A stretch of 64,000 bases of DNA from an uncultured Gammaproteobacteria bacterium. GTDB lineage: Bacteria > Patescibacteriota > Patescibacteriia > Patescibacteriales > UBA12465. The notes beneath the pieces are model-generated. The model had not been told where the DNA came from, searched no databases, and saw only the letters and a program-made list of their open reading frames with translations. Both the position numbers and the translations under genes were made by a program. The stretch spans positions 39,310-103,309 of the forward strand of contig CAZFBV010000001.1 in NCBI GenBank assembly GCA_964517325.1, written 5' to 3'. Positions within the stretch are counted from its first letter, which is position 1. Every line of letters starts with the position of its first letter. This document shows positions 1-64,000 of this stretch, one piece after another.

Positions 1-98
1 ATCTGCCCGATAAGCTGTATAAAGGCGAAGGGAAGAAGGAAGAGGTTGACGAGATCAGATGGGAAGCGAAAGAAGATAGCCCCTATAAGATAAAATAA
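1..98 (+). CDS. C-terminal fragment of an ORF cut by the window edge (product unknown)
   Basis: Frame 3 is open from the edge to TAA 96-98 (...EVDEIRWEAKEDSPYKIK*). The stop is 1 nt before the next ATG. Too short to assign. Confidence 0.3.
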   Translation, partial: LPDKLYKGEGKKEEVDEIRWEAKEDSPYKIK

Positions 99-99
99 T

Positions 100-495
100 A
101 TGTGCATTTTTTGCCAGATAGCCAATAATGAGATCCCTTGCGCTAAGGTTTACGAAGACGATCGTGTCCTCGCTTTTCTGGATATTAAGCCGGTCAATGC
201 CGGCCATACTTTAGTGATCAGCAAGCAGCATTACCCGAATATCGAAGAGATCGGGGCAGAGGATCTGACCGCTATGATTTTGACGGTCAAGAAGATCGGA
301 CGTTTGCTGAAAGATAAGCTCGGCGCCGCTGGCTATAATGTCACTGTTAATAATGATCCGGTCGCCGGGCAAAACGTTCCTCATATCCATTTTCACGTCA
401 TTCCGCGTCACGAGGGCGACGGCCATGTGCAGTGGCCGCAGCATCCTTATAAGGAGGGCGAAGCGGAGGAAATCTTAAAGAAATTAATCAGCTAA
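100..495 (+). CDS. HIT-family (histidine triad) nucleotide hydrolase
   Basis: 131 aa. N-terminal CIFCQI and the histidine-triad motif HIHFHVIP. Confidence 0.85.
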   Translation: MCIFCQIANNEIPCAKVYEDDRVLAFLDIKPVNAGHTLVISKQHYPNIEEIGAEDLTAMILTVKKIGRLLKDKLGAAGYNVTVNNDPVAGQNVPHIHFHVIPRHEGDGHVQWPQHPYKEGEAEEILKKLIS

Positions 496-496
496 T

Positions 497-1459
497 ATGA
501 AATTACTTATTACCGGCGGCGCCGGATTTATCGGTTCCAACTTTATCCGTTATTGGTTTAAGAATCATCCTGAGGACAGCATCGTTAATCTGGACGCCCT
601 GACTTATGCCGGCAATCTGGATAGTCTCCAAGATGTTGCGGCCAATCCTAATTATAAATTCGTCAAAGGCGATATTTGCGATGCGGCTTTGGTCAATGAT
701 CTGATGAAGGGGGTAGATGTCATCGTCCATTTTGCGGCCGAGAGCCATGTCGATCGTTCCATCAAAAATAGCGCCGATTTCGTCCATACCAATGTTGAAG
801 GGACGCGGACCTTATTGGAAGCGGCGAAGAATAATGGCAATATCCGTTTCCATCATATTTCTACCGATGAAGTCTTCGGCGCTTTGGAATTCGGCGCGCC
901 GAAATTCAATGAGAAGACGCCTTATGATCCCCGTTCTCCTTATAGCGCCTCTAAGGCCGGTTCCGATCATCTCGTCCGCGCTTATTATCATACTTATGGC
1001 CTGCCGGTCACGATTTCCAATTGCTCTAATAACTACGGTCCGTATCAGCATCCGGAAAAACTGATTCCGCGATTCATCACTAACTTGATGGCGGGGGAGA
1101 AGGTGCCGGTTTATGGCGCCGGCGCTAATGTGCGCGATTGGATCCATGTCGATGACCATAATCGCGGCGTCGAGATGATCATTAAGCATGGCCGTATCGG
1201 CGAGACTTATTGCTTAGGAGGGGATAATGAGAAGACTAATTTGGAAATAACCAGATTGATACTGGGATTGATGGGCAAGGGGGAAGATATGATCGAGCAT
1301 GTGCCTGATCGCCTCGGTCACGATTTGAGATACGCCATTGATTTTTCCAAGGCGAAGTCGGAACTGGGCTGGGAGCCGCTCCATTCTTTTGAAGAGGGTT
1401 TGCGCGCTACGCTGGAGTGGTATAAGGCCAATGAATCTTGGTGGAAGAAATTAAAATAA
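497..1459 (+). CDS. rfbB: dTDP-glucose 4,6-dehydratase
   Basis: 320 aa. GGAGFIGSNF Rossmann motif, YSASKAGSD (YxxxK), and RmlB-like over the full length. Confidence 0.9.
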   Translation: MKLLITGGAGFIGSNFIRYWFKNHPEDSIVNLDALTYAGNLDSLQDVAANPNYKFVKGDICDAALVNDLMKGVDVIVHFAAESHVDRSIKNSADFVHTNVEGTRTLLEAAKNNGNIRFHHISTDEVFGALEFGAPKFNEKTPYDPRSPYSASKAGSDHLVRAYYHTYGLPVTISNCSNNYGPYQHPEKLIPRFITNLMAGEKVPVYGAGANVRDWIHVDDHNRGVEMIIKHGRIGETYCLGGDNEKTNLEITRLILGLMGKGEDMIEHVPDRLGHDLRYAIDFSKAKSELGWEPLHSFEEGLRATLEWYKANESWWKKLK

Positions 1460-1467
1460 GCAAACAT

Positions 1468-1884
1468 ATGGAAAATAAAAAAATATTCATTATTGAAGAC
1501 GACGCTAATCTCCTCTATGGCCTGGAAGCGCAGTTTTCCGCCGACGAATTTGAAGTGGAAACCGCTAGCGGCAATGAGGAAATTGAAGAATTGATGGAGG
1601 AGCTCCGGGATTTCGAGCCGGATTATATCATTCTCGATCTGATCCTGCCTAAGATCGACGGCTTTGAGATCGTCAAGAAATTGAAGTCAGATGATGAGCT
1701 TAGCGATAAGCAGATCTTTATCTTCACCGACCTGAGCGACGAGGATAGCCGCCAGCGCAGCTTGCAGCTGGGCGCTGATTATGTTTTCTTCAAAGAAGAG
1801 TTCGATACTTTCGAATTTGCAGAGAAAGTCAAGCGGATAATCGCGGCGAGCGAGAAGAGTGCCGATCGCGATTATGAAGAATAG
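1468..1884 (+). CDS. stand-alone response-regulator receiver domain protein
   Basis: ATG 1468 is preferred because the track start 1438 overlaps rfbB. KKIFIIEDD and YIILDLILPKIDGFEIV receiver signatures; no output domain. Confidence 0.75.
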   Translation: MENKKIFIIEDDANLLYGLEAQFSADEFEVETASGNEEIEELMEELRDFEPDYIILDLILPKIDGFEIVKKLKSDDELSDKQIFIFTDLSDEDSRQRSLQLGADYVFFKEEFDTFEFAEKVKRIIAASEKSADRDYEE

Positions 1885-1910
1885 GCGTCTCTCCGCCGGT
1901 TTCAGCCGGT

Positions 1911-1939
1911 TTGACTAATACTCCTAAAAATACTAAGAT
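1911..1939 (+). promoter_or_regulatory. candidate sigma70-type promoter upstream of mreB
   Basis: TTGACT (1911-1916), 17-nt spacer, TAAGAT (1934-1939). Confidence 0.35.
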
Positions 1940-1962
1940 AGATTGGTGTTATATTTTTGCGT

Positions 1963-2970
1963 ATGTTTATCAAAAGGATCGGGATCGATCTCGGTACAAC
2001 CTACACTCTGATTCATCTGCCTAAGCGCGGCATCGTTATTAATGAGCCGAGCGTGGTGGCGGTCTCTATTCATGATAAGAAAATCCTGGCGGTCGGCAAT
2101 GAAGCTAAGGATATGATCGGTCGCACCCCGGATACGATCATAGCCGTGCGCCCTTTGAAAGACGGAGTTATTGCTGATTATCGAGCGACGGAAGCGATGA
2201 TCCGTTATTTTATCAATAAGACCTTAGGCGGCATCCGCCTTTTTCGTCCGGAAGTCATGGTTGCCGTTCCCGCCGGAATATCTTCGACGGAACGCCGCGC
2301 CGTTATCGAAGCGACTATCGCGGCTGGCGCTAAGGCAGCCTATATCATCAAGGAACCGGTGGCGGCCGCTATCGGCGCCGATATTCCGATCGGTTCGGCT
2401 ACCGGGCACATGGTTATCGATATCGGCGGCGGCACAGCGGAAATGGCCGTCATCTCTTTAGGCGGCATCGTCGCTTCTACTTCCGTCCGCGTCGGCGGCA
2501 ATAAATTCGATGCGGCTATTTTGGAATATATCCGCAAGAAATATAATCTGGCTATCGGCGAGCGCACGGCCGAAGAAATCAAGATAAATATCGGTTCGGC
2601 TTTATATATGGAAGATAAATTATATCTGGAAATCCGCGGCCGCGATATCGTGACCGGCTTGCCGCGCAGCTTGACTGTTTCAAGCGACGATGTGACTGAA
2701 GCTATCCAGAACGAATTGGAAGCGATTATTGCCGCCGCCAAGAAAGTGTTGCAGAAAACGCCGCCGGAATTATCGGCCGATATCATGGATAAAGGCATAG
2801 TTCTGACCGGCGGCAGCTCCTTGCTCCGCAATATCGATCAATTGATCGCCCGGACGACCGGCGTTTCCGCCTATGTCGCCGATGACGCCATGCTTTGCGT
2901 CGCCAAAGGCACCGGTATCGCTTTGGATAATCTGGATTCCTATAAACGCAGCATCCTAGCAACTAAATAA
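1963..2970 (+). CDS. mreB: rod-shape determining actin homologue MreB
   Basis: IGIDLGTTYT, VIDIGGGTAEMAV and IVLTGGSSLL actin-fold motifs. ATG 1963 is preferred over TTG 1957. Confidence 0.9.
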   Translation: MFIKRIGIDLGTTYTLIHLPKRGIVINEPSVVAVSIHDKKILAVGNEAKDMIGRTPDTIIAVRPLKDGVIADYRATEAMIRYFINKTLGGIRLFRPEVMVAVPAGISSTERRAVIEATIAAGAKAAYIIKEPVAAAIGADIPIGSATGHMVIDIGGGTAEMAVISLGGIVASTSVRVGGNKFDAAILEYIRKKYNLAIGERTAEEIKINIGSALYMEDKLYLEIRGRDIVTGLPRSLTVSSDDVTEAIQNELEAIIAAAKKVLQKTPPELSADIMDKGIVLTGGSSLLRNIDQLIARTTGVSAYVADDAMLCVAKGTGIALDNLDSYKRSILATK

Positions 2971-3003
2971 TCAGCAGGCTCGACTGGAGCCAGCTGATTT
3001 TTA
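2969..3003 (+). terminator. intrinsic-terminator-like hairpin after mreB
   Basis: 12-bp stem with one A.A mismatch (aatcagcaggctc / gagccagctgatt), 5-nt loop, T-run 2998-3002. It ends 7 nt before the next ATG (3010). Confidence 0.65.
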
Positions 3004-3009
3004 TTTATT

Positions 3010-4224
3010 ATGATAATTGGGATTGACGCCTCGCGCGCTAATTTGCTCCACAAGACCGGTACCGAATGGTACTCTTTTTACTTGATCAAGAATCTGGCGG
3101 AAATAGATAAGGTTAATACTTATTGGCTCTACCTTAATCAGCCGGCGCAGCCGGAATTGGCGGCGGCGGTCAAGAATAATCCGAATTTTTCCTTCAAACT
3201 CTTGAAGTGGCCGTTCTTTTCCTTCTGGACTCTCGGCCGCCTGACTTTGGAGATGCTTTATCGCCGGCCGGACGTCTTGTTCATTCCGGCTCATACTTTG
3301 CCGCTCTTCGGCCCGCGCCGTACCGTCAACACTATCCATGATATCGCTTTCGTCCGCGAGCAGAATCTTTATCGGGCGGCTAAAGCAAAGACCAGCTTAG
3401 CCGGTTCGCGCCAGCTGATAAATTTTTTCGTCAGGCTCCTGACTCTGGGCCGCTATCGCAGCGATTCGGTCGACTATCTTTATTGGTCGACGGCTTTCGC
3501 TTTGCGTCACGCCAAAAAGATCATCGCCGTTTCCGAATTTACCAAGCAGGATATCTTGAATCTCTACCCTAAGACTCCGGCCGGCAAGGTAACCGTCGTC
3601 CATAATGGCTATAATGATAAGCTTTATCGCCGTCTGCCGGAAAATCCGGAGAAGACGGCGGCTATCTTGGATAAATACGGTTTAGAATCTCCATATTTCT
3701 TGTATATCGGCCGCCTGGAGAAAAAGAAGAATATCCCCGCTTTAGTCGAATCGTTTGCTTATTTGCGAGAGAATCATCCGGACATGAAAGCGAAACTGGT
3801 CTTGATCGGAGACGCCGGTTTCGGATTTGATGAGATAAAATATACTATCGAGGAATTCAATCTCAATAGCCAGGTGATTATGCCTGGTTGGGTAGCCGAA
3901 GAGGATATGCCTTATGTCATGAATGCCGCCGCCGCTTTTATCTTTCCGTCTAAGCATGAAGGTTTCGGCATCCCGGTTCTGCAGTCTTTGGCTTGCGGCA
4001 TTCCGACCGCCGTTTCTGATATTCCCGTCCTTAGGGAAGTCGCCGGCGACGCTGCTTTATATTTCGATCAGAATGATAAGCGGGCGATCGCGGCTGCCAT
4101 GGGTCGGATATTATCCGATGATGAGTTAAGAAAAAGCTTGGTTTTGAAAGGGCTGGAGCAGGCTAAAAAGTTCAGCTGGCGCCGCTGTGCCGAAGAGACT
4201 TTGCAGGTTATTACGAGCCTGTAA
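3010..4224 (+). CDS. glycosyltransferase, GT-B fold (GT4/GT1-like)
   Basis: 404 aa. C-terminal FIFPSKHEGFGIPVLQSLACGIPT (E-x7-E region). Confidence 0.8.
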   Translation: MIIGIDASRANLLHKTGTEWYSFYLIKNLAEIDKVNTYWLYLNQPAQPELAAAVKNNPNFSFKLLKWPFFSFWTLGRLTLEMLYRRPDVLFIPAHTLPLFGPRRTVNTIHDIAFVREQNLYRAAKAKTSLAGSRQLINFFVRLLTLGRYRSDSVDYLYWSTAFALRHAKKIIAVSEFTKQDILNLYPKTPAGKVTVVHNGYNDKLYRRLPENPEKTAAILDKYGLESPYFLYIGRLEKKKNIPALVESFAYLRENHPDMKAKLVLIGDAGFGFDEIKYTIEEFNLNSQVIMPGWVAEEDMPYVMNAAAAFIFPSKHEGFGIPVLQSLACGIPTAVSDIPVLREVAGDAALYFDQNDKRAIAAAMGRILSDDELRKSLVLKGLEQAKKFSWRRCAEETLQVITSL

Positions 4225-4259
4225 ATAATAATAAAGATATGTTAGTATTAAGGTGTTAT

Positions 4260-6287
4260 ATGAGAAAACTGATAACATCTTTTTTTATTCTGTCTCTTTT
4301 TTTGGCAGAACCAGTTTTGGCTAATATTACGCCGAACGATTTTTATTATGGCAATCAATGGTATCTCTCGAAGATTAAGGCGGATAGCGCCTGGGATAAG
4401 ATTGCCGGCAGTCCTGATATGGTAATTGCGGTCATCGATTCCGGCATTCAGATAAATCATCCCGATTTGAAAGATAATATCTGGAAGAATGCGCGGGAGA
4501 TCCCCGGAAATAATATCGACGATGACGGCAACGGTTTCATCGATGATGCGAACGGTTGGGATTTCGTCAATAACACTCCTGATCCATCGCCGAAATTTAC
4601 GGCTGGCTGGACCGAGGCCGGAGTCTCTCACGGCACTATGGTCGCCGGCATAATCGCCGCGAGCGGAAATAATAACGAAGGGATTGCCGGCGTCACTTGG
4701 CAAGCGCAGATCATGGCCTTAAAAGTCCTGAATGACAAAGGCGAAGGGAAGCTGAGCAATGTTATTAGAGCGATCGATTATGCCATCAATAATGGCGCTG
4801 ACATAATAAATTTAAGTTTCGTTTCTTTTAATTATAGCGACGGCCTGCAAGAAGCGATACGCCGCGCGCATAAGGCTGGCGTCATGATCGTAGCCGCTGC
4901 CGGCAATGAGCAGGCGGATGGCGTCGGCTATGATATTGATAAGACCCCGATTTATCCGGCCTGTTATGACGGCGATCTTGGCGAAAATATGGTGATCGGC
5001 GTGGCCGCGACCGACGCGCTTGACCAGAAAGCGAAATTTTCCAGCTATGGCTCCCGTTGCGTCGACTTGGTCGCTCCAGGCATCAGCTTCTTCAGTGCGA
5101 CAACCGCCGGTAGCGTGCCTGATTTTCCTAATAAGCTCTATGACGGCTATTGGTCGGGAACTTCCATGGCCGCGCCTCAAATTTCCGCAACCCTGGCTCT
5201 GATCGCCCAAGCTAATCCGGAATTGAGCCGCCGTGAAATAGTCAATATCTTATTCGCTTCGACCGATAATATCAGCCGGCTTAATCCTGATTATGCGGGC
5301 AAGCTCGGCAACGGACGCTTGAATGTCGATCAGGCGGTGGAGATGGCTAAAGAGAAATTATATAGCCGTAACGGGCGCTTAATCGTCTTGCCGCAGACCG
5401 CTGCCAAGAATAAGGAAACTAGGCTGACAGCCGCGACCGGCGATCTGGTCAGTAAATTGCCTTTGGATATCAAAGGAGGAGAAAGCATCGCCACCGGAGA
5501 TGTCAATGGCGATGGCATCGACGAAATAGTGATCGGCTCGGGGACGAACAGCGAGCCGAAGATCATGATTTATAGTCCGGCCGGGAAATTAATCAAGCAG
5601 ATTTTGGCTTATGACAAATATTTCCGCGGCGGTTTGAGCGTCGCCTTGGTGGATATCGATGGCGATGAACAGATGGAAATTGCCGCTGCTCAAGCGGCGC
5701 GAGGCACGGGCCAAGTGAAGATTTTCAATTATAACGGGCAATTGAAGAAACAATTCTTAGTCGATAGCCGCTATTGGCGCGGTGGGCTTAATCTGGCCGC
5801 CGGGGATATCGACGGCGATGGCGATCAGGAGATAGTGGCCGCTTACGGCTCCGGTTCCGAGCCGATGGTCAAGATGTTCCATACTAACGGTAAGATTATG
5901 GGAGCTTTCTTGGCTTATGAAAAGAAATTTCGCGGCGGCGTGAAGGTGGCCATTGCGAATCTGAACGGCCGTAAGGATCATGATCGGGCGGAAATAATCG
6001 TTTCCCCGGGGAAAGGCCGGGATCCGCAAATCAAGATATTTGATAATCATGGCCGCATGGTCCGTCAATTCTTAGCCTATAATCGCAATTGGCAGGGCGG
6101 AGTGAATCTGTCTGCCGGCGATCTGGATAATGACGGCTTGCCGGAAATAGCGACCGCCGCTCAGGCCGGGGCCGCACCGCACGTCCGCGTCTTCAGCGCT
6201 CGCGGCGAACTGATGGAATCTTTCTATGCCTGGGAGGAAAACTGGAACGGCGGCGTCAATATTGGTATAATAAAGATCAATAACTAA
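4260..6287 (+). CDS. secreted subtilisin-like S8 serine protease with C-terminal FG-GAP/VCBS-like repeats
   Basis: Signal peptide MRKLITSFFILSLFLAEPVLA (alternative ATG at 4239). Catalytic contexts AVIDSGI (Asp), HGTMVAGIIAA (His) and GTSMAAPQISA (Ser). Repeats GDVNGDGIDEIV, VDIDGDEQMEI, GDIDGDGDQEIV, GDLDNDGLPEI. Confidence 0.85.
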   Translation: MRKLITSFFILSLFLAEPVLANITPNDFYYGNQWYLSKIKADSAWDKIAGSPDMVIAVIDSGIQINHPDLKDNIWKNAREIPGNNIDDDGNGFIDDANGWDFVNNTPDPSPKFTAGWTEAGVSHGTMVAGIIAASGNNNEGIAGVTWQAQIMALKVLNDKGEGKLSNVIRAIDYAINNGADIINLSFVSFNYSDGLQEAIRRAHKAGVMIVAAAGNEQADGVGYDIDKTPIYPACYDGDLGENMVIGVAATDALDQKAKFSSYGSRCVDLVAPGISFFSATTAGSVPDFPNKLYDGYWSGTSMAAPQISATLALIAQANPELSRREIVNILFASTDNISRLNPDYAGKLGNGRLNVDQAVEMAKEKLYSRNGRLIVLPQTAAKNKETRLTAATGDLVSKLPLDIKGGESIATGDVNGDGIDEIVIGSGTNSEPKIMIYSPAGKLIKQILAYDKYFRGGLSVALVDIDGDEQMEIAAAQAARGTGQVKIFNYNGQLKKQFLVDSRYWRGGLNLAAGDIDGDGDQEIVAAYGSGSEPMVKMFHTNGKIMGAFLAYEKKFRGGVKVAIANLNGRKDHDRAEIIVSPGKGRDPQIKIFDNHGRMVRQFLAYNRNWQGGVNLSAGDLDNDGLPEIATAAQAGAAPHVRVFSARGELMESFYAWEENWNGGVNIGIIKINN

Positions 6288-6294
6288 TAACCAT

Positions 6295-7317
6295 ATGTCT
6301 AAGCAAGTCATCTTTGATAAGAAGAACATTCTTGTCGCCGGCGGCGCCGGTTTTATCGGCTCCCATCTTTGCGACGAGCTGCTCAAGACCGACAAGGTCA
6401 TCTGCGTGGATAACTTCATCACCGGCAGCGAGCGCAATATCGACCATCTGCTCGCTAATCCTGATTTTATCTTTATCAATTATGACCTGTCTAAGCCCCT
6501 GGATTTGGAAGCGATTCCGGAATTGAAAAAATTCAAGATAGAATTCCAGGGTTTGCAAGAGATCTATAATTTAGCCTGCCCCATGTCGCCGCGCCGTTTT
6601 CTGGAAAATCGCTTAGCCACCATCATGGCTAATTCCTATGTCGTCAAGAATCTCCTGGATATGGCCGTAAAGTACAATTCCAAGCTATTGCAGTTCTCAT
6701 CGTCGGTCGTCTATGGCCCGCGCCGGTCGGATAATCCCGAACTTAAAGTTAAGGAAACCGATCTGGGTACAGTCGATCAATTATCGGAACGCAGCTCTTA
6801 TGACGAAGGCAAGCGCTTCGCCGAAACGGTAGTCAGCAATTATCGGTCTCTCTATAACGTCGACGCGCGCATCATGCGCCTTTTCCGCATCTATGGGCCG
6901 CGCATGGAAGCTAACGACGATCAGATGATTCCGGATTTTATCAAGAATGCTCTGGATAATAACGATATAATCATCAATGGCGACGAAAAATTTTCTTCAT
7001 CATTCTGTTATATCGATGATGTTGTCGATGCTGTCGGTAAGTTCATGAACTCCGAATTGCCTGGGCCGATCAACATCGGTTCCGACGTGGACGCTAATCT
7101 GACCGATATAGTCAAGATGATCATCTCGCTGACGGGCTCCAGCTCTAAGATCACCTATGCTGAGAATAAGCTGTTCCTGAGCGAATTGGTTCTGCCCGAT
7201 ATCCATCAGGCGCGCAATGAGCTCGGCTGGATGCCGGTCGTGACGCTCGAGAATGGATTGAAGAAGACGATTTTCGATATCGAAGCCAATAAGAGATTGC
7301 AGGGGTTTGGATTCTAA
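6295..7317 (+). CDS. NAD-dependent extended SDR, UDP-glucuronate decarboxylase (UXS)-like
   Basis: 340 aa. GGAGFIGSHLCDEL and SSYDEGKRFAE (YxxxK) as in the UXS family. Confidence 0.75.
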   Translation: MSKQVIFDKKNILVAGGAGFIGSHLCDELLKTDKVICVDNFITGSERNIDHLLANPDFIFINYDLSKPLDLEAIPELKKFKIEFQGLQEIYNLACPMSPRRFLENRLATIMANSYVVKNLLDMAVKYNSKLLQFSSSVVYGPRRSDNPELKVKETDLGTVDQLSERSSYDEGKRFAETVVSNYRSLYNVDARIMRLFRIYGPRMEANDDQMIPDFIKNALDNNDIIINGDEKFSSSFCYIDDVVDAVGKFMNSELPGPINIGSDVDANLTDIVKMIISLTGSSSKITYAENKLFLSELVLPDIHQARNELGWMPVVTLENGLKKTIFDIEANKRLQGFGF

Positions 7318-7350
7318 TAAGATCGGATATAGGGATAAAGATATAGGGAT

Positions 7351-7379
7351 AAAAAAGACCGGTTTGATCCGGTCTTTTT
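7351..7379. terminator. bidirectional intrinsic terminator between convergent genes
   Basis: A-run, gaccgg-tttgat-ccggtc hairpin, T-run (aaaaaagaccggtttgatccggtcttttt). Confidence 0.75.
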
Positions 7380-7410
7380 AAATAGTCTTATCGTGTAAAT
7401 TAGGAGATGA

Positions 7411-8490
7411 TTATTTTTTGTCAGCCATCATGAGTATCTTCTCGATCAGATCGTTTTCATTTCCCGGCGCAAAAAGGAGATCGCTTCTTTCCGTCAGCTC
7501 CGGAATGCCGCCGAGGCGGGAAGCGATGACCGGCAGGCCGGCGGCATGGGCGCCGTAAATAGTCGTCGGAGAATTCTCATAACACAAGGAAGGGACGATC
7601 AAACAATCGCTAGCAATTTTTAATTTATCGGTTTCTTCATATGAGAGAGGCGGGGAAATCTTGATGCGTGCGTCGTCCTTGGCCGCCTCTTTGGCTTTCT
7701 CCAGGGCTTGGCCGCCGCCACGCACCGCGATAGTCAGAGCCAGTTCCGGCCGTTTTATCTTTTTAAAAGCATTGATGAGCAGGAAGATGCCTTTCTGTTC
7801 TTCGATCTGTCCGATGAAAAGGAAATTTTTGGCCGGGCCGGTCTTGCTTTGGCCGGCAATCCCGATCTGCGGCCAGACAAAAGGCCTGATTTCTTGTTCA
7901 GAATCTTTGAAGAAGCCGCGCTGCTTATGCATTTCTAAGAGCCAGTCGGAAGGGGAGATGATCTTATTCGGAGAAGCGAAGAATAAGCGCGTCAGAGCCT
8001 GATATATTTTGGCGCCGGAATTATTGATCTTTCTTTCCTGCCCGAAGATCATCAGTCCCGACGGATGCAGGAGCTGGATATCATGCAGAAAATGTTCGTG
8101 GCGGATGTTCAGCTTTCTCAAAACGATCGGAGTCATGAAGCCCAACCCCATCAGGTTATGAGTGATGACCAGGTCGGGTTTTTCTGATTCCAGGATGGTT
8201 TTAATATGGCGGGTCTTGCGGAAAGAAAAAATATCGCAGATGTGCCAGCCGACGCGATAGAGCCGAGAATGCTTGTTTAAATTATAGAATTCTGAATCTA
8301 GATGATATATCTTTTCTCCGGCCGGCTCCTTTCCGTCAACCCAAACTCGTTTGCCTGTTTTCGGCCGCGTCGTAATCAGGAAGACTTCATGCCCGGATTG
8401 GCGCAAATCGCTAGCCATGAGCTTGACGGCCGTTTCGGCGCCGCCGCGGCTATATTCTCCGTATAAATTATGCATCAAGCCTATCTTCAT
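7411..8490 (-). CDS. glycosyltransferase, GT-B fold (GT4-like)
   Basis: 359 aa. LIVPSLCYENSPTTIYGAHAAGLPVIAS C-terminal donor-binding motif. Confidence 0.75.
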   Translation of the reverse strand: MKIGLMHNLYGEYSRGGAETAVKLMASDLRQSGHEVFLITTRPKTGKRVWVDGKEPAGEKIYHLDSEFYNLNKHSRLYRVGWHICDIFSFRKTRHIKTILESEKPDLVITHNLMGLGFMTPIVLRKLNIRHEHFLHDIQLLHPSGLMIFGQERKINNSGAKIYQALTRLFFASPNKIISPSDWLLEMHKQRGFFKDSEQEIRPFVWPQIGIAGQSKTGPAKNFLFIGQIEEQKGIFLLINAFKKIKRPELALTIAVRGGGQALEKAKEAAKDDARIKISPPLSYEETDKLKIASDCLIVPSLCYENSPTTIYGAHAAGLPVIASRLGGIPELTERSDLLFAPGNENDLIEKILMMADKK

Positions 8491-8491
8491 A

Positions 8492-9619
8492 TCATTTGAA
8501 TAATCCTTTAAGTTTAGCGGCCATCAGGCTATCGCCATATTTTTTTTCTGCCAGGATCCTCGCTTTTTCCGCCATTTTTACGGCCATTGATTTATCGCTC
8601 ATGAATAACCTCAGCTTCTTTTCCAGATCGAAGACGCTTCCGGGTTCAATCAGCCATCCTTCTTCGCCGTCATTAAAGATCCGGCGGACGCCGGGCAGAT
8701 CGGAAGCCATGACCGGCACGCCGCAAGCCAGAGCTTCTATCAGGACGATGCCGAAAGCTTCATTGCCGTTGATGGAAGGGAGAACTAGCAGATCAGCTTT
8801 TTGATAGGTGCGGATCAGGTCGGCCTCGCTCAACTTGCCGGTGAACCTGACTTTCTTATCGAGATTGAGGCGCAGCGATAGGGCTTCATATTCGAGACGC
8901 TTGTCGCCTTCGCCGGCGATAATCAGCTCAAAATTAAGGTCGCTCAGGCCGGCCGCGGCGCGCAAGAGCACTTCCACCCCTTTGAAATAATGGGCGCGGT
9001 CGAGCGCGCCGACAAAGAGTAAATCAAAGCGGTCTTTCTTGATGAATTTGGCGCTGACGAAATTCACTATTTCTTTAGCCTTCGCCAGCAGGATATTATC
9101 GGCCGGCATCTTCATCTCTCTCGGTCGGAATTTATCCAGATTGACAGAGAAGGGTATCTCGCGGAATTTTTCCGAGTGGGCTTCATAATAATCTTTTATC
9201 TGGGATTGCTTCACGTAATCCAGGCTGGCCGTGACGATCAGTTCGGCTTGTTTCAATAAGGATGCGCGGATGAAGCGGCTCGGCAGGCTCAATATTTTAG
9301 CCAGCGGATTCAGGCCGACGACGTCCATATGATAGTGGACTATCAGTTTCGTCCTCTTGTTGAATATCTTGAAGAGCCAGACGATTTCCGCCGTGCCGAA
9401 ATAAGGATAGTGAAGATAGATATAATCGAACGATCTCAAGCGCCAGAGCAGAGAGCCTAAAACAGAACCGTGGCCATATTTCAGCCACGGTTTTGTATTA
9501 TAAGGCGTGAAGTCGACGACTTCATGTTCGGTCCTCAGTATCTGGCTGATGCGGCTGGCGCTGTTGCCCATGCCGCCGGCATAAGGCGGGAAAGCGCAGA
9601 CGATAGAAGCGATTTTCAT
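8492..9619 (-). CDS. glycosyltransferase, GT-B fold (GT4-like)
   Basis: 375 aa. LLVLPSINGNEAFGIVLIEALACGVPVMAS (E-x7-E). Confidence 0.75.
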   Translation of the reverse strand: MKIASIVCAFPPYAGGMGNSASRISQILRTEHEVVDFTPYNTKPWLKYGHGSVLGSLLWRLRSFDYIYLHYPYFGTAEIVWLFKIFNKRTKLIVHYHMDVVGLNPLAKILSLPSRFIRASLLKQAELIVTASLDYVKQSQIKDYYEAHSEKFREIPFSVNLDKFRPREMKMPADNILLAKAKEIVNFVSAKFIKKDRFDLLFVGALDRAHYFKGVEVLLRAAAGLSDLNFELIIAGEGDKRLEYEALSLRLNLDKKVRFTGKLSEADLIRTYQKADLLVLPSINGNEAFGIVLIEALACGVPVMASDLPGVRRIFNDGEEGWLIEPGSVFDLEKKLRLFMSDKSMAVKMAEKARILAEKKYGDSLMAAKLKGLFK

Positions 9620-9621
9620 GT

Positions 9622-9942
9622 TTATTTCTTTAAGGTTATCTGGCGGACGATTTCGGTCAGGCTCCTGTCCATCTTAGCCAGGTCTAATCTGAGCCGGAAG
9701 ACCAGGTAGAACAAGGCTAGGACGGCGATATAGATCAGGAAATTGATGCCGCTGCCGGAAAAGCCGAGCCAAGCGACGAAACGGTCTATAGTCTTGATAA
9801 AAATGATGGCGGCCGCGGCTATCAGCCAGAAGACGAGCCATAAAGTGAATTCGTTATTGCTGATCTGGTTCTTTTTTTTCTGCGCGACCAGGCGCAAGAC
9901 AAAAAAGAGGATGATGACGATAGCGATTATCTGCTGTAGCAT
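9622..9942 (-). CDS. small membrane protein, DUF2304-like
   Basis: 106 aa with 3 predicted TM helices. It lies directly downstream of a GT2 gene, the usual DUF2304 context. Confidence 0.55.
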   Translation of the reverse strand: MLQQIIAIVIILFFVLRLVAQKKKNQISNNEFTLWLVFWLIAAAAIIFIKTIDRFVAWLGFSGSGINFLIYIAVLALFYLVFRLRLDLAKMDRSLTEIVRQITLKK

Positions 9943-9947
9943 ATTAT

Positions 9948-10610
9948 TTATTTTATTATCTTATGTATCAATAGATCTTTGGCAACCTTGAATCCTCCGG
10001 AAAGCTTCTGTCCGAAATGATGATAGACGACGGTAATCGGCACTTCTGTCACTCGCAGTTTCTCTCGGAAGGCTTTTATCTGGATTTCGCTGTTGTGAGC
10101 CATTTCTCGGTTGCTTATTCGGATTTTCTCGGCGGCTAAGCGGCTCATCGCCCGGAAGCCGTTCTGCGGGTCGCTCAGCTTTATGCCCAGGATCACGCGA
10201 GTGAAGATTCGCGCGAGCGGCATGATCAAATATCTCTTGACCGGCGGCAGATTAGCTTTCTTGCCTAAGAAGCGGGAGCCGAAGACGATATCGGCACGTC
10301 CTGCTATTATCGGTGCGACCATATCTTTTATTTCCGCGGCCAAGAATTGGTCGTCAGCATCGAAATGGACAATGATATCGGCGCCATGGTCTAAAGCGTA
10401 ATCATTGCCAGTCTGGAGAGCTGCGCCTTGGCCGCGGTTAATCGGATGGCGGAAGACGGTCGCACCGGCCATTTCGGCGGCCGCGGCGGTATCGTCGCCG
10501 GAGCCGTCGTCCACGACGACGATCTCATCGACAAAAGGCCGAGCGCCGGCAATGACTTTAGCGATATTCTTTCCTTCATTCCAGGCAGGGATGACGCAGA
10601 TTATCTTCAT
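9948..10610 (-). CDS. family 2 glycosyltransferase (polyprenyl-phosphate sugar synthase-like)
   Basis: 220 aa. VIPAWNEGKNI, VVVDDGSGDDT and HFDADDQ (DxD). Confidence 0.8.
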   Translation of the reverse strand: MKIICVIPAWNEGKNIAKVIAGARPFVDEIVVVDDGSGDDTAAAAEMAGATVFRHPINRGQGAALQTGNDYALDHGADIIVHFDADDQFLAAEIKDMVAPIIAGRADIVFGSRFLGKKANLPPVKRYLIMPLARIFTRVILGIKLSDPQNGFRAMSRLAAEKIRISNREMAHNSEIQIKAFREKLRVTEVPITVVYHHFGQKLSGGFKVAKDLLIHKIIK

Positions 10611-11617
10611 ATTAATCCTTCTTTCTTTTTTCTGGCTTTGTCATGAGCGAGCGGGCGGAAGCCGTCCTTGAGCGCTGTCTTTTCCAGTTCTGCGCAATAG
10701 CTTTCCGGTTCTTGTCCGCTCTTTTCAATCAGCAGTCTTTTTAGAGACGGCGTAATCGGCAAGATTTCGAACAAGCCGATTTCTTTCCGCCGGTCGCGGC
10801 TAGATTTTCCGATTTTTCTCTTCATAGCGGCCAGCCGCTGATTCACGATTATCTTAAGGTTATCCAGCTTTAATTTCAAGGGCAGCTTGGCCGCCATGAT
10901 TTTATGGAGCGTTTTGAAAGAATCGGCAGCGGTGACGGTTCCGAAGACTAGGCGGCCGCTATCGGCTGCTCGGATAGCGTATTCCAGCAATTCAGGATTA
11001 TCCAGATCGTCAGTAAAGATTATTTCCGAATCCAGCTTGAGCAATTTTTCCCAGTTAGCATTGGTCGGAAGCAGAGAAACGACTCCCGGAATCTCATAGG
11101 CGGCCTGTCTTTGCAAGGAATAAATGCTCTTGTTAGAATCGCCCAGCTCGAGAAGCAGGGAATTGAGAGTGGCGCTCTTGCCTTCGCCTTCGGGAGAACT
11201 GATAATCACCAGGCCTGATTTCAGATCAAGAGATTTTTTCAGTCCTTGGAGATCGGTTTTCTGCAGGCCGATCCGGTTGAGGCGCCAAAGGGTGAATGGC
11301 CTATTGATGAGATTGATGATTATCTTTTCGCCGTTCGCTTCCGGCAGGATAGTCAGATAAAAATTCAAGCAGCCGGATTTATGGGGCAGCCGGCAATATT
11401 TGCGAGCGATGAATTCTCCGGGAGCGACGGCTAATATCTTTCTTAGGCTAGAAAATAATTCATGTTCCAGCCTTTTGGGCAAGACCAGGCTCTGTTTCTC
11501 CCGTCCCGAGAAATAGCAGTCCAGGATAAGCCGGCCATCCCGAAGCGAGATGACTAGATTATCCGCTCCCTCGCCGGCGGCATAATTGAATATTTTAGTG
11601 ATAATTTTTTGGCTCAT
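10607..11617 (-). CDS. GspE/PilB-superfamily secretion-ATPase-like protein with degenerate catalytic motifs
   Basis: 336 aa. P-loop-like SPEGEGKSAT and Walker-B-like IIFTDDLDN. The His-box position reads GRLVFGTVTAAD. 4-nt overlap (ATGA) with the downstream GT2 gene. Confidence 0.5.
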   Translation of the reverse strand: MSQKIITKIFNYAAGEGADNLVISLRDGRLILDCYFSGREKQSLVLPKRLEHELFSSLRKILAVAPGEFIARKYCRLPHKSGCLNFYLTILPEANGEKIIINLINRPFTLWRLNRIGLQKTDLQGLKKSLDLKSGLVIISSPEGEGKSATLNSLLLELGDSNKSIYSLQRQAAYEIPGVVSLLPTNANWEKLLKLDSEIIFTDDLDNPELLEYAIRAADSGRLVFGTVTAADSFKTLHKIMAAKLPLKLKLDNLKIIVNQRLAAMKRKIGKSSRDRRKEIGLFEILPITPSLKRLLIEKSGQEPESYCAELEKTALKDGFRPLAHDKARKKKEGLI

Positions 11618-11698
11618 AATATCTTAATTATAACATAGTTTTGTATTATTTTAAAATGTGATAAACTGAAAATAAATAGATTATTTTCTTATTTTTTT

Positions 11699-12112
11699 AT
11701 GGTTTATTCTAATCTTTACGCCCGTTTTTACTCTTTTTGTCAAGAGATAAGGACCGCTGGCGCGGCGCTTTGGCGTTTTATCCCTAGCCGCTTCTATCTG
11801 GGGTTGGCCGCTTTGTTCCAAATTGCCATCTGGTTGCAGGCGGTTTTCATCTATCGGCATCTGAGCGGAGAGCTGTTGGTCCTCCATTATAATATTGATT
11901 TCGGCATCGATCTCGTCGGCGCGCCTTGGCATATTTTCTTTTATCCGCTTTACGCCCTCGGTATCTTCGTTTTGAACTGGATCATGGCCGCTGCGCTGCA
12001 TCGCCGCCAATATTTTCGACTGTTCGCCAATATCTTATTGACCGCAGCCGAATTATTCTCGCTGTTCATCAGCCTGGCTCTGATGTTTATCTATTTGATT
12101 AATTTTAGATAA
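11699..12112 (+). CDS. hypothetical membrane protein
   Basis: 137 aa with 3-4 hydrophobic helices. Immediately upstream of mraY. No recognisable motif. Confidence 0.45.
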   Translation: MVYSNLYARFYSFCQEIRTAGAALWRFIPSRFYLGLAALFQIAIWLQAVFIYRHLSGELLVLHYNIDFGIDLVGAPWHIFFYPLYALGIFVLNWIMAAALHRRQYFRLFANILLTAAELFSLFISLALMFIYLINFR

Positions 12113-12120
12113 TTTTCCTT

Positions 12121-13170
12121 ATGATGGAATTCTACGTCGTTAAGATTTTGTTTTTTTCCGCCCTGGCTTTTATTTTTACGATCATTGTCGCGCCGATCCT
12201 GACCCACTATCTCTATAAGTATAAATTAGGGAAGAAGATCCGGAACAGCGGGGAGACGCCGATCTTCAGCGAGCTGCATGCCCATAAAGAGGGAACTCCG
12301 ACTATGGGAGGAATTCTTATCTGGGGGACTGTTCTGATCTTTATCCTCGGTTTTTCCGTTTTGAGCAGCTTGTTCCCGGGAAATATTTTCCAGCATCTTA
12401 ATTTTTTATCCCGTTCGGAAACATTATTGCCTTTAGGCGCTCTGATCATTTCCGCGCTTATCGGCTTATTCGACGATTGGCTGGATGTGCGCGGCAAAGG
12501 CGTTCTTGGCGGCGGCGGCCTGAAATTGCGCCATCGCTTGCTTATATACACGCTCATCGCCATCGCCGGCGCGCTTTGGTTCTATTTCAAGCTGGATTGG
12601 ACCGTCTTCCATGTGCCTTTTTTGGGAAATTTTGAGATCGGTGCTTGGTATATCCCGATATTCATTTTTATCATCGTCGCCACCTCTTTTTCCGTTAACG
12701 AAACCGACGGTCTCGACGGCTTGGCTGGCGGGACCCTGGCGATCGCTTTCGCCACTTATGGCATCATCGCCTTCATGCTGGGCCGTTATGAATTAGCCAC
12801 TTTCTGCGGCGTTATCATCGGCGCTTTGCTCGCTTTCTTATGGTTCAATATTCCGCCCGCCCGTTTCTATATGGGCGATACCGGTTCTATGAGCTTGGGC
12901 GTGACTCTCGGCATCATCGCGATGCTCACTAATAATTCGCTTCTTCTGATCTTTGTCGGATTGATTTTCCTGCTAGAATCCTTGTCGGTCATTATCCAGG
13001 TCTTGTCTAAAAAGCTGCGCGGCCGCAAAGTCTTCTTGTCGGCGCCTATCCATCATCATTATCAGGCTAAAGGCTGGCCGGAAGCGAAGGTTGTCATGCG
13101 TTTTTGGGTGATAGCGATCATCGGCGCGGCTATCGGCCTGACGATCTTCTTGTTAGATCAGAAATTCTAA
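12121..13170 (+). CDS. mraY: phospho-N-acetylmuramoyl-pentapeptide transferase
   Basis: 349 aa, polytopic. NETDGLDGLAGG and FYMGDTGSMSLG motifs. Confidence 0.9.
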   Translation: MMEFYVVKILFFSALAFIFTIIVAPILTHYLYKYKLGKKIRNSGETPIFSELHAHKEGTPTMGGILIWGTVLIFILGFSVLSSLFPGNIFQHLNFLSRSETLLPLGALIISALIGLFDDWLDVRGKGVLGGGGLKLRHRLLIYTLIAIAGALWFYFKLDWTVFHVPFLGNFEIGAWYIPIFIFIIVATSFSVNETDGLDGLAGGTLAIAFATYGIIAFMLGRYELATFCGVIIGALLAFLWFNIPPARFYMGDTGSMSLGVTLGIIAMLTNNSLLLIFVGLIFLLESLSVIIQVLSKKLRGRKVFLSAPIHHHYQAKGWPEAKVVMRFWVIAIIGAAIGLTIFLLDQKF

Positions 13171-13172
13171 CT

Positions 13173-14312
13173 ATGTTCGGCATACACACGAAAAAGACAT
13201 CGCCTCGTCCGGGCGAACATGAACCCGATAAGAGCCTGATCACGGCTCTGTTCATTTTACTTGTCGTCGGGCTGGTGATGCTTTTCAGCGCATCTTCGGT
13301 CGTTTCTTACGCCCGTTACGGCAATACTTATCACTATCTCCTTCGACAAGTTTTTAATCTCGGCGTCGCTTTAGCGATTTTTTTCGCCGCCGCCCGCATC
13401 AATTATCATTGGTGGAAGAAACTTGCCGGCTTTTTCCTGTTATTTTCTATCGTTTTGCTCTTGTTAGTCTTTATCCCCGGGCTGCGTTCCGAATATGGGA
13501 CTGCTCGCAGCTGGATAAATATTTTCGGCCAGTCTTTCCAGCCTTCGGAATTAGTTAAGGTTTCCTTTTTGATCTATCTGGCGACTTGGCTGGAAGCGAA
13601 GAAAGGAGATCTGAACAGTTTGACGAGCGGCGTCCTGCCATTCTTAGTGATACTTGGAGTGATCAGCGTCCTGATGATCATGCAGCCGGATCTAGGAACC
13701 TTGTTCATTATCGCTTTTACGGCCGTAATCGTCTTCTTCGCCGGCGGCGGCAAGGTGGTCCATATAATCATCGCCGGGATCCTGGCTGGGCTGGCTTTAT
13801 TCCTGTTCCTAAGGTTGAATTCCAATTATCAGAGCGACCGCTTCAAGTGTCTCCAGGATCCCAGCTTCAGTGCCCAGGATAAGTGCTATCAGATAAATCA
13901 ATCCCTGATAGCGGTCGGTTCCGGAGGCCTATTCGGCCGCGGTTTAGGGCAGAGCCGCCAGAAGTTCATGTATCTGCCGGAAGTCTGGGGCGATTCGATC
14001 TTTCCGATCATCGCCGAAGAGACCGGATTCTTCTTCTCGACGCTCTTGATATTATTATATCTGTTTCTTTTTTATCGCGGCTTGTTGGTCGCCCGCGGCG
14101 CTCCAGATATTTACGGCTCTTCCTTAGCGGTTGGAATCGTCGCTTGGCTGGCAATCCAGACTTTCTTGAATATCGGCGGTATGATCAATCTCATCCCGAT
14201 GACCGGCGTGCCTTTGCCCTTCGTTTCCGCCGGCGGTTCGGCGGCGCTGTCGTCTTTATTGGGCATGGGTATATTGGTCAATATCAGCAAGCACGCGAAA
14301 AGCCGCAATTAG
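13173..14312 (+). CDS. ftsW: SEDS-family peptidoglycan glycosyltransferase (FtsW/RodA)
   Basis: ATG 13173 is 2 nt after the mraY stop; the track start 13104 overlaps mraY. FQPSELVKV and PMTGVPLPFVSAGGSA motifs. Confidence 0.85.
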   Translation: MFGIHTKKTSPRPGEHEPDKSLITALFILLVVGLVMLFSASSVVSYARYGNTYHYLLRQVFNLGVALAIFFAAARINYHWWKKLAGFFLLFSIVLLLLVFIPGLRSEYGTARSWINIFGQSFQPSELVKVSFLIYLATWLEAKKGDLNSLTSGVLPFLVILGVISVLMIMQPDLGTLFIIAFTAVIVFFAGGGKVVHIIIAGILAGLALFLFLRLNSNYQSDRFKCLQDPSFSAQDKCYQINQSLIAVGSGGLFGRGLGQSRQKFMYLPEVWGDSIFPIIAEETGFFFSTLLILLYLFLFYRGLLVARGAPDIYGSSLAVGIVAWLAIQTFLNIGGMINLIPMTGVPLPFVSAGGSAALSSLLGMGILVNISKHAKSRN

Positions 14313-14335
14313 ATGGAAAAAAATAATAAGATGAT

Positions 14336-15466
14336 ATGGAAAACAACAAGACGACCAAAACGATAGTTTTCAGCGGCGGCGGCACCGGCGGTTCAGTAGC
14401 GCCGCTTTTAGCCGTGGCGGAAGAGCTGTATCAAGGCGCCGGCGCTTCCGGCCTGCGTTTCGTCTTCGTCGGCACAAAAGACGGCCCGGAGAAAGAAATG
14501 GTTGCCGCTTTCAATAAAGAAGTCGGCGAGATGGAATTCATTCCGCTTATCAGCGGCAAATGGCGGCGCTATTTTTCTATCCATAATTTTTTGGACATTT
14601 TCAAGGTTATCGCCGCCTGGTTCCAATCTTTTTCCGTATTAAAGAAGATCCGCCCCGATATCGTTATCAGCGCCGGCGCTTTTGTCAGCGTGCCTTTGGT
14701 CTGGGCGGCAGCCGCCAAGAAGATCCCGATACTTGTCCATCAGCAGGATCTGCGCCCCGGGCTAGCCAATAGGCTGATGGCTCCTTGGGCGCGAGCTATT
14801 ACCGTCGTTTTTGAAAAATCCTTGATCGATTACGGCCCGAAGACGATTTTGGCCGGAAATCCGATACGCCGGCCGGCCAGTGTCCAGGATGAAAGCTTGG
14901 TCAAAGAACTGAAAGCCGAATATTCTTTAGATAATTCCGTTCCTTTGATCCTAATTAGTGGCGGCAGCACAGGCGCGACCGGGATAAATCGGCTGATATT
15001 CAAAATCGCTCCCGCCTTAGCTCGCGATTATCAGATCATCCATCTGACGGGCCGCGGCAAGCTGCCCGATGATGCCAGTCTTCTGGAGATGAAGGACTAT
15101 CATGTCTCGGAGTTTCTGGATAATCGCATCATGTCTGCGCTGATATCCATGTCCGATCTGGTCGTTTCTCGCGCCGGACTCGGCGCTCTGACGGAATTAT
15201 CTTATTGGCGCAAGCCGGCGATATTGATCCCGATGCCGAATTCGCATCAGGAAGATAACGCCGCTTATTTTGCCAAAGCGCAAGCGGCTTTGTCTTTGGA
15301 CCAATCCGGATTATCTCCGGAAAAATTAATCTGGGAAATAAAGAATATCTTAAGCGATCCGGCACGGTTGAAGAATTTGAGTAATAACATCGGCAAGATC
15401 ATGAAGCGCGATGCCGCTGATACTATTTCCGGAATCATCTGGGAGATAATCAGCGGACGAGAATAA
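14336..15466 (+). CDS. murG: UDP-GlcNAc:lipid I GlcNAc transferase
   Basis: 376 aa. FSGGGTGGSVAPLLAV N-terminal G-loop, with dcw cluster context. Confidence 0.85.
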   Translation: MENNKTTKTIVFSGGGTGGSVAPLLAVAEELYQGAGASGLRFVFVGTKDGPEKEMVAAFNKEVGEMEFIPLISGKWRRYFSIHNFLDIFKVIAAWFQSFSVLKKIRPDIVISAGAFVSVPLVWAAAAKKIPILVHQQDLRPGLANRLMAPWARAITVVFEKSLIDYGPKTILAGNPIRRPASVQDESLVKELKAEYSLDNSVPLILISGGSTGATGINRLIFKIAPALARDYQIIHLTGRGKLPDDASLLEMKDYHVSEFLDNRIMSALISMSDLVVSRAGLGALTELSYWRKPAILIPMPNSHQEDNAAYFAKAQAALSLDQSGLSPEKLIWEIKNILSDPARLKNLSNNIGKIMKRDAADTISGIIWEIISGRE

Positions 15467-15467
15467 T

Positions 15468-16940
15468 ATGAAAAGGAAGGATTTTTATCTCATCGGCGTC
15501 AAGGGTGTCGGCATGACCATGCTGGCGCAGTTCTTGTCGGCGCACGGCCATAATGTATCCGGTTCTGATATCGCCGATTCTTTCATGACTGACAAGGTTT
15601 TGAAGAAAGAGAAGATAAGGGTCTCGTCGCCTTTCGCTGTCAAAAATATTCCTGCTCGTCCGGACGTAATTGTCTATTCCTCCGCCTTCAATGATAAGAA
15701 TAATCCGGAGATGGCCTATATCAAAAAGCATCGGTCTTTATTTAAGAATATCCCGATTTTGTCTTATGCCGAGGCTTTAGGCCAGATTTTTAATGAATAT
15801 TATGGCGTCGCTGTTTGCGGCAGCCATGGCAAGACGACGACTTCCGCCTGGCTAGGTTATGTTTTAATGAAAGCCGGGAAGAAGCCGAATGTGCTCGTCG
15901 GTTCGCGCGTCCCCCAGTTCGGCGGCAGCAGCCTGAAGGGCTCGTCGAAATATTTCGTCGCTGAAGTCGATGAGTATCAGAACAAGCTGCAATATTTCCA
16001 GCCCGCCGGCGTCGTGCTCAATAATATCGACTATGATCATCCGGATTATTTCCAGACCGAGGCGGCTTATGCTAAAGTCTTCGCCGATTTTATCAAGAAG
16101 ATTCCGGCTTCCGGTTTTTTGATCATCAATAATCGCGATGCGGCCAGTCAGAAGGTTAAGAAAAATTGCCGCGGACGAGTTTATTCCTATGATTTGGCGC
16201 CGCAGGCCGAGACTTTTACCGAAGCCGAAGAAGCTGCCGGCGGGAAATCGGATTATCTGGCTTATGACTGGCGGCTGAAGAACGGCTATCAGATATTCAA
16301 AGTCGCTTATCGTGAAGTAAGCTTGAAAGGCCAGACGCGCCTCGAGACGGTTTTCGGTTTAGGAGAATTTAAAATCAGCCTTTGGGGGGAACATAATGTG
16401 CTGAACGCCTTGGCGGTCATTGCCGCCAGCCGTGAATTGAAAGTTCCATTAAGCAATATCAGAAGCGGCCTGGCGTCATTTGCCGGCACCGAACGCCGCG
16501 CGCAGATTTTGGGAAAATATCATGGCGCTCTGATCATCGATGATTATGCCCACCATCCGACAGAAATAGCCGCGACTCTTTCCGGTTTGCGCGCGCATTA
16601 TCCAGATAAGAAGATTATTACGGTTTTTCATCCGCATACGTTTACGCGCACCAAAGCTCTTTTTAAAGATTTTACTAAAAGCTTCACCGCAGCTGACGAA
16701 TTAGTGATTCTGGATATCTACGGTTCGGCGCGAGAAAAACAGGGCGGCGTCTCGAGCCGCCAATTAGCCGCCGCGATACTCAAATTCAATAAGGCGCATA
16801 AGATAATCCAGCCGGTTAGGCATTTGGGCGCTATGACAGAGGCGGCCGCTTATCTGCGCCGGCATTTGGCCTCTAAAGATGTCTTGCTGCTGATGGGCGC
16901 CGGAGATGTCTTTAGAATCGGGGCAGACTTGCTAAAATAG
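15468..16940 (+). CDS. murC: UDP-N-acetylmuramate--L-alanine ligase
   Basis: 490 aa. YLIGVKGVGMTMLA and GSHGKTTTSAW P-loop; Mur ligase architecture. Confidence 0.85.
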   Translation: MKRKDFYLIGVKGVGMTMLAQFLSAHGHNVSGSDIADSFMTDKVLKKEKIRVSSPFAVKNIPARPDVIVYSSAFNDKNNPEMAYIKKHRSLFKNIPILSYAEALGQIFNEYYGVAVCGSHGKTTTSAWLGYVLMKAGKKPNVLVGSRVPQFGGSSLKGSSKYFVAEVDEYQNKLQYFQPAGVVLNNIDYDHPDYFQTEAAYAKVFADFIKKIPASGFLIINNRDAASQKVKKNCRGRVYSYDLAPQAETFTEAEEAAGGKSDYLAYDWRLKNGYQIFKVAYREVSLKGQTRLETVFGLGEFKISLWGEHNVLNALAVIAASRELKVPLSNIRSGLASFAGTERRAQILGKYHGALIIDDYAHHPTEIAATLSGLRAHYPDKKIITVFHPHTFTRTKALFKDFTKSFTAADELVILDIYGSAREKQGGVSSRQLAAAILKFNKAHKIIQPVRHLGAMTEAAAYLRRHLASKDVLLLMGAGDVFRIGADLLK

Positions 16941-16965
16941 CAGAAATATTGTATTATTCTCATTT

Positions 16966-18756
16966 ATGACTCAAATAAACGAGAAGAAAACCGAGAAGGA
17001 GACCATATCCTGGAAACGTTTCTGGGTAGAATTATGGCGCTTATTGGCGTCTTTCCGAAAATTATTCGGAATTATTACCGTCGTCATTTTAGCGGCGGCG
17101 CTTTTGGATTTGGGCAAGCCGTATATCTTGCAGCTGGTCATTGATAATCTGAATAATTTTTCCAATGAGAAGTTCTTCTTTTTGATCAAGCTGATTGCCC
17201 TTTATCTGGCTACGGATGAAGTCCGTTCCTTCATCCAATATTTATCTGACCGCAAGATCTTGAGCTTATTGGTAAAAGTGGAATATTTTTTGGGCATGAA
17301 GGCTCAGGAAAAATTAGTTTCGCTCAGTCTCGGTTATCATGAGCGCCAGAATACCGGCTCTAAAATAATCAAGATCGAGAAGGGGGTCGATAAGATTTCT
17401 GAATTTTTGAACAATATTTTTTGGGAAGTGCTCCCGACTTTCTTCCAGCTTGCTTTCACTCTCGTCGCCCTGTTCTGGTCTGATTGGCGCATCGGCCTGT
17501 CTTTTTTGATTTTCGCGCCCCTTTTCATTTTCATTACCTATTGGTCGAATAAGCGGATGTATCCGGTCATGAAAGCGATCTTCCGCTACTATGAAGCCGC
17601 TTCCGGCAAGATGGGACAGGCGATCATCAATATCAACGCCGTCCAATCTTTCGTCCAAGAAGAGAACGAATTGAAAGGCTTCAGCCGTATCAAGGAAAGC
17701 ATCCGCGACAATGAGAACAAGCAATACGGCTGGATGATGAAAATAGGCGTGGTGCGGAATTTCATCGTCGATGTCGGCCGTTCCGCTGTCTTATTCCTCG
17801 GCGTTTACTTGGTTTATAAAGGATCGATGACTATCGGCTCTTTGATTTTTGTCTTTACTCTCAGCGAAAAAGCTTATGCCTCGCTATACCGTCTGTCCCG
17901 TTTTTACGATCGCATGGAAAAGGGCCGGGAAGGCGTCAGCCGTTTGATCGCCTTATTCAATGAAGAGAGCGATATCATCAACCCGCCGAACGGCTTGAAG
18001 CCGCAAGATATCAAGGGCGAGATCAGTTTCGATCATGCTTCTTTTTATTATAATATCAATAAGCGTCCGGCCGTCAGCGATCTTAATTTTACGATTCAAT
18101 CGGGCGGCATCACAGCCTTGGTCGGTCCTTCCGGCGGCGGCAAGACGACTATCGCCCGCTTAGCCTATCGCCATTATGATCCGCAGAAAGGCCGCGTTTT
18201 GTTAGATGGAAAAGATCTGCGCGATTATGATGTGCATGCTTTCAGGAAATTCTTAGCGATCGTGCCTCAGGAGGTGGAAATTTTTGATTTGACCGTGGCG
18301 GAAAATATCGCTTATGCCCGTCCCGAAGCGACGCGTGAAGAGATAATCGCGGCGGCGAAGATTGCCAATGCCGACGAGTTCATCAATAAGCTCGATAAGG
18401 GTTATGAGACTATGACCGGAGAAAGAGGCGTAAAATTATCCGGCGGCCAGCGCCAGCGTCTCGGCATCGCGCGAGCTATTTTAGCCAATCCGCGCATTCT
18501 CATTTTTGATGAAGCGACTTCTAATCTTGATAGCCAGAGCGAGGTGCTGATCCAAGACGCGATGCAGAAGATCAGCCAGAACCGGACCATGATAATCATC
18601 GCGCATCGCTTAAGCACTATCAAGCAAGCGGATAATATTATTGTCCTTGAGGGCGGAAAAGTGGCTGAGCAGGGCAGCCATAAGGAATTAGCTTCGGCTC
18701 AAGGAGGCTTATACTCTAAGCTCTTGAAGCTGCAGGCGATGGGAGAGGTAGATTAA
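16966..18756 (+). CDS. ABC exporter, fused permease/ATPase (MsbA/ABCB-like)
   Basis: 596 aa. 6-TM N-terminal half, Walker A GPSGGGKTT, signature LSGGQRQR, Walker B ILIFDEATS. Confidence 0.85.
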   Translation: MTQINEKKTEKETISWKRFWVELWRLLASFRKLFGIITVVILAAALLDLGKPYILQLVIDNLNNFSNEKFFFLIKLIALYLATDEVRSFIQYLSDRKILSLLVKVEYFLGMKAQEKLVSLSLGYHERQNTGSKIIKIEKGVDKISEFLNNIFWEVLPTFFQLAFTLVALFWSDWRIGLSFLIFAPLFIFITYWSNKRMYPVMKAIFRYYEAASGKMGQAIININAVQSFVQEENELKGFSRIKESIRDNENKQYGWMMKIGVVRNFIVDVGRSAVLFLGVYLVYKGSMTIGSLIFVFTLSEKAYASLYRLSRFYDRMEKGREGVSRLIALFNEESDIINPPNGLKPQDIKGEISFDHASFYYNINKRPAVSDLNFTIQSGGITALVGPSGGGKTTIARLAYRHYDPQKGRVLLDGKDLRDYDVHAFRKFLAIVPQEVEIFDLTVAENIAYARPEATREEIIAAAKIANADEFINKLDKGYETMTGERGVKLSGGQRQRLGIARAILANPRILIFDEATSNLDSQSEVLIQDAMQKISQNRTMIIIAHRLSTIKQADNIIVLEGGKVAEQGSHKELASAQGGLYSKLLKLQAMGEVD

Positions 18757-19784
18757 TGAAAAATATGCTTAATATCGAAAAAAATAAGGATTTAACCCCC
18801 TATACGACCCTGAAGATCGGCGCTCCGGCCGAGTTTTTTGCCGTTATCAAGAGCCGGGTAGATCTTGATGAAGCTATCCTCTGGGCAAAAAGGAATAAGA
18901 AAGTTATCTGGGTCTTAGGCGGCGGCTCCAATGTCTTGATTTCTAAGAAGGTAAAGGGCTTGGTTTTGAAGAATGAAATCAGAGGAATGGAAATAAAGAA
19001 GGAGAGCGTTTCCTCCGCCGTCGTCGAAGCGAAGTCGGGCGAAAGCTGGACGCGTTTCGTCGGCTTCACTGTGGAAAATAATCTGAGCGGATTGGAAAAT
19101 TTATTTTTGATCTATGGCACTGTCGGCGCGGCTCCGGTCCAGAATATCGGCGCTTATGGCGTCGAATTGAAAGATTCCTTCTATTCGCTGACGGCAATCG
19201 ATCTGAAAACCGGCCGGGAGAAAATCTTCAAAGCGGCTGATTGCCGTTTCGGCTATCGCGACAGCGTTTTTAAGAATAAGCTGAAAGGCCGCTACTTCAT
19301 TTATTCTGTCGCTTTGAAGCTGAATAAGAAGCCGTCTTTGAAATTAGATTACGGCTCGCTGCGAGAAAAATTATCAGAGCGGGGCATTGATAATCCCTCT
19401 TCCAGAGACGTCATCGCCGTCATCACCGAAATTAGAAACAGCAAGCTGCCTAATCCGGGCGTATTACCTAATGCCGGCTCTTTCTTTAAGAATATCGAGA
19501 CAAGTATGGCCGCCTATAAGAGATTATTGAAAGAATATCCGGCGATGCCATCTTTTCCGGTTTCGGCCACGCGCGTCAAGATTCCGAGCGGCTGGCTGAT
19601 AGAGGCTGCCGGTTTTAAAGGCAAGAGATTCCGTTCTGTTGGCATGTATGAGAAACAGGCCTTGATCTTCGTCAATTACGGCGGCGCGACCGCCAGCCAA
19701 GCTACGGCGCTGGTCAAGAAGATAAAATCCTCTATTAAGAAGAAATTCGGCCTTGATTTAGAAGAGGAAGTTAATGTAATATAA
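18756..19784 (+). CDS. murB: UDP-N-acetylenolpyruvoylglucosamine reductase
   Basis: 342 aa. YTTLKIGAPAEFF and GGGSNVLI FAD-binding motifs. The start overlaps the ABC exporter stop by 1 nt. Confidence 0.85.
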   Translation: MKNMLNIEKNKDLTPYTTLKIGAPAEFFAVIKSRVDLDEAILWAKRNKKVIWVLGGGSNVLISKKVKGLVLKNEIRGMEIKKESVSSAVVEAKSGESWTRFVGFTVENNLSGLENLFLIYGTVGAAPVQNIGAYGVELKDSFYSLTAIDLKTGREKIFKAADCRFGYRDSVFKNKLKGRYFIYSVALKLNKKPSLKLDYGSLREKLSERGIDNPSSRDVIAVITEIRNSKLPNPGVLPNAGSFFKNIETSMAAYKRLLKEYPAMPSFPVSATRVKIPSGWLIEAAGFKGKRFRSVGMYEKQALIFVNYGGATASQATALVKKIKSSIKKKFGLDLEEEVNVI

Positions 19785-19803
19785 GAAAGCATCAATCAAA
19801 CAT

Positions 19804-21636
19804 ATGACTTCAAGGGAACTCCGCCAAAAATATTTGGATTTTTTCAAGAGCTATGGTCACGCCGTGATCTCGAGCGCCTCTTTGATTCCGGAAAATGATC
19901 CGACAGTATTATTCACGACTGCCGGCATGCATCCGCTCGTTCCTTATCTCTTGGGCGAGAAGCATCCGGCCGGCCAGCGCCTGACTGACGCGCAGAAATG
20001 CATCCGCACCGGCGATATTGATGAGGTCGGCGACGCGACTCATCATACTTTTTTTGAAATGTTGGGCAACTGGTCATTGGGAGATTATTTCAAGAAAGAA
20101 GCTATCAATTTCAGCTGGGAGTTCTTGACCAGCGATAAATGGCTCGGCCTGGATAAGAATCGTTTGGCTGTTTCCGTCTTTAAGGGTGATGAAGACGCGC
20201 CTTTCGACGAGGAAGCTTATAGCTTATGGTCGGAAATATTTCAAGCGAATAATCTGCCATTAGAACGGATCGCTAAATTGCCTAAGAAGAATAATTGGTG
20301 GGGACCGGCCGGCATAACCGGACCGTGCGGACCTGATACGGAAATTTTTTATTGGACCGGTGACGCTACTCGTATCCCCGGCAGCTTTAATGATGATAAT
20401 GATTCCTGGGTAGAGATCTGGAATAACGTCTTCATGCAATATAATAAGAATGCTGCCGGAAAATTTGAACCTTTAGTCCAGAAAAATGTGGACACTGGCT
20501 TGGGTCTGGAAAGAGTGCTGGCTGTCATGAACGGTTTGGATGATAATTATAAGACTGATTTGTTTATCGATATTATTAAGGAAATAGAACGGGTGAGTGG
20601 TCATAAATATAATGAAACGCCGGAAATAATGCGTGCCATGCGCATCATCGCCGACCATTTAAAGGCCGCGACTTTCATCATTGGCGATCCCCGCGGCGTC
20701 ACTCCGTCCAATACCGATCAGGGATATATCGTCAGACGCTTAATTAGGCGTGCGATTATGCAAGGGAAAAAGATAGGAATAAGCGAGTATAACCCCACAT
20801 GGACATCGTATATAGCTTATTTGGTAGCAAATAACTATACCCATGTTTACCCAGAAATAAAAAATAATCTTAGCTTTATTTCTAGCGAACTCACCAAGGA
20901 AACATTGAAATTTCAAAAAACCTTGGAAAAAGGCTTGATCGAATTCAATAAATTATCAGCTGACTGTATCAGCGGGGAAGAAGCTTTCAATCTTTATCAG
21001 AGTTATGGCTTTCCGCTAGAGATAACTGAAGAATTAGCTAAAGAAAAGGGCGTTACTATTGATCGCGCCGGTTTTGAAGCTGAACTTAAGAAGCACCAAG
21101 ACCTATCTCGCACCGCTTCGGCCGGAAAATTTAAGGGCGGTCTGGCCGACGCCGGCGAAGAAACTGTTAAGCTGCATACGGCCGCGCATCTGCTTTTGGC
21201 TGCTTTGCGCCGCGTGCTGGGCGACCATGTCCTGCAGAAGGGCGCCAATATCACCCCTGAGCGCTTGCGTTTGGATTTTTCCCATCCAGAGAAGATGACG
21301 CCTGATCAGATCAAACAGGTTGAGGATCTCGTTAATGAAGCTATTAAGAGCGATTTTAAAGTCATCTGCGAAGAATTAACCCTAGAAGAAGCGAAAAAGC
21401 GGGGCGCTATGGGAGTTTTTGATTCTAAATATGGAGAAAAAGTTAAGGTTTATACAGTCTGCCATCTGGGCGAAGGGCATAGTCTTTCTCCGGAATCCTT
21501 GAAATCGGCCTTTTCGCAAGAAATCTGCGGCGGTCCTCATGTTGAGAATACGCAAATATTAGGTCATTTTTCTATTGTAAAAGAAGAGGCTTCAAGCGCC
21601 GGCGTTAGGAGAATTAAAGCTATTTTAACAAAATAA
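19804..21636 (+). CDS. alaS: alanine--tRNA ligase, short form (no C-Ala domain)
   Basis: 610 aa. FTTAGMHPLVPY, editing-domain HTAAHLL and CGGPHV. The ORF ends about 30 aa after CGGPHV. Confidence 0.9.
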   Translation: MTSRELRQKYLDFFKSYGHAVISSASLIPENDPTVLFTTAGMHPLVPYLLGEKHPAGQRLTDAQKCIRTGDIDEVGDATHHTFFEMLGNWSLGDYFKKEAINFSWEFLTSDKWLGLDKNRLAVSVFKGDEDAPFDEEAYSLWSEIFQANNLPLERIAKLPKKNNWWGPAGITGPCGPDTEIFYWTGDATRIPGSFNDDNDSWVEIWNNVFMQYNKNAAGKFEPLVQKNVDTGLGLERVLAVMNGLDDNYKTDLFIDIIKEIERVSGHKYNETPEIMRAMRIIADHLKAATFIIGDPRGVTPSNTDQGYIVRRLIRRAIMQGKKIGISEYNPTWTSYIAYLVANNYTHVYPEIKNNLSFISSELTKETLKFQKTLEKGLIEFNKLSADCISGEEAFNLYQSYGFPLEITEELAKEKGVTIDRAGFEAELKKHQDLSRTASAGKFKGGLADAGEETVKLHTAAHLLLAALRRVLGDHVLQKGANITPERLRLDFSHPEKMTPDQIKQVEDLVNEAIKSDFKVICEELTLEEAKKRGAMGVFDSKYGEKVKVYTVCHLGEGHSLSPESLKSAFSQEICGGPHVENTQILGHFSIVKEEASSAGVRRIKAILTK

Positions 21637-21645
21637 TCCTGTCTA

Positions 21646-21674
21646 TTGACAACTTCCAAACTTATCTCTATAAT
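21646..21674 (+). promoter_or_regulatory. consensus sigma70 promoter for the infA-rplQ cluster
   Basis: Perfect TTGACA (21646-21651), 17-nt spacer, perfect TATAAT (21669-21674). Confidence 0.75.
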
Positions 21675-21724
21675 AATTTTATTAAGATCAAGCGAAAAAA
21701 TATCTTAAATAATTTTTAAAGAAT

Positions 21725-21763
21725 TTTGATAAAACGCTTTTTTGGCCTTTATCAAATTTTTTT
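21725..21763 (+). promoter_or_regulatory. terminator-like hairpin plus T7 run in the infA leader
   Basis: tttgataaa / tttatcaaa 9-bp A/T stem, 14-nt loop, then ttttttt abutting the infA start region. Confidence 0.45.
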
Positions 21764-21769
21764 GTGTTA

Positions 21770-22027
21770 ATGTCAAACGAAAAAGAAAATAATAACGACG
21801 GTTCCGCCACGCTCAACGCTAAAGATTTCATTGAAATGCAGGGCGAAGTGTTGGAACTGATGCCCGCGGCCAGCTTTAAGGTCGGCTTGGAAAATGGGCA
21901 TGAAATCTTAGCTCATCTATCGGGAAAAATGCGGATGAATAAGATTCGTTTGCTTCCGGGTGATAAGGTCAAGCTGCAGATCAGCCCCTATGACCTGACC
22001 AAGGGCCGGATAACTTATCGCATGTAA
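21770..22027 (+). CDS. infA: translation initiation factor IF-1
   Basis: S1-like fold signature [16 protein letters not shown]...[17 protein letters not shown] 21770 (track GTG 21764). Confidence 0.9.
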
Positions 22028-22054
22028 TTCACGTTAATTAGATAAATCTTTTAT

Positions 22055-22168
22055 ATGAAAGTAAGAGCCAGCGCTAAAAAAATTTGTAAAGATTGCAAAG
22101 TGGTCCGCCGCAAAGGCTGCGTCCACGTTATTTGCAAGAATCCTAAACATAAACAAAGACAAGGTTAA
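22055..22168 (+). CDS. rpmJ: ribosomal protein bL36 (zinc-binding form)
   Basis: Not in the ORF track because it is under 60 aa. Hand translation: [37 protein letters not shown]. Canonical infA-rpmJ-rpsM position. Confidence 0.9.
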
Positions 22169-22180
22169 TCTTTTAATATT

Positions 22181-22576
22181 ATGGCAGTAAGAATCGCGGG
22201 AGTTAACATCCCTAATGACAAGAGAATCGAAATCGCTCTGACTTATATCCACGGCATCGGAACTACTCGGGCCGCTAAGATTTTGGCTGACGCCAAGGTC
22301 GATAAGGATACTAGAGTCAAGGATTTGAAAGAAACTGAAGTGAATGCGCTTCGGGAAATCGTCGAAAAGAAATATACGGTTGAAGGCGATCTGCGCCGCG
22401 AGGTTCAGAGCAATATCAAGCGTTTAAGAGAAATCGGCTGCTATCGCGGCTTGCGCCACGCCAAGCATCTTCCGGTTCGCGGACAGCGCACTAAGACCAA
22501 TAGCCGCACGGTTAGAGGCAACAAGCGCGTGACCATGGGCAGCGGCAAGAGCAAGGCCGGCTTACAGAAGACTTAA
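22181..22576 (+). CDS. rpsM: ribosomal protein uS13
   Basis: 131 aa. [15 protein letters not shown] start; operon position. Confidence 0.92.
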
Positions 22577-22613
22577 TCCAATAATTTGAGCATTACGAAC
22601 TAAGAATTAAATT

Positions 22614-23180
22614 ATGTCAGAAGAAGTAAAAAAAGAAGAAGCCCCGATAATCGGCGGAACCAATAAAGAAGAAGCTAGCGAGCCTAAGGAAGAAAAAGAG
22701 GCCCCGGAGTTTTCTTTCGATTCAGCTGTCGAGGAATTGCCTGAAGAAATCAAGCAGAAATTGGAAAAGAATAAGGCTGCCAGGGCGAAAAAGAAGCTGA
22801 TCAAGAAGAAAAAGAAGAAGACCGCTAAGGTCGTCAAGATCGGCCGCGCTTATATCCAGGCGACTTATAACAACACCATGATCACCCTGACTGATACCAA
22901 CGGCGACGTGATTTCTTGGGCTAGCGCCGGTCTGGCCGGTTTCAAGGGCGCTAAGAAAGCGACTCCTTATGCCGCCCAGATTATCACTAAGATCGCTTCT
23001 CAAAAAGCCAGGGAAGAATATGGATTGGAAGAAGTGAGCGTTTTTGTTTCCGGCGTCGGCACCGGTCGTGAAGCGGCTATCCGCGCTTTGAACGCCAACG
23101 GCCTCAATGTCACTTCTATCAAGGATATGACCTCTGTGCCTCACAACGGCTGCCGTCCGAAGAAACCGAGAAGAGTCTAA
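22614..23180 (+). CDS. rpsK: ribosomal protein uS11 with a ~70-aa charged N-terminal extension
   Basis: Core [19 protein letters not shown]...[11 protein letters not shown], preceded by an E/K-rich low-complexity segment ending [14 protein letters not shown]. Confidence 0.9.
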
Positions 23181-23224
23181 TCATAATTATAAAAAAGACA
23201 TAAAGTCATTAACGATACAAAGCT

Positions 23225-23854
23225 ATGGGAAGAAATATTGACAGCAAATGCAGCCAGTGCCGCCGTTCCGGTGAGAAGCTGTTCTTAAAAGGAGACCGCT
23301 GTTCCACTCCGAAATGCGCGATGATCAAGCGCAACTACGCTCCTGGTTTTCATGGTCCTAAGGGCCGCAAGCGCTCAAGCGATTACGGAGCTCAGTTAGC
23401 GGAAAAACAGAAAGCCAAGAAATTCTACGGCTTATTGGAAAAGCAATTCCGCTTGACTCTGGAGAAGGCCTCTAAGAAGCAGGGCGATGCCGGTAAGAAT
23501 TTTCTGCGCGCTTTGGAAATGCGTTTGGATAACGTCGTCTATCGCTTAGGCTGGGCCGCATCTCGCGCAGCTGCCCGCCAATTGGTCAATCATGGCCATT
23601 TCACTGTCGACGGTCGCAAGGCTGATATCCCGTCTTTCTCCGTCAAAGCCGGCCAGACTATCAAAGTCAAGAAGAATAGCGCCAATAGCCCTTACTTCAA
23701 GAAAGCCGTCGAGCATCTGAAGAAAGCGGATCGCCCGAGCTGGCTGAATTTCGATGTTAAAGATTTGAGCGCCAAGGTCTTGCATGAGCCGAAAGACGCG
23801 GATTTGCCTCAGAATATCAACGTCCAAGTTATCATTGAGTATTACTCGAAATAA
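23225..23854 (+). CDS. rpsD: ribosomal protein uS4 (Cys-cluster form)
   Basis: 209 aa. CSQCRRSGEKLFLKGDRCSTPKC and S4 domain RLDNVVYRLGWA. Confidence 0.92.
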   Translation: MGRNIDSKCSQCRRSGEKLFLKGDRCSTPKCAMIKRNYAPGFHGPKGRKRSSDYGAQLAEKQKAKKFYGLLEKQFRLTLEKASKKQGDAGKNFLRALEMRLDNVVYRLGWAASRAAARQLVNHGHFTVDGRKADIPSFSVKAGQTIKVKKNSANSPYFKKAVEHLKKADRPSWLNFDVKDLSAKVLHEPKDADLPQNINVQVIIEYYSK

Positions 23855-23895
23855 TCTCAAATAATATAGGCAGCTCGCCTGTATACATAAAAAAT

Positions 23896-24705
23896 ATGCA
23901 AAACATCGCATTGCCAAAAAAAATCGAATTCAAAGCCGGTAAGGATCTCCATGAAGGGATCGTTACGGTCGAACCTTTATTTCCGGGTTACGGCATGACT
24001 TTGGGCAACTCTCTGCGCCGCGTTCTCTTATCCTCTCTCCCGGGAGCCGCTGTCATTGGCGCCAAGATCAAGGGTGCCAGTCATGAATTCATGGCGCTGC
24101 CTCATGTTAAGGAAGACGTTTTGGAAATCTTATTGAATTTGAAGCAACTGCGCTTGAAAACTTTTACGGAAGAAGAAGTGCGCTTGGAATTGAAGGTTAA
24201 GGGCAAGAAGACCGTCAAGGCGAGCGATATCACCAAGAACTCCGAAGTCGAGATCAAGAATCCGGAATTAGTTATCGCCCATATCACCGATGAAGCCGGC
24301 AGCCTGGATATAGAAATAACCGTGCAGGAAGGTCGCGGCTATAAGATGTCTGAAAATGTGAAGAAAGATGCCCGTGAAATCGGTTATATCGAGATCGATT
24401 CCGTCTTTTCTCCGGTTACTCTCGTCAGCATCAGCGTGGAAAATACCCGCGTCGGCAAGATGACTAACTGGGATAAATTAGTTTTAGATATCAAGACTGA
24501 CGGCACTATCACTGCTGAAAACGCCTTTGACGAAGCGGTTAAGATCCTGGTCGATCAATACTCCTCATTCTTGGCTCTTTCCGGTCAGAAGGAAGATAAG
24601 GCGGCCGTCGCAGAAGCTATAGCCGAAAAAACTGAAGAAGTCGAGGAAGCTAAGGAAGAGAAGGCTGAAAAGAAAGAGAAGAAAGCTAAAAAAATTAAGA
24701 AATAA
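23896..24705 (+). CDS. rpoA: DNA-directed RNA polymerase alpha subunit, N-terminal domain only plus charged tail
   Basis: 269 aa. GYGMTLGNSLRRVLLSSLPGAAV alpha-NTD signature. The last ~45 aa are E/K/A low complexity, and no helix-hairpin-helix alpha-CTD sequence is present. Confidence 0.88.
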   Translation: MQNIALPKKIEFKAGKDLHEGIVTVEPLFPGYGMTLGNSLRRVLLSSLPGAAVIGAKIKGASHEFMALPHVKEDVLEILLNLKQLRLKTFTEEEVRLELKVKGKKTVKASDITKNSEVEIKNPELVIAHITDEAGSLDIEITVQEGRGYKMSENVKKDAREIGYIEIDSVFSPVTLVSISVENTRVGKMTNWDKLVLDIKTDGTITAENAFDEAVKILVDQYSSFLALSGQKEDKAAVAEAIAEKTEEVEEAKEEKAEKKEKKAKKIKK

Positions 24706-24729
24706 TTCGTAAATCGTAATTGAACTGAT

Positions 24730-25080
24730 ATGCGTCACAGAAACAAAAACAAGATCTTGGATCGCCAGAAAGGTCCGCGCGAACTGATGCTTCGTAATCT
24801 AGCTTCTAGTATTTTAATATACGAGAAAGTCAAGACGACTAAAGCTAAAGCGGCTGCCGTCCGTCCTTTGGTGGAAAAGATGATCACTTCTTCCAAAGCG
24901 GGAGACTTGGCTACCCGCCGCGGCTTAATCAAAGTCTTATTGCAGAAGAATGCCGTCAAGAAGGCGATCGAAGTGCTCGGCGTCCGCTATAAGAACCGCC
25001 CGGGCGGCTATACCCGCACTACTAAATTAGGCACCAGGCCTGGCGATGGCGCGGAAATGGTCCAGATCGAATTAGTATAA
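24730..25080 (+). CDS. rplQ: ribosomal protein bL17
   Basis: 116 aa. MRHRNKNKILDRQKGPR start. Follows rpoA. Confidence 0.9.
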   Translation: MRHRNKNKILDRQKGPRELMLRNLASSILIYEKVKTTKAKAAAVRPLVEKMITSSKAGDLATRRGLIKVLLQKNAVKKAIEVLGVRYKNRPGGYTRTTKLGTRPGDGAEMVQIELV

Positions 25081-25087
25081 ATATCAT

Positions 25088-25444
25088 ATGAAAAATATCG
25101 AAAGAAAATTACACAAGATCGATGCCACCGGCAAGACCATCGGACGCATGGCGACCAGTATCGCTCTCATCTTGAGAGGGAAGACGAAGCCGGAATATCA
25201 GGCGCATTTGGATTTGGGCGATATCGTCGAAGTTTCTAATCTCGCGAAAGCTAAATTCACCGGCAAGAAGCTCGGCCAGAAAGAATATCATCATTATTCC
25301 GGTTATCTCGGCGGTTTGAAATCCAAGAAGATGTCCGAAATGTTCGTTAAGGATCCGGGCGAAGTCTTATTCAGGGCTGTGCGCGAGATGCTTCCGCCGA
25401 CGAAGCTGCGCACCGATATGCTCAAAAGATTAATTATCAAATAA
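25088..25444 (+). CDS. rplM: ribosomal protein uL13 (short)
   Basis: 118 aa. IDATGKTIGRMAT motif; rplM-rpsI pair. Confidence 0.9.
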   Translation: MKNIERKLHKIDATGKTIGRMATSIALILRGKTKPEYQAHLDLGDIVEVSNLAKAKFTGKKLGQKEYHHYSGYLGGLKSKKMSEMFVKDPGEVLFRAVREMLPPTKLRTDMLKRLIIK

Positions 25445-25445
25445 T

Positions 25446-25955
25446 ATGGCAGAAAGAAAAGCAAAACCAGCTAAAGCTAAAGAGCTTGAGATCGGAGAAG
25501 TCCTGATCGCCGAAACTCCTTTGGAAGAAGAGAAAGAATGGGCGAAGAACGAAGTCGCTGAATTCAAAGGCAAATATATCAAAGCTGTCGGCCGCCGCAA
25601 GACTGCGGTTGCCAAAGTCCGTCTATATGAAGATGGCAAAGGTATTATCATGGTCAATGGCTTGCGTGCTAGCCAGTATTTCCCGGGTGACGGAGCCAGT
25701 TTGATTTCTCAGCCCCTGAAAGCGACCGGCCATGGCCGCGATTATAATTTTTCTGTCATCGCTCAAGGAGGCGGCAAACAGGGCCAGATCGGAGCAGTCC
25801 GCTTGGGCATCGCTCGCGCCATCTTTGCCCTTGATCCGGCCGCTAAAGAAGCTTTGAAGGCTAACGATTTCTTGACTCGCAATCCGAGACAAGTGGAAAG
25901 AAAGAAACCGGGTTTGCGCAAAGCCAGAAAGTCTCCGCAATGGAGCAAACGCTAA
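25446..25955 (+). CDS. rpsI: ribosomal protein uS9 with N-terminal extension
   Basis: 169 aa. The C-terminal ...RKARKSPQWSKR tail is typical of uS9. About 45 aa of charged N-terminal extension. Confidence 0.9.
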   Translation: MAERKAKPAKAKELEIGEVLIAETPLEEEKEWAKNEVAEFKGKYIKAVGRRKTAVAKVRLYEDGKGIIMVNGLRASQYFPGDGASLISQPLKATGHGRDYNFSVIAQGGGKQGQIGAVRLGIARAIFALDPAAKEALKANDFLTRNPRQVERKKPGLRKARKSPQWSKR

Positions 25956-25993
25956 TCTGCCAAATTACCTCTGTATTACCTCTATATACGAAA

Positions 25994-26019
25994 ACGTCCG
26001 TTCATGCGGACGTTTTTTG
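25994..26019 (+). terminator. intrinsic terminator after rpsI
   Basis: acgtccg-ttcatg-cggacgt hairpin followed by tttttt. Confidence 0.75.
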
Positions 26020-26020
26020 T

Positions 26021-26049
26021 TTGAAAATCGCCGGTTTTCCAGTTATAAT
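26021..26049 (+). promoter_or_regulatory. sigma70 promoter positioned for a (near-)leaderless MFS transcript
   Basis: TTGAAA (26021-26026), 17 nt, TATAAT (26044-26049). The ATG at 26059 lies only 9 nt after the -10 element. Confidence 0.6.
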
Positions 26050-26058
26050 AATTAATAT

Positions 26059-27282
26059 ATGAGCTTTAAAGCTTCGCGCGAAGTAAAGATAGTTTCCGTC
26101 TCTACCGCTATCCTCTGGTTCGGCTGGGGCTTTGGCGAGTCTCTGATTCCGATATTCTTGTATCAATTCGCCAATAGCTATGCCGAAACCGGCTTATTGA
26201 AATCTATCCTGGATATTATCGCTCTCTTGGTCACTCCTATCATCGGCTATTATGCCGATAAGATTTCGATTAAGAAAATGATGCTTGCCGGCACGGTGTT
26301 GTATTTTTTGGTAGCTATAAATTATTATTTCGCCGGCGCTTTGGCGATGGCTATATTCATAGTTATCGCCCGTGTCCTGAACGGCCTGTCTTGGCCCTTA
26401 ACCTGCGTCAGCCGCGAAAGCTATATCTGCAAATATACGCCGCATCGTTATATGGCGCGAGCTTTCGGTTTCTTCGACACTTTAGGAGTCATGACCTGGA
26501 TAGTCGCTGTCTGCCTGAGCTTGTTCTTGGTTAATAGGCTCGCCATCCATCAGCTTTTATTATTAGTTGCTCCGGCTGCCGTAATATCCCTGATCATCGC
26601 TTTCTTCCTGCCGAATGATACGAAATTAAAGAAGATCAAGCCTATAAAATTCAATCTTCGCCCTTATCAAGAAACGATCAAAGAAATCTGGCGCTGGCCG
26701 GTCAAGTTAAGAACCGTGATACTTTCCAGCTTCTTGATAAGCTTTGTCTCCAGCGCGTTTTTCTTCTTTATTCCGATTGAAGTTTGGAAAGAGGAGTCTA
26801 GCTTGCAACAGGTAATTATTTTAGCTATATTCTACTCTTTGCCGGAAGCTTGCGGTAATCTGTTAGGCTGGGTCATAGATAAGGTAAAAGTGAACCGTAG
26901 CCTGATTGTCAGCCTCTGCGGATTGATCGCCGCCATCATCGGCTCTATATTCTGGACTAACTTCCTCTGGCGCTTGTCCGCGTTGATCCTGGTGGGGATA
27001 TTCATAGAAACAATTGCCTTGTGCCGGCGTCAGCTGATAGCTGATTTTAACGTTAAGAATAATTTTTTGCTCTGGAAAACCCATTATAGTTTTGGCAGCA
27101 TCAGCGCCGTTTTAGATGAGATCACTAATCTCGGCGGGTTTGCCGGCATCATCCTGATCGGCCTCCTGAGCGATCTGGCCGGCTGGGTCGTTTCTCTGGG
27201 GTTATTGGCGGCGATTACGATCTTAGTATTCGGCATATTTGTCAAAAAGAAGATAATCAGCAAGAATAATATTATCGAATAA
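26059..27282 (+). CDS. MFS-type transporter
   Basis: 407 aa with ~12 hydrophobic helices. Loop motif GYYADKISIKK resembles MFS motif A. Confidence 0.6.
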   Translation: MSFKASREVKIVSVSTAILWFGWGFGESLIPIFLYQFANSYAETGLLKSILDIIALLVTPIIGYYADKISIKKMMLAGTVLYFLVAINYYFAGALAMAIFIVIARVLNGLSWPLTCVSRESYICKYTPHRYMARAFGFFDTLGVMTWIVAVCLSLFLVNRLAIHQLLLLVAPAAVISLIIAFFLPNDTKLKKIKPIKFNLRPYQETIKEIWRWPVKLRTVILSSFLISFVSSAFFFFIPIEVWKEESSLQQVIILAIFYSLPEACGNLLGWVIDKVKVNRSLIVSLCGLIAAIIGSIFWTNFLWRLSALILVGIFIETIALCRRQLIADFNVKNNFLLWKTHYSFGSISAVLDEITNLGGFAGIILIGLLSDLAGWVVSLGLLAAITILVFGIFVKKKIISKNNIIE

Positions 27283-27299
27283 TAGATCAGTGCAAAGAT

Positions 27300-28412
<1,113 letters not shown>

Positions 28413-28442
28413 ACTTTATCTTTTTTTCATCTTCGATCTGTT

Positions 28443-28475
28443 AAAATGCCGCTATTAAACTAGCGGCATTTTTTT
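28443..28475 (+). terminator. intrinsic terminator after prfB
   Basis: 9-bp stem atgccgcta / tagcggcat, 6-nt loop, T-run 28469-28475 that runs directly into the comEC ATG (28476). Confidence 0.75.
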
Positions 28476-29861
28476 ATGGAAAAATCAAAATTTTGGCGTT
28501 CGCCATCGCGAATTTTGTTGGTTGTGAATTTGTTTTTTATTATAGTCATCTTTATTCTTGGCTCTTTCACCAAAGTTTTTCAAAAAGAAATCAGGTCGGG
28601 CGATTTAGCTTCTTACAACGGCCAAAAGATAGCTTTTATCGGCCGCGTCTGCGAAGAGGCCGATGTCGATTATAAGAGCCGAAGATTGACCTTATGCGCC
28701 GACGGCCAAGCAAAAGGCCAAGTTCTGGCAACGACCGATCTTTACCCTATTTATGACTATGGCGATTTCTTGAGTATCAGCGGGGAATTACAGGCGCCGC
28801 CGGTTATCGAGGGCTTTGATTATGAGAGTTATCTGGCGCGCTATGATATCTATTCGGTGATGTATTATCCGAAGATAAAGCTAGCGAGCGGAACTTTAAG
28901 TTGGTCTCAAACAGTCTATCAAAAATTGATAAAAGGCAAACAATTTTTAAAATCAATCATCGATTCCAATTTGCCTGAACCCGAAGCCGGATTGGCAGAC
29001 GCGCTCCTGCTCGGTTATCGCCGCACTGTCTATCGGGAAGATCTGGATATGTTCGCGCGCGTCGGCCTGAGCCATATGATCGCCATTTCCGGCTCGCATA
29101 TCACGATCTTGAGCGCGATGGCGCTGAATTTCTTGTTAGCGCTCGGATTTTCTCGCCGCCACGCTTTGAAGATTATTTTTGTCTTCTTATTCCTGTATCC
29201 GTTTATTACCGGCTTATCCGCTTCGGCTGTCCGTTCCGCTCTTATGGGCGCGTTAGCTTTCCTGGCAATCTATTATGAACGGATCAGTTCGTTGATAAGA
29301 GCGCTGGTTTTCGCGGCCGCGCTTATGTTGGCTTTCAATCCGCGCCTGCTGCGCGACGATATCGGCTTCCAATTATCTTTCTTGGCGCTCTTAGGAATAA
29401 TTTACCTATATCCGTTAGGAGAAAAAATAACGCGGCGATTCTTGGAGAAGAGAAGATGGCGCACGAAAACCAAGAATGTCTTTAAGAATATCCTGGATAC
29501 TATCAATTTAACCATCGTGTCCCAGATAGTCATCCTGCCTATCGCTTTGATAGATTTTAAGCAGTTTTCCGTCATCGCGCCCCTAGCTAACGTCTTGGTT
29601 CTTTGGACCTTCGCGCCCCTCTTAGCCGCGCTGATTATCGGGATTATAGCCGCCGCCCTTATTCCGCCTTTGGGGGTATTGTTTTTGATGCCAGCTTATT
29701 TTTTATTGAGATTTATTTTTTTGGTTTCAGAGATTCTGGCAAAACCCGCTTGGGCGGCGGTTTCCGTTTCCGGTTTCGGCTGGCAGTTCGGGGCGGTCTA
29801 TTATGTAGCTTTAGCGGTTATAATGATATATTTCCGCAAGGTGAGAACAACATTGACATAA
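28476..29861 (+). CDS. comEC: ComEC/Rec2-family DNA-uptake channel (no metallo-beta-lactamase domain)
   Basis: 461 aa, polytopic. Competence-domain motif GLSHMIAISGSHITIL. The ORF ends without the C-terminal MBL domain. Confidence 0.75.
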   Translation: MEKSKFWRSPSRILLVVNLFFIIVIFILGSFTKVFQKEIRSGDLASYNGQKIAFIGRVCEEADVDYKSRRLTLCADGQAKGQVLATTDLYPIYDYGDFLSISGELQAPPVIEGFDYESYLARYDIYSVMYYPKIKLASGTLSWSQTVYQKLIKGKQFLKSIIDSNLPEPEAGLADALLLGYRRTVYREDLDMFARVGLSHMIAISGSHITILSAMALNFLLALGFSRRHALKIIFVFLFLYPFITGLSASAVRSALMGALAFLAIYYERISSLIRALVFAAALMLAFNPRLLRDDIGFQLSFLALLGIIYLYPLGEKITRRFLEKRRWRTKTKNVFKNILDTINLTIVSQIVILPIALIDFKQFSVIAPLANVLVLWTFAPLLAALIIGIIAAALIPPLGVLFLMPAYFLLRFIFLVSEILAKPAWAAVSVSGFGWQFGAVYYVALAVIMIYFRKVRTTLT

Positions 29862-29930
29862 ATTTAAAAATATGATAATATTTAAAGCTACTTTAACAAT
29901 AAAATATAAACCAAAATAGGAGGACAAAAA

Positions 29931-30485
29931 ATGAACAAGAATCTCGAATACCTCTTTAATTTTCTTTTAGCCGCGTTAATAACTGTATCTATCAGTATCT
30001 TGGCGGGAATTGAAAATTTTTCTGTCATTCTGGGTATATTTCTCGTATCTTACCCATGGAAGATAATGGGCTCTATTCTTTCTCTATTCGGCGGCGCTAA
30101 TTGTTCCGGAAATGTTTATTCCGTATTTCCCCTGATCCAGATTTCTCAAGGGGATTCCTATGGAATAATTAGTCCGGTTTGTTTTCAGAAGGCCGGAAGA
30201 AATACCTTTTTGATGATAGGTGTTTCTTTTTTTCAAAGCGCCCAAGCATCTTTCTTGGGTCTTGGAATAGTTATTGACCAGTTGGCGGCAGAAAATTCTT
30301 CGATAGCCGCAGGAATTGTCATCAATCAAACTTCAGCCGACGAGGCGGCCTGCGGCATAGGGGTAGTTTTTCGCCAAAGAGCGGAAAATAAAGCCTATTT
30401 AGGATTTGGAATCCCTTTCTTCCAGAAAGCTAAAGAATACGGAGTAGATTGGAAGGCAGCAGATGAGATACTCACAAAAAATTGA
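29931..30485 (+). CDS. orphan membrane protein with six or seven ~16-residue G[IV]x[FI]xQxA repeats
   Basis: 184 aa. Strong SD (AGGAGG 8 nt upstream) and its own terminator. Two N-terminal TM helices, then periodic units GVSFFQSAQ / GIVIDQLAA / GIVINQTSA / GVVFRQRAE / GIPFFQKAK. Confidence 0.55.
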   Translation: MNKNLEYLFNFLLAALITVSISILAGIENFSVILGIFLVSYPWKIMGSILSLFGGANCSGNVYSVFPLIQISQGDSYGIISPVCFQKAGRNTFLMIGVSFFQSAQASFLGLGIVIDQLAAENSSIAAGIVINQTSADEAACGIGVVFRQRAENKAYLGFGIPFFQKAKEYGVDWKAADEILTKN

Positions 30486-30506
30486 AAACAAACATTAAAA
30501 ATGAAC

Positions 30507-30530
30507 AAGGAGACATCAGTCTCCTTTTTT
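30507..30530 (+). terminator. intrinsic terminator
   Basis: aaggagac-atca-gtctcctt hairpin followed by tttt. Confidence 0.75.
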
Positions 30531-30703
30531 ATTTTCAAAAAATAGTTCGGCGCCACCCCTTAATTTAAAGGCGGGTAGAATCTTGATAAAAATAAAATAT
30601 TATGTTAATTTTAAATATTAAATATGAGGCTCTATTCCGTCTCCGTTTAATTAAAAAAGAACATTAATAACTAACATTATAAACTAAAAGAAAGGGAAGA
30701 ATC

Positions 30704-31456
30704 ATGGACAAAAAAATTGTCAAAGCGGCCATTTGGGCTTTTGTTAAAAACAATCGCCACGATGAAGCTTTAAAGGCCATCCAGTATCTGGATTCCCTGG
30801 AAGATCGAGATAGGCTCTTGGTTAGCATCTCGGATAGCTATTTAAAAGAGATAAATCAGGCGGACCGATTAGGCAGTTTTAATGGCCTGACCGAAGCTAA
30901 TTGGGCCGATCTGGTGAGGTGTTTTAAGTCAGCTAAAATTTTCTCTGAACAGATAGATGATATCGAGAAGCGCTGGCTTATGAATAAGAAGATCATCAGA
31001 AAGGGCTCGGAGTATATCAAAAAAATGAATGCCCCGGTCGATGAGCTGGCTGATTTCTTGTATGACCTGATATGTGCATCAATATCTTTATCGCCAAAAG
31101 AAGATCTTGACGTCTTCATTCGAAAGATAATCGATGTTTATCTGGAGGTGCAGAATCTCAAGGGAGTGAAGATATTTCAGCTTTCTCAATTGATGTCTGT
31201 CGAATTGGATCGGCTGGAAGCTGAAAGGCTTTTAGAAATTTTTATCAGATGGGGCGATTATGACGCTCTGAAGATGATCGGAAACAAGTATGGCAAGCTC
31301 GGGGATATCGTGGCCAACAGATGGAAGGAAATACTCGTAAATTGCCTGGAAAGAAAGGGGATTGATGAGGCCATCAAGGCGTTGTCCATAATAAGCAATC
31401 CCAGCGAACGCCTGGACTACGCTGAATTATTAGATGCCTGTCCGGGGCAGAACTAG
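30704..31456 (+). CDS. hypothetical protein (predicted all-alpha, repeat-like)
   Basis: 250 aa. No recognisable motif. In an A+T-rich segment and followed by a terminator. Confidence 0.5.
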   Translation: MDKKIVKAAIWAFVKNNRHDEALKAIQYLDSLEDRDRLLVSISDSYLKEINQADRLGSFNGLTEANWADLVRCFKSAKIFSEQIDDIEKRWLMNKKIIRKGSEYIKKMNAPVDELADFLYDLICASISLSPKEDLDVFIRKIIDVYLEVQNLKGVKIFQLSQLMSVELDRLEAERLLEIFIRWGDYDALKMIGNKYGKLGDIVANRWKEILVNCLERKGIDEAIKALSIISNPSERLDYAELLDACPGQN

Positions 31457-31487
31457 CGCAGAGAAATTTAAGATCGCTTTGATTAGT

Positions 31488-31516
31488 AAAGAGGCATTAA
31501 AATATGCCTCTTTTTT
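31488..31516 (+). terminator. intrinsic terminator
   Basis: aaagaggcat-ttaaat-atgcctcttt hairpin followed by a T-run. Confidence 0.75.
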
Positions 31517-31532
31517 ATATCCGTTTCATTAC

Positions 31533-31560
31533 AAAAAAGACGTCTCGTGACGCCTTTTTT
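31533..31560 (-). terminator. intrinsic terminator for rpmB
   Basis: On the - strand, ggcgtc-acga-gacgtc (one G.U pair) followed by tttttt. The + strand version has an A.C mismatch. Confidence 0.6.
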
Positions 31561-31581
31561 ATATCTTTCGATTTGAAAATT

Positions 31582-31830
31582 TTATTTTGTCTTCTTAGCT
31601 CTCGTCTTGCTCATCGGCTTGACTGGCGCCTTGCCCGGCTTTCTCGGAGTCTTAACGCGTTTCGGCTTGTCGATCGTGCGTAAACAAGACGTGCATAGCT
31701 TAGCTTTCATGCCGTCGATAGTTTTGCTCTGTAAATTGATATTCTGCCTCTTTAAGGTTTTGATCTTGGAATGGGAACGGCTGGCACCCTTAGTCGCGCT
31801 GCGTCCGCATAAATCGCATTTTTTCGCCAT
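31582..31830 (-). CDS. rpmB: ribosomal protein bL28 (Cys-containing form) with K/P-rich C-terminal tail
   Basis: 82 aa. CDLCGRSATKGASRSHSKIKTLKRQNINLQ...CTSC matches bL28. Confidence 0.85.
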   Translation of the reverse strand: MAKKCDLCGRSATKGASRSHSKIKTLKRQNINLQSKTIDGMKAKLCTSCLRTIDKPKRVKTPRKPGKAPVKPMSKTRAKKTK

Positions 31831-31901
31831 ATTGCTTGTGGTTAATCTTCTTATTTTTTTAATGGTTTTATTCTAACAGCATTTTTAAAATTAATCAAGT
31901 T

Positions 31902-32519
31902 ATGCTACAATATTTCCATATGATTGAAATATTTCAAATAATCGTCCTGATTTTATCGGCTATCGCCCATGAGTACATGCATGGTTGGATGGCTTTTCGC
32001 TTGGGCGACGACACAGCTAAGAACGCCGGCCGCTTGACCATGAACCCGCTAGCGCACCTGGAATGGTTCGGATCTTTTTTCCTTCCCCTGGTAATGATCC
32101 TGTCCGGCATGCCCTTCGTTTTCGGCTGGGCTAAACCGGTTCCTTATAACCCTTTCAATCTCCGAGACAAGAAATACGGGGAAGCGAAGGTCTCTCTGGC
32201 CGGACCTTTGGCTAATCTGGTAATAGCAGTATTTTTTGGCTTATGTTTGCGATTTTTACCATTTCTGAATATCTATTTTTCCGGACTTTTAGGCATTATC
32301 GTCTATATAAATCTCGTCCTGATGATTTTTAACTTAGTACCGATTCCTCCTTTGGACGGTTCAAAGATATTGGGAGCATTTTTGCCGGCTAATCTCAGGG
32401 AACGCTATCTGGGCAGCGAAAGGATCGGTTTTATCTTCGTTATCCTCTTTGTGATGCTCGCCGGGAACCTAATTATGCCGATAGTTAATTTTTTGTTTAA
32501 AGTTATTGTCGGGGCTTAG
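31902..32519 (+). CDS. M50-family (site-2 protease-like) membrane metallopeptidase
   Basis: 205 aa. HEYMHG (HExxH) within a TM helix and FNLVPIPPLDGSKIL (NxxPxxxLDG). Confidence 0.8.
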   Translation: MLQYFHMIEIFQIIVLILSAIAHEYMHGWMAFRLGDDTAKNAGRLTMNPLAHLEWFGSFFLPLVMILSGMPFVFGWAKPVPYNPFNLRDKKYGEAKVSLAGPLANLVIAVFFGLCLRFLPFLNIYFSGLLGIIVYINLVLMIFNLVPIPPLDGSKILGAFLPANLRERYLGSERIGFIFVILFVMLAGNLIMPIVNFLFKVIVGA

Positions 32520-32574
32520 AATGTTTGATCGCGTTTTAGCTAATAATAGCTATTCGGATAGTTTTTGGCTGACC

Positions 32575-32603
32575 TTGACTTATATTTTATATTTTGTTAA
32601 ATT
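32575..32603 (+). promoter_or_regulatory. candidate extended -10 promoter for the str operon
   Basis: TTGACT (32575-32580), 17 nt, TAAATT (32598-32603) preceded by TGt. Confidence 0.4.
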
Positions 32604-32631
32604 AAATTAGTAATAAAAAAGTCTAAAAGTC

Positions 32632-32649
32632 ATCCTGAATATTCAGGAT
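32632..32649. promoter_or_regulatory. perfect 18-bp palindrome in the rpsL upstream region
   Basis: atcctgaat|attcaggat followed by tattttt, 30 nt upstream of the rpsL ATG. Confidence 0.5.
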
Positions 32650-32678
32650 TATTTTTGATTATCAAGATCATAACGTTT

Positions 32679-33101
32679 ATGCCAACTATTAACCAATTGG
32701 TACGCCAGGGACGCAAATCTCTTGGAAAGAGACGCAACGCGATTGCTCTTCATTCCAGCCTTGATTCTCTGCATCGTAAGAAGAAAACTACCGCTCAAGG
32801 CGCTCCTTTCAAACAGGGCGTCTGCTTGAAGGTAACTACGACCACTCCGAAAAAACCGAACTCCGCTTTACGTAAGATTGCGCGCGTCCGTTTATCGAAT
32901 GGCATGGAAGTAACCGCTTATATCCCGGGTATGGGCCATAACTTGCAGGAACACTCTATCGTCCTCGTAAAAGGCGGCAAGACCAAAGATTTGCCTGGTG
33001 TTCGCTATAAGATCGTCCGCGGCGTCTTCGACGCTTCCGGCGTGGAGGCTCGCCGCCAAGGCAGAAGCTGCTATGGCGCGAAGAAGCCGAAAGCCAAATA
33101 A
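32679..33101 (+). CDS. rpsL: ribosomal protein uS12
   Basis: [13 protein letters not shown] start (track TTG 32655 is spurious) and KKPNSALRK motif. Confidence 0.93.
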
Positions 33102-33132
33102 ACATGCAATTTTCAATTCTTAAATAAAAAAT

Positions 33133-33600
33133 ATGAGAGGTAAACCAGCTCCTAAAAGAACAATCGAGGGCGACGCTAAATATAACGATACGAATATCGC
33201 CAAGTTTATTAATTACGTCATGGAACGCGGCAAGAAAAGCGGCGCTGAAAAGATCGTCTATGGCGCTTTTGAAATCCTAAAAGACAAGACTAAACAGGAT
33301 CCTCGCCATATCTTCAATAAGGCGATCAAGAAGGTTTCTCCGCTCGTTGAAGTCAGAGGCAAACGCGTCGGCGGCGCTAACTATCAGGTCCCTTTCCAGG
33401 TTCGCGGCGAAAGACGCTATTTCTTGGCTTGCAATTGGCTGATCAATGCCGCTAACGACCGTAAAGGCCGCTCTACTGCGGAAAAATTAGCCACCGAGAT
33501 CCTCGATGCTTCTAACGGCGAAGGTACGGCTGTCAAGAAGAGAGAAGCTGTTCATAAGATGGCTGAAGCGAACAAAGCCTTCGCTCATTTCTCCAGATAA
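33133..33600 (+). CDS. rpsG: ribosomal protein uS7
   Basis: 155 aa. Position between rpsL and fusA, with typical uS7 sequence (VEVRGKRVGGANYQVP). Confidence 0.92.
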   Translation: MRGKPAPKRTIEGDAKYNDTNIAKFINYVMERGKKSGAEKIVYGAFEILKDKTKQDPRHIFNKAIKKVSPLVEVRGKRVGGANYQVPFQVRGERRYFLACNWLINAANDRKGRSTAEKLATEILDASNGEGTAVKKREAVHKMAEANKAFAHFSR

Positions 33601-33643
33601 ATCAATAGAGACATTTTCATTCAATAATTTGTAATCTTTTTAT

Positions 33644-35722
33644 ATGGCTCGAGACTACGCGTTGGAAAACATCAGAAACATCGGCATCATGGCGCACATC
33701 GACGCCGGCAAAACTACTTTTACCGAGCGTGTTTTGTTTTATACCGGCAAGAAGCATAAGATCGGCGAAGTCCATGAAGGCGCCGCGGAAATGGATTGGA
33801 TGGAACAGGAAAAGGAAAGGGGTATCACTATTACCTCTGCCGCGACCACTTGTTTTTGGAAACAGAATAAGATCAATATCATCGATACCCCAGGGCACGT
33901 CGATTTCACTGTCGAAGTCGAGCGCTCTTTGCGTGTTTTAGACGGCGCTATCGCTGTCTTCGATGGCCAGGCCGGCGTCGAGCCGCAGTCTGAAACTGTC
34001 TGGCGCCAAGCGGATAAATACAATGTTCCTCGCCTGTGTTTCGTCAATAAGATGGATAAAATGGGTGCGGATTTTTACATGAGTTTGAACTCCATCAAGA
34101 CCAGATTGAACCAGAAAGCCGTGGCTATCCAGCTGCCTATCGGCGCGGAAAGCAATCTTAGCGGCGTTATCGACTTATTAGCTCAGAAGGCGTATAAGTT
34201 TACCGGCATGAATGGCGTCAATATTGAAGAGATCCCGGTTCCGGAAGATATGAAAGATAAGGTTGCTAAGTTCCATAACGAATTGATCGAAAAAGCCGTA
34301 GAGTGCGATGAAGCGACTATGGAAAAATATCTGAGCGGCGAGGAAATATCTTCTGAAGAATTGAAAGCAGCCATCAGAAAAGGCGTGATCGCTAATGCTA
34401 TTTATCCGGTTTTATGCGGTACCGCTTTGCAGAATATCGGCGTCCAGTTAGCGCTTGATGCGGTCAATGATTATCTCCCGTCTCCTTTGGATGTCCCGAC
34501 TTTGGAAGTGACCGACATGAAAGATGCGGATAAGAAGATTATCATTACGGCTGATGATGGCAAGCCTTTCGTCGGCTTAGCTTTTAAGATCGCCACTGAT
34601 CCGTTCGTCGGCAAGCTTTGCTTCGTCCGCGTTTATCAGGGTGTCCTGACGGCCGGTTCCTATATTCTCAACTCGTCTAAAGATAATAAAGAAAGAGTCG
34701 GGCGCTTGGTCCGCATGCATGCCAATCATCGTGAAGAAATCAAGGAGATCTGCGCTGGAGATATCGCCGCCGTTATCGGTTTGAAGAGCACGACTACCGG
34801 CAATACTTTGTGCGATGAGAATTCTCCTGTCTTATTAGAATCTATTGTTTTCCCGGAACCGGTCATTAAGATTGCGGTCGAACCGAAGACTAAGGCCGAC
34901 CAGGAGAAAATGGGCGTCGCCTTACAGCGTTTGGCTGAAGAAGATCCGACTTTCCGCGTCGAGACCGATCCGGAAACTAACCAGGTTCTCATTTCCGGCA
35001 TGGGCGAACTTCATTTGGAAATCATTGTCGATCGCATGAAGCGTGAATTCGGCGTCGAAGCTAACGTCGGCAATCCTCAGGTTTCTTATCGCGAAACGAT
35101 AACCAAAACGGCTGAAGCGGAACATAAATACGTCAAGCAATCCGGCGGTAAAGGACAATATGGACATTGTGCTTTGCGCGTCGAACCGCTTGAAACCGGC
35201 AAAGGCTTCGAGTTTGCCGATGAAGTTAAAGGCGGAGTCATTCCTCGCGAATTTATCCCGGCGATTGAAAAGGGCGTTAAGGAAGCGATTCTCAGCGGCA
35301 TCGTGGCCGGATACCCGATGGTTGATGTCAAAGCGGCCGTTTATTACGGTTCTTACCATGAAGTCGACTCTTCGGAAATCGCTTTCAAATTAGCAGCTAT
35401 CTTCGCTTTTAAGGAAGCTTGCCAGAAAGCCGGCGCTATCCTGCTCGAACCGATTATGAAAGTTGAAGTCACTACCCCGGAAGAATATATGGGCAACATC
35501 ATCGGCGATCTTAGTTCCAAGAGAGGACAGATCGAAGAAATGTCTGATCGCGCGAATATCAAAGTCGTCAAGGCTAAAGTTCCGCTTGCTGAAATGTTCG
35601 GCTATTCTACCGGCTTGCGTTCCATGAGCCAAGGCCGCGCTAATTATGTGATGGAATTCTCTCATTACTCGGAAGTGCCGAAGAATATCTTAGAGGCTAT
35701 CAAAGAGAAGCAAGGGAAGTAA
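33644..35722 (+). CDS. fusA: elongation factor G
   Basis: 692 aa. [17 protein letters not shown] and NKMDK GTPase motifs. Confidence 0.95.
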
Positions 35723-35822
35723 AAAATTATATTTTTTCCACTCAGGATTTTTTCTGTGGCAAAATCAATTAACATTGATTTTGCTCTACGAAAAAATATT
35801 CGTTCCAAAAATATGATTTTTT
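35721..35822 (+). repeat. structured palindromic repeat, copy A (REP-like family)
   Basis: Starts inside the fusA stop codon. 16-bp outer stem (one G.U), 8-bp middle stem attttttc/gaaaaaat, conserved tgtg...tctac, and an 11-bp apical hairpin gcaaaatcaat-taac-attgattttgc. Homologous to 52014-52123 and 52144-52246. Confidence 0.8.
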
Positions 35823-35851
35823 ACAACAGTTCATATTAATAACATTTGTGT

Positions 35852-36235
35852 ATGTTCCCAGAACAGTTAAAAAAAATTCTGAACCTAGTTAAAAAGACCG
35901 GTGACCGGGTAGTAATCTTCGACGCCAGCGCTCCGGATGATTCTTATGTGATCATGGGTTTTGATAATTATGCCGCTGGCCTGAATTCTGTTCCGTCCTC
36001 AAAAATCGCCAAGATTCAAGAAACCCCGGCTAATACCCCGATTATGGCTGATTTATCAGTAAATTTTGAAGAAAAGGAAAATTTGACAGAAGAAGATTTA
36101 ACTGATAAGATTAATCGCGAAATCTCGATGTGGAAAAATCGAGAAAATTCTGTTTTCTTGGGGGAAGAGAATAAGCCTAAAAAAGCTTGGCAAATCCCTT
36201 CGAAAGTAAAAGATAAAGCGCAGGAAATAGAGTAA
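35852..36235 (+). CDS. hypothetical acidic protein inserted between fusA and tuf
   Basis: 127 aa from ATG 35852 (track TTG 35846). No recognisable motif. Confidence 0.5.
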   Translation: MFPEQLKKILNLVKKTGDRVVIFDASAPDDSYVIMGFDNYAAGLNSVPSSKIAKIQETPANTPIMADLSVNFEEKENLTEEDLTDKINREISMWKNRENSVFLGEENKPKKAWQIPSKVKDKAQEIE

Positions 36236-36292
36236 TAATAGGTAAGAGTTTAACAAGGTTATAAATAATTTAAATAACAATTAATTAATTAA

Positions 36293-36356
36293 GTTCGGCT
36301 GGTTTCCTGGGTTAATCCAGGAAAGAAACCCCGTGGTAAACGGGGGCCTAACACCA
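36293..36356 (+). promoter_or_regulatory. structured tuf leader with acceptor/T-arm-like minihelix ending ACCA
   Basis: gttcggc (36293-99) pairs 6 of 7 with gcctaac (36346-52). A ccccg-tggtaaa-cgggg hairpin abuts the 3' strand. Inner hairpin tttcctgg-gttaat-ccaggaaa. Ends a-cca, 7 nt before the tuf ATG. Confidence 0.35.
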
Positions 36357-36362
36357 AAAAAC

Positions 36363-37553
36363 ATGGCAACAGAAAAATTTGAACGCACCAAGCCCCATGT
36401 TAACGTCGGTACTATCGGCCACGTTGACCATGGGAAGACTACCTTAACCGCCGCGATGTTAGCCGTTTTCAATGCCAAAGGCATGAAAGCTTCTCACAAA
36501 GGCGTCGGTGAAATCGATGCCGCTCCTGAAGAAAAAGAGAGAGGTATCACTATCGCCACCGCTCACGTCGAGTATGAGTCTGAAAAGAGACATTATGCTC
36601 ACGTCGATTGTCCGGGCCACGCCGATTATGTCAAGAACATGATTACCGGTGCCGCTCAAATGGATGGCGCTATCTTGGTGGTCGCTGCGACTGATGGCCC
36701 TATGCCTCAGACCAGAGAACACATCTTATTGGCTCGCCAGGTCGGCGTCCCTTATATCATTGTCTTCTTGAATAAGTGCGATATGGTTGAAGATAAGGAA
36801 TTGATCGACCTCGTCGAAGAAGAAATCCGTGATTTATTGAAGAAATACGAATTCCCAGGCGATACCACCCCGATTATCAGAGGTTCTGCCTTGAAGGCTT
36901 TAGAGAACCCGACCGGCGCTGATGCCGAGCCGATCATGAAGCTGATGGAGACCTTGGATTCTTATATCCCTGAGCCTACCCGCGATGTCAATCTTCCTTA
37001 CTTGATGCCTATCGAGGATATCTTCTCAATCGAAGGCCGCGGTACCGTTGTTACCGGCCGTATCGAAAGAGGCGCCGTCAAAGTCGGCGATGAAGTTGAA
37101 ATCGTCGGTTTGATGGATACTAAAAAGACTACCGTTACCGGCATTGAAATGTTCAATAAGTCTTTGGATCAAGGTATGGCTGGCGATAACGCCGGTATCT
37201 TGCTTCGCGGTACTAAGAAGAATGAAGTTGAGCGCGGCCAGGTTTTATGCAAACCGGGATCTATCACTCCTCACACTGAATTCACTGCTGAAGTCTATGT
37301 CCTGTCTAAGGATGAAGGCGGACGCCATAAGCCGTTCTTCAACGGCTATAAGCCGCAATTCTACTTCAAGACTACTGATGTTACCGGCGATATTACTTTA
37401 GCCGCCGGCACTGAAATGGTTATGCCTGGAGATACTACTAACTTAACTATTAAGTTAATTGCTCCGATCGCTCTTGAAGACAAACAGAAATTTACCATTC
37501 GCGAAGGCGGTCGTACCGTTGGCGCGGGTGTCGTTACTAAGATTTTAAAGTAA
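36363..37553 (+). CDS. tuf: elongation factor Tu
   Basis: [12 protein letters not shown] start (track GTG 36333 extends into the leader). [17 protein letters not shown] and NKCD motifs. Confidence 0.95.
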
Positions 37554-37560
37554 CCACTTT

Positions 37561-37587
37561 AGCCTGCTCTTGATGAAAGGGCAGGCT
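37561..37587 (+). terminator. hairpin after tuf (weak terminator or processing/stability element)
   Basis: agcctgc ... gcaggct 7-bp GC-rich stem with a 13-nt loop; no clear U-tract. Confidence 0.35.
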
Positions 37588-37613
37588 TGTAGTGTATATT
37601 TTAAATAATAATT

Positions 37614-37949
37614 ATGTCCGAAAACAAAAAAGAAGAAAAAGAATTCAAGCAGAGAATCAGGATCAAGATCAAAGCGTTTGATCATAAGATCATTGATCAA
37701 TCCACCAAGACCATCGTGGAAACCATTGGACGCAGCGACGCTCAGTTTTTTGGGCCGATTCCGCTTCCGACCGAGATTCGCAAATACACAGTCAACCGTT
37801 CGACTTTCGTTCACAAGGATGCTCGCGACCAATATGAAATGCGCATTCATAAGCGCATGATTGATATTATTGATCCGACTGCTAAAACCATTGAAGATTT
37901 AACTAATCTTAGCTTACCGGCCGGGGTTGACGTAGAAATAAAAATGTAG
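37614..37949 (+). CDS. rpsJ: ribosomal protein uS10
   Basis: 111 aa. [17 protein letters not shown] typical uS10 core. Confidence 0.92.
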
Positions 37950-38110
37950 TAGAATTTAAAAGTAATATTTAATTAGTTAAGAGGCGCTTGAATAACTCTG
38001 CCTTAATAGAAAGTGTTTAAGCGAAAATTAGCTAAATTTGGAGGAAAATCAGCTGGGAAAACACAATTATAAAAAATAGGGGGAATAATCATTTTTTATT
38101 ATTTGGTTTT

Positions 38111-38135
38111 AAAGCTGGTTTCTAAACCAGTTTTT
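38111..38135 (+). promoter_or_regulatory. terminator/attenuator-like hairpin 25 nt upstream of rplC
   Basis: aaagctggtt-tcta-aaccagtttt (10 bp including one G.U) followed by a T-run, inside a 211-nt rpsJ-rplC spacer. Confidence 0.5.
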
Positions 38136-38160
38136 GTTTATTTAAGGTCCAGAAAATTAT

Positions 38161-38889
38161 ATGAAATTTATCAGCGGAAAAAAATTAAGCATGACTCAGA
38201 TCTGGTCCGGCGATGCGGTTATGGCCGTCACTCCGGTGTTAGCTGGTCCGTGCACTATTACTCAGGTCAAGTCTAAAGCGAAAGACGGATATGAGGCTTT
38301 GCAGTTAGCTTTCGGCGAACGTAAAGAGAAGAATATCAATAAGCCGCAGTTAGGCCATTTCAAGAAGGCGGGCGTTAAACCGGCTCATGTTCGTGAATTC
38401 AGATTGGATAATGCCGCTGATTTTAAGATTGGCGATGTTGTCAGCGCTGACGCTTTTGCGGTCGGTGACAGAATCGATGTTGTCGGCACTTCTAAAGGCA
38501 AAGGTTTCCAGGGCGTCGTTAAGCGCCATCATTTCAATGGTTTCCGCAAGACTCATGGCAATAAAGATCAAGAGAGAATGGGTGGTTCTGTCGGCGCTAA
38601 GGGTCCGGCTCACGTCTTCAAGGGCACTCGCATGGGCGGCCGCATGGGCGGAGACAGAGTTACCGCCGCTAATCTTGAAGTTGCCGCTATCGACGAGGAG
38701 AAGAATATCATCTTTGTCAAAGGCGCGGTTCCGGGAGCTGTCAATGGCTTCGTAATGATCAAGGGCGAGGGCGAATTAAGGGTTAATACCAAGAAAGATG
38801 CCAGCGTCGTCCCGACTGAAGAGGTCAAGGAAGAAGCTCCGGTAGCCGAGGTTCCAGCGGAAGAAGTTAAGGCGGAAGAAGCGAAATAA
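38161..38889 (+). CDS. rplC: ribosomal protein uL3 with acidic C-terminal extension
   Basis: 242 aa. GTSKGKGFQGVVKRHHF motif. The tail reads EEVKEEAPVAEVPAEEVKAEEAK. Confidence 0.92.
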   Translation: MKFISGKKLSMTQIWSGDAVMAVTPVLAGPCTITQVKSKAKDGYEALQLAFGERKEKNINKPQLGHFKKAGVKPAHVREFRLDNAADFKIGDVVSADAFAVGDRIDVVGTSKGKGFQGVVKRHHFNGFRKTHGNKDQERMGGSVGAKGPAHVFKGTRMGGRMGGDRVTAANLEVAAIDEEKNIIFVKGAVPGAVNGFVMIKGEGELRVNTKKDASVVPTEEVKEEAPVAEVPAEEVKAEEAK

Positions 38890-38914
38890 TATTAAATAGC
38901 GAATTACGAATCGT

Positions 38915-39568
38915 ATGAAAATAAAAGTTTATAACCAATCTGCCGCGGCCGTTAAGGATTTGGAGCTATCAGCTAAGATCTTCGGCATCAAGCCTAACAA
39001 TGAATTATTGCATCAGGCTGTCATCGCTCAACAGGCTAACGCCCGTCAGGTCTTGGCGCATACCAAGGATAGAAGCGAAGTTTCCGGCGGCGGCAAGAAG
39101 CCTTGGAAACAGAAAGGTACCGGACGCGCTCGCGTCGGCTCCAGCCGCTCTCCTCTTTGGATCGGCGGCGGCGTCACTTTCGGTCCGAGAAAAGATCGCA
39201 ACTTCAAGCAGAAGATAAATCAGAAGATGAAGCAGAAGGCGATGTTCATGGCTTTATCCGACAGGGCTTTGACTGGCACTTTAGTAGTCCTTGACAGCCT
39301 TGATTTTAATGACTATAAGACCAAGAATTTCGACGCGATGCTGACCGCTATGGAAAAGAAAGTACTGGCTAATGATCGCCGCGACGTCTTGATCATCAAC
39401 GATTCTAAGAATGAAAAGACCCAGTATTCCGGCCGTAATCTGAAGGGCGTCAAGATCATTAATTTAGAAAACATCAACTTGCTGGATATTTTGAATTATA
39501 AAAATTTATTAGTAACGGAAAACGCCGTTAAGATTTTAACGGACCGTTATAGCAAGAACTTAAAGTAA
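38915..39568 (+). CDS. rplD: ribosomal protein uL4
   Basis: 217 aa. GGGKKPWKQKGTGRARVGSSRSPLW motif. Confidence 0.92.
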   Translation: MKIKVYNQSAAAVKDLELSAKIFGIKPNNELLHQAVIAQQANARQVLAHTKDRSEVSGGGKKPWKQKGTGRARVGSSRSPLWIGGGVTFGPRKDRNFKQKINQKMKQKAMFMALSDRALTGTLVVLDSLDFNDYKTKNFDAMLTAMEKKVLANDRRDVLIINDSKNEKTQYSGRNLKGVKIINLENINLLDILNYKNLLVTENAVKILTDRYSKNLK

Positions 39569-39575
39569 TAAATCT

Positions 39576-40058
39576 ATGGCTTTATTCGGAAACAAGAAAA
39601 TAGACGAAGACAAGAAAAAACCGGCTGCTAAATCCGCCGTTAAGAAACCGGCGGCCAAAGCGGTCAAGAAAGACGAAGTTAAGAAAGAAGAGGGAACTAG
39701 CATGCAGGATCTTTATAGCGGAGCCAAGACGGTCTCCGGCTCTAAGAAGGCGGCTGTCTCCGCTTCTAAAGCTAATGAATCTTATCGCGTCTTAGTGAGC
39801 CCGCTCATCACGGAGAGGGCGACTACTCTTGTCGGCGAGAACAAATATGTCTTTATCGTCGCTGCGAGCGCTAATAAGATCGAGATTGCCAAAGCGATCA
39901 AGGCGACTTATAACGTCACGCCGAAACAGGTTAATGTTATCAATGTTTCCGGAAAGAAAGTTTCTCGCGGCCGCATCAGCGGTGAGAGGAGCGATTGGCG
40001 CAAAGCGATCGTCACTTTAGCCAAGGGCGATGCGATCAAGATTTACGAAGGCGTTTAA
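39576..40058 (+). CDS. rplW: ribosomal protein uL23 with K/A-rich N-terminal extension
   Basis: 160 aa. Core VLVSPLITERAT...KYVFIVAASANKIEIAKAI, preceded by ~60 aa KKPAAK-type low complexity. Confidence 0.9.
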   Translation: MALFGNKKIDEDKKKPAAKSAVKKPAAKAVKKDEVKKEEGTSMQDLYSGAKTVSGSKKAAVSASKANESYRVLVSPLITERATTLVGENKYVFIVAASANKIEIAKAIKATYNVTPKQVNVINVSGKKVSRGRISGERSDWRKAIVTLAKGDAIKIYEGV

Positions 40059-40097
40059 TTTTCAATTTTTCAATTTTTCAATTCTTAATCTGTATAT

Positions 40098-40934
40098 ATG
40101 GGTATCAAAAAAGTAAAAGCGAATACTCCGGGAAGACGCGAAGCCACCTTCGATGATTTTAAGGATGTTACTCGGGTTGTTCCGGAAAAGAGACTGATCG
40201 TCATCAAGAAGAAGAGAGGCGGTCGCAATTCTCAGGGAAAAATCACCGTCCGTCATCATGGCGGCGGTTCTAAGCGTTATATCCGCTTAGTCGATTTCAA
40301 GCGCGATAAATTCAATGTGGAAGCGACTGTCGCTTCGATCGAATACGACCCGAACAGAGGTTCTCGCCTCGCCCTGCTTAATTATGCTGATGGCGCTAAG
40401 AGATATATCGTCGCTCCGGCTGACCTGAATGTCGGCGATAAGATCATGAGTTCCAAGGAACTTATCGAGATCAAGACCGGCAATGCTTTGCCTTTGCAGT
40501 TTATTCCGGCCGGTATGCCTGTCTGCTGCGTCGAATTAGAACCGGGTCAGGGAGCGAAAATTGCTCGCGGCGCCGGCAACATCGTCTATGTCATGGGTAT
40601 TGAAGGAAAATATGCGCAATTGAAAATGCCGTCCGGAGAAATCCGCCAGGTTAAGAAAGAGTGCTTATGCACTGTCGGCCGTGCCAGCAATCCTGATCAT
40701 CGTCATGTTTCTTTGGGTAAGGCCGGACGCAGCCGCCACTTAGGCATCCGCCCGACTGTCCGCGGTACCGCTATGAATCCGGTCGACCACCCACACGGCG
40801 GCGGTGAAGGCAACCAGTCTATCGGTTTGCGTCATCCTAAGACTCTATGGGGCAAGCCAGCTTTGGGCGTTAAGACCAGACGCAAGCGCCATAGTGACCG
40901 CTTAATAATTAAGAGAAGAGCTAAACGCAAATAA
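40098..40934 (+). CDS. rplB: ribosomal protein uL2
   Basis: 278 aa. [17 protein letters not shown] motif. Confidence 0.95.
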
Positions 40935-40938
40935 ATAT

Positions 40939-41226
40939 ATGTCCAGAAGCTTAAAAAAGGGTCCATACGTTAACCCGCGCTTACTAAACAAAATCAAGAA
41001 TTTGAAACCGGGCGACAAGACTGTTCTTAAGGTTTGGGATCGCGCCTGCACGATCACTCCGGAAATGGTTGGGTTCACTATTGGCGTTCATAATGGCAAG
41101 ACTCATTTGCCGGTTTATGTCGTTGAGAATATGGTCGGCCATCGTTTGGGCGAATTCGCTCCGACGAAGAAATTCTTAGGCCATGGCGGTAAGATGGCAA
41201 AAACTCAGGCCGCTGAGAAGAAGTAA
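40939..41226 (+). CDS. rpsS: ribosomal protein uS19
   Basis: 95 aa. [11 protein letters not shown] start and [10 protein letters not shown]. Confidence 0.93.
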
Positions 41227-41260
41227 CCCTAGTTAAAAGAAATAATTAATATTGACTAAT

Positions 41261-41767
41261 ATGGAAGTAAAAGCCAGTTTAAACCATTTGAGAATGTCGC
41301 CGCGGAAGATCCGCTTGGCTATTGATGTTATCCGCAAGATGCCGGTCGAGGCCGCCTTGGATCAATTAAGATTCATGAATAAGCTAGCCGCCGAACCGGT
41401 CGCGAAGCTGATCAAATCCGCTATCGCTAACGGCGAGAATACCTATAGCCTGGAGCGCAATAATCTTTATATCAAGGAGATCCGTTCCGATGAAGGCGTC
41501 ATGCTGAAGCGTTGGATGCCTCGCGCCCATGGTCGCGCTTGTTCTATTCGGAAGCGCGGTTGTCATCTGTCTCTTGTCTTGGCTGAAATAAAAGAAAGCG
41601 GCAAGAAAGAGAAGAAGGTCGTGAAGACTGCCGATCCGGTTAAGTTGGAAAAATTGGCGAAGGAAGGCGAAGCTGCCGCTCAGAAAGCCGGAATCAAAGC
41701 GGATAGAGAACAGGGCAAGAAGGCTGCCGGCGAGAAGACCAAGATGTTCAGAAGAAAGGCAGGCTAG
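41261..41767 (+). CDS. rplV: ribosomal protein uL22 with K/E-rich C-terminal extension
   Basis: MEVKASLNHLRMSPRKIR start at ATG 41261 (track TTG 41252). About 55 aa of charged tail. Confidence 0.9.
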   Translation: MEVKASLNHLRMSPRKIRLAIDVIRKMPVEAALDQLRFMNKLAAEPVAKLIKSAIANGENTYSLERNNLYIKEIRSDEGVMLKRWMPRAHGRACSIRKRGCHLSLVLAEIKESGKKEKKVVKTADPVKLEKLAKEGEAAAQKAGIKADREQGKKAAGEKTKMFRRKAG

Positions 41768-41806
41768 TGAAATTAAAATAAATTCTTAATTCGTAATTGA
41801 ATTCAT

Positions 41807-42487
41807 ATGGGTAAAAAAGTTAATCCGAAAATACTTCGCATGGGCATCACCAAGACTTGGGCGTCTTTATGGTTTGAATCCGGCGATAAGTATGTGAAGA
41901 ATATCAAGCAGGACATCTATATCCGCAAATACATGATCAGAGAGTTCAAGGAAGCCGGCATAGATAAGGTTGAGATCATCCGTTCTATCAATAAGATCGA
42001 GATCAACGTTACGACTGCCAAGCCGGGACTCATCATCGGCCGCGGCGGCAATGGCGCCGAGGAATTGAAGAAGAAGCTGCATGATAAATTCTTAAAGGAT
42101 TTCCGCATGGGTGAAATCAGCTTGAATATCAAAGAATATAGCCGCCCGAATCTGAGCGCTCAGATAATCGTCCAAAGCATGATCATGGATATCGAAAAAA
42201 GAATGCCTTTCAGAAAAGTGATGAAACAGAATCTGGGCAAGATCGAGAGAGCCGGCGCTTTAGGTGCCAAGATCGTCGTTTCCGGTCGCTTGAACGGAGC
42301 GGAAATCGCCCGCCGAGAGAAATTAGTCTGGGGCAAAGTGCCGTTGCAGACCCTGCGCGCCGATATCGACTATGCTCGCGGCGCCGCTCATACCACTTAT
42401 GGGGCTATCGGCATCAAAGTCTGGGTCTATAAGGGAGAGGTTTTTGAAAAAGACGGCAATGCTAAGGGTGAAGTGATCGCCGAATAA
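41807..42487 (+). CDS. rpsC: ribosomal protein uS3
   Basis: 226 aa. MGKKVNPKILRMGITKTW start; KH domain. Confidence 0.93.
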   Translation: MGKKVNPKILRMGITKTWASLWFESGDKYVKNIKQDIYIRKYMIREFKEAGIDKVEIIRSINKIEINVTTAKPGLIIGRGGNGAEELKKKLHDKFLKDFRMGEISLNIKEYSRPNLSAQIIVQSMIMDIEKRMPFRKVMKQNLGKIERAGALGAKIVVSGRLNGAEIARREKLVWGKVPLQTLRADIDYARGAAHTTYGAIGIKVWVYKGEVFEKDGNAKGEVIAE

Positions 42488-42510
42488 AATTAAACAAATC
42501 TGCAAAACAT

Positions 42511-42918
42511 ATGTTAATGCCAAAGAAAACTAAATGGAGAAAAGACCAGAAGCGCCGCCGCGGCGGAAAAGCTAGCCGTTATCTGACTATCAGTTTCGGC
42601 AGCTATGGCTTGAAGGCTTTGACTCCTTGCTGGATAAATTCCCGCCAGATTGAAGCGGCCCGTCGCGTCATGACTAAATACGTCAAGAAGGGCGGACAGA
42701 TTTGGATCAGAATTTTCCCGGATAAGCCAGTCACCGCTCATGGCGGAGAAATTCCGATGGGTAAAGGCAAAGGCGCCGTCGATTATTATGTTGCGATCGT
42801 CAAGCCGGGCATGATTATGTTCGAAATGGAAGGCCTCGATAAGGAGACCGCTAAGAAAGCGATGGAACTCGCCGGCCATAAATTGCCGATCAAGTGCCAA
42901 TTCGTCAGTAAAGAATAA
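42511..42918 (+). CDS. rplP: ribosomal protein uL16
   Basis: 135 aa. MLMPKKTKWRKDQKRRRGG start. Confidence 0.93.
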   Translation: MLMPKKTKWRKDQKRRRGGKASRYLTISFGSYGLKALTPCWINSRQIEAARRVMTKYVKKGGQIWIRIFPDKPVTAHGGEIPMGKGKGAVDYYVAIVKPGMIMFEMEGLDKETAKKAMELAGHKLPIKCQFVSKE

Positions 42919-42944
42919 TTCGTAAGAATAATTAGGATAACTAT

Positions 42945-43130
42945 ATGGATTTCAAAGAATTACAAACTAAGAGCGAGGCTGAATTGCAGAAGATATTAGT
43001 CCAGGACCGCGAAAAATTACGTGAATTGCGTTTCAAGGATTCTAATAAGCAATTAAAGAACGTCCGGGAGATCAGGGCCGTCAAGGAACAGGTCGCTCAA
43101 GTTTTAACTATATTAAATAAGAAAAAATAA
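42945..43130 (+). CDS. rpmC: ribosomal protein uL29
   Basis: 61 aa. LREL-RFKDSNKQLKN pattern; operon position. Confidence 0.88.
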   Translation: MDFKELQTKSEAELQKILVQDREKLRELRFKDSNKQLKNVREIRAVKEQVAQVLTILNKKK

Positions 43131-43131
43131 T

Positions 43132-43410
43132 ATGAGCGCAGCTAAGACTAAAAAAGAAGAGATCAAGAAGCCGGAAATCATCAGCCGCACTTTTAACGGC
43201 GTCGTCGTCAGCGATAAGAACGACAAAACCGTAGTGGTCAAGGTTGAAACCGTCAAAAAGCATCCGAAATATCAGAAGCGCTATACCGTCAGCCGCAAAT
43301 ACAAGGTTCATGACGAGAAGAATGAATTCCATGTCGGCGACAAGGTCAGCTTCGTCGAATGCCGCCCGCTCAGCCGCGATAAGAGATGGAGAGTAGTCAG
43401 TCAAGCCTAA
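43132..43410 (+). CDS. rpsQ: ribosomal protein uS17
   Basis: 92 aa. GVVVSDKNDKTVVVKVE...HPKYQKR motif. Confidence 0.9.
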   Translation: MSAAKTKKEEIKKPEIISRTFNGVVVSDKNDKTVVVKVETVKKHPKYQKRYTVSRKYKVHDEKNEFHVGDKVSFVECRPLSRDKRWRVVSQA

Positions 43411-43432
43411 TTGATAAATTTGATTTAATTAT

Positions 43433-43807
43433 ATGGTTCAAGTACAGACAAATTTAAAAGTAGCCGATAACTCCGGAGCCAAGGAAGTGATGTGTATCCG
43501 CGTTTTAGGCGGTTATAAGAGACGTTATGGCCATGTCGGCGATATCATCGTCGTCGCGGTCAAGTCGGCTGTTCCTCATGCCGCCATCAAGAAAGGCGAC
43601 GTGGCTAAGGCCGTCATCGTCCGCACTAAGAAGGAGATCCGCCGCGCGGATGGTTCTTATGTCCGTTTTGACGATAACGCTTGCGTGATCATTAATGATG
43701 CGGAAAAGAAAGAGCCGAAGGGAACCCGTATCTTCGGGCCGGTGGCTAGAGAGATCCGTCGCGCGGGTTTCGTCAAAATCGCTTCTTTAGCGCCTGAAGT
43801 TTTATAA
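43433..43807 (+). CDS. rplN: ribosomal protein uL14
   Basis: 124 aa. [27 protein letters not shown] start. Confidence 0.95.
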
Positions 43808-43827
43808 AAAAATCAAGCCAGAAATAT

Positions 43828-44151
43828 ATGAATATCAAAAAGAATGACAAAGTGAAGATCTTAGCCGGCAAGGACAAGGGAAAGTCCGGCAAGGTTTTAC
43901 AAGTGATCCCGTCTGAAAATAAGGCGAGCATCGAAGGCTTGAATTTGCTGATCAAGCATATGCGTCCGAATCGGAACGGCGAGAAAGGCCAACGGATAGA
44001 ATTTCCGGCTTTTATGACAGCTGATAATCTGGCGCTTATCTGTCCGAAATGCGGCAAGGCGACTAAAGTCGGCCATAAGACCGTCAAGACCGAAGGCAAT
44101 AAATCCAAGAAGCAGCGCGTTTGTAAAAAATGTCAGGAAATAATTGACTAA
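43828..44151 (+). CDS. rplX: ribosomal protein uL24 carrying a CxxC...CxxC cluster
   Basis: 107 aa. KOW motif KKNDKVKILAGKDKGKSGKV. CPKC (44041-44052) and CKKC (44122-44133). Confidence 0.9.
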   Translation: MNIKKNDKVKILAGKDKGKSGKVLQVIPSENKASIEGLNLLIKHMRPNRNGEKGQRIEFPAFMTADNLALICPKCGKATKVGHKTVKTEGNKSKKQRVCKKCQEIID

Positions 44152-44155
44152 TATT

Positions 44156-44701
44156 ATGAGATTAAGAGAAAAATATCAAAAACAGATAGTTCCGAGCCTG
44201 AAGAAGGAATTTGGCTTTAAGAATGACATGCTCGTTCCGCGTTTGACTAAGGTAGTCCTGAACGTCGGTTTCGGCCATCATCTCAAGGAAAAAGAATTCG
44301 TCGCCGGAGTGGAAAAGGCCTTGACGAAGATCGCCGGCCAGAAGCCGGTCATGACTGCCGCCAAGAAATCAATTTCCGCTTTTAAGATCAGAGAAGGCTT
44401 GGTTATCGGCGCCAAAGTGACCCTGCGCGGCCAGCAGATGTATGATTTTGTCGATAAGCTCGTCAATATCACTTTTCCTCGCGTCCGCGACTTCCGCGGC
44501 ATCAGCGATAAAGCTATCGACCGGGAAGGCAACATGACTGTCGGTTTCAAGGATTATACCTGTTTTCCGGAAATTCACATGGAGGAAGTTGACAATATTT
44601 TCGGTCTCGAGGTCTGTTTGTCTACCAATGCCAAGAACAGAGCCGAAGGCTTAGAGCTCTTCAAGCTGCTGGGTTTCCCGTTTAAAAAAGATACCAAATA
44701 A
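44156..44701 (+). CDS. rplE: ribosomal protein uL5
   Basis: MRLREKYQKQIVPSL start at ATG 44156 (track TTG 44144 overlaps rplX). Confidence 0.92.
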   Translation: MRLREKYQKQIVPSLKKEFGFKNDMLVPRLTKVVLNVGFGHHLKEKEFVAGVEKALTKIAGQKPVMTAAKKSISAFKIREGLVIGAKVTLRGQQMYDFVDKLVNITFPRVRDFRGISDKAIDREGNMTVGFKDYTCFPEIHMEEVDNIFGLEVCLSTNAKNRAEGLELFKLLGFPFKKDTK

Positions 44702-44711
44702 TTAAATATAT

Positions 44712-44897
44712 ATGGCAAGAACTGCATTAATCGTCAAAGCAAAAAGAAAACCGAAATTCTCCACGAGAAAGATCAATCGGTGCTGGCGCTGCGGCCGTAA
44801 CCACGGCTATATGCGTGATTTTAAATTATGCCGTATCTGTTTCCGCGAATTGGCCGATAATGGCGATTTGCCTGGAATCACGAAGTCCAGTTGGTAA
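44712..44897 (+). CDS. rpsN: ribosomal protein uS14, short zinc-binding (type Z) form
   Basis: 61 aa. CWRCGR...CRICFRE CxxC-CxxC. Confidence 0.92.
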
Positions 44898-44925
44898 AAA
44901 TAAGTAATTAAGTTAACCTAAAAAT

Positions 44926-45336
44926 ATGATGGATCCCATCGCAGACATGTTCACAAGAATCAGAAACGCTTCCGCTGTAAAAAAGTCGGAGATTGTTTTG
45001 CCGCTCAGCAAGCTCAAGCTCGAGATCGCCAAGATCTTGGAGACTGAGGGTTGGATCAAGAAAGCGGCCATAATTGCCGGCGGTTTGAACGGACGCCATA
45101 ATAACTTTGATCAGCTGCAAATTCAATTGAAATATCATAAGAATGGCAAGCCCCAGATCAGTTCAATCAAGCGCATCAGCCGCCCGGGTTTGAGAATTTA
45201 CGTCTCCAAGGATGAAATCCCGACGGTTTTGAATAATTTCGGCATCGCGATAATTTCCACCTCCCGCGGCTTGATGACGAATAAGCAGGCGAAGAAGAAC
45301 AATATCGGCGGCGAGGTCCTCGGAGAAATATATTAA
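44926..45336 (+). CDS. rpsH: ribosomal protein uS8
   Basis: 136 aa. DPIADMFTRIRNA motif. Confidence 0.93.
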   Translation: MMDPIADMFTRIRNASAVKKSEIVLPLSKLKLEIAKILETEGWIKKAAIIAGGLNGRHNNFDQLQIQLKYHKNGKPQISSIKRISRPGLRIYVSKDEIPTVLNNFGIAIISTSRGLMTNKQAKKNNIGGEVLGEIY

Positions 45337-45369
45337 TTTTTAATCTTTCAATATTTTAATTAATCCCAT

Positions 45370-45915
45370 ATGTCACGTTTAGGAAAACTGCCAATCAAAT
45401 TGCCGGCCGGAGTGAGTTTCACTGCTGATGCCAAGGAATATACTTTCAAAGGGCCTAAAGGCGAATTGCGCTTGGCTCTCAATAAGCTTATTACCGCTAA
45501 GGTCGAGAACAATGAAATCATCGTTGCCCCCCATGATAAGGAAGCTAAAAATGCTAGCGCCATGTGGGGTTTGATGTGGAGCCTGATCCGTAATTCTGTC
45601 GAGGGCGTTTCGACCGGTTTCGTCAAGAAATTAGAGATTAATGGCGTCGGTTATCGCGCTGCGGTTGCCGGCAGCCAATTGAATATGAGCCTCGGCTTCT
45701 CTCATCCGATCGAATTCAAGCTGCCGAAGGGTATTACCGCCTCTGTCGCCGCTAATGTCATCACTTTAGAAGGAGCTGATAAGGCTTTAATCGGAGAGAC
45801 AGCCGCTCAGATCAGAAAGATCCGTAAGCCGGAACCTTATAAAGGCAAGGGCGTCAAATATGCTGATGAAATCATCAGACGCAAAGCCGGTAAAGCGGCG
45901 GCTAAGGGCAAATAA
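45370..45915 (+). CDS. rplF: ribosomal protein uL6
   Basis: 181 aa. MSRLGKLPIKLPAGV start. Confidence 0.93.
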   Translation: MSRLGKLPIKLPAGVSFTADAKEYTFKGPKGELRLALNKLITAKVENNEIIVAPHDKEAKNASAMWGLMWSLIRNSVEGVSTGFVKKLEINGVGYRAAVAGSQLNMSLGFSHPIEFKLPKGITASVAANVITLEGADKALIGETAAQIRKIRKPEPYKGKGVKYADEIIRRKAGKAAAKGK

Positions 45916-45942
45916 TCTTAAATCGATAAGAATTTTAATCAT

Positions 45943-46296
45943 ATGGATAAAATCAAGGCCAATAAACAAAGAGCGGATAGACGTCATGGACGCGTTCGCG
46001 CTAAGATCTCCGGAACCGAGTCCCGCCCGCGTTTAAGCGTTTTCCGTTCAAATCGGGGGATGTTCTTGCAATTGATCGATGACCAGAGCGGTCAGACTCT
46101 GGCTAGCGCCGGCATGAAAGAGATCAAGGCTAAGGTCAATAAATCTGAAGCCGGCAAAGAGCTGGGCAAGATTATCGCGACCAAAGCTAAAACTAAGAAG
46201 ATCGAATCCGTGGTTTTCGACCGCGGCTCTTATAAATATCATGGCCGGGTTAAAGCGGCGGCCGAGGGAGCTCGCGAAGGCGGCTTGAAATTTTAA
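45943..46296 (+). CDS. rplR: ribosomal protein uL18
   Basis: 117 aa. RPRLSVFRSNRGMFLQLIDD motif. Confidence 0.92.
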   Translation: MDKIKANKQRADRRHGRVRAKISGTESRPRLSVFRSNRGMFLQLIDDQSGQTLASAGMKEIKAKVNKSEAGKELGKIIATKAKTKKIESVVFDRGSYKYHGRVKAAAEGAREGGLKF

Positions 46297-46325
46297 AAAA
46301 CAATTTTGCAATTAGTAATCATTAT

Positions 46326-46961
46326 ATGGAAGACAAAAAAACAACAACCGAAGCCAAAGCCAAGGATGCTAGCCAGGGAGCAGCGGCGACTGTCGCTAAA
46401 GACCTATACGGCGAAAAGAAACGCGGCGGATTCCAGGGCGGACGCGGCAAGGGACGCGGCGATCGTCATGATGACAAGCCAAAAGACGAGATGGAGCAGC
46501 GTATCCTCGAGGTAGCGCGCGTTACCCGTGTTATGGCCGGAGGTAAGAGAATGAATTTCCGCGCTTGTGTAGCTATCGGCGACAGGAAAGGCAGCGTCGG
46601 CGTCGGCGTCGGCAAGGGCGCTGATGTCACGATGGCTGTCAATAAAGCCGTCAATCGCGCTAAGAAAGATATGGTCAAGGTAGCTATCGCTAAAGAGACT
46701 ATCCCGCATGCCATCACTAAGAAAATGGGCGCGGCCCTTATAATGATCAAACCGGCCAAAACCGGGCGCGGCGTCATCGCTGGCGGCGTGACCAGAATCA
46801 TCCTGGAGTTGGCCGGAGTCAAGAATATCACTAGCAAGGCTCTGGGTTCCAATAATAAGATCAATAATGCTCGTTGCACCATAGAAGCTCTGAGAGAATT
46901 GCGTGTGCGCGAACCGAAAGCGGACAAAGCAGAAGCCAAGGCTTCTAAGAGCGATAAATAA
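46326..46961 (+). CDS. rpsE: ribosomal protein uS5 with RGG-type N-terminal and K-rich C-terminal extensions
   Basis: 211 aa. Core RVTRVMAGGKRMNFRA...GVGVGKG. The N-terminus contains GGFQGGRGKGRGDR. Confidence 0.9.
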   Translation: MEDKKTTTEAKAKDASQGAAATVAKDLYGEKKRGGFQGGRGKGRGDRHDDKPKDEMEQRILEVARVTRVMAGGKRMNFRACVAIGDRKGSVGVGVGKGADVTMAVNKAVNRAKKDMVKVAIAKETIPHAITKKMGAALIMIKPAKTGRGVIAGGVTRIILELAGVKNITSKALGSNNKINNARCTIEALRELRVREPKADKAEAKASKSDK

Positions 46962-46988
46962 TCGTGTTTAATTAGACTTCATAATCAT

Positions 46989-47402
46989 ATGTTATCACTT
47001 AATACCATAACCAAAGCCAAGGGCAGAGCTAAGACCAATAAGCGCGTCGGCCGCGGTAACGCTTCCGGCCACGGCACTTACAGTACTCGCGGCCAGAAAG
47101 GGCAGGGATCACGTTCCGGCGTTTCCGGATTGAAACGCTTAGGCATGCGCGCCCAATTATTACAAATTCCGAAATCTCGCGGTTTTAAATCATTGAAGCC
47201 GAAGAATCAGGTTGTCAGTATTAAGGCTATCAATAATGCTTTCAAAGATGGCGAGGTCGTTACCCCAGCCGCTCTATTTGAGAAGAAGTTGATTTCTTCC
47301 GCCTCTTTGCCGGTTAAGATCTTAGGCAAGGAAAAATTGACCGTCAAGGTTACTTTCGATAAGATTAAGATGTCGGCCGGCGCCAAGGAACAAGTTAAAT
47401 AA
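46989..47402 (+). CDS. rplO: ribosomal protein uL15
   Basis: 137 aa. KRVGRGNASGHGTYSTRGQKGQ motif. Follows rpsE directly, with no rpmD between them. Confidence 0.92.
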   Translation: MLSLNTITKAKGRAKTNKRVGRGNASGHGTYSTRGQKGQGSRSGVSGLKRLGMRAQLLQIPKSRGFKSLKPKNQVVSIKAINNAFKDGEVVTPAALFEKKLISSASLPVKILGKEKLTVKVTFDKIKMSAGAKEQVK

Positions 47403-47412
47403 TTTCGCTTTT

Positions 47413-48687
47413 ATGATTTTTGATAAATTATCGCAAATCTGGAAGGCTAAAGATTTAAGGAATAGCATTCTCTACGTTCTAGGCATGCTCGTCATTTTTC
47501 GTCTAGCTGCTCATATTCCGGTTCCGGGAGTCAATACTGTCGCTTTGAAGAATCTTTTCGCTTCTAATCAATTCCTGGGCTTGATGAATCTTTTCTCCGG
47601 AGGCGGTATGGAAAATTTTTCTATCGTCATGATGGGCGTCGGTCCTTATATCACTTCCTCCATTATTTTCCAGCTCTTAGGCATGATCATTCCTTCGGTA
47701 GAAGAGATGCAGAAAGAGGAATCCGGACGCCAGAAGATAAATATGTGGACTCGTTGGGCGACTGTGCCTTTAGCGGTCCTGCAGTCCTATGGCATGATCA
47801 CGCTTCTGCGCAATGGTTCATCCGGCATCTTGGGCCAAGTCAGCCCTTTTGATTTCGGCTTGATGATTTTGACTATAACCGCCGGTTCTATCTTCCTGAT
47901 GTGGCTCGGCGAGCTCATCACCGAAAAGAAAGTCGGCAACGGCATTTCCTTATTGATTTTTGCCGGCATCGTTGCTGGCTTGCCGACTAAGCTCCAGCAG
48001 ATTGCGACTACTTTCGATTCTACCCAGCTGTTCATGCTGATTGGCTTTATCGTTATCGCAATTATCACTGTCGTCGGCGTCGTTATCATCAACGAAGGCC
48101 AGCGCAATGTTCCGGTTCAATATGCCCGCCAGGTCCGCGGCAACCGCACTTTCGGCGGCACCAGCACTCATCTGCCTTTGCGCGTGAATATGGCCGGCGT
48201 CATCCCGATCATCTTTGCTATTTCCGTCGTTCTATTTCCGTCTATGATCGCCCAGTTCTTGATCCATGCCAAGACTGCTTGGATCGCCAATGTCGCGACC
48301 CATACCATCAGCTTGTTCAATAACCAGCTTTTCTACGGCATCGTCTATTTCGTCTTGGTCTTCGCCTTCACTTATTTCTATACCGAAGTCATTTTCCATC
48401 CGGCGCAGATCGCGGAGAACCTGCAGAAGCAGGGCGGTTTCATTCCGGGCATCCGTCCGGGCAAGCCGACCAGCGATTATCTGTCTTATACGACTCATAA
48501 GATCATCCTGGCTGGCGCTTTGTTCTTGGGGCTTATCGCCGTTTTGCCGTTAGTGATGAGATATTATACCGGCATGCAAGCTTTCTCTGTCGGCGGCACG
48601 AGCCTGCTCATCGTCGTTTCCGTGGTTATCGAGACGGTCAAGCAAATCGAGGCCCAGATGACTATGCGCGAGTACGATGGCCTTTAA
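47413..48687 (+). CDS. secY: preprotein translocase subunit SecY
   Basis: 424 aa with 10 TM helices. Canonical position after rplO. Confidence 0.93.
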   Translation: MIFDKLSQIWKAKDLRNSILYVLGMLVIFRLAAHIPVPGVNTVALKNLFASNQFLGLMNLFSGGGMENFSIVMMGVGPYITSSIIFQLLGMIIPSVEEMQKEESGRQKINMWTRWATVPLAVLQSYGMITLLRNGSSGILGQVSPFDFGLMILTITAGSIFLMWLGELITEKKVGNGISLLIFAGIVAGLPTKLQQIATTFDSTQLFMLIGFIVIAIITVVGVVIINEGQRNVPVQYARQVRGNRTFGGTSTHLPLRVNMAGVIPIIFAISVVLFPSMIAQFLIHAKTAWIANVATHTISLFNNQLFYGIVYFVLVFAFTYFYTEVIFHPAQIAENLQKQGGFIPGIRPGKPTSDYLSYTTHKIILAGALFLGLIAVLPLVMRYYTGMQAFSVGGTSLLIVVSVVIETVKQIEAQMTMREYDGL

Positions 48688-48712
48688 TCCTATATCCAGC
48701 CAATAAGAATAT

Positions 48713-48742
48713 AAAAAATCGGCTTTAAAGCTGATTTTTTTT
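48713..48742 (+). terminator. intrinsic terminator after secY
   Basis: atcggc-tttaaa-gctgat hairpin (one G.U) flanked by an A-run and T8. Confidence 0.65.
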
Positions 48743-48743
48743 A

Positions 48744-48752
48744 TGGTATAAT
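48744..48752 (+). promoter_or_regulatory. extended -10 promoter (TGgTATAAT) placed for a near-leaderless transcript
   Basis: TGgTATAAT at 48744-48752. The ATG of the next ORF at 48761 lies 8 nt after the -10 element. Confidence 0.5.
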
Positions 48753-48760
48753 GAATTGAT

Positions 48761-49057
48761 ATGGACTTAAAAGATATAACTAAGAATTTGACTAGCCAGA
48801 CGGATTACCGCCTCACTCAACGGATGGAAGAGCTGATGCGGACCAATCCTAATTACAAGAATCTCGATGGCGCTAATCGGGAGTTAGTGCTGGGGCTGAT
48901 CAAGAAGTATAAGGAAAAGATCAGGCAGGGACTGAAACCTTCCGGCCTGACCGTGAGAGAGGATAAATATCGTCTTTATGAGAATCGGATCAAACTCGGT
49001 TTGACTGAGTATGATCTGGCGCAGATCAATAAGCTCTTAGACGGATTTTTAGATTAG
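48761..49057 (+). CDS. hypothetical protein
   Basis: 98 aa, helical/charged. No recognisable motif. Confidence 0.5.
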   Translation: MDLKDITKNLTSQTDYRLTQRMEELMRTNPNYKNLDGANRELVLGLIKKYKEKIRQGLKPSGLTVREDKYRLYENRIKLGLTEYDLAQINKLLDGFLD

Positions 49058-49075
49058 AATTTAAATCAAGCTAAT

Positions 49076-49630
49076 ATGGAAATGAAGGGCATCGCTGGCG
49101 GCAAAGATTTCAGCGTCGTCAAATTTAAGGATAAGCTCGGCTTCGCCACTAAGTATAATAGCCTGAAAGACAAGCGCGAGAATATCATGAAGGTTGTGAG
49201 GAGCTCTGAGAGCGCTATCCGCGGCGGCCGATTCAAGGCCGGAGAAGCGATGTCCAAGCTCAAGTCCTTGAATAAGGATATGACGGCCGAAGAGGCTCGC
49301 AGCATCAAGAAAGTTTTCCAGCAGCTCGGGACAACTCCGGAGCCGCGAGTGTCGTCTTTGCAGAAAGCGGTCGCTGCGGCCGAAGAGAAGAAGGCTGCCG
49401 CTACCTCGACCCTTAAAAGCGTCCGCCCGAGTTTATCCCGGACTAACCGTGATCCGGGGTTCTATGGAAATGTCGATACTTATAAGCAGCATGGCACCGG
49501 CTTGGCTTCGGGCAGCATTTCGACCGGCAGCCATTACGGCGTCGCCGCGAATCGCGGAGAGACCTATGATAAGGGCTTAGACGACAAGAAGCCCGATAAT
49601 CCGATCGGGCATCAGCGTGTCAATTTTTAA
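49076..49630 (+). CDS. hypothetical protein with low-complexity C-terminal half
   Basis: 184 aa. No recognisable motif. Confidence 0.5.
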   Translation: MEMKGIAGGKDFSVVKFKDKLGFATKYNSLKDKRENIMKVVRSSESAIRGGRFKAGEAMSKLKSLNKDMTAEEARSIKKVFQQLGTTPEPRVSSLQKAVAAAEEKKAAATSTLKSVRPSLSRTNRDPGFYGNVDTYKQHGTGLASGSISTGSHYGVAANRGETYDKGLDDKKPDNPIGHQRVNF

Positions 49631-49659
49631 TCGATATTTATTATTTTCATATCAAACTT

Positions 49660-49791
49660 ATGGAAAAGAAGAATGTTCCCAGCGGCCAGAAGCTCCGCAT
49701 GGTCAACTTCAAAGAGAAGTCGGAAGCCGCTACCAAAGATAATGAAAAATGGCAGGTTCGTTGCGGCTGTCAGCATGGGAATCATCGCTAG
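49660..49791 (+). CDS. possible small protein (43 aa) with CGCQHGNH terminus
   Basis: Hand-translated: MEKKNVPSGQKLRMVNFKEKSEAATKDNEKWQVRCGCQHGNHR*. Has the same tATG start context as neighbouring genes. Not in the ORF track (under 60 aa). Confidence 0.3.
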   Translation: MEKKNVPSGQKLRMVNFKEKSEAATKDNEKWQVRCGCQHGNHR

Positions 49792-49819
49792 TATTAATCC
49801 GTAATATTCTTATACCTTT

Positions 49820-50746
49820 ATGTTTTGGAGCACCTTAGTCATCATCATAGGACTATGCCTTTTTGAAGTCATCAGCAGCGTCGATAACGCAGTTGTCAAC
49901 GCCCATGTCTTGAAGACGATGTCGGCTAAATATCGGAAGATATTCCTATTTTGGGGGCTGTTATTCGCAGTATTCATAGTCAGAGGCCTTCTGCCTTTCA
50001 TTATCGTCTGGATAGCTAACCCGGATCTGTCGATACTCCAAGTCGCCTCCGCCGCTTTTTCGAATGATCCGGCCATCAGGAATTATCTGGATGCTTCCAA
50101 ACCGCTTTTGCTTCTGGGCGGCGGTATTTATCTGTTCCTAGTATTTTTATCGTGGCTATTTTTGGAAGAGAAGAAATACGCTTTTTTGGTCGAAGGCTTC
50201 ATCCATCGCCAAGGAGTCTGGTTCTATGCGCTCGCTTCGCTCTTAACGACCGCAGTAGTTTATTTTTCTCTGCAACGCAACCCCATCTTGGCTTTGGCCG
50301 CGACTATCGGCGTCAGCGCGTTTTTCATCACCGACGGCTTCAAGAAGAATGCCGAGGATAAAGAAAAACAGCTCTTAGACTCTACCATGAGCGCCTGGAG
50401 CAAGATAATCTATCTGGAAGTGCTTGATGCCTCATTTTCTATCGACGGTGTCATCGGCGCTTTCGCTTTTACTGTCAGCGTTCCTTTAATCATTTTAGGC
50501 AATGGTTTGGGGGCCTTAGTGGTTCGGGAAATGACTATCAAGGGCATAGACTTGATCACTAAGTTCGCTTATCTTAAGAACGGCGCGATGTATGCTATCG
50601 GCGTGCTCGGCGCCATTATGACCTTAGAGAGTTTCGGCCATGAATTTCCATTTTGGATTGCGCCTTTGAGCATGATAATATTCTTGGGGATATTCCTGTT
50701 CATGTCGCTGCGCGCCAATAAGAAGGCGACGACTATCATAAAATAA
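49820..50746 (+). CDS. TerC/DUF475-family integral membrane protein
   Basis: 308 aa, polytopic. SSVDNAVVNAHVL motif. Confidence 0.65.
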   Translation: MFWSTLVIIIGLCLFEVISSVDNAVVNAHVLKTMSAKYRKIFLFWGLLFAVFIVRGLLPFIIVWIANPDLSILQVASAAFSNDPAIRNYLDASKPLLLLGGGIYLFLVFLSWLFLEEKKYAFLVEGFIHRQGVWFYALASLLTTAVVYFSLQRNPILALAATIGVSAFFITDGFKKNAEDKEKQLLDSTMSAWSKIIYLEVLDASFSIDGVIGAFAFTVSVPLIILGNGLGALVVREMTIKGIDLITKFAYLKNGAMYAIGVLGAIMTLESFGHEFPFWIAPLSMIIFLGIFLFMSLRANKKATTIIK

Positions 50747-50749
50747 AAT

Positions 50750-51580
50750 ATGGTTTACATAAAATCAACAGAAGAAATCAGAGCGATCAAGGAAGGCGGA
50801 AAGCGTTTATCAGCCATCCTCAAAAGGTTATTATCCGAAGTCAAGCCGGGAATAGATACCGGCTATCTAGAAGATCTGGCTAATGAGCTGATCGCGCTTG
50901 AAGGCGGACGCTCCGCCTTTAAAAATTACCCTATGGGCGGCGGCATCATTTTTCCTTCGACTTTGTGCATCTCTATCAATGACGAGGTCGTTCATGGCGC
51001 GGCTTATCCTGTCAGAACTCTCAAGAGCGGAGATATAGTCGATCTGGATATCGGCATGGAATGGCCGGTCGATCCCGAAGTAAGAGCTAAATATAAATTG
51101 CCGATAAATTCGCATTCTAAGAATGGCGGTTTCTTTACCGACATGTGCGCGACTATCGGCGTCGGCAAGATCAGTTCAGATGCCAAGAAGCTCTTACAGG
51201 TATCGCAAAAATGCCTGGAATTAGCCCTTAAAGTCGTAAAACCGGGAAATACGATCAACGATATCGCTCGAGCCGTTTCCGGCTGCGCTGAGAGCCATGG
51301 CTATGGCGTCGTCCGCGATTTGGTCGGCCATGGCGTCGGCTATTTCGCCCATGAGAAGCCGGATGTCTTTAATTTTGAGATCAGCGAGCGCAGTTCCGAA
51401 AATATCGTCTTGCGGCCGGGCATGGTCATAGCGATCGAGCCGATGATCAATGAGGGCGACTGGCGCGTCGATATCGCTGATAATGACTATACCGTTTTGA
51501 CGGCTGACGGCTCTCTAAGCGCTCATTTTGAGCATACGGTGGCCGTGACCGAGAAGGGTTGCGATGTCCTGACTAAATAG
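50750..51580 (+). CDS. map: methionine aminopeptidase, type I
   Basis: 276 aa. Metal-ligand contexts DIVDLDIG, GHGVGYFAHEKP and IAIEPM. Confidence 0.9.
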   Translation: MVYIKSTEEIRAIKEGGKRLSAILKRLLSEVKPGIDTGYLEDLANELIALEGGRSAFKNYPMGGGIIFPSTLCISINDEVVHGAAYPVRTLKSGDIVDLDIGMEWPVDPEVRAKYKLPINSHSKNGGFFTDMCATIGVGKISSDAKKLLQVSQKCLELALKVVKPGNTINDIARAVSGCAESHGYGVVRDLVGHGVGYFAHEKPDVFNFEISERSSENIVLRPGMVIAIEPMINEGDWRVDIADNDYTVLTADGSLSAHFEHTVAVTEKGCDVLTK

Positions 51581-51623
51581 AGGCCTATAAGCCGGATTAA
51601 AGCGCGGTTTTATAAAAAATCAT

Positions 51624-52013
51624 ATGGACAAGATCTTAAATTATTTAGGCGTAGACTGGGGCGAAAAGCGGATCGGCTTGGCCACGGCCGATAGTGAAGT
51701 AAAGTTAGCCCTGCCTTTGAAAACTGTCGCTAATTTGGCCGAAGTCTTGGGCGTGCTTAAAGAAGAGGAAACCAACGTCATTATTGTCGGCGCTCCTCAG
51801 AAAATGAGCGGGGAAGCAGCGAATAATCCGGCTTGGATCGATTTTGTCGCGCAATTGAAAGAGAAAAGCGGCCTGCCAGTCGAGACGGTCGATGAACGCT
51901 TGAGCAGCTTAGCGGCGGACGCTCTGGGAGGGGAAGATAAGGAAACGGCCGGGCGCGATGAAATTGCCGCCTCGATAATACTTCAGGGTTATCTTGATAA
52001 ACCTAGCAAGTAA
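51624..52013 (+). CDS. ruvX: YqgF/RuvX-family putative pre-16S rRNA nuclease / Holliday junction resolvase-like protein
   Basis: 129 aa. LGVDWGEKRIGLA motif. Confidence 0.85.
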   Translation: MDKILNYLGVDWGEKRIGLATADSEVKLALPLKTVANLAEVLGVLKEEETNVIIVGAPQKMSGEAANNPAWIDFVAQLKEKSGLPVETVDERLSSLAADALGGEDKETAGRDEIAASIILQGYLDKPSK

Positions 52014-52123
52014 TAAGCTAAAGAATATGTTTTCTCCGCTTAGGGTGATTTCTGTGGCAATCCGCCAGTTGGCGGATTGCTCTACGAAATCACATGCGCT
52101 TCAAAAACATATTCTTTAGCTTA
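52014..52123 (+). repeat. structured palindromic repeat, copy B1 (REP-like family)
   Basis: Starts 1 nt after the ruvX stop. Perfect 20-bp outer stem taagctaaagaatatgtttt/aaaacatattctttagctta, 8-bp middle stem gtgatttc/gaaatcac, conserved tgtg...tctac, and apical hairpin gcaatccgcc-agtt-ggcggattgc. Confidence 0.85.
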
Positions 52124-52143
52124 TTGTGTAAGATATCAAGAGT

Positions 52144-52246
52144 TTAGGAAATATTTTTTGAAGTGAATATTTTTTCGTAAAGCAAAAATCAATGTTAATT
52201 GATTTTTGCCACAGAAAAAATCCTGAACGTAAAAAATATTTCCTAA
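52144..52246 (-). repeat. structured palindromic repeat, copy B2 (REP-like family, inverted relative to B1)
   Basis: The reverse complement is nearly identical to copy A in the central ~60 nt (ttcaggattttttctgtggcaaaaatcaattaacattgatttttgctttacgaaaaaatattc). Perfect 16-bp outer stem ttaggaaatatttttt/aaaaaatatttcctaa. Ends 8 nt before the recO ATG. Confidence 0.85.
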
Positions 52247-52254
52247 GATCTTAT

Positions 52255-53004
52255 ATGAGTACAGAAGAAACAAAAAATACACCCGCGCTGATATTGAATC
52301 GCCAGGATTATAAGGAGAATGACAGCTTGGTGACGGTCTATACGCCTCGCTTCGGGAAATTGGCGCTAGTCGCTCGCGGAACTAAAAAAGCCGGCTCTAA
52401 ATTAGCTGGCCATATCGAGCCGCTGACTTCAGCCGACTTTATGATTATCGCCGGCAAGGGTTTTGACTATATCGGCAGCGCTATCACGCGCGAAGCGTAC
52501 CCAGGCATCAGAAAGGATCTGAATAAGATCTATTATGCCGGCAGGGCGCTTAATCTATTCAATCGGCTGACTAAAGAGAATCAGAGCGACGAGCGCTTAT
52601 TTTTTTTATTGGAGAGATGGTTAGGGATATTGAATGATTTTTCTGATTTCAAACGAGAGAACGGAGAACTGGTTTTAGCTTTTTTTACCATTAAATTATT
52701 GGCGGAATTAGGCTATAAGCCGGAAATGTATCATTGCCTGGGGTGCTCTAAGGCTATTAATCCCGGCAAGAATTATTTTAATCTGGCCAATGGCGGCGTA
52801 GTCTGCGTGGAATGTTTCGAGAAAGATCGTGCGGCCGGAGGTATTCCTAAGTCTGAATTATTGACAATATCCGATAATTGTATCAAATTGATGCGTTTTA
52901 TGGTCGATAATCGGTTCAAATCAGCAGAAAAATTGAAAACAGACAATAAGACTTTGAAAGAGACAAACAACCTTCTTGATAAATTTATAATCTTCCATTT
53001 CTAA
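52255..53004 (+). CDS. recO: DNA repair protein RecO
   Basis: ATG 52255; the track start 52192 reads through repeat B2. OB-fold N-terminus and zinc finger CLGCSKAINPGKNYFNLANGGVVCVEC. Confidence 0.85.
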   Translation: MSTEETKNTPALILNRQDYKENDSLVTVYTPRFGKLALVARGTKKAGSKLAGHIEPLTSADFMIIAGKGFDYIGSAITREAYPGIRKDLNKIYYAGRALNLFNRLTKENQSDERLFFLLERWLGILNDFSDFKRENGELVLAFFTIKLLAELGYKPEMYHCLGCSKAINPGKNYFNLANGGVVCVECFEKDRAAGGIPKSELLTISDNCIKLMRFMVDNRFKSAEKLKTDNKTLKETNNLLDKFIIFHF

Positions 53005-53015
53005 AATATTCATTA

Positions 53016-53043
53016 AAAACAGCTATCATGGGGCTGTTTTTTT
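53016..53043 (+). terminator. intrinsic terminator after recO
   Basis: aaaacagc ... gctgtttt stem with a 9-nt loop and a T-run to 53043. Confidence 0.6.
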
Positions 53044-53044
53044 C

Positions 53045-53073
53045 TTGCTAAAATCTCGAAAATAAGTTAATAT
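53045..53073 (+). promoter_or_regulatory. candidate promoter upstream of aspS
   Basis: TTGCTA (53045-50), 17 nt, TAATAT (53068-73). Confidence 0.35.
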
Positions 53074-53143
53074 TTAAGTATAAAAAAATACATATAATTC
53101 AAGTTTTAATTTGTATATTTCAAATTAAAAACTATTTTTATTT

Positions 53144-54445
53144 ATGTCAAGGATATTGATTGCTGACGCAAAAAAACAGGGGGCCGGCGAAGTGACTGTG
53201 TCCGGCTGGGTAAGGAATCTGCGTGCTCATAAAGGCATAGTTTTTGTGGACTTGCGCGATATTTCCGGATCGATGCAGGTTGTTTTCGTTTCCGGCCAGG
53301 GAGGTTATGAGCTAGCGGAAAAATTAACTCTGGAAAGCGTTATCGCCGTAACCGGAACCTTGCAAGAAAAGCCGGCTAAGAAGAATGATCCTAATCCGGT
53401 TAAAGATTTTGAATTAGCGGCTTCAAGCGCGGAGCTGATTTCTTTGTCTGATGAAAATCTGCCTATCCCGGTCCTGACAAAAGCGGATAATGAAGCCAAC
53501 TCCGAGAACCGTTTTGACTGGCGTTGGCTGGATCTGCGCCAGGAAGAGCATCAGCTCATCTTTAAAGTCTGGACAAAATTAGAAGCCGGCTGCCGTGAAT
53601 ATTGGTTGAAGAATAATTTTATCCAAATCTATACCCCATGCTTCATGAGCACGGCCTCAGAAACCGGTTCCGAGGTATTTGAAGTTAAATATTTTGATCG
53701 CAAGGCTTATCTAGCCCAGTCCCCGCAATTCTACAAGCAGATGGCTATGGCCTCCGGCTTGGAAAAAGTCTTTATGGTCGGCACTGTTTTCCGCGCTGAA
53801 CCTTCTTTCACTAGCCGCCATGTCACGGAGTTTACCGGTTGGGATCTTGAGGTTTCTTTTATCGATTATAACGAAGTTATGAGCATAGAAGAAGATCTGT
53901 TGATTTCTGGATTTGCCAAAGTCAAGGAGGACTTAGGGCTAGCCATTGAAGTCCCATCCAAGCCTTTCCCGAAGATAACTTTGGCGGCAGCTAAGGAAAA
54001 ACTAAAAGCGGCCGGTATTAAGAGCGAGAAAGATTATGATTTTTCTACGGAAGAGGAAAGGGAATTGGGCAATATCATCAAGAATGAAACCGGCCATGAT
54101 TTTGTTTTCGTAACTGATTATCCGATCGCGGCGCGTCCTTTCTATCATATGCGCCATCAGGATAATCCCGGATTAACTAAGAGTTTTGATTTATTATACC
54201 GCGGTCTAGAAATAACGACCGGATCGCAGCGCGAGCATCGGATAGAAATTCTGGAAAAACAGGCGGTTGAAAAGGGTATGAGCTTGGAAGAACTTAAAGA
54301 TTATTTGAACTTTTTCCGTTACGGCTGCCCGAGCCATAGCGGTATCGGCATGGGTCCGGGGCGCATTGTCATGAAGATGCTGGATTTGCCTAGCGTTAAG
54401 GAAGCTTGTTTCTTGCCGAGAGATGTAAAGAGATTAACCCCATAA
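53144..54445 (+). CDS. aspS: aspartate--tRNA ligase, short archaeal/eukaryal-type (no GAD insertion)
   Basis: 433 aa. N-terminal OB fold and class IIb motifs [11 protein letters not shown] and [11 protein letters not shown]. Confidence 0.85.
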
Positions 54446-54462
54446 TCATTAATCATTTCTAT

Positions 54463-55854
54463 ATGTCTTATACTCCCATCAAATCATTATATAAAGACAC
54501 CGGCCGCTACCTGAATAAGAAGATAAATGTCGCCGGCTGGGTCAGGACGGCGCGTTCTTCCAAGGAATTCGGCTTCATTGAGCTTAATGACGGTTCTTTC
54601 TTCAAGAGTCTGCAGATTGTCTTTGAGAGCGGCTTAGAAAATTTTTCCGAGGTAGAAAATATCAGCGTCGGTTCATCTTTGGAAATAGAAGGCGAACTGG
54701 TCGAATCTCCCGCTGCCGGGCAGGCTTTCGAACTCCAGGCCAAAAAGATAACTATCATCAACCGCGCCCCGGAAGATTATCCGCTCCAGAAGAAGAAGCA
54801 TAGCTTCGAGTTCTTGCGCGAGATTGCGCATCTGCGCGGCCGCAGCAATACTTTTTCTGCCGTCTTCCGCTTGCGCTCTTCACTCAGCTACGCTATCCAT
54901 AAATTTTTCCAGGAAGAAGGCTTCTCTTATGTCCATACTCCGATAATCTCCACGAGCGATGCCGAAGGCGCGGGCGAGATGTTCCAAGTGACGACTTTAG
55001 ATTTAAAAAATACGCCTAAAGATAAGAAAGGCGAAGTCGATTACAGCGAAGATTTTTTCGGCAAAAAAGCGGGACTGACTGTCAGCGGCCAGCTTAACGC
55101 TGAAGCTTTAGTCATGGGTTTGAATAAGGTCTATACTTTCGGCCCGACTTTCCGCGCTGAGAATTCGAATACGACCCGCCATGCTTCCGAATTTTGGATG
55201 ATGGAGCCGGAAATGGCTTTTGCTGATTTGAATGACGACATGGCTCTGGCTGAAAAGATGCTGAAATATCTGGTCGCCTATGTCTTGAAAGAATTGCCGG
55301 AAGAGATGGAATTTTTCAATAAGTTCATCGATACTACGCTGATGGAACGTTTGCATAATATCGTCAGCTCTGAATTCGGTCGGGTCACTTATACTGAAGC
55401 GATCAAGATTTTAGAAAAATCCGGCGAGAAGTTCGCTTTCCCGGTAAAATGGGGAATCGATCTCCAGACTGAGCATGAACGCTATCTGACCGATAAGGTC
55501 TTTAAGAAGCCAGTCTTTGTCATTGATTATCCGAAAGATATCAAAGCTTTCTATATGCGCCTGAACGATGATGGCAAGACCGTCGCCGCCATGGATCTGT
55601 TAGTTCCTGGCATCGGCGAGATCATCGGCGGCAGCCAAAGGGAAGAACGTTTAGATAATCTGACTAAGCGCATGAAGGAGATGAATATGAAGCTGGAAGA
55701 CTATCAATGGTATCTGGATCTGCGCCGCTTCGGTTCCGTCAAGCACGCCGGTTTCGGCTTAGGCTTTGAACGGGCGATCATGTATCTGTCTGGAATGGCT
55801 AATATCCGCGATGTCATCCCGTTCCCGCGCACTCCGAAGAATGCCGAGTTCTAA
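54463..55854 (+). CDS. asnS: asparagine--tRNA ligase
   Basis: ATG 54463; the track start 54406 overlaps asp[22 protein letters not shown] and [12 protein letters not shown]. Confidence 0.88.
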
Positions 55855-55861
55855 AGCGGTT

Positions 55862-56881
55862 ATGTCCATAATATTTTTCTTTATAATTTTACCCGTCACC
55901 GTGCTCATGATAACATCTGTCGTCATGGCGCTGCGGGAAGGGAATATCAATCATATGAATAAGCACAATGCGAAGTACGCTTTCTATTATCTCCTCTCCT
56001 TGGCAGCGCTCATCTTCACGGCGCTTTCGTTCGGCATGATCATCTTCAGCATCATTGACAAGGTCATTCCTGATGTCCTGAATAGCTATAGCAATGTCGA
56101 CAGCCAATTGAAGTTCGCTATTTCCGCTTTATTCATCGCCGCGCCGATATTCTATTTCATTTCCAGCCTCATTCATAAAGGGATCCATAAGGGCGAATTA
56201 GAGAAAGACTCCGCTATCCGCCGCTGGCTCACTTATTTCATCATCCTCGTCTCTTCGATGATCATCCTCGGCGTCTTCATCGGCGTCATCAATAATTTCT
56301 TATCAGGCGAGCTTACCAGCCGTTTTATTTTTAAGGCTCTGACCATGCTCTTCATTTCCGGAGTCTGTTTTTCTTTTTATTTTTATGATATCAAGCGCGA
56401 GAATCCGGATAAGGCCGATAAGGTCGTCAAAATCTTTTTTTTCGCAACTCTAGCCTGCGTCATCGCCGCTTTCGTCGCCGCCTGGTTTTTTGTCGAATCT
56501 CCTAAGACCGCGCGCAATCGCCGCTTGGATCAGGCTCTGGTTCAGAATATCTATACTATCGAAAATGCCGTAAACAGCTATTATGATCGCAATAAGAAAT
56601 TGCCGCTGAATCTGGAAGAACTCAAGGCTGATAAGAATATCTATATCAACGCGAGCGCGCTGATCGATCCGGAAACCAAGGCGCCGATAGCTTACAATAA
56701 GATCAGCGACAAAGAATTCGAAATGTGCGCGACCTTCCGCACCGATTCGATCGAGGAGAACGCCAAACAGGCGACTTCTTATATCGGTATGGATGTGAAT
56801 AGCAAGGAACATCGCTCTGGCTACCAATGCCTGCGCGGCAATCTTTATACGGTCGTCAAAGCTGTCGAAACCACTAAATAA
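55862..56881 (+). CDS. polytopic membrane protein (DUF5671-like) fused to a C-terminal pilin-like domain
   Basis: ATG 55862; the track start 55766 overlaps asnS. About 6 TM helices, then ARNRRLDQALVQNIYTIENAVNSYYDRNKKLP and two Cys (EMCATF, YQCLRG), resembling the globular part of type IV pilins/pseudopilins. Confidence 0.55.
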   Translation: MSIIFFFIILPVTVLMITSVVMALREGNINHMNKHNAKYAFYYLLSLAALIFTALSFGMIIFSIIDKVIPDVLNSYSNVDSQLKFAISALFIAAPIFYFISSLIHKGIHKGELEKDSAIRRWLTYFIILVSSMIILGVFIGVINNFLSGELTSRFIFKALTMLFISGVCFSFYFYDIKRENPDKADKVVKIFFFATLACVIAAFVAAWFFVESPKTARNRRLDQALVQNIYTIENAVNSYYDRNKKLPLNLEELKADKNIYINASALIDPETKAPIAYNKISDKEFEMCATFRTDSIEENAKQATSYIGMDVNSKEHRSGYQCLRGNLYTVVKAVETTK

Positions 56882-56883
56882 GT

Positions 56884-57642
56884 ATGATGGATGTAACGTG
56901 TGAAAAATTTTCCGGCCCTTTCGGCTTGCTGCTCAGTCTGATCGAGAGCGAGGAGATGGATATAACCGAAATCGCCCTAGCGAAGATCGCTGACGAGTAT
57001 GTCGCTTATGTCCGCGCTAACCGCGGCATCGATCCGGAGGAAATGGCCGATTTCCTGGTCATCGCCGCTAAGCTGTTGTTCATCAAATCAAAGGCGCTCT
57101 TGCCATACCTTTATACCGGTGAAGAAGAGGAAGAGATCAATGACTTGGAGCGCCAGCTCCGAATGTATAAGGAATTTGTCGCCGCTAGCCAGAAAGTCAA
57201 GGAATTAGTCGCATCGCCGCGCCGTTCCTTCTTGCCGCCCTTGACCAAGAATCGCCGCAGCGGTTTCAATCTGCCGGTCTTCTGTCCGCCGGCCAAGTTG
57301 AATGCCGCCTTGATCCACGAACATTTTTTGATCTTGCTGGATAATCTGGAAAAACAGCTGGCAAAGATACGGGAAGAGAAATTGCCGGAAAAGACTTTAG
57401 AGCCGAAGATAAGCATCGACGATAAGATCGCTTCGATCAAGCAGATGATCTCTGCCAAGATCAAGGTGAATTTTTCAAAGCTGCTCGCTTCGGCCGCGAC
57501 TCGGACGGAAGTGATCGTCAGTTTCTTGGCTGTCCTGGAGCTGGCCAAACAGAAGGAATTATTCTTTGAGCAAGACGAATTGTTCAGCGAAATCCTGATC
57601 AGCCGTCCGGATGAAGCCGCGGCTCTAACTAATCAAATCTAA
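56884..57642 (+). CDS. scpA: segregation and condensation protein A (kleisin)
   Basis: 252 aa. FSGPFGLLLSLIESEEMDITEIALAKI N-terminus. Followed by scpB. Confidence 0.85.
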   Translation: MMDVTCEKFSGPFGLLLSLIESEEMDITEIALAKIADEYVAYVRANRGIDPEEMADFLVIAAKLLFIKSKALLPYLYTGEEEEEINDLERQLRMYKEFVAASQKVKELVASPRRSFLPPLTKNRRSGFNLPVFCPPAKLNAALIHEHFLILLDNLEKQLAKIREEKLPEKTLEPKISIDDKIASIKQMISAKIKVNFSKLLASAATRTEVIVSFLAVLELAKQKELFFEQDELFSEILISRPDEAAALTNQI

Positions 57643-57644
57643 TT

Positions 57645-58193
57645 ATGTCATTAAAATCACAGGTAGAATCTTTGTTGTTCGTTTCTCTTAAGCCGTTATC
57701 CTTGAAAGAATTGGCGGCGGCTATGAAGGCGCCGGCCAAAGAACTGGAAGAAGCGCTGGATGAATTGACAAGCGATTATGCCCAAGGTGATCGCGGTTTG
57801 GCGATTATTAAGAATAACGGGCAATATCAGCTGACGACCGCGGTCGGAAATGCGGCCCTGGTTCAAGAATTCCTTAAGGATGAAACCAGCGGAGAATTAT
57901 CCCAGCCGAGCCTGGAAGCCTTGACTATCATCGCTTATCGCGGGCCGATCGCTAAGCTGGAATTAGAGAGGATCAGAGGCGTCAATTGCAGCCTAATCAT
58001 CCGCAATCTGCTCTTGCGCGGCTTAATTGAGGAGAAATTCGAGAAAGCGAAGAATGAAAATTATTATACGGTCACTCATGATTTCGTCCGTTTCCTCGGA
58101 TTAGGCAGCATTGAGGAATTGCCGGATTATGCCAAGCTTAATTCAGCTGAATCCTTGAACACGGTCTTGGCCGCGACGGAAGATAAAAATTAA
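57645..58193 (+). CDS. scpB: segregation and condensation protein B
   Basis: 182 aa. LEALTIIAYRGPIAKLELERIRGV winged-helix motif. Confidence 0.85.
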   Translation: MSLKSQVESLLFVSLKPLSLKELAAAMKAPAKELEEALDELTSDYAQGDRGLAIIKNNGQYQLTTAVGNAALVQEFLKDETSGELSQPSLEALTIIAYRGPIAKLELERIRGVNCSLIIRNLLLRGLIEEKFEKAKNENYYTVTHDFVRFLGLGSIEELPDYAKLNSAESLNTVLAATEDKN

Positions 58194-58203
58194 TCATACT
58201 AAG

Positions 58204-59073
58204 ATGTTTTGGACGACGATAGTTAACATAATCACAGCCTTATTTTTCAGTTTTCATGGCGTTCCGGCCGCAACCTCAGGAGCAGAGAGCCTGATCTTGA
58301 ATCCGGGCGCGCCTAAAGCGCAGATGAGTGCCGAAAGGGGCGCAGTCTTGGCGGCAGATGACCATTTCTTCCTATTCACTGAAAAAGCGGATGAAGCCCA
58401 GCCGATCGCGAGCATCACCAAGCTTATGACCGCCCTGGTCTTCTTAGATAATAATCCTGGCTGGGATAAGACCTATACGATCACGGAAGCGGACAAGGTC
58501 GAAGGCGGGCGCTTGAACCTTTTCTTGGGGGACGAAGTGACTCTCAAAGACCTGTTCTATACGAGCTTGGTCGCTTCCGATAACGGCGCGACTTTAGCCT
58601 TAGTCCACGCTAGCGGTTTGAGTGAAGAGGAGTTCGTTAAAAAGATGAATGAACAGGCGGCTAAATTAGGATTAAAACAGACATCATTCAGCGATCCGGT
58701 CGGCTTGAGCGAATATAATCTGTCGACGGCCCGCGAAGTCGCGCTTTTAGCCCAAGCCGCTTTCAAACGCAGCGAGATCAGCGCGGCGACCACTAAGCCG
58801 GATTATCGTTTCATGACTATGAACGGCCGGGAAAAAAAGATCGAATCGACCGATTATCTGCTTTTTGATTCCGGCGAGAAAACTTTAACCGTGCTCGGCG
58901 GCAAGACCGGCTATACTGAAAAGGCCGGCTATTGCTTTGTCGGACGTTTGCAGAATGGCGCCGGCCGCGAGGTGATTTCGGTCGTGCTGAACAGCCAGGA
59001 TAAGAACGGGCGTTTCAAGGACAGCAAGAGCTTGGCTAATTGGGTTTTTAATAATTATAGTTTGGTTAAATAA
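58204..59073 (+). CDS. D-alanyl-D-alanine carboxypeptidase (S11 low-molecular-weight PBP)
   Basis: 289 aa. SITK (SxxK), SDN (SxN) and KTG motifs with the correct order and spacing. Confidence 0.85.
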   Translation: MFWTTIVNIITALFFSFHGVPAATSGAESLILNPGAPKAQMSAERGAVLAADDHFFLFTEKADEAQPIASITKLMTALVFLDNNPGWDKTYTITEADKVEGGRLNLFLGDEVTLKDLFYTSLVASDNGATLALVHASGLSEEEFVKKMNEQAAKLGLKQTSFSDPVGLSEYNLSTAREVALLAQAAFKRSEISAATTKPDYRFMTMNGREKKIESTDYLLFDSGEKTLTVLGGKTGYTEKAGYCFVGRLQNGAGREVISVVLNSQDKNGRFKDSKSLANWVFNNYSLVK

Positions 59074-59082
59074 TTTTTAAGT

Positions 59083-59562
59083 ATGTCTCTGATAAATGAT
59101 CTTTATTTCAAATTCCGCCGTTTTTTTTCCAGCCGCTGGCCCAGGCTTTATGATTTTTGCAACCGCCATAAATCGGTCATCAAGTTCTTTTTCGCCGGCT
59201 GCATGGCCGGAGGCGCCGATCTGGTATTCTTATTCATTCTCCACGGCCTTTTCAGATGGGGCTTAGTCTTTTCCACTAGCGCCGCTTTCATCCTTTCTTT
59301 CCTTATCAGCTTCACGCTGCAGAAATTCTGGACTTTCCGCAATTTTCGTCAGGATAAGGTTGTCGGCCAGTTATGCCTTTATGTACTTAACGCTTTCATC
59401 GGTTTGAATCTGAACGGTTTTTTCATGCACACTCTCGTTGCCAGATATGCCGTCTGGTACCTTTTAGCCCAGCTCATCGTCAATGTCGTCATCGGCGTCT
59501 GGAATTTCTTAGTTTATAAATTCTTAATCTTTAGGACGGACAAAAATGAAATTGCTTGTTAA
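59083..59562 (+). CDS. GtrA-family membrane protein
   Basis: 159 aa with 4 TM helices. KFFFAGCMAGGADLVFLFIL N-terminal pattern. Confidence 0.7.
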   Translation: MSLINDLYFKFRRFFSSRWPRLYDFCNRHKSVIKFFFAGCMAGGADLVFLFILHGLFRWGLVFSTSAAFILSFLISFTLQKFWTFRNFRQDKVVGQLCLYVLNAFIGLNLNGFFMHTLVARYAVWYLLAQLIVNVVIGVWNFLVYKFLIFRTDKNEIAC

Positions 59563-59875
59563 TAAGAGACAATTAGGAGAAGCGCCCGCTATCTGGCTGC
59601 GGCATGCCGGTTATGTCTTCATACCCGAACGCGAAAACGGCCAGGAGAGCTTTGTCCGCCGTTTGAGCCGCGATTTCTATCCGCGCTTCCATGTTTATTT
59701 TACGGAAGCGCCGGACAACAGCGGCCAAGATATGGTCACCTTTAATCTGCACCTAGATCAGAAGCGCCCGGGTTATCAAGGCTTCAGCCGCCATAACGCC
59801 GAATATGACGGGGAATTGGTCGAGCAGGAATTAGAACGCTTAAAAAGCTTAATATTGCCGGATTTATTCATATGA
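59546..59875 (+). CDS. hypothetical protein
   Basis: 109 aa. Overlaps the GtrA gene by 17 nt and dnaG by 4 nt (ATGA). No recognisable motif. Confidence 0.5.
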   Translation: MKLLVNKRQLGEAPAIWLRHAGYVFIPERENGQESFVRRLSRDFYPRFHVYFTEAPDNSGQDMVTFNLHLDQKRPGYQGFSRHNAEYDGELVEQELERLKSLILPDLFI

Positions 59876-61701
59876 GCCAATCAGAGGAGATAAAATCAAA
59901 ATTGGACATCGTGGAAGTCATCAGGGAATATATTCCCGTTAAAGCGGTCGGCGCTAATTTCCAGGCGCTCTGTCCGTTTCATAACGAGAAGTCTCCTTCT
60001 TTTGTGATATCTCCGGAAAAGCAGATCTGGCATTGCTTCGGCTGCGGCCGCGGCGGCGATGTCTTTGCTTTCGTGATGGAAAAGGAAGGCCTAGGCTTCA
60101 TGGAAACTCTGCGCTTGCTCGCTCCGAAAGCGGGCGTGACTTTGCAATATGAAAATCCCCAAGATTATTCCGAACGCAATCGCCTTTTAGATATCATGGA
60201 GCTGGCAGGGAAATATTATGCGCATATTTTGACGACGCCGACCGGACATGAGGCGCGTGAATATTTATTGAAGCGAGGCTTGAACGATGAGAATATCGCC
60301 GAGTGGCAATTAGGTTATAGCCTTGATTCTTGGAGCGGCTTGTATGACTTCCTGAAAGCCCGGCCTCTGACCGGCAAGAAATATACCGATGAAGAGATAG
60401 TTTTAGCCGGGTTGGCTATCAAGAAAGAAGCTCGGGCCGGCAGCCGCGGTTTTTATGATCGCTTCCGCGACCGCATCATGTTTCCGATCTGGGATGTGAA
60501 TAATAATCTCATCGCTTTTACCGCTCGCGTCAATCCGGCCAAGGAAGCGACCGAGAAGATGGGGAAGTATATCAACAGCCCGCAGACCAAGATTTATGAT
60601 AAGAGCCGCGTCCTATTCGCTCTGAATAAGGCCAAGAACGCGATCAGGCAAGAAGACCTGGCTATCGTCGTCGAGGGCCAGATGGATGCCATTTCTTGCC
60701 ATAATCACGGCTTTAAGAATGTAGTCGCGTCATCAGGCACAGCCCTGACGACCGAGCAGGTCTCTCTCATCAAAAGATTCACCAATAATGTCGCCTTGCT
60801 CTTCGATATGGATGCCGCCGGACAGATGGCCGCTGACAGAGGGATAAAGGAAGTGCTGGCGCAAGAAATGAACCTGAAGATAATCGTGCTCGGTTCCGGG
60901 AAGGATCCGGACGAATGCCTGAAGAATAATCCGGAAGAATTCAAGGCAGCCGTCGCGAACGCTAAGCCGATGCTGGAATATTATTTTGGAAAAGTCAGCG
61001 CCGGATTAGATCTCGGCCAGTTAGACAATAAGCGCGGCATTAGCGCAAAGATGTTCGCGATGATAGATCTCGTCGTGAATAAGATGGAACAAGGATATTG
61101 GCTGAAGAAGTTGAGCGAAGAACTCGGATTTTCTGAAACTGATACTCGCGAGGAGTTCGTGAAGTGGCAGTCTAAGCATGGCGTATTAAAGGCAGAGAGT
61201 TCCAGAAATATAAAAAATAGCGAAAATAAGCCAAAAAATGAACAAACAGTTCCGGAGTTAAGCCGCGAAGACAAGTTGGCCGAGCTCCTCATGTCCTTAT
61301 TGGTGAAATTTCCGGAATTCATTTCTTATAGCGTCAGCAATCTTGATCCGAGCATCCTGGTTGACGGTCCTTTGGCTAAGTTTTACAGAAATCTGATTAT
61401 CTATTATAATAAATCTACCTCTTTGAGCTATGAAGGCTTCCGCGCCCATTTAACGGAAGACGGCAGCGGGTCGGAAAGAATCTTGGATAAGCTCGTGCTT
61501 TTGGGAGAAAAAGATTTCTATGATTATAATGTTGATTCAGTCAAAGCCGAGATAATCAAGATTATCGCCGAACTTAAGAAATATAGCCGTCAGCGCCAGG
61601 TGCAAGCCTTGCAGCGCGAAATCGCCCTGGCGGAAAAAACCGGCGACAAGGAGCGGCTCAATGTTCTGATGGATCAATTGAGGCAAGCGACTATTTCATA
61701 A
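59872..61701 (+). CDS. dnaG: DNA primase
   Basis: 609 aa. Zinc finger CPFHNEKSPSFVISPEKQIWHCFGCGRGGD and TOPRIM IVVEGQMDAIS. Confidence 0.92.
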   Translation: MSQSEEIKSKLDIVEVIREYIPVKAVGANFQALCPFHNEKSPSFVISPEKQIWHCFGCGRGGDVFAFVMEKEGLGFMETLRLLAPKAGVTLQYENPQDYSERNRLLDIMELAGKYYAHILTTPTGHEAREYLLKRGLNDENIAEWQLGYSLDSWSGLYDFLKARPLTGKKYTDEEIVLAGLAIKKEARAGSRGFYDRFRDRIMFPIWDVNNNLIAFTARVNPAKEATEKMGKYINSPQTKIYDKSRVLFALNKAKNAIRQEDLAIVVEGQMDAISCHNHGFKNVVASSGTALTTEQVSLIKRFTNNVALLFDMDAAGQMAADRGIKEVLAQEMNLKIIVLGSGKDPDECLKNNPEEFKAAVANAKPMLEYYFGKVSAGLDLGQLDNKRGISAKMFAMIDLVVNKMEQGYWLKKLSEELGFSETDTREEFVKWQSKHGVLKAESSRNIKNSENKPKNEQTVPELSREDKLAELLMSLLVKFPEFISYSVSNLDPSILVDGPLAKFYRNLIIYYNKSTSLSYEGFRAHLTEDGSGSERILDKLVLLGEKDFYDYNVDSVKAEIIKIIAELKKYSRQRQVQALQREIALAEKTGDKERLNVLMDQLRQATIS

Positions 61702-61717
61702 ATAATTACTTAGTCAT

Positions 61718-63010
61718 ATGGTTAAAAATACTAAAGTGAAAAATAAGAAGCCGATCTCTAAGCCAGCGCCGAAGTCGAAAGCCAAGGCGGCCGCTAAAAC
61801 CAAGCCGAAGAAGCGGGCCGATAGTTCGCCGAAGAAGGCGAAGAAGAATTTTTCCAGCCGCGGCCTGAAAGGCGTTAAAGTGGCGCCGGCTCGAGAAGCT
61901 AAGCCGGTCGTCAAGCCGACCGAAGAGCAACTGAAGAAGCTGATTGAGAAGGGCCGTCTGCGCGGTTTTATCACGGAAACCGAATTATTATATCTTTTTC
62001 CGGAAGTGGAAGAATATGTTTATGAATATGATGTCTTTTTGGGAGAATTGCAGAAGAGCGGCGTCAGAATCATGGAAGATTCCGGCCGCATCTTAGATAC
62101 AGCCGAAAAGAAAGCGGCGGAACCGCCTTTAACCGGCAAGGCTTTGGCGCACCAGAATGCCCTGAATGTCGATTTGTCGAAATTGAGCGCCGATTCTATC
62201 CAGATGTATCTGAAGGAAATCGGCAAAGTGCCGCTCTTAAGCGGCGAAGAAGAAGTCGAGCTCGCGAAGCGCAAAGAAAAGGGCGATAAGGAAGCGGAAA
62301 AGAGGATTATCGAGGCGAACTTGCGCTTAGTCGTCTCTATCGCTAAGAAATTCGCCGGCGCCAAAGGCATGAGCTTATTGGATTTGATCCAGGAAGGCAA
62401 TATCGGCTTATTCCGCGCAGTCGAAAAATTTGAATATCGCAAAGGCTATAAGTTCTCGACTTACGCGACTTGGTGGATACGCCAGGCGATTACGCGCGCG
62501 CTCGCGGATCAGTCCAGAACTATCCGCATTCCGGTCCATATGGTCGAGACGATCAATAAGTTCCAGCAGGTCCAGCGCAACCTTATCCAAGAATTGGGAC
62601 GCGAGCCTTTAGCCGATGAAATCGCTTCAGAAATGGGAGAAGATATCGATAAGGTCAGATATATCATGAAGATCTCGCAAGATACCATCTCCTTAGAGAC
62701 GACGATCGGCGATGACGATGAAGATTCGACTTTGGAAGATTTCATCGAAGATGTGAAGAATGTCACGCCTGACCGCGCCGCCGCCCTGCAATTATTGAAA
62801 GATTACGTGAAGAATATCGTCGCCCAGCTTTCGCCGCGCGAACAGAAAATTCTCGAGATGCGCTTCGGGCTCGTTGACGGCGTCGCCCATACCTTAGAAG
62901 AAGTCGGCCAAGAATTCGAAGTCACGCGCGAACGCATCCGCCAGATCGAATCGAAATCCCTTGAGAAGATCAGGAAATTCAAGGGGCTGGAGAAATTGAG
63001 AGATTATTAA
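61718..63010 (+). CDS. rpoD: primary RNA polymerase sigma factor (sigma70) with K/A/P-rich N-terminal extension
   Basis: 430 aa. Region 2 [13 protein letters not shown] and region 4.2 [20 protein letters not shown]. The first ~75 aa are lysine-rich low complexity. Confidence 0.92.
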
Positions 63011-63056
63011 AAATAGGGTATAATTAAGATATAACATAAGTATTTAAAATTATCTT

Positions 63057-63890
63057 ATGAAAAAAATTATTATCTCTTTCTTAGGCCTGTCTCTGTTCTT
63101 GGTTGCCGGTTGCAGCCGACCGGAAATCGCAAAAAACGAGCAGCCAGCGGCTATGGGCACGCCGCAATCGCAAACAAATGATCAGAATCAAGCGGCAGTG
63201 GAAACCTTAACTCCAAAAATCTTGAATGAAGTTTATGATAAGATTAAACAGGACTATAAGATTGAAGGGAAAATCAGCGTATCTGACGGGAAAGCGATAA
63301 TATCGTCCGCTTCAAGCACTAAAAGCTGGTGGATTACGGGGAATGGCTATAATCTGATGGTGAACAACGACTTGGGATCCATCGATGTGAATTATGATTC
63401 GCCCAAGGATCTAGTGGATTTGGCTGAAAAAGTTTTCTTAGATAACGGTTTTAAGCTGAATAAGGCTAATTCATCGATCTCTAAGACTGATAATTCTTCG
63501 ATAGCGGAAGCCGGCAGCAATTTTAACGATTATATAAGAGCCTATTTTAAAAATAATGAGTTCTGCCTAATTACGGCTGCGGTAGACGTGACTCCTAAAG
63601 AATTTAAGATCGGGTGCTTTGACAATCAGAGCATAATTCAAGCCGGCAATAACCAGACTATCTTCTTGAAGGGATTAAAAAAAGATAATAAGAAAGTGGC
63701 CATCGTTTCTATCCAGGGTTTTGGAAGTTCTGTCAAAGTCGGTCTTCAAGGCAGAGCGACCGGCTATTTCGCTATATTACATCGGAGCGATGCTTGGAAG
63801 GAAATATATAGCGGACAGAGCGACCCGAAATGCAGCTTGATGCAGCAATATAATATTCCTAAAGGGGTTTATGGCACATGCATCAATTAA
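63057..63890 (+). CDS. lipoprotein, unknown function
   Basis: 277 aa. Signal peptide with lipobox FLVAGCS. Confidence 0.65.
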   Translation: MKKIIISFLGLSLFLVAGCSRPEIAKNEQPAAMGTPQSQTNDQNQAAVETLTPKILNEVYDKIKQDYKIEGKISVSDGKAIISSASSTKSWWITGNGYNLMVNNDLGSIDVNYDSPKDLVDLAEKVFLDNGFKLNKANSSISKTDNSSIAEAGSNFNDYIRAYFKNNEFCLITAAVDVTPKEFKIGCFDNQSIIQAGNNQTIFLKGLKKDNKKVAIVSIQGFGSSVKVGLQGRATGYFAILHRSDAWKEIYSGQSDPKCSLMQQYNIPKGVYGTCIN

Positions 63891-63913
63891 TTTTAGGATA
63901 TAAAAAGAAGTAT

Positions 63914-63941
63914 AAAAAAATGGGCCGAGAGGCTCATTTTT
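63914..63941 (+). terminator. intrinsic terminator
   Basis: A-run, atgggcc-gaga-ggctcat (one G.U), then ttttt. Confidence 0.65.
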
Positions 63942-63952
63942 GTTGAGTAATA

Positions 63953-63981
63953 TTGACAAAGAAAGATTGAAGCAGTATATT
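63953..63981 (+). promoter_or_regulatory. sigma70 promoter for a gene beyond the window edge
   Basis: TTGACA (63953-58), 17 nt, TATATT (63976-81). Confidence 0.5.
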
Positions 63982-64000
63982 CAGAAATTAGTAAAACTAG

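What the first reader, a model, noticed from the sequence alone, without database searches (positions are those of the whole stretch)
35721..35822. Third copy of the structured repeat starts inside the fusA stop codon and breaks fusA-tuf adjacency
Copy A begins at the AA of the fusA TAA (35720-35722) and folds like the ruvX-recO copies. It has a 16-bp outer stem with one U.G pair, the attttttc/gaaaaaat middle stem, and an 11-bp apical hairpin with a taac loop.

All three copies abut a stop or start codon within 0-8 nt. That placement suggests a role tied to transcript ends, such as a 3' stabiliser, a terminator or an insertion-site preference, rather than random intergenic junk.

fusA and tuf are normally adjacent in the str operon. 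Here they are separated by about 640 nt, made up of this repeat, an orphan ORF and a structured tuf leader.
Basis: seen in the sequence. Interest (0 to 1): 0.6.

Follow-up and report, generated by a model that had tools for sequence, protein, structure and literature searches.

The report
Mobile palindromic hairpin inserted after fusA
The hairpin that starts in the fusA stop codon is a real copy of a small palindromic DNA repeat of Falkowbacteria-like ultra-small bacteria that appears, disappears, flips and swaps parts between close relatives. The gap between fusA and tuf is mostly due to a conserved small gene, not to this repeat.

Summary
Window 35719-35824 is a 106-nt nested hairpin (-33.7 kcal/mol, z = -7.1) that overlaps the fusA TAA. 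It has two more copies at 52014-52120 (+) and 52138-52252 (-).

The family has 35 non-redundant copies in Falkowbacteria/Patescibacteria contigs. Its helices covary strongly and its internal loops are conserved. There is no Rfam match.

At the fusA 3' site the element is dispensable and dynamic:
- Four genomes share about 90% fusA identity. The window has it sense. L086 has it sense with the apical hairpin exchanged for the copy-B type. L088 has it inverted and next to the following ATG. L087 lacks it (8-nt spacer).
- Five more distant relatives also lack it.

Family-wide, orientation relative to genes is unbiased (13:20) and there is no U-tract. Closeness to stop and start codons follows from very short spacers.

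The "orphan" ORF has at least 300 homologs, always lies between fusA and tuf in the 12 loci, and evolves as a protein. It, a promoter-like site inside it and a near-invariant tuf leader account for the 640-nt gap.

Best reading: a non-autonomous, hairpin-defined mobile or recombining DNA repeat (REPIN/ERIC-like) with no known mobilising enzyme. A terminator or stabiliser role is not supported as its defining function.

The parts
33644..35722 (+). fusA (EF-G, 692 aa). Its stop codon TAA at 35720-35722 lies inside the outer stem of the repeat.
   Evidence: ORF list. Pfam labels on orthologous genes. tblastn 91% identity to L051.
35719..35824 (+). Copy A of the nested palindromic hairpin repeat.
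- Outer stem 35719-35736 / 35807-35824.
- Loop 1: 35737-35746 / 35798-35806, holding a covarying 2-bp mini-helix (35740-35803 and 35741-35802).
- Middle stem 35747-35754 / 35790-35797.
- Loop 2: TGTG 35755-35758 / TCTAC 35785-35789.
- Apical hairpin 35759-35784.
   Evidence: Fold. Covariance-model hit of 94.3 bits, E = 5e-18. Covariation. Presence/absence among relatives.
35825..35851 (+). Residual native fusA-ORF spacer (CAACAGTTCATATTAATAACATTTGTGT). It is homologous to the spacer that lies on the other side of the inverted copy in L088, and to the repeat-free spacer of L089.
   Evidence: Junction comparison.
35852..36235 (+).
   Evidence: At least 300 homologs in Patescibacteria. Same position in the 11 related loci. 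Substitutions by codon position 118:81:378. No Pfam family. Weak model (pLDDT 65) and no fold match.
36083..36111 (+). Promoter-like site TTGACA-17-TAAGAT with TG, inside the 127-aa gene, in a stretch where even synonymous sites are frozen. A candidate tuf promoter (inferred).
   Evidence: Scan (10 of 12 matches). One variable site per 30 nt at ORF nucleotides 240-300, against 6-23 elsewhere. Contig depth spikes at 36076-36107.
36292..36348 (+). Conserved two-hairpin tuf leader: AGTTCGGCTGGTTTCC-[variable tip]-GGAAAGAAACCCCG-[loop]-CGGGGGCC.
   Evidence: Nearly invariant in 10 loci. Only the tip of hairpin 1 varies in length. No Rfam match.
36363..37553 (+). tuf (EF-Tu, 396 aa).
   Evidence: Translation. 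Pfam labels on orthologs.
52014..52120 (+). Copy B of the repeat, directly after the ruvX stop. Its apical hairpin AATCCGCCAGTTGGCGGATT is the type found in the fusA copy of relative L086.
   Evidence: (93.9 bits).
52138..52252 (-). Copy C of the repeat, inverted, ending 2-6 nt before the recO ATG at 52255.
   Evidence: 91.5 bits.

Best explanation
Copy A is one insertion of a low-copy, non-autonomous palindromic DNA element family of Falkowbacteria-like Patescibacteria.

Shown:
- The element is a conserved asymmetric core. It has two internal loops, an xxxxTTTC/GAAAxxxx middle helix and a short ATRTTTTT/AAAAAYAT inner outer stem.
- It carries a hypervariable apical hairpin and sits at the centre of a longer palindrome whose sequence is specific to each locus.
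- It is gained or lost at the fusA 3' junction within a clade of about 90% fusA identity.
- It is found inverted at orthologous junctions.
- Its apical hairpin is exchanged between copies.
- It lies in either orientation between co-directional housekeeping genes.

Inferred:
- It spreads or persists as a folded single-stranded (hairpin or cruciform) DNA. The mismatched loops are read by a structure-specific enzyme, possibly of the HUH/Y1 type as for REP-RAYT, but no such enzyme was identified.
- Recombination between its own inverted arms flips the core.
- Short-patch conversion between copies swaps the apical module.
- Arm-to-arm templated repair or selection keeps the arms complementary.

At this locus it is transcribed with fusA and adds a strong hairpin just after the stop codon. 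This is tolerated because tuf probably has its own promoter and leader. Any effect on fusA mRNA 3' stability or read-through is a by-product, not the element's purpose.
For: Family:
- The pattern scans and covariance model R1 give 35 non-redundant copies at 63-98 bits. All are in Patescibacteria-type contigs and none in viral contigs.
- 96.3% of helix cells are paired against 80.2% in shuffles. Ten of 20 pairs have double changes. No shuffle out of 500 reaches this, and slid controls stay at or below 57%.
- The loop-1 mini-helix covaries: CGCT/CGCT in 23 copies, CACT/CGTT in 5, CGTT/CACT in 5, and one-sided change in 2.

Mobility at this site:
- The window and L086 are filled in sense. L086 has the copy-B-type apical hairpin. 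L088 is inverted and sits on the other side of the native spacer. L087, L089, L090, L091, L093 and L095 are empty. L051 instead has a copy before fusA.
- The fusA tree puts the window, L086, L087 and L088 in one clade with 100/100 support.

Other junctions:
- The rmlC-HIT junction has a 1-nt spacer in the window but is filled in five genomes, in both orientations, with the flip boundaries inside the arms.
- The junction upstream of ruvX is empty in the window and filled in L009.

No strand logic:
- Orientation is 13 sense to 20 antisense.
- Apart from the two invariant G.T pairs of loop 2, G.T and A.C mismatches are about equally common.

Locus-specific arms:
- The outer stems average 17.9 bp against 8.8 bp when the arms are swapped between copies. 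None of 200 permutations reaches this.
- Near-identical cores in L072 and L082 carry unrelated arms.
Against: - No transposase or other mobilising gene was found. A crude HUH...Y motif screen of 304 kb of element-bearing loci found nothing.
- No target-site duplication could be defined in the AT-rich junctions.
- Copy number is low: 3 in 64 kb, and 1-3 exact core matches per representative genome. REPs usually number in the hundreds.
- Some junctions (ruvX-recO, rmlC-HIT) are occupied across genomes whose flanking proteins are only 65-70% identical. There the arms have diverged but still pair. This is the signature expected of a selected structure, so a host function is not excluded.
- Most copies were found through a pattern containing the two core motifs, so the invariance of those motifs is partly by construction.
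Confidence: 0.62

Rival explanations
1. A host-maintained structured module. The hairpin, as RNA or as extruded or single-stranded DNA, is a functional element whose conserved mismatched loops bind a specific Patescibacteria protein. Candidates would be a processing, stability or replication/recombination signal. Copies are kept by selection, not spread selfishly.
For: - Strong covariation in every helix, including a 2-bp mini-helix inside loop 1, while the same mismatches persist in all copies.
- Arms at orthologous junctions have diverged but remain complementary.
- Long-term occupancy of the ruvX-recO and rmlC-HIT junctions. Seven of the 35 copies flank ruvX, a Holliday-junction-resolvase-like nuclease gene.
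- The strand carrying GTAGAGC...GCCACAG folds about 4 kcal/mol better in 30 of 35 copies.
Against: - Orientation relative to transcription is unbiased, and it flips between close relatives.
- The element is absent from the fusA site in 7 of 11 related loci, with nothing in its place in six of them.
- Excess wobble pairs on one strand come only from two invariant positions.
- The loci showing long-term occupancy were ascertained through the element itself.
- No partner protein is known.
Confidence: 0.2
2. One reading: the element is primarily an intrinsic terminator or 3' mRNA stabiliser placed at gene ends, and copy A uncouples fusA from downstream genes.
For: - Copy A is a -33.7 kcal/mol hairpin starting in the stop codon. 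It has an A6 run on its 5' side and a T6 run on its 3' side (35817-35822), like a bidirectional terminator.
- Nearly all copies (31 of 35) lie between co-directional genes within 0-30 nt of coding ends.
- Known REP and ERIC elements can stabilise upstream mRNA (established knowledge; abstract of PMC3733652).
Against: - The T run of copy A is paired within the stem, and the stem next to it is all A-T.
- The scan calls no terminator there.
- Family-wide there is no T enrichment after the hairpin, and only 2 of 16 scorable copies have 5 or more T in 8 nt.
- Copies B and C lack T runs.
- Half the copies are upstream-abutting or antisense.
- Close relatives function without it.
Confidence: 0.12
3. 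Chance similarity of AT-rich intergenic palindromes, with no real family.
For: The genome is AT-rich and about a quarter of the larger spacers in the window fold better than shuffles.
Against: - Three copies at 76-92% identity over about 105 nt in the window.
- 35 copies at E values down to 1e-18.
- Fold z-scores of -6.6 and -7.8 are the two most extreme of 35 spacers.
Confidence: 0.01

Closest known systems
REP / REPIN elements mobilised by RAYT (TnpA-REP, Y1 HUH transposases); GTAG-tagged REP super-family (PMC3733652, PMC3116915, PMC2817692)
   Same: - Extragenic and gene-less.
- About 100 nt, hairpin-forming, mostly between co-directional genes and just after coding regions, in both orientations.
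- Helices keep pairing while their sequence drifts.
- On the reverse strand a GTAG (window 35789-35786) lies directly 5' of the apical palindrome in 24 of 35 copies.
- Persists at sites over long divergence.
   Different: - Low copy number.
- The two arms are not two copies of one REP. They differ at fixed positions (TGTG against GTAGA; CGCTYAG against GAGCGNAT).
- The tag is GTAA in 10 copies and GTCC in 1.
- Arms are locus-specific palindromes and the apical module is exchangeable.
- No RAYT gene was found or could be searched for.
- The phylum (Patescibacteria) is not among those surveyed in PMC3733652, from my reading of its abstract.
ERIC / IRU (enterobacterial repetitive intergenic consensus, about 127-bp imperfect palindromes)
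   Same: - Similar size and a long imperfect palindrome with conserved mismatches.
- Low to moderate copy number.
- Lies inside transcribed intergenic regions of operons in either orientation.
- Present or absent at orthologous sites in related genomes.
- No known transposase. (From established knowledge.)
   Different: - No sequence similarity expected or seen.
- ERIC has a fixed consensus over its whole length. It does not have a conserved core on variable arms.
- Different phylum.
Correia/NEMIS (Neisseria), RUP and BOX (Streptococcus) and other bacterial MITEs
   Same: Small non-coding insertions with terminal inverted repeats that land in intergenic DNA. They are co-transcribed and form hairpins that can be processed or alter expression of neighbours.
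   Different: - MITEs have sequence-fixed TIRs matching a parent IS and create direct target duplications. Here the shared TIR is only 8-9 bp of A/T.
- No direct duplication was detectable and no parent IS is known.
- The flanks continue the palindrome instead.
Integron attC sites
   Same: Function through a folded single strand, with a paired backbone, conserved unpaired or extrahelical positions and a variable terminal structure. They sit directly after a cassette ORF.
   Different: - No RYYYAAC/GTTRRRY core sites.
- Not in arrays.
- Both orientations.
- No integrase nearby.

Membership tests
REP/REPIN-RAYT | Short imperfect palindrome with an unpaired GTAG (or CGTC) tag at one end | tested here: inconclusive
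   On the reverse strand, GTAG precedes the apical hairpin in 24 of 35 copies, GTAA in 10 and GTCC in 1 (alignment). Most copies were retrieved with a pattern containing this motif.
REP/REPIN-RAYT | REPIN is two copies of the same REP in inverted orientation | tested here: not met
   The arms differ at fixed positions in all copies: TGTG against TCTAC in loop 2, and CGCTYAGR against AYNCGCTC in loop 1.
REP/REPIN-RAYT | High copy number (tens to hundreds per genome) | tested here: inconclusive
   Three copies in the 64-kb window. One to three exact core matches per representative genome in the genome-contig scan. Whole-genome counting was impossible.
REP/REPIN-RAYT | A single-copy RAYT (Y1 HUH transposase) gene in the genome, flanked by the repeats | not testable with these tools
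A crude HUH...Y regex over 304 kb of loci found none, which is weak evidence.
MITE | Terminal inverted repeats conserved in sequence | tested here: met
   ATRTTTTT / AAAAAYAT is shared by the copies. An arm-swap control still pairs 8.8 bp.
MITE | Direct target-site duplication and a parent IS with the same ends | tested here: inconclusive
   Filled and empty junctions at fusA, rmlC-HIT and upstream of ruvX show no consistent direct repeat. The flanks are inverted repeats instead. No IS was seen in the loci.
Intrinsic (rho-independent) terminator | G+C-rich stem of 5-14 bp followed by an unpaired U-tract | tested here: not met
   Not called at 35719-35824 by the scan. Family mean is 3.0 T in the 8 nt after the hairpin, equal to background.
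Any Rfam RNA family | Score at or above the gathering threshold of a covariance model | tested here: not met
   No hits at gathering over the whole window. The best sub-threshold hits are eukaryotic snoRNA/miRNA models at E of 0.3 or more.
Integron attC | R''/R' core sites (RYYYAAC ... GTTRRRY) and uniform orientation in an array next to intI | tested here: not met
   The ends are A/T runs without GTTRRRY. Copies are dispersed and lie in both orientations.

The most novel reading that the evidence does not exclude
The element may not be a passive repeat. It could be the displayed target of an undescribed structure-specific system in Patescibacteria. An invariant asymmetric core would be presented on arms that may take any sequence as long as they pair. 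The core comprises pyrimidine-rich loop 1 with a covarying 2-bp mini-helix, the TTTC/GAAA helix, and the TGTG/TCTAC loop with two invariant G.T pairs. A dedicated protein acting on hairpin or cruciform DNA (or on the RNA) would read it, and the arms would be regenerated from each other. The repeated placement beside ruvX, a resolvase-like nuclease gene, would then parallel REPs flanking their RAYT gene.
Probability: 0.15. Interest if true: 0.75.

Novelty: new variant of a known kind. Interest (0 to 1): 0.42.

Why it matters
Candidate-phyla-radiation bacteria have tiny, tightly packed genomes and are thought to carry few repeats. A hairpin-defined element that inserts into 1-30-nt gene junctions of core operons (the str operon, ruvX-recO) shows active small-scale genome dynamics in this group. 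It is gained, lost, flipped and rebuilt from modules within about 10% sequence divergence, and it points to an unidentified hairpin-recognising activity.

Practically, it warns annotators against reading such hairpins as terminators or sRNA genes. It also corrects the picture of this str operon. The fusA-tuf gap is an ancestral feature made of a conserved unknown gene, an embedded promoter-like site and a conserved tuf leader.

Tried and rejected
Copy number per genome and a search for RAYT/HUH genes could not be done.
- Rfam at gathering and at E up to 10: nothing meaningful.
- Viral contigs: one pattern hit, not confirmed by the model.
- Sequencing runs: no run holds this genome (share 0.22 or less) and all are assembled contigs. 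Read-level inversion/excision and RNA 3' ends could not be examined. The contigs did confirm the inverted allele (the L088 contig) and repeat-free alleles.
- HUH...Y motif screen of loci: negative, low power.
- Strand asymmetry: the reverse strand folds about 4 kcal/mol better. Wobble counts do not support a strand-specific constraint, so I did not use it.
- Target-site duplication: none was definable. The idea that the right arm is an inverted copy of the fusA stop region is suggestive. GTAAAA pairs with TTTTAC in the window, L086 and L094, and this right arm is absent from empty sites. It did not generalise to the tRNA-adjacent or rmlC-HIT copies.
- Insertion into pre-existing hairpins: simple hairpins are common in the window's spacers. 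The empty rmlC-HIT (1 nt) and upstream-ruvX (43 nt, z = -0.06) sites hold none.
- The 127-aa protein: no Pfam family. The AlphaFold model is weak (pLDDT 65, pTM 0.29). Foldseek against PDB gives nothing below E = 0.2. An L7Ae/L30e-like (K-turn-binding) identity, hinted at by one source label, is not supported.
- The 131-aa gene next to several copies is a HIT-family protein, not ruvX.
- Literature search for palindromic repeats in Patescibacteria: no description found.
Full report
**1. The observation**

Window 35719-35824 folds into a nested hairpin as described.
- The outer stem is 18 bp: 35719-35736 with 35807-35824, with one T.G pair at 35728.35815.
- A 10 x 9-nt internal loop follows.
- The middle stem is ATTTTTTC/GAAAAAAT (35747-54 / 35790-97).
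- A TGTG/TCTAC internal loop follows.
- The apical stem is 11 bp with a TAAC loop (35759-35784).
- The MFE is -33.7 kcal/mol against -13.5 +/- 2.9 for shuffles (z = -7.07).

The stem includes G35719 and the fusA stop TAA (35720-22). Repeat finding and alignment confirm two more copies at 52014-52120 (+) and 52138-52252 (-), filling the ruvX-recO spacer. The fusA stop to tuf ATG distance is 640 nt.

**2. The family**

No Rfam family matches. A core pattern, TTTCTGTGGC-N14-34-GCTYTACGAAA, was scanned over representative genomes and metagenomes. It retrieved full-length look-alikes only from Falkowbacteria/Patescibacteria-type contigs. A few of these are labelled Gammaproteobacteria, but they carry Falkowbacteria-like ruvX at 70% identity. 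A covariance model (R1) confirms 35 non-redundant copies at 63-98 bits and none in viral contigs.

Covariation is strong.
- 96.3% of cells are paired against 80.2% in shuffles.
- Ten of 20 pairs carry compensatory double changes (106 cells against 32.5 expected).
- No shuffle out of 500 reaches this, and slid controls pair at 57% or less.

Inside loop 1, two positions covary as a mini-helix flanked by constant C.T mismatches. The states are CGCT/CGCT in 23 copies, CACT/CGTT in 5, CGTT/CACT in 5 and one-sided change in 2, after correcting three regex mis-picks.

The apical hairpin is hypervariable in sequence and length, and sometimes holds a further nested hairpin.

Every copy sits in a longer palindrome. 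The outer stems average 17.9 bp, against 8.8 bp when right arms are exchanged among copies (0 of 200 permutations). About 9 bp is therefore a shared A/T-rich inverted repeat and the rest is locus-specific. L072 and L082 have near-identical cores but unrelated arms, one of them a perfect 16-bp G+C-rich arm.

A caveat applies. The invariance of TTTCTGTGG and ACGAAA is partly by construction. The copies found without the pattern (L086, L094, L009:4008-4135) keep them but vary in between (ACTCTAC, GCTGGAC, TCTTTAC).

**3. The fusA-tuf interval in relatives**

The 127-aa ORF (35852-36235) has at least 300 homologs in Patescibacteria. I fetched eleven related loci. Ten were found through that protein and one (L051) through the pattern. 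All have the order rpsL-rpsG-fusA-[this gene]-tuf-rpsJ. Differences among five orthologs fall 118:81:378 by codon position, so it is a real protein gene. It has no Pfam family, only a weak structure model and no fold match.

The fusA-to-ORF spacer differs between loci.

| Locus | Spacer | State |
|---|---|---|
| window | 129 nt | element in sense, at the TAA |
| L086 | 127 nt | same place and arms, apical hairpin replaced by AATCCGCCAGCTGGCGGATT (the window's copy-B type) |
| L088 | 131 nt | element inverted, 8 nt before the ATG, with the native spacer on its other side |
| L094 (ORF 63% identical) | 123 nt | element in sense, directly after the stop, with different arms and middle helix |
| L087 | 8 nt | empty |
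| L091 | 6 nt | empty |
| L093 | 9 nt | empty |
| L095 | 18 nt | empty |
| L089, L090 | 21 nt | empty |
| L051 | 222-aa extra ORF | carries the element before fusA instead |

For L088, laying contigs shows only 5 differences in 97 nt from copy A. Four of these are the loop-1 mini-helix switched to the copy-C state.

A fusA tree places the window, L086, L087 and L088 in one clade with 100/100 support at about 90% identity. The empty L091, L089 and L093 are outgroups. At least two gain, loss or rearrangement events therefore occurred within that clade. The repeat is dispensable here, and it is not what separates fusA from tuf.

**4. Other junctions**

- The rmlC-like/HIT junction is a 1-nt spacer in the window (positions 98-100). 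It holds the element in L003, L007 and L039 (sense) and in L020 and L028 (antisense). The near-identical cores of L007 and L020/L028 are flipped between arms that stay in place (TTATAC...GTATAA). This is as expected from recombination between the element's own inverted arms.
- The junction upstream of ruvX is a 43-nt unstructured spacer in the window and is filled in L009.
- Window copy B and L048 share the arm TAAGCTAAA(G/A)A(A)TAT after ruvX but have cores of different subfamilies. This is a core replacement.
- Seven of the 35 copies flank ruvX in five genomes.

**5. Tests of a transcript-end function**

- Relative to flanking co-directional genes, 13 copies are sense and 20 antisense (p = 0.30).
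- There is no T enrichment after the hairpins: a mean of 3.0 T in 8 nt, equal to base composition.
- The terminator scan does not call copy A.
- Median spacer length in the window is 29 nt and empty target junctions are 1-43 nt. Any tolerated 105-nt insertion must therefore abut coding ends.
- Apart from the two invariant G.T pairs of loop 2, G.T wobbles (39) and A.C mismatches (23 or more) are of similar frequency on the reference strand. This argues against an RNA read from one strand.
- The opposite strand folds about 4 kcal/mol better. This appears to stem from loop energies, not from pairing.

**6. Interpretation**

The data fit a non-autonomous, hairpin-defined mobile or recombining DNA element best. 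It resembles REPINs and ERIC in size, location, orientation-independence and persistence.
- Pairing plus conserved mismatches implies that a folded single strand or cruciform is what matters.
- Inversion, apical-module exchange and core replacement follow from its internal and inter-copy homology.
- Steps not shown: the mobilising activity, the insertion chemistry, and how the locus-specific palindromic arms arise. For the arms, pre-existing hairpins were not seen at two empty sites. Arm-to-arm templated extension is suggested by the right arm TTTTAC complementary to the fusA GTAAAA in the window, L086 and L094, but it is not general.

A host-selected structured module remains a serious rival. 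The arms stay complementary after extensive divergence at junctions occupied across distant genomes, although those loci were ascertained through the element.

**7. Consequences at this locus (inferred)**

The element is co-transcribed with fusA and forms a strong hairpin at the stop codon. A promoter-like TTGACA-17-TAAGAT (36083-36111) lies inside the 127-aa gene. There, synonymous sites are frozen and metagenome contig depth spikes. A near-invariant two-hairpin leader (36292-36348) precedes tuf in all loci. tuf is therefore probably expressed independently, which would make an insertion after fusA tolerable.

**8. Limits**

No raw reads or transcriptomes of this organism were available. Earlier notes of this scan on sibling copies reached similar conclusions. 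I treated them as leads and re-derived the evidence here.

Noticed in passing
L086:1630-1745, L091:752-865, L094:610-720, L051:1000-1110 (absent from window 33601-33643): A second, unrelated family of nested-hairpin insertions of about 110 nt sits directly after the rpsG stop in four relatives. Its consensus is ATTTTTGG...GTCA...GCTCG.TC.CCGTAT-loop-ATACGGCTC...CTCAAAAAT. The window, L087, L088, L089 and L095 lack it (41-44-nt spacers). L051 also carries 2-3 direct repeats of its right-arm tail.
   Followed up: partly
window 36083-36111 (inside ORF 35852-36235): A TTGACA-17-TAAGAT promoter-like site with TG coincides with the invariant LTEEDLTDKINREI motif. Only 1 variable site per 30 nt occurs there among five orthologs, against 6-23 elsewhere. 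Metagenome contig depth rises 10-40-fold there. The overlapping nucleotide-level constraint suggests the tuf promoter.
   Followed up: partly
window 36292-36348: The tuf leader AGTTCGGCTGGTTTCC-[tip]-GGAAAGAAACCCCG-[loop]-CGGGGGCC is nearly invariant in 10 loci. Only the tip of hairpin 1 varies in length. GGTTTC/GAAACC offers an alternative pairing. No Rfam match.
   Followed up: partly
L051:3490-4158: A 222-aa ORF of unknown function (no Pfam family) lies between fusA and the 127-aa gene in one relative only. It starts 2 nt after the fusA stop and overlaps the next gene's start.
   Followed up: no
L088:3870-3896 and window 52124-52137: The 11-mer TTGTGTAAGAT precedes the inverted copy both in L088 (fusA site) and in the window (between copies B and C). 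A related TTTGTGTATG precedes the ORF start in the window. It may be carried along with the element or be a start-proximal signal.
   Followed up: partly
L018:6935-6962 and L071:1143-1170: Two copies abut the 5' end of the same tRNA gene (GCCGTTGTAGCTCAGCTGGTAGAGCATC on the opposite strand) in two genomes. Their arms and middle helices differ.
   Followed up: no
L039:870-1043 (-): A degenerate family member whose apical region is expanded to about 95 nt. It holds another hairpin (CAAACAAGCG...GAAATGAAAAT-TC-ATTTTCATTTC...GCGCAGTTTG), so the tip accepts nested insertions.
   Followed up: no
window 2971-3009, 23855-23895, 28413-28475, 37554-37613, 48688-48760: Several other short spacers between co-directional genes fold far better than shuffles (z from -3.5 to -5.4). 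They lack the repeat core and look like ordinary terminator-like hairpins.
   Followed up: no

Follow-up and report, generated by a model that had tools for sequence, protein, structure and literature searches.

Most work on REP, REPIN, ERIC and Correia repeats concerns Proteobacteria and other bacteria in culture, and Patescibacteria, with their streamlined genomes, are generally considered to contain little mobile DNA. Among the closest described systems are REPs with the format of a GTAG-tagged palindrome, which are embedded in longer palindromes that were never found empty (Di Nocera et al., 2013; PMC3733652), and REPINs, in which conserved ends are combined with hairpin spacers carrying compensatory changes (Bertels and Rainey, 2011; PMC3116915). 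According to Nunvar et al. (2010), the copy number of REPs is usually more than 100 per genome.

In the 64-kb stretch of DNA analyzed here (the window), a palindrome of about 105 bases was found in three copies, B1 (+), B2 (−) and B3 (+) (Table 1), and a covariance-model search of the entire 64 kb with filters off returned exactly these three. The ruvX-recO spacer of 241 nt is composed of B1, a 20-nt linker, B2 and then 8 nt that lead to the recO ATG at 52255, with the ruvX stop codon at 52011-52013; the recO start is supported by homologues of 247-251 aa with an equivalent start position. A spurious upstream start codon for recO is created by one of the elements. The coordinates assigned to the spacer, to B1 (52014-52123, +) and to B2 (52144-52246, −) in the preliminary description were found to be correct when rechecked on the sequence, and the pairing of B1 extends 2 nt further on each side, so that the final 2 nt of the stop codon of ruvX are paired as well; likewise, the pairing of B3, which had been placed at 35721-35822, covers 35719-35824. 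The fusA stop codon (35720-35722) lies inside the outer stem of B3, and the distal arm sequence of B1, TAAGCTAAA..., is also located right after the ruvX stop in a distant relative (L032).

Table 1. Positions of the three palindromic elements in the window and of their parts.
Feature	Position	Strand	Description
B1, complete hairpin	52012-52125	+	Inverted repeat; covariance model, 102 bits
B1 outer stem, 5′ arm	52012-52033	+	Pairs with 52104-52125, 22/22
B1 outer stem, 3′ arm	52104-52125	+	Inverted repeat partner of 52012-52033
B1 internal loop 1, 5′ side, CTCCGCTTAGG	52034-52044	+	Opposite side, 52094-52102, is ATGCGCTTC
B1 middle stem, 5′ arm, GTGATTTC	52045-52052	+	Pairs with 52086-52093, GAAATCAC
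B1 apical module	52053-52085	+	T-GTGG, apical hairpin, then CTCTAC
B1 apical hairpin, CAATCCGCC-AGTT-GGCGGATTG	52058-52079	+	Folding
Linker between B1 and B2	52126-52143	.	Collinear with the L051 linker despite swapped cores there
B2	52144-52246	−	Antisense to ruvX and recO; covariance model, 107 bits
B2 outer stem	52231-52246 / 52144-52159	−	Folding
B2 middle stem	52214-52221 / 52169-52176	−	Folding
B2 apex	52183-52208	−	Folding
B2 CTTTAC	52177-52182	−	GTAA on the plus strand
B3	35719-35824	+	Inverted repeat; 100 bits; between fusA and a conserved 127-aa ORF (start 35852)

The three elements share the fold that had been proposed for them, namely an outer stem, an asymmetric loop, an 8-bp middle stem, a bulged loop and an apical hairpin. 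With RNA parameters, the folding energies of B1, B2 and B3 were −57, −35 and −28 kcal/mol (z = −11.8, −9.0 and −5.9, respectively), and none of 200 shuffles was as good; with DNA parameters, z was −12.2, −10.0 and −7.4, respectively, and the opposite strands fold just as well. The contrasts in helix sequence that had been quoted, tccgcc/ggcgga versus aatcaat/attgatt in the apical stem and gtgatttc/gaaatcac versus attttttc/gaaaaaat in the middle stem, are accurate, while the near-identity of B2 and B3 was overstated: it holds for the central ~65 nt, but the overall identity is 80% (86/107) and the outer stems differ. In loop 1 of B1, a mini-helix of 2 bp (GC/GC) covaries, and so does one isolated pair that lies between conserved pyrimidine-pyrimidine mismatches. 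Around the apical hairpin of B1, GTGG is able to pair with CTAC, which leaves T on the 5′ side and CT on the 3′ side as bulges, and on the minus strand the apical module reads as GTAG, A and a palindrome, a REP-like layout.

By pattern scans combined with the covariance model we identified about 37 distinct copies, each of them in Falkowbacteria-like Patescibacteria. Scanning genome contigs with the exact core gave 11 true matches across 10 GTDB representative genomes, with 1-2 per genome, and the other 13 of the 24 pattern matches were due to chance, the hairpin being absent (L001-L003, L006, L009-L012, L018, L020 and L022-L024). Among 24 matching stretches of a metagenome collection, 23 were confirmed by the model and one (L036) was discarded as chance. 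In viral contigs, the strict core pattern matched no stretch and the relaxed pattern matched 10, all of which were chance matches by model score (L072 also by folding); no blastn match was obtained in phage and plasmid collections, and the syntenic 20-kb stretches examined in L050 and L052 contained no copy. Short-read assemblies are broken by the elements (L049).

A complete element spans 100-145 nt and consists of an outer stem that is specific to the locus and measures 16-30 bp, a conserved core, formed by the middle stem and by loop 1, whose two sides bear CGCT motifs, and an apical module with the layout TTTC-T-GTGG / hairpin / CT(C/T)TAC-GAAA, which on the other strand is a GTAG- or GTAA-tagged palindrome. 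Sequence conservation resides in the internal loops, whereas the termini are the least conserved and the distal arms are unrelated between copies. In the apical module, the conserved near-inverted blocks TTTCTGTGG(CAA) and (TTG)CTYTACGAAA flank a variable but compensatory hairpin; since the pattern scans demanded the TTTCTGTGG and CTYTAC blocks, and only L008b, L051a, L051b, L063 and L027b were found pattern-independently, the invariance of TTTCTGTGG and CTYTACGAAA is partly an ascertainment effect. A non-exhaustive full-text check of the literature on Patescibacteria found nothing comparable. The family is best read as a lineage-restricted, low-copy and undescribed one of Falkowbacteria-like Patescibacteria, which is non-coding and non-autonomous.

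Selection on structure, which had been proposed because the helices differ in sequence and yet pair, is supported by strong covariation in the alignment, which is made up mostly of copies gathered with the core-pattern prefilter. Paired cells amounted to 92.9%, compared with 42-51% when the partners were slid; double changes were found in 24 of 37 pairs, and cells with double changes numbered 230 versus 28-61 with the partners slid. None of 500 shuffles reached the observed values, and one-sided changes were almost absent from the stems. Every helix covaries among the copies from elsewhere, in line with the earlier proposal of a structurally constrained family that extends beyond the window. 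Within loop 1, the mini-helix and the isolated pair covary and the adjacent mismatches remain mismatched. Approximately 1100 stem cells comprised 973 Watson-Crick, 11 G-T and 26 A-C combinations, and a strand-asymmetry test of G-U versus A-C, which would reveal a functional RNA strand, detected no asymmetry. The pairing is thus strictly Watson-Crick with no excess of G-U, which is a signature of DNA, not of RNA.

Relative to the neighboring genes, 13 copies were oriented sense and 20 antisense, with mean model scores of 94.3 and 95.7 bits, respectively, which shows that conservation is independent of orientation; one site (L025/L047) lies between divergent genes. Comparison of orthologous sites revealed several kinds of rearrangement. 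L015 and L021 carry the core in place but inverted when compared with L004 and L007, and between L007 and L021 the ~85-nt core is 100% identical, with a flanking protein that is 90% identical. In L051, which like the window holds an inverted pair, the two ruvX-recO cores occupy exchanged positions and the linker and flanks are collinear, while L032 combines a B1 outer stem with a B2-type core. Between B3 and L063, the apex alone has been replaced, by one that matches the B1 apex at 20/22 positions; elsewhere in the element there are 3/81 differences, compared with 8/27 in the adjacent non-coding tail (p = 6e-4 versus the element remainder). Empty junctions were observed in L050, L052 and L062, deletion remnants retaining the 5′ arm in L055, L056, L058 and L060, and a nested insertion of 69 nt exactly after CTTTAC| in L027. 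In the JAPLVZ01 MAG the ruvX/recO junction is empty, yet a B1-type core is located upstream of ruvA (L005). These comparisons show that inversion, swap and deletion take place at orthologous sites.

The REP/BIME interpretation offered in the preliminary description stood in part: the apex can be described in REP terms, and the element size and copy number do not fit. On the complementary strand the apex reads GTAG or GTAA, one base, a stem of 10-13 bp and a 4-nt loop, which fits the GTAG-tagged format (PMC3733652). In REPs the unpaired tag, GTAG or a degenerate form of it, is conserved in over 90% of members. Of 33 distinct copies here, 24 carry GTAG and 9 carry GTAA, a count biased by the CTYTAC required in the scans; CTCTAC or CTTTAC was present in 5/5 of the pattern-independent copies. 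The REP size of 20-40 bp, with a stem of 6-13 bp, is matched by the apical module alone, ~31-37 nt with its tag, whereas the whole unit measures 100-145 nt, and instead of the high copy number of REPs we counted three copies in the 64 kb and, for each representative genome, 1-2 matches to the exact core. A BIME would consist of REPs that alternate in orientation at regular spacing; B1 (+) and B2 (−) are inverted and 20 nt apart, but the units are whole 105-nt elements and most sites are single-copy. A REP-like reading is thus reasonable as a description of the apex, while formal REP/BIME membership fails on size and copy number.

Compared with the GTAG REPs in palindromes of Anabaena variabilis (GTAG-15) and Halothiobacillus neapolitanus (CGTC-1), the present elements are alike in having an unpaired tag, a 10-13-bp stem, a short loop and an opposite-side motif, in that this apical module lies inside a larger palindrome never found without it, in their intergenic location, mostly between co-directional genes, and in forming inverted pairs and sub-families with complementary stem changes (PMC3733652). 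They differ in that 27% of the copies have GTAA as the tag, which stands 1 nt away from the stem, that a genome holds few copies rather than tens to hundreds, that the surrounding palindrome shows elaborate conservation of its own and has a second loop that bears CGCT motifs, that G-T pairs are rare here and common in REPs, and that no RAYT has been found so far. REPINs are likewise hairpins of ~100 nt with two near-inverted conserved blocks around a spacer limited by length and pairing, and in both cases new copies are inserted within or beside older ones (PMC3116915). However, on sequence inspection the conserved blocks here are not palindromic REPs and neither half of the element folds alone, so that there is no alternative 'clover' fold; conservation resides in the internal loops rather than at the two ends, left and right, and the copy number is low.

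The tetranucleotide GTGG at the 5′ foot of the apical hairpin is complementary to CTAC/TTAC on its 3′ side, which resembles the guide/cleavage-site logic of IS200/IS605 ends. A sub-terminal imperfect hairpin with extrahelical bases and such a complementary tetranucleotide pair are shared with IS200/IS605 ends and PATE, and the nested insertion in L027, exactly 3′ of TTAC, is reminiscent of IS608, which inserts 3′ of TTAC. In contrast to IS200/IS605 elements, there is a single hairpin in place of left and right ends, no tnpA or tnpB is found nearby, and the Rfam models of IS605-related RNAs were not matched. A tblastn search with approximate IS200, IS608 and E. coli RAYT queries, covering 516 kb of window and loci, found no Y1/RAYT gene, the best E value (0.34) being obtained on a locus with only a chance match to the search pattern. 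Neither target-site duplications nor conserved termini were recognized when flanking repeats and empty versus filled sites were compared.

Because the helices vary but continue to pair, and because parts of the element have been flipped, swapped or deleted, we regard it as a REP-like DNA hairpin element and not as a known RNA gene. Our leading interpretation, which is put forward tentatively, is that of a DNA-level, REP/REPIN-like nested palindrome with a GTAG-tagged apical hairpin inside a larger conserved palindrome. For the single-stranded form, the enzyme and the mobility mechanism, we infer the following course. While single-stranded, as in replication, a strand would adopt a DNA hairpin or cruciform, and the bulged conserved junction around the apical hairpin may be the recognition or cleavage site of an ssDNA-specific recombinase encoded elsewhere, most likely of the HUH/Y1 type (RAYT- or IS200-like), with cleavage predicted 3′ of CT(C/T)TAC and within or beside TGTGG. 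Nested inverted repeats and blocks common to the copies would permit flip, exchange and conversion of cores and apices, and the complementarity of the arms would be maintained in the DNA itself, through hairpin-templated repair or template switching and through selection against hairpins that are broken. Effects on neighboring genes, such as hairpins in mRNA, would be a by-product.

Several observations bear on an unlikely but substantive alternative, in which the element is a host DNA structural site, i.e., a cruciform or hairpin bound by a chromosomal protein of recombination/repair, replication, segregation or the nucleoid, and maintained by host selection with occasional gene conversion. 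The ruvX-recO spacer is occupied in at least 6 genomes, with remnants in 4 more, and the spacer next to a HIT gene in 6; occupancy of the former persists even where RecO identity is only 53-60%, and the outer-arm sequence is conserved at that distance. Element divergence is 3.7%, compared with 7.7-11.7% in the flanking coding DNA. Such long occupancy, the conserved outer arm and divergence below that of coding flanks point to purifying selection at the host level, which would be superfluous for a purely selfish element, and a cruciform would need just the strict Watson-Crick pairing that both strands show. Many neighbors (ruvX, recO, ruvA, recR/ybaB, fpg and parA/parB) act on DNA, a putative enrichment, but the remaining ones are heterogeneous (metK, ATP synthase, GAPDH, tpiA, TPR and sugar epimerases). 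The element is also missing from the same junctions in close relatives, and we know of no binding protein. One conceivable source of the locus-specific outer arms, namely that the element inserted into a terminator hairpin already in place, is unsupported at ruvX/recO and fusA/orf127 because the empty junctions of relatives lack such a hairpin; GC-rich distal arms occur in L017 and L044, and a terminator-hairpin origin is possible at other sites.

The roles of 3′-UTR stabilizer, terminator or sRNA that had been suggested belong to another alternative, in which the element is a structured RNA, either a cis-acting mRNA element (an RNase III-type site, 3′ stabilizer or terminator) or an independent sRNA with protein-binding loops. 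The very stable hairpins and the strong covariation would suit it, as would the isolated pairs that covary amid conserved non-canonical juxtapositions (G.A, T.G and Y.Y) and look like RNA motifs, the way the elements fill spacers of co-directional genes and adjoin stop codons, and their conservation above that of adjacent non-coding DNA. However, no Rfam family explains the elements: at the gathering threshold there were no matches in the window, and for the spacer at E ≤ 10 in Rfam 15 only generic long-hairpin miRNA models appeared, at 14-27 bits versus thresholds of 51-140, which we take as noise. Sigma-70 promoters and intrinsic terminators were predicted at chance level, with counts at the level of shuffles and no terminator-like site inside the elements; no U-tract follows any sub-hairpin, the T-runs of the element being paired within the outer stem, and neither tRNA nor tmRNA was present in the window. 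In close relatives, ruvX and recO overlap or lie 6 nt apart without any substitute element. Since orientation to transcription is random with equal conservation both ways, G-U is not in excess over A-C, the core has opposite orientations at one site in genomes whose flanking proteins are 90% identical, and the signal scans are at chance level, these RNA roles are disfavored, that of a cis-acting mRNA element included, and we consider a structured RNA improbable.

Within the DNA-level interpretation, it is conceivable, although rather doubtful, that the elements are substrates of an undescribed, structure-specific ssDNA recombination system of the Candidate Phyla Radiation, with the T-GTGG/CTYTAC junction as the site for cutting, flipping and exchanging apical 'cassettes' and cores. 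Such hairpin-cassette shuffling would be unlike the classical REP/RAYT, MITE and integron systems, and its role may be regulatory or structural because host selection appears to retain the element beside core genes.

It is very improbable that the element is a classical MITE of the ERIC or Correia kind, for which a DDE transposase would act on conserved terminal inverted repeats and leave a target-site duplication. Resemblance to ERIC/IRU and Correia (NEMIS) repeats extends to size (100-145 bp here, 100-150 bp there), imperfect palindromes with long inverted arms, transcribed intergenic sites in either orientation, RNA foldability and presence/absence polymorphism among strains, and a TA duplication would be hidden in the A/T-rich palindrome. 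Those families, however, keep sequence and termini across copies, whereas here the stems vary, the loops are fixed and the copy number is much lower. The termini are the least conserved part, and the distal arms are unrelated even between B2 and B3, which have a common core; target-site duplication is not recognizable, none of the copies has a transposase gene inside or close to it, and a longer, autonomous version was not observed.

Integron attC sites follow a comparable structure-over-sequence logic, with a stem, an unpaired spacer, a stem with extrahelical bases and a variable terminal structure, but on inspection there are no RYYYAAC/GTTRRRY boxes at the hairpin base, and in place of cassette arrays we found housekeeping neighbors and no intI nearby. 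This reading, together with Xer/dif-like and hairpin-ribozyme readings, was rejected on sequence inspection, a retron msd because no reverse-transcriptase gene stands beside the copies with identified flanking genes, and a bridge RNA because in bridge RNAs the loops vary and the stems are conserved, the opposite of the present family.

The DNA-level palindrome is unusual in that its unpaired loops and bulges are conserved and every helix is free to vary, in being conserved above the adjacent coding DNA, and in combining modular inversion with cassette exchange at orthologous sites. It offers a tractable case for studying how DNA hairpins are recognized and kept up with minimal repair machinery, and for asking whether REP-like elements are parasites or domesticated structures.

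Inspection of the ruvX-recO spacer, which is flanked by RuvX and RecO with Map before and an AspRS-like gene after (Pfam), confirmed the coordinates of the two opposed elements, B1 and B2, of the preliminary description. By using a custom covariance model of the element with the filters off, exactly three copies were found in the 64-kb window, the third being B3. As had been claimed, B1, B2 and B3 share one long-hairpin fold, with z-scores of −11.8, −9.0 and −5.9 (RNA parameters) and −12.2, −10.0 and −7.4 (DNA parameters), respectively; 0/200 shuffles equalled this folding, and the complementary strands folded just as well. The helix sequence differences of B1 had been quoted correctly, while the near-identity of B2 and B3 held for the core only, as overall identity is 80% and the outer arms differ.

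Features of the window, with positions and strands
Feature	Position	Strand	Description
ruvX-recO spacer	52014-52254		241 nt: B1, 20-nt linker, B2, 8 nt to the recO ATG
B1	52014-52123	+	first element of the ruvX-recO spacer
B2	52144-52246	-	second element of the ruvX-recO spacer
B3	35721-35822	+	first bases belong to the fusA stop codon
orf127	35852-36235		conserved 127-aa ORF between fusA and tuf
Long composite hairpin	37542-37609		at the end of tuf, overlapping its stop codon
Long composite hairpin	48701-48754		after secY

An in-frame ATG within B2 (window 52192-52254) lengthens the recO ORF to 270 aa. RecO homologues (247-251 aa) start at the position equivalent to 52255, and since the 249-aa product is absent from the gene-position index, the deposited annotation probably begins recO elsewhere. 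Next after recO, at window 53144-55854, come two adjacent genes for class II aminoacyl-tRNA synthetases, both Asp/Asn/Lys type (433 aa and ~463-482 aa), a pair also kept in loci L050, L051 and L052. A locus with identical RuvX, L049 (Logan SRR12404947_199936, 3283-3432), lies on a short-read contig that stops 146 nt past the ruvX stop, ~15 nt into B2, probably an assembly break due to the B2/B3 repeat.

Further copies in relatives, which the preliminary description had proposed to seek, were found at 11 loci of GTDB representatives and in 23 metagenome stretches. Scanning the GTDB representative genomes with the pattern CTGTGGCAA-N(10-40)-TTGCTYTACGAA yielded 24 loci, 11 of them with the full three-helix architecture, and scanning metagenomes yielded 24 further stretches, 23 of which were confirmed by the model (its E-values being rough). 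Seven of the 11 true loci came from MAGs labelled Patescibacteria or Falkowbacteria, and the other four (L007; L013, CAYIZF01; L019, CAYYDR01; L021, CAZMKG01) from MAGs titled ‘uncultured Gammaproteobacteria bacterium’, whose flanking genes are Falkowbacteria-like: for example, the RecO protein P0022, probably that of L021, is 61% identical to that of the window, and map and ruvX in L013 are ~70% identical to the window's. These four labels look wrong. Because both large scans demanded the two core blocks, the invariance of these blocks is in part an ascertainment effect; the copies independent of the pattern, all lacking its exact form, number only five (the second copy of L008, two in L051, L063 and L027), and 5/5 keep TTTCTGTGG and CTYTAC(-)GAAA. 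Copy number is low, each representative genome with a match having one or two exact cores. No copy was found in viral contigs, phage records, plasmid records or two stretches of 20 kb in synteny with the window, and no family of Rfam 15 matches the element or explains it.

In the model alignment of 34 copies (33 distinct), 92.9% of cells were in standard pairs, compared with 42-51% when the partners were slid. Double changes occurred in 24/37 pairs (9-14 with slid partners) and 230 cells (28-61), and the covariation score was 0.463 against 0.12 in shuffles, 0/500 of which reached the observed value; pairing is thus maintained despite helix sequence change, as first described from three copies. 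Covariation extends into loop 1, where a 2-bp mini-helix is GC/GC (23 copies), GT/AC (4) or AC/GT (4), with two single mismatches, and an isolated pair alternates between A-T (18 copies) and C-G (8), with a single exception; the C.T, T.C and G.A juxtapositions beside these pairs are unpaired in all copies. Around the apical hairpin, pairing is possible between GTGG and either CTAC or TTAC, with T bulged out 5′ of the hairpin and CT or TT bulged out 3′ of it.

The pairing is strictly Watson-Crick and favours neither strand: among ~1100 variable stem cells, 973 were Watson-Crick, 11 G-T and 26 A-C, and one-sided changes were nearly absent. A structured RNA made from one strand would be expected to be rich in G-U pairs on the strand concerned, and this reading, to which we give a low probability, also meets the difficulty that the direction of transcription is immaterial and the core flips in place. 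Relative to neighbouring genes, 13 copies were sense and 20 antisense (binomial p = 0.30), with the same mean model score (94.3 and 95.7 bits, respectively). The element usually takes up the whole spacer, and its flanks are diverse housekeeping genes, including fusA, rpsG, ruvX, recO, ruvA, recR/ybaB, fpg, parA/parB, a HIT-family gene, sugar epimerases, metK, atpA/atpG, gap, tpiA, hrcA and TPR genes. An identical copy occurs in two different metagenome contigs (L025 2219-2342 and L047 4801-4924); it lies between divergently transcribed genes (a 308-aa protein of no known kind and YebC/TACO1), and thus in a promoter region rather than a 3′ region.

Two spacers are occupied recurrently: ruvX-recO in the window, L051, L008, L013, L032 and L046, and the HIT-gene spacer in L004, L007, L015, L021, L027 and L045, with orthology judged by synteny and by arm sequences in common rather than by phylogeny. 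The HIT-gene site shows an in-place inversion, with a sense element in L004 and L007 and an antisense one in L015 and L021; the ~85-nt core of L007 and L021 is 100% identical, and the flanking protein 90%. Eight close relatives (RecO 78-83% identical) were compared at ruvX-recO. L051 has a two-element spacer like the window, L050 has only 6 nt, ruvX and recO overlap in L052-L054 (a single locus, in triplicate), and L055, L056, L058 and L060 carry, right after the ruvX stop, 22-45-nt remnants matching the 5′ arm plus loop 1 of an element, that of L056 being an L051-type element start fused to the final 10 nt of the window spacer. On the L051 spacer and these remnants, the ancestral spacer is reconstructed as filled, most of the palindrome having been deleted since in several lineages. 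In the MAG JAPLVZ01 the ruvX/recO junction is empty (L052), yet a core of B1 type lies upstream of ruvA (L005).

Modules were also exchanged. In L051 the cores are swapped, B2-type in the first (+) and B1-type in the second (-) position, despite a linker and outer flanks collinear with the window, and L032 (RuvX 69% identical) is a mosaic of the B1 distal arm, TAAGCTAAA..., right after the stop codon and a B2-type core. The B3 orthologue L063 differs from B3 at 3/81 positions outside the apex, compared with 8/27 in the adjacent non-coding tail (Fisher p = 6e-4) and 7.7% and 11.7% in the coding flanks, while its apical hairpin is precisely replaced by a B1-type apex matching B1's at 20/22 positions. 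L062 is empty at the fusA-orf127 site, its spacer being AAATATAT. A degenerate member in L027 (859-1051, -) is interrupted precisely behind CTTTAC by a nested insertion of 69 nt, which ends GATAC before the element picks up again at GAAA; with its own perfect 11-bp hairpin and CGCTC-like motifs on either side, the insertion may stand for another palindromic family, of smaller size. L027 has elements on both sides of the HIT gene.

Strict Watson-Crick pairing on both strands, indifference to transcription direction, in-place flipping, core and apex exchange and deletion scars point to a palindromic element acting at the DNA level, not an mRNA-embedded RNA motif. From the asymmetric conserved bulges and loops, a folded single strand is probably what is recognised; in a simple inverted repeat under arm homogenisation such loops would not persist. 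The best, though tentative, explanation is a REP/REPIN-like nested palindrome whose single-stranded DNA hairpin would be processed by a putative Y1/HUH-type enzyme, given the GTAG-REP-like apex, the REPIN logic and the IS200/IS605-like complementarity and insertion site. IS200/IS605 and RAYT enzymes follow guide and cleavage-site rules, of which the GTGG/CTAC complementarity and the insertion just 3′ of TTAC are reminiscent. GTAG-tagged REPs combine the tag with a stem of 6-13 bp and a short far-side motif, and some sit in longer palindromes never found empty (PMC3733652). The REP/BIME match first proposed stands in so far as the apical module fits this format, the tag agreeing in part, and fails in copy number and, for the element as a whole, in unit size. 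In REPINs, conserved blocks surround a compensatory hairpin spacer (PMC3116915), the same logic as here, but a strict REPIN is rejected because the element's blocks are not palindromic REPs. No RAYT/Y1 transposase was matched by tblastn, with IS200, IS608 and E. coli RAYT queries, in 516 kb of the window plus loci. A host DNA structural site, such as a cruciform bound by a chromosomal protein, is given the same low probability as the structured RNA. A classical MITE is very unlikely, since its termini should be the most conserved part and here are the least; the element is neither an Rfam family nor an intrinsic terminator.

The hairpins at tuf and secY, each with an A/T-rich outer stem round a G+C-richer hairpin, reached no more than 16 bits when scored with the element model, and resemble bidirectional terminators; A/T-rich outer stems overlapping stop codons may be a general trait of this genome. 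The orf127 product has no Pfam match and 295 homologues at E <= 1e-10, the organism-named matches all being Patescibacteria or Falkowbacteria MAGs (one just ‘bacterium’), and one source names its homologue P0238 ‘ribosomal protein L30E’. The fusA-orf127-tuf synteny is identical in L062 and L063.

Rarity, retention of the same spacers across deep divergence and conservation exceeding that of neighbouring coding DNA argue against a purely selfish element. The element is a form of small palindromic repeat. What sets it apart is that its loops are conserved while its helices vary freely, that its modules are nested, and that both core and apex are documented to have been exchanged.
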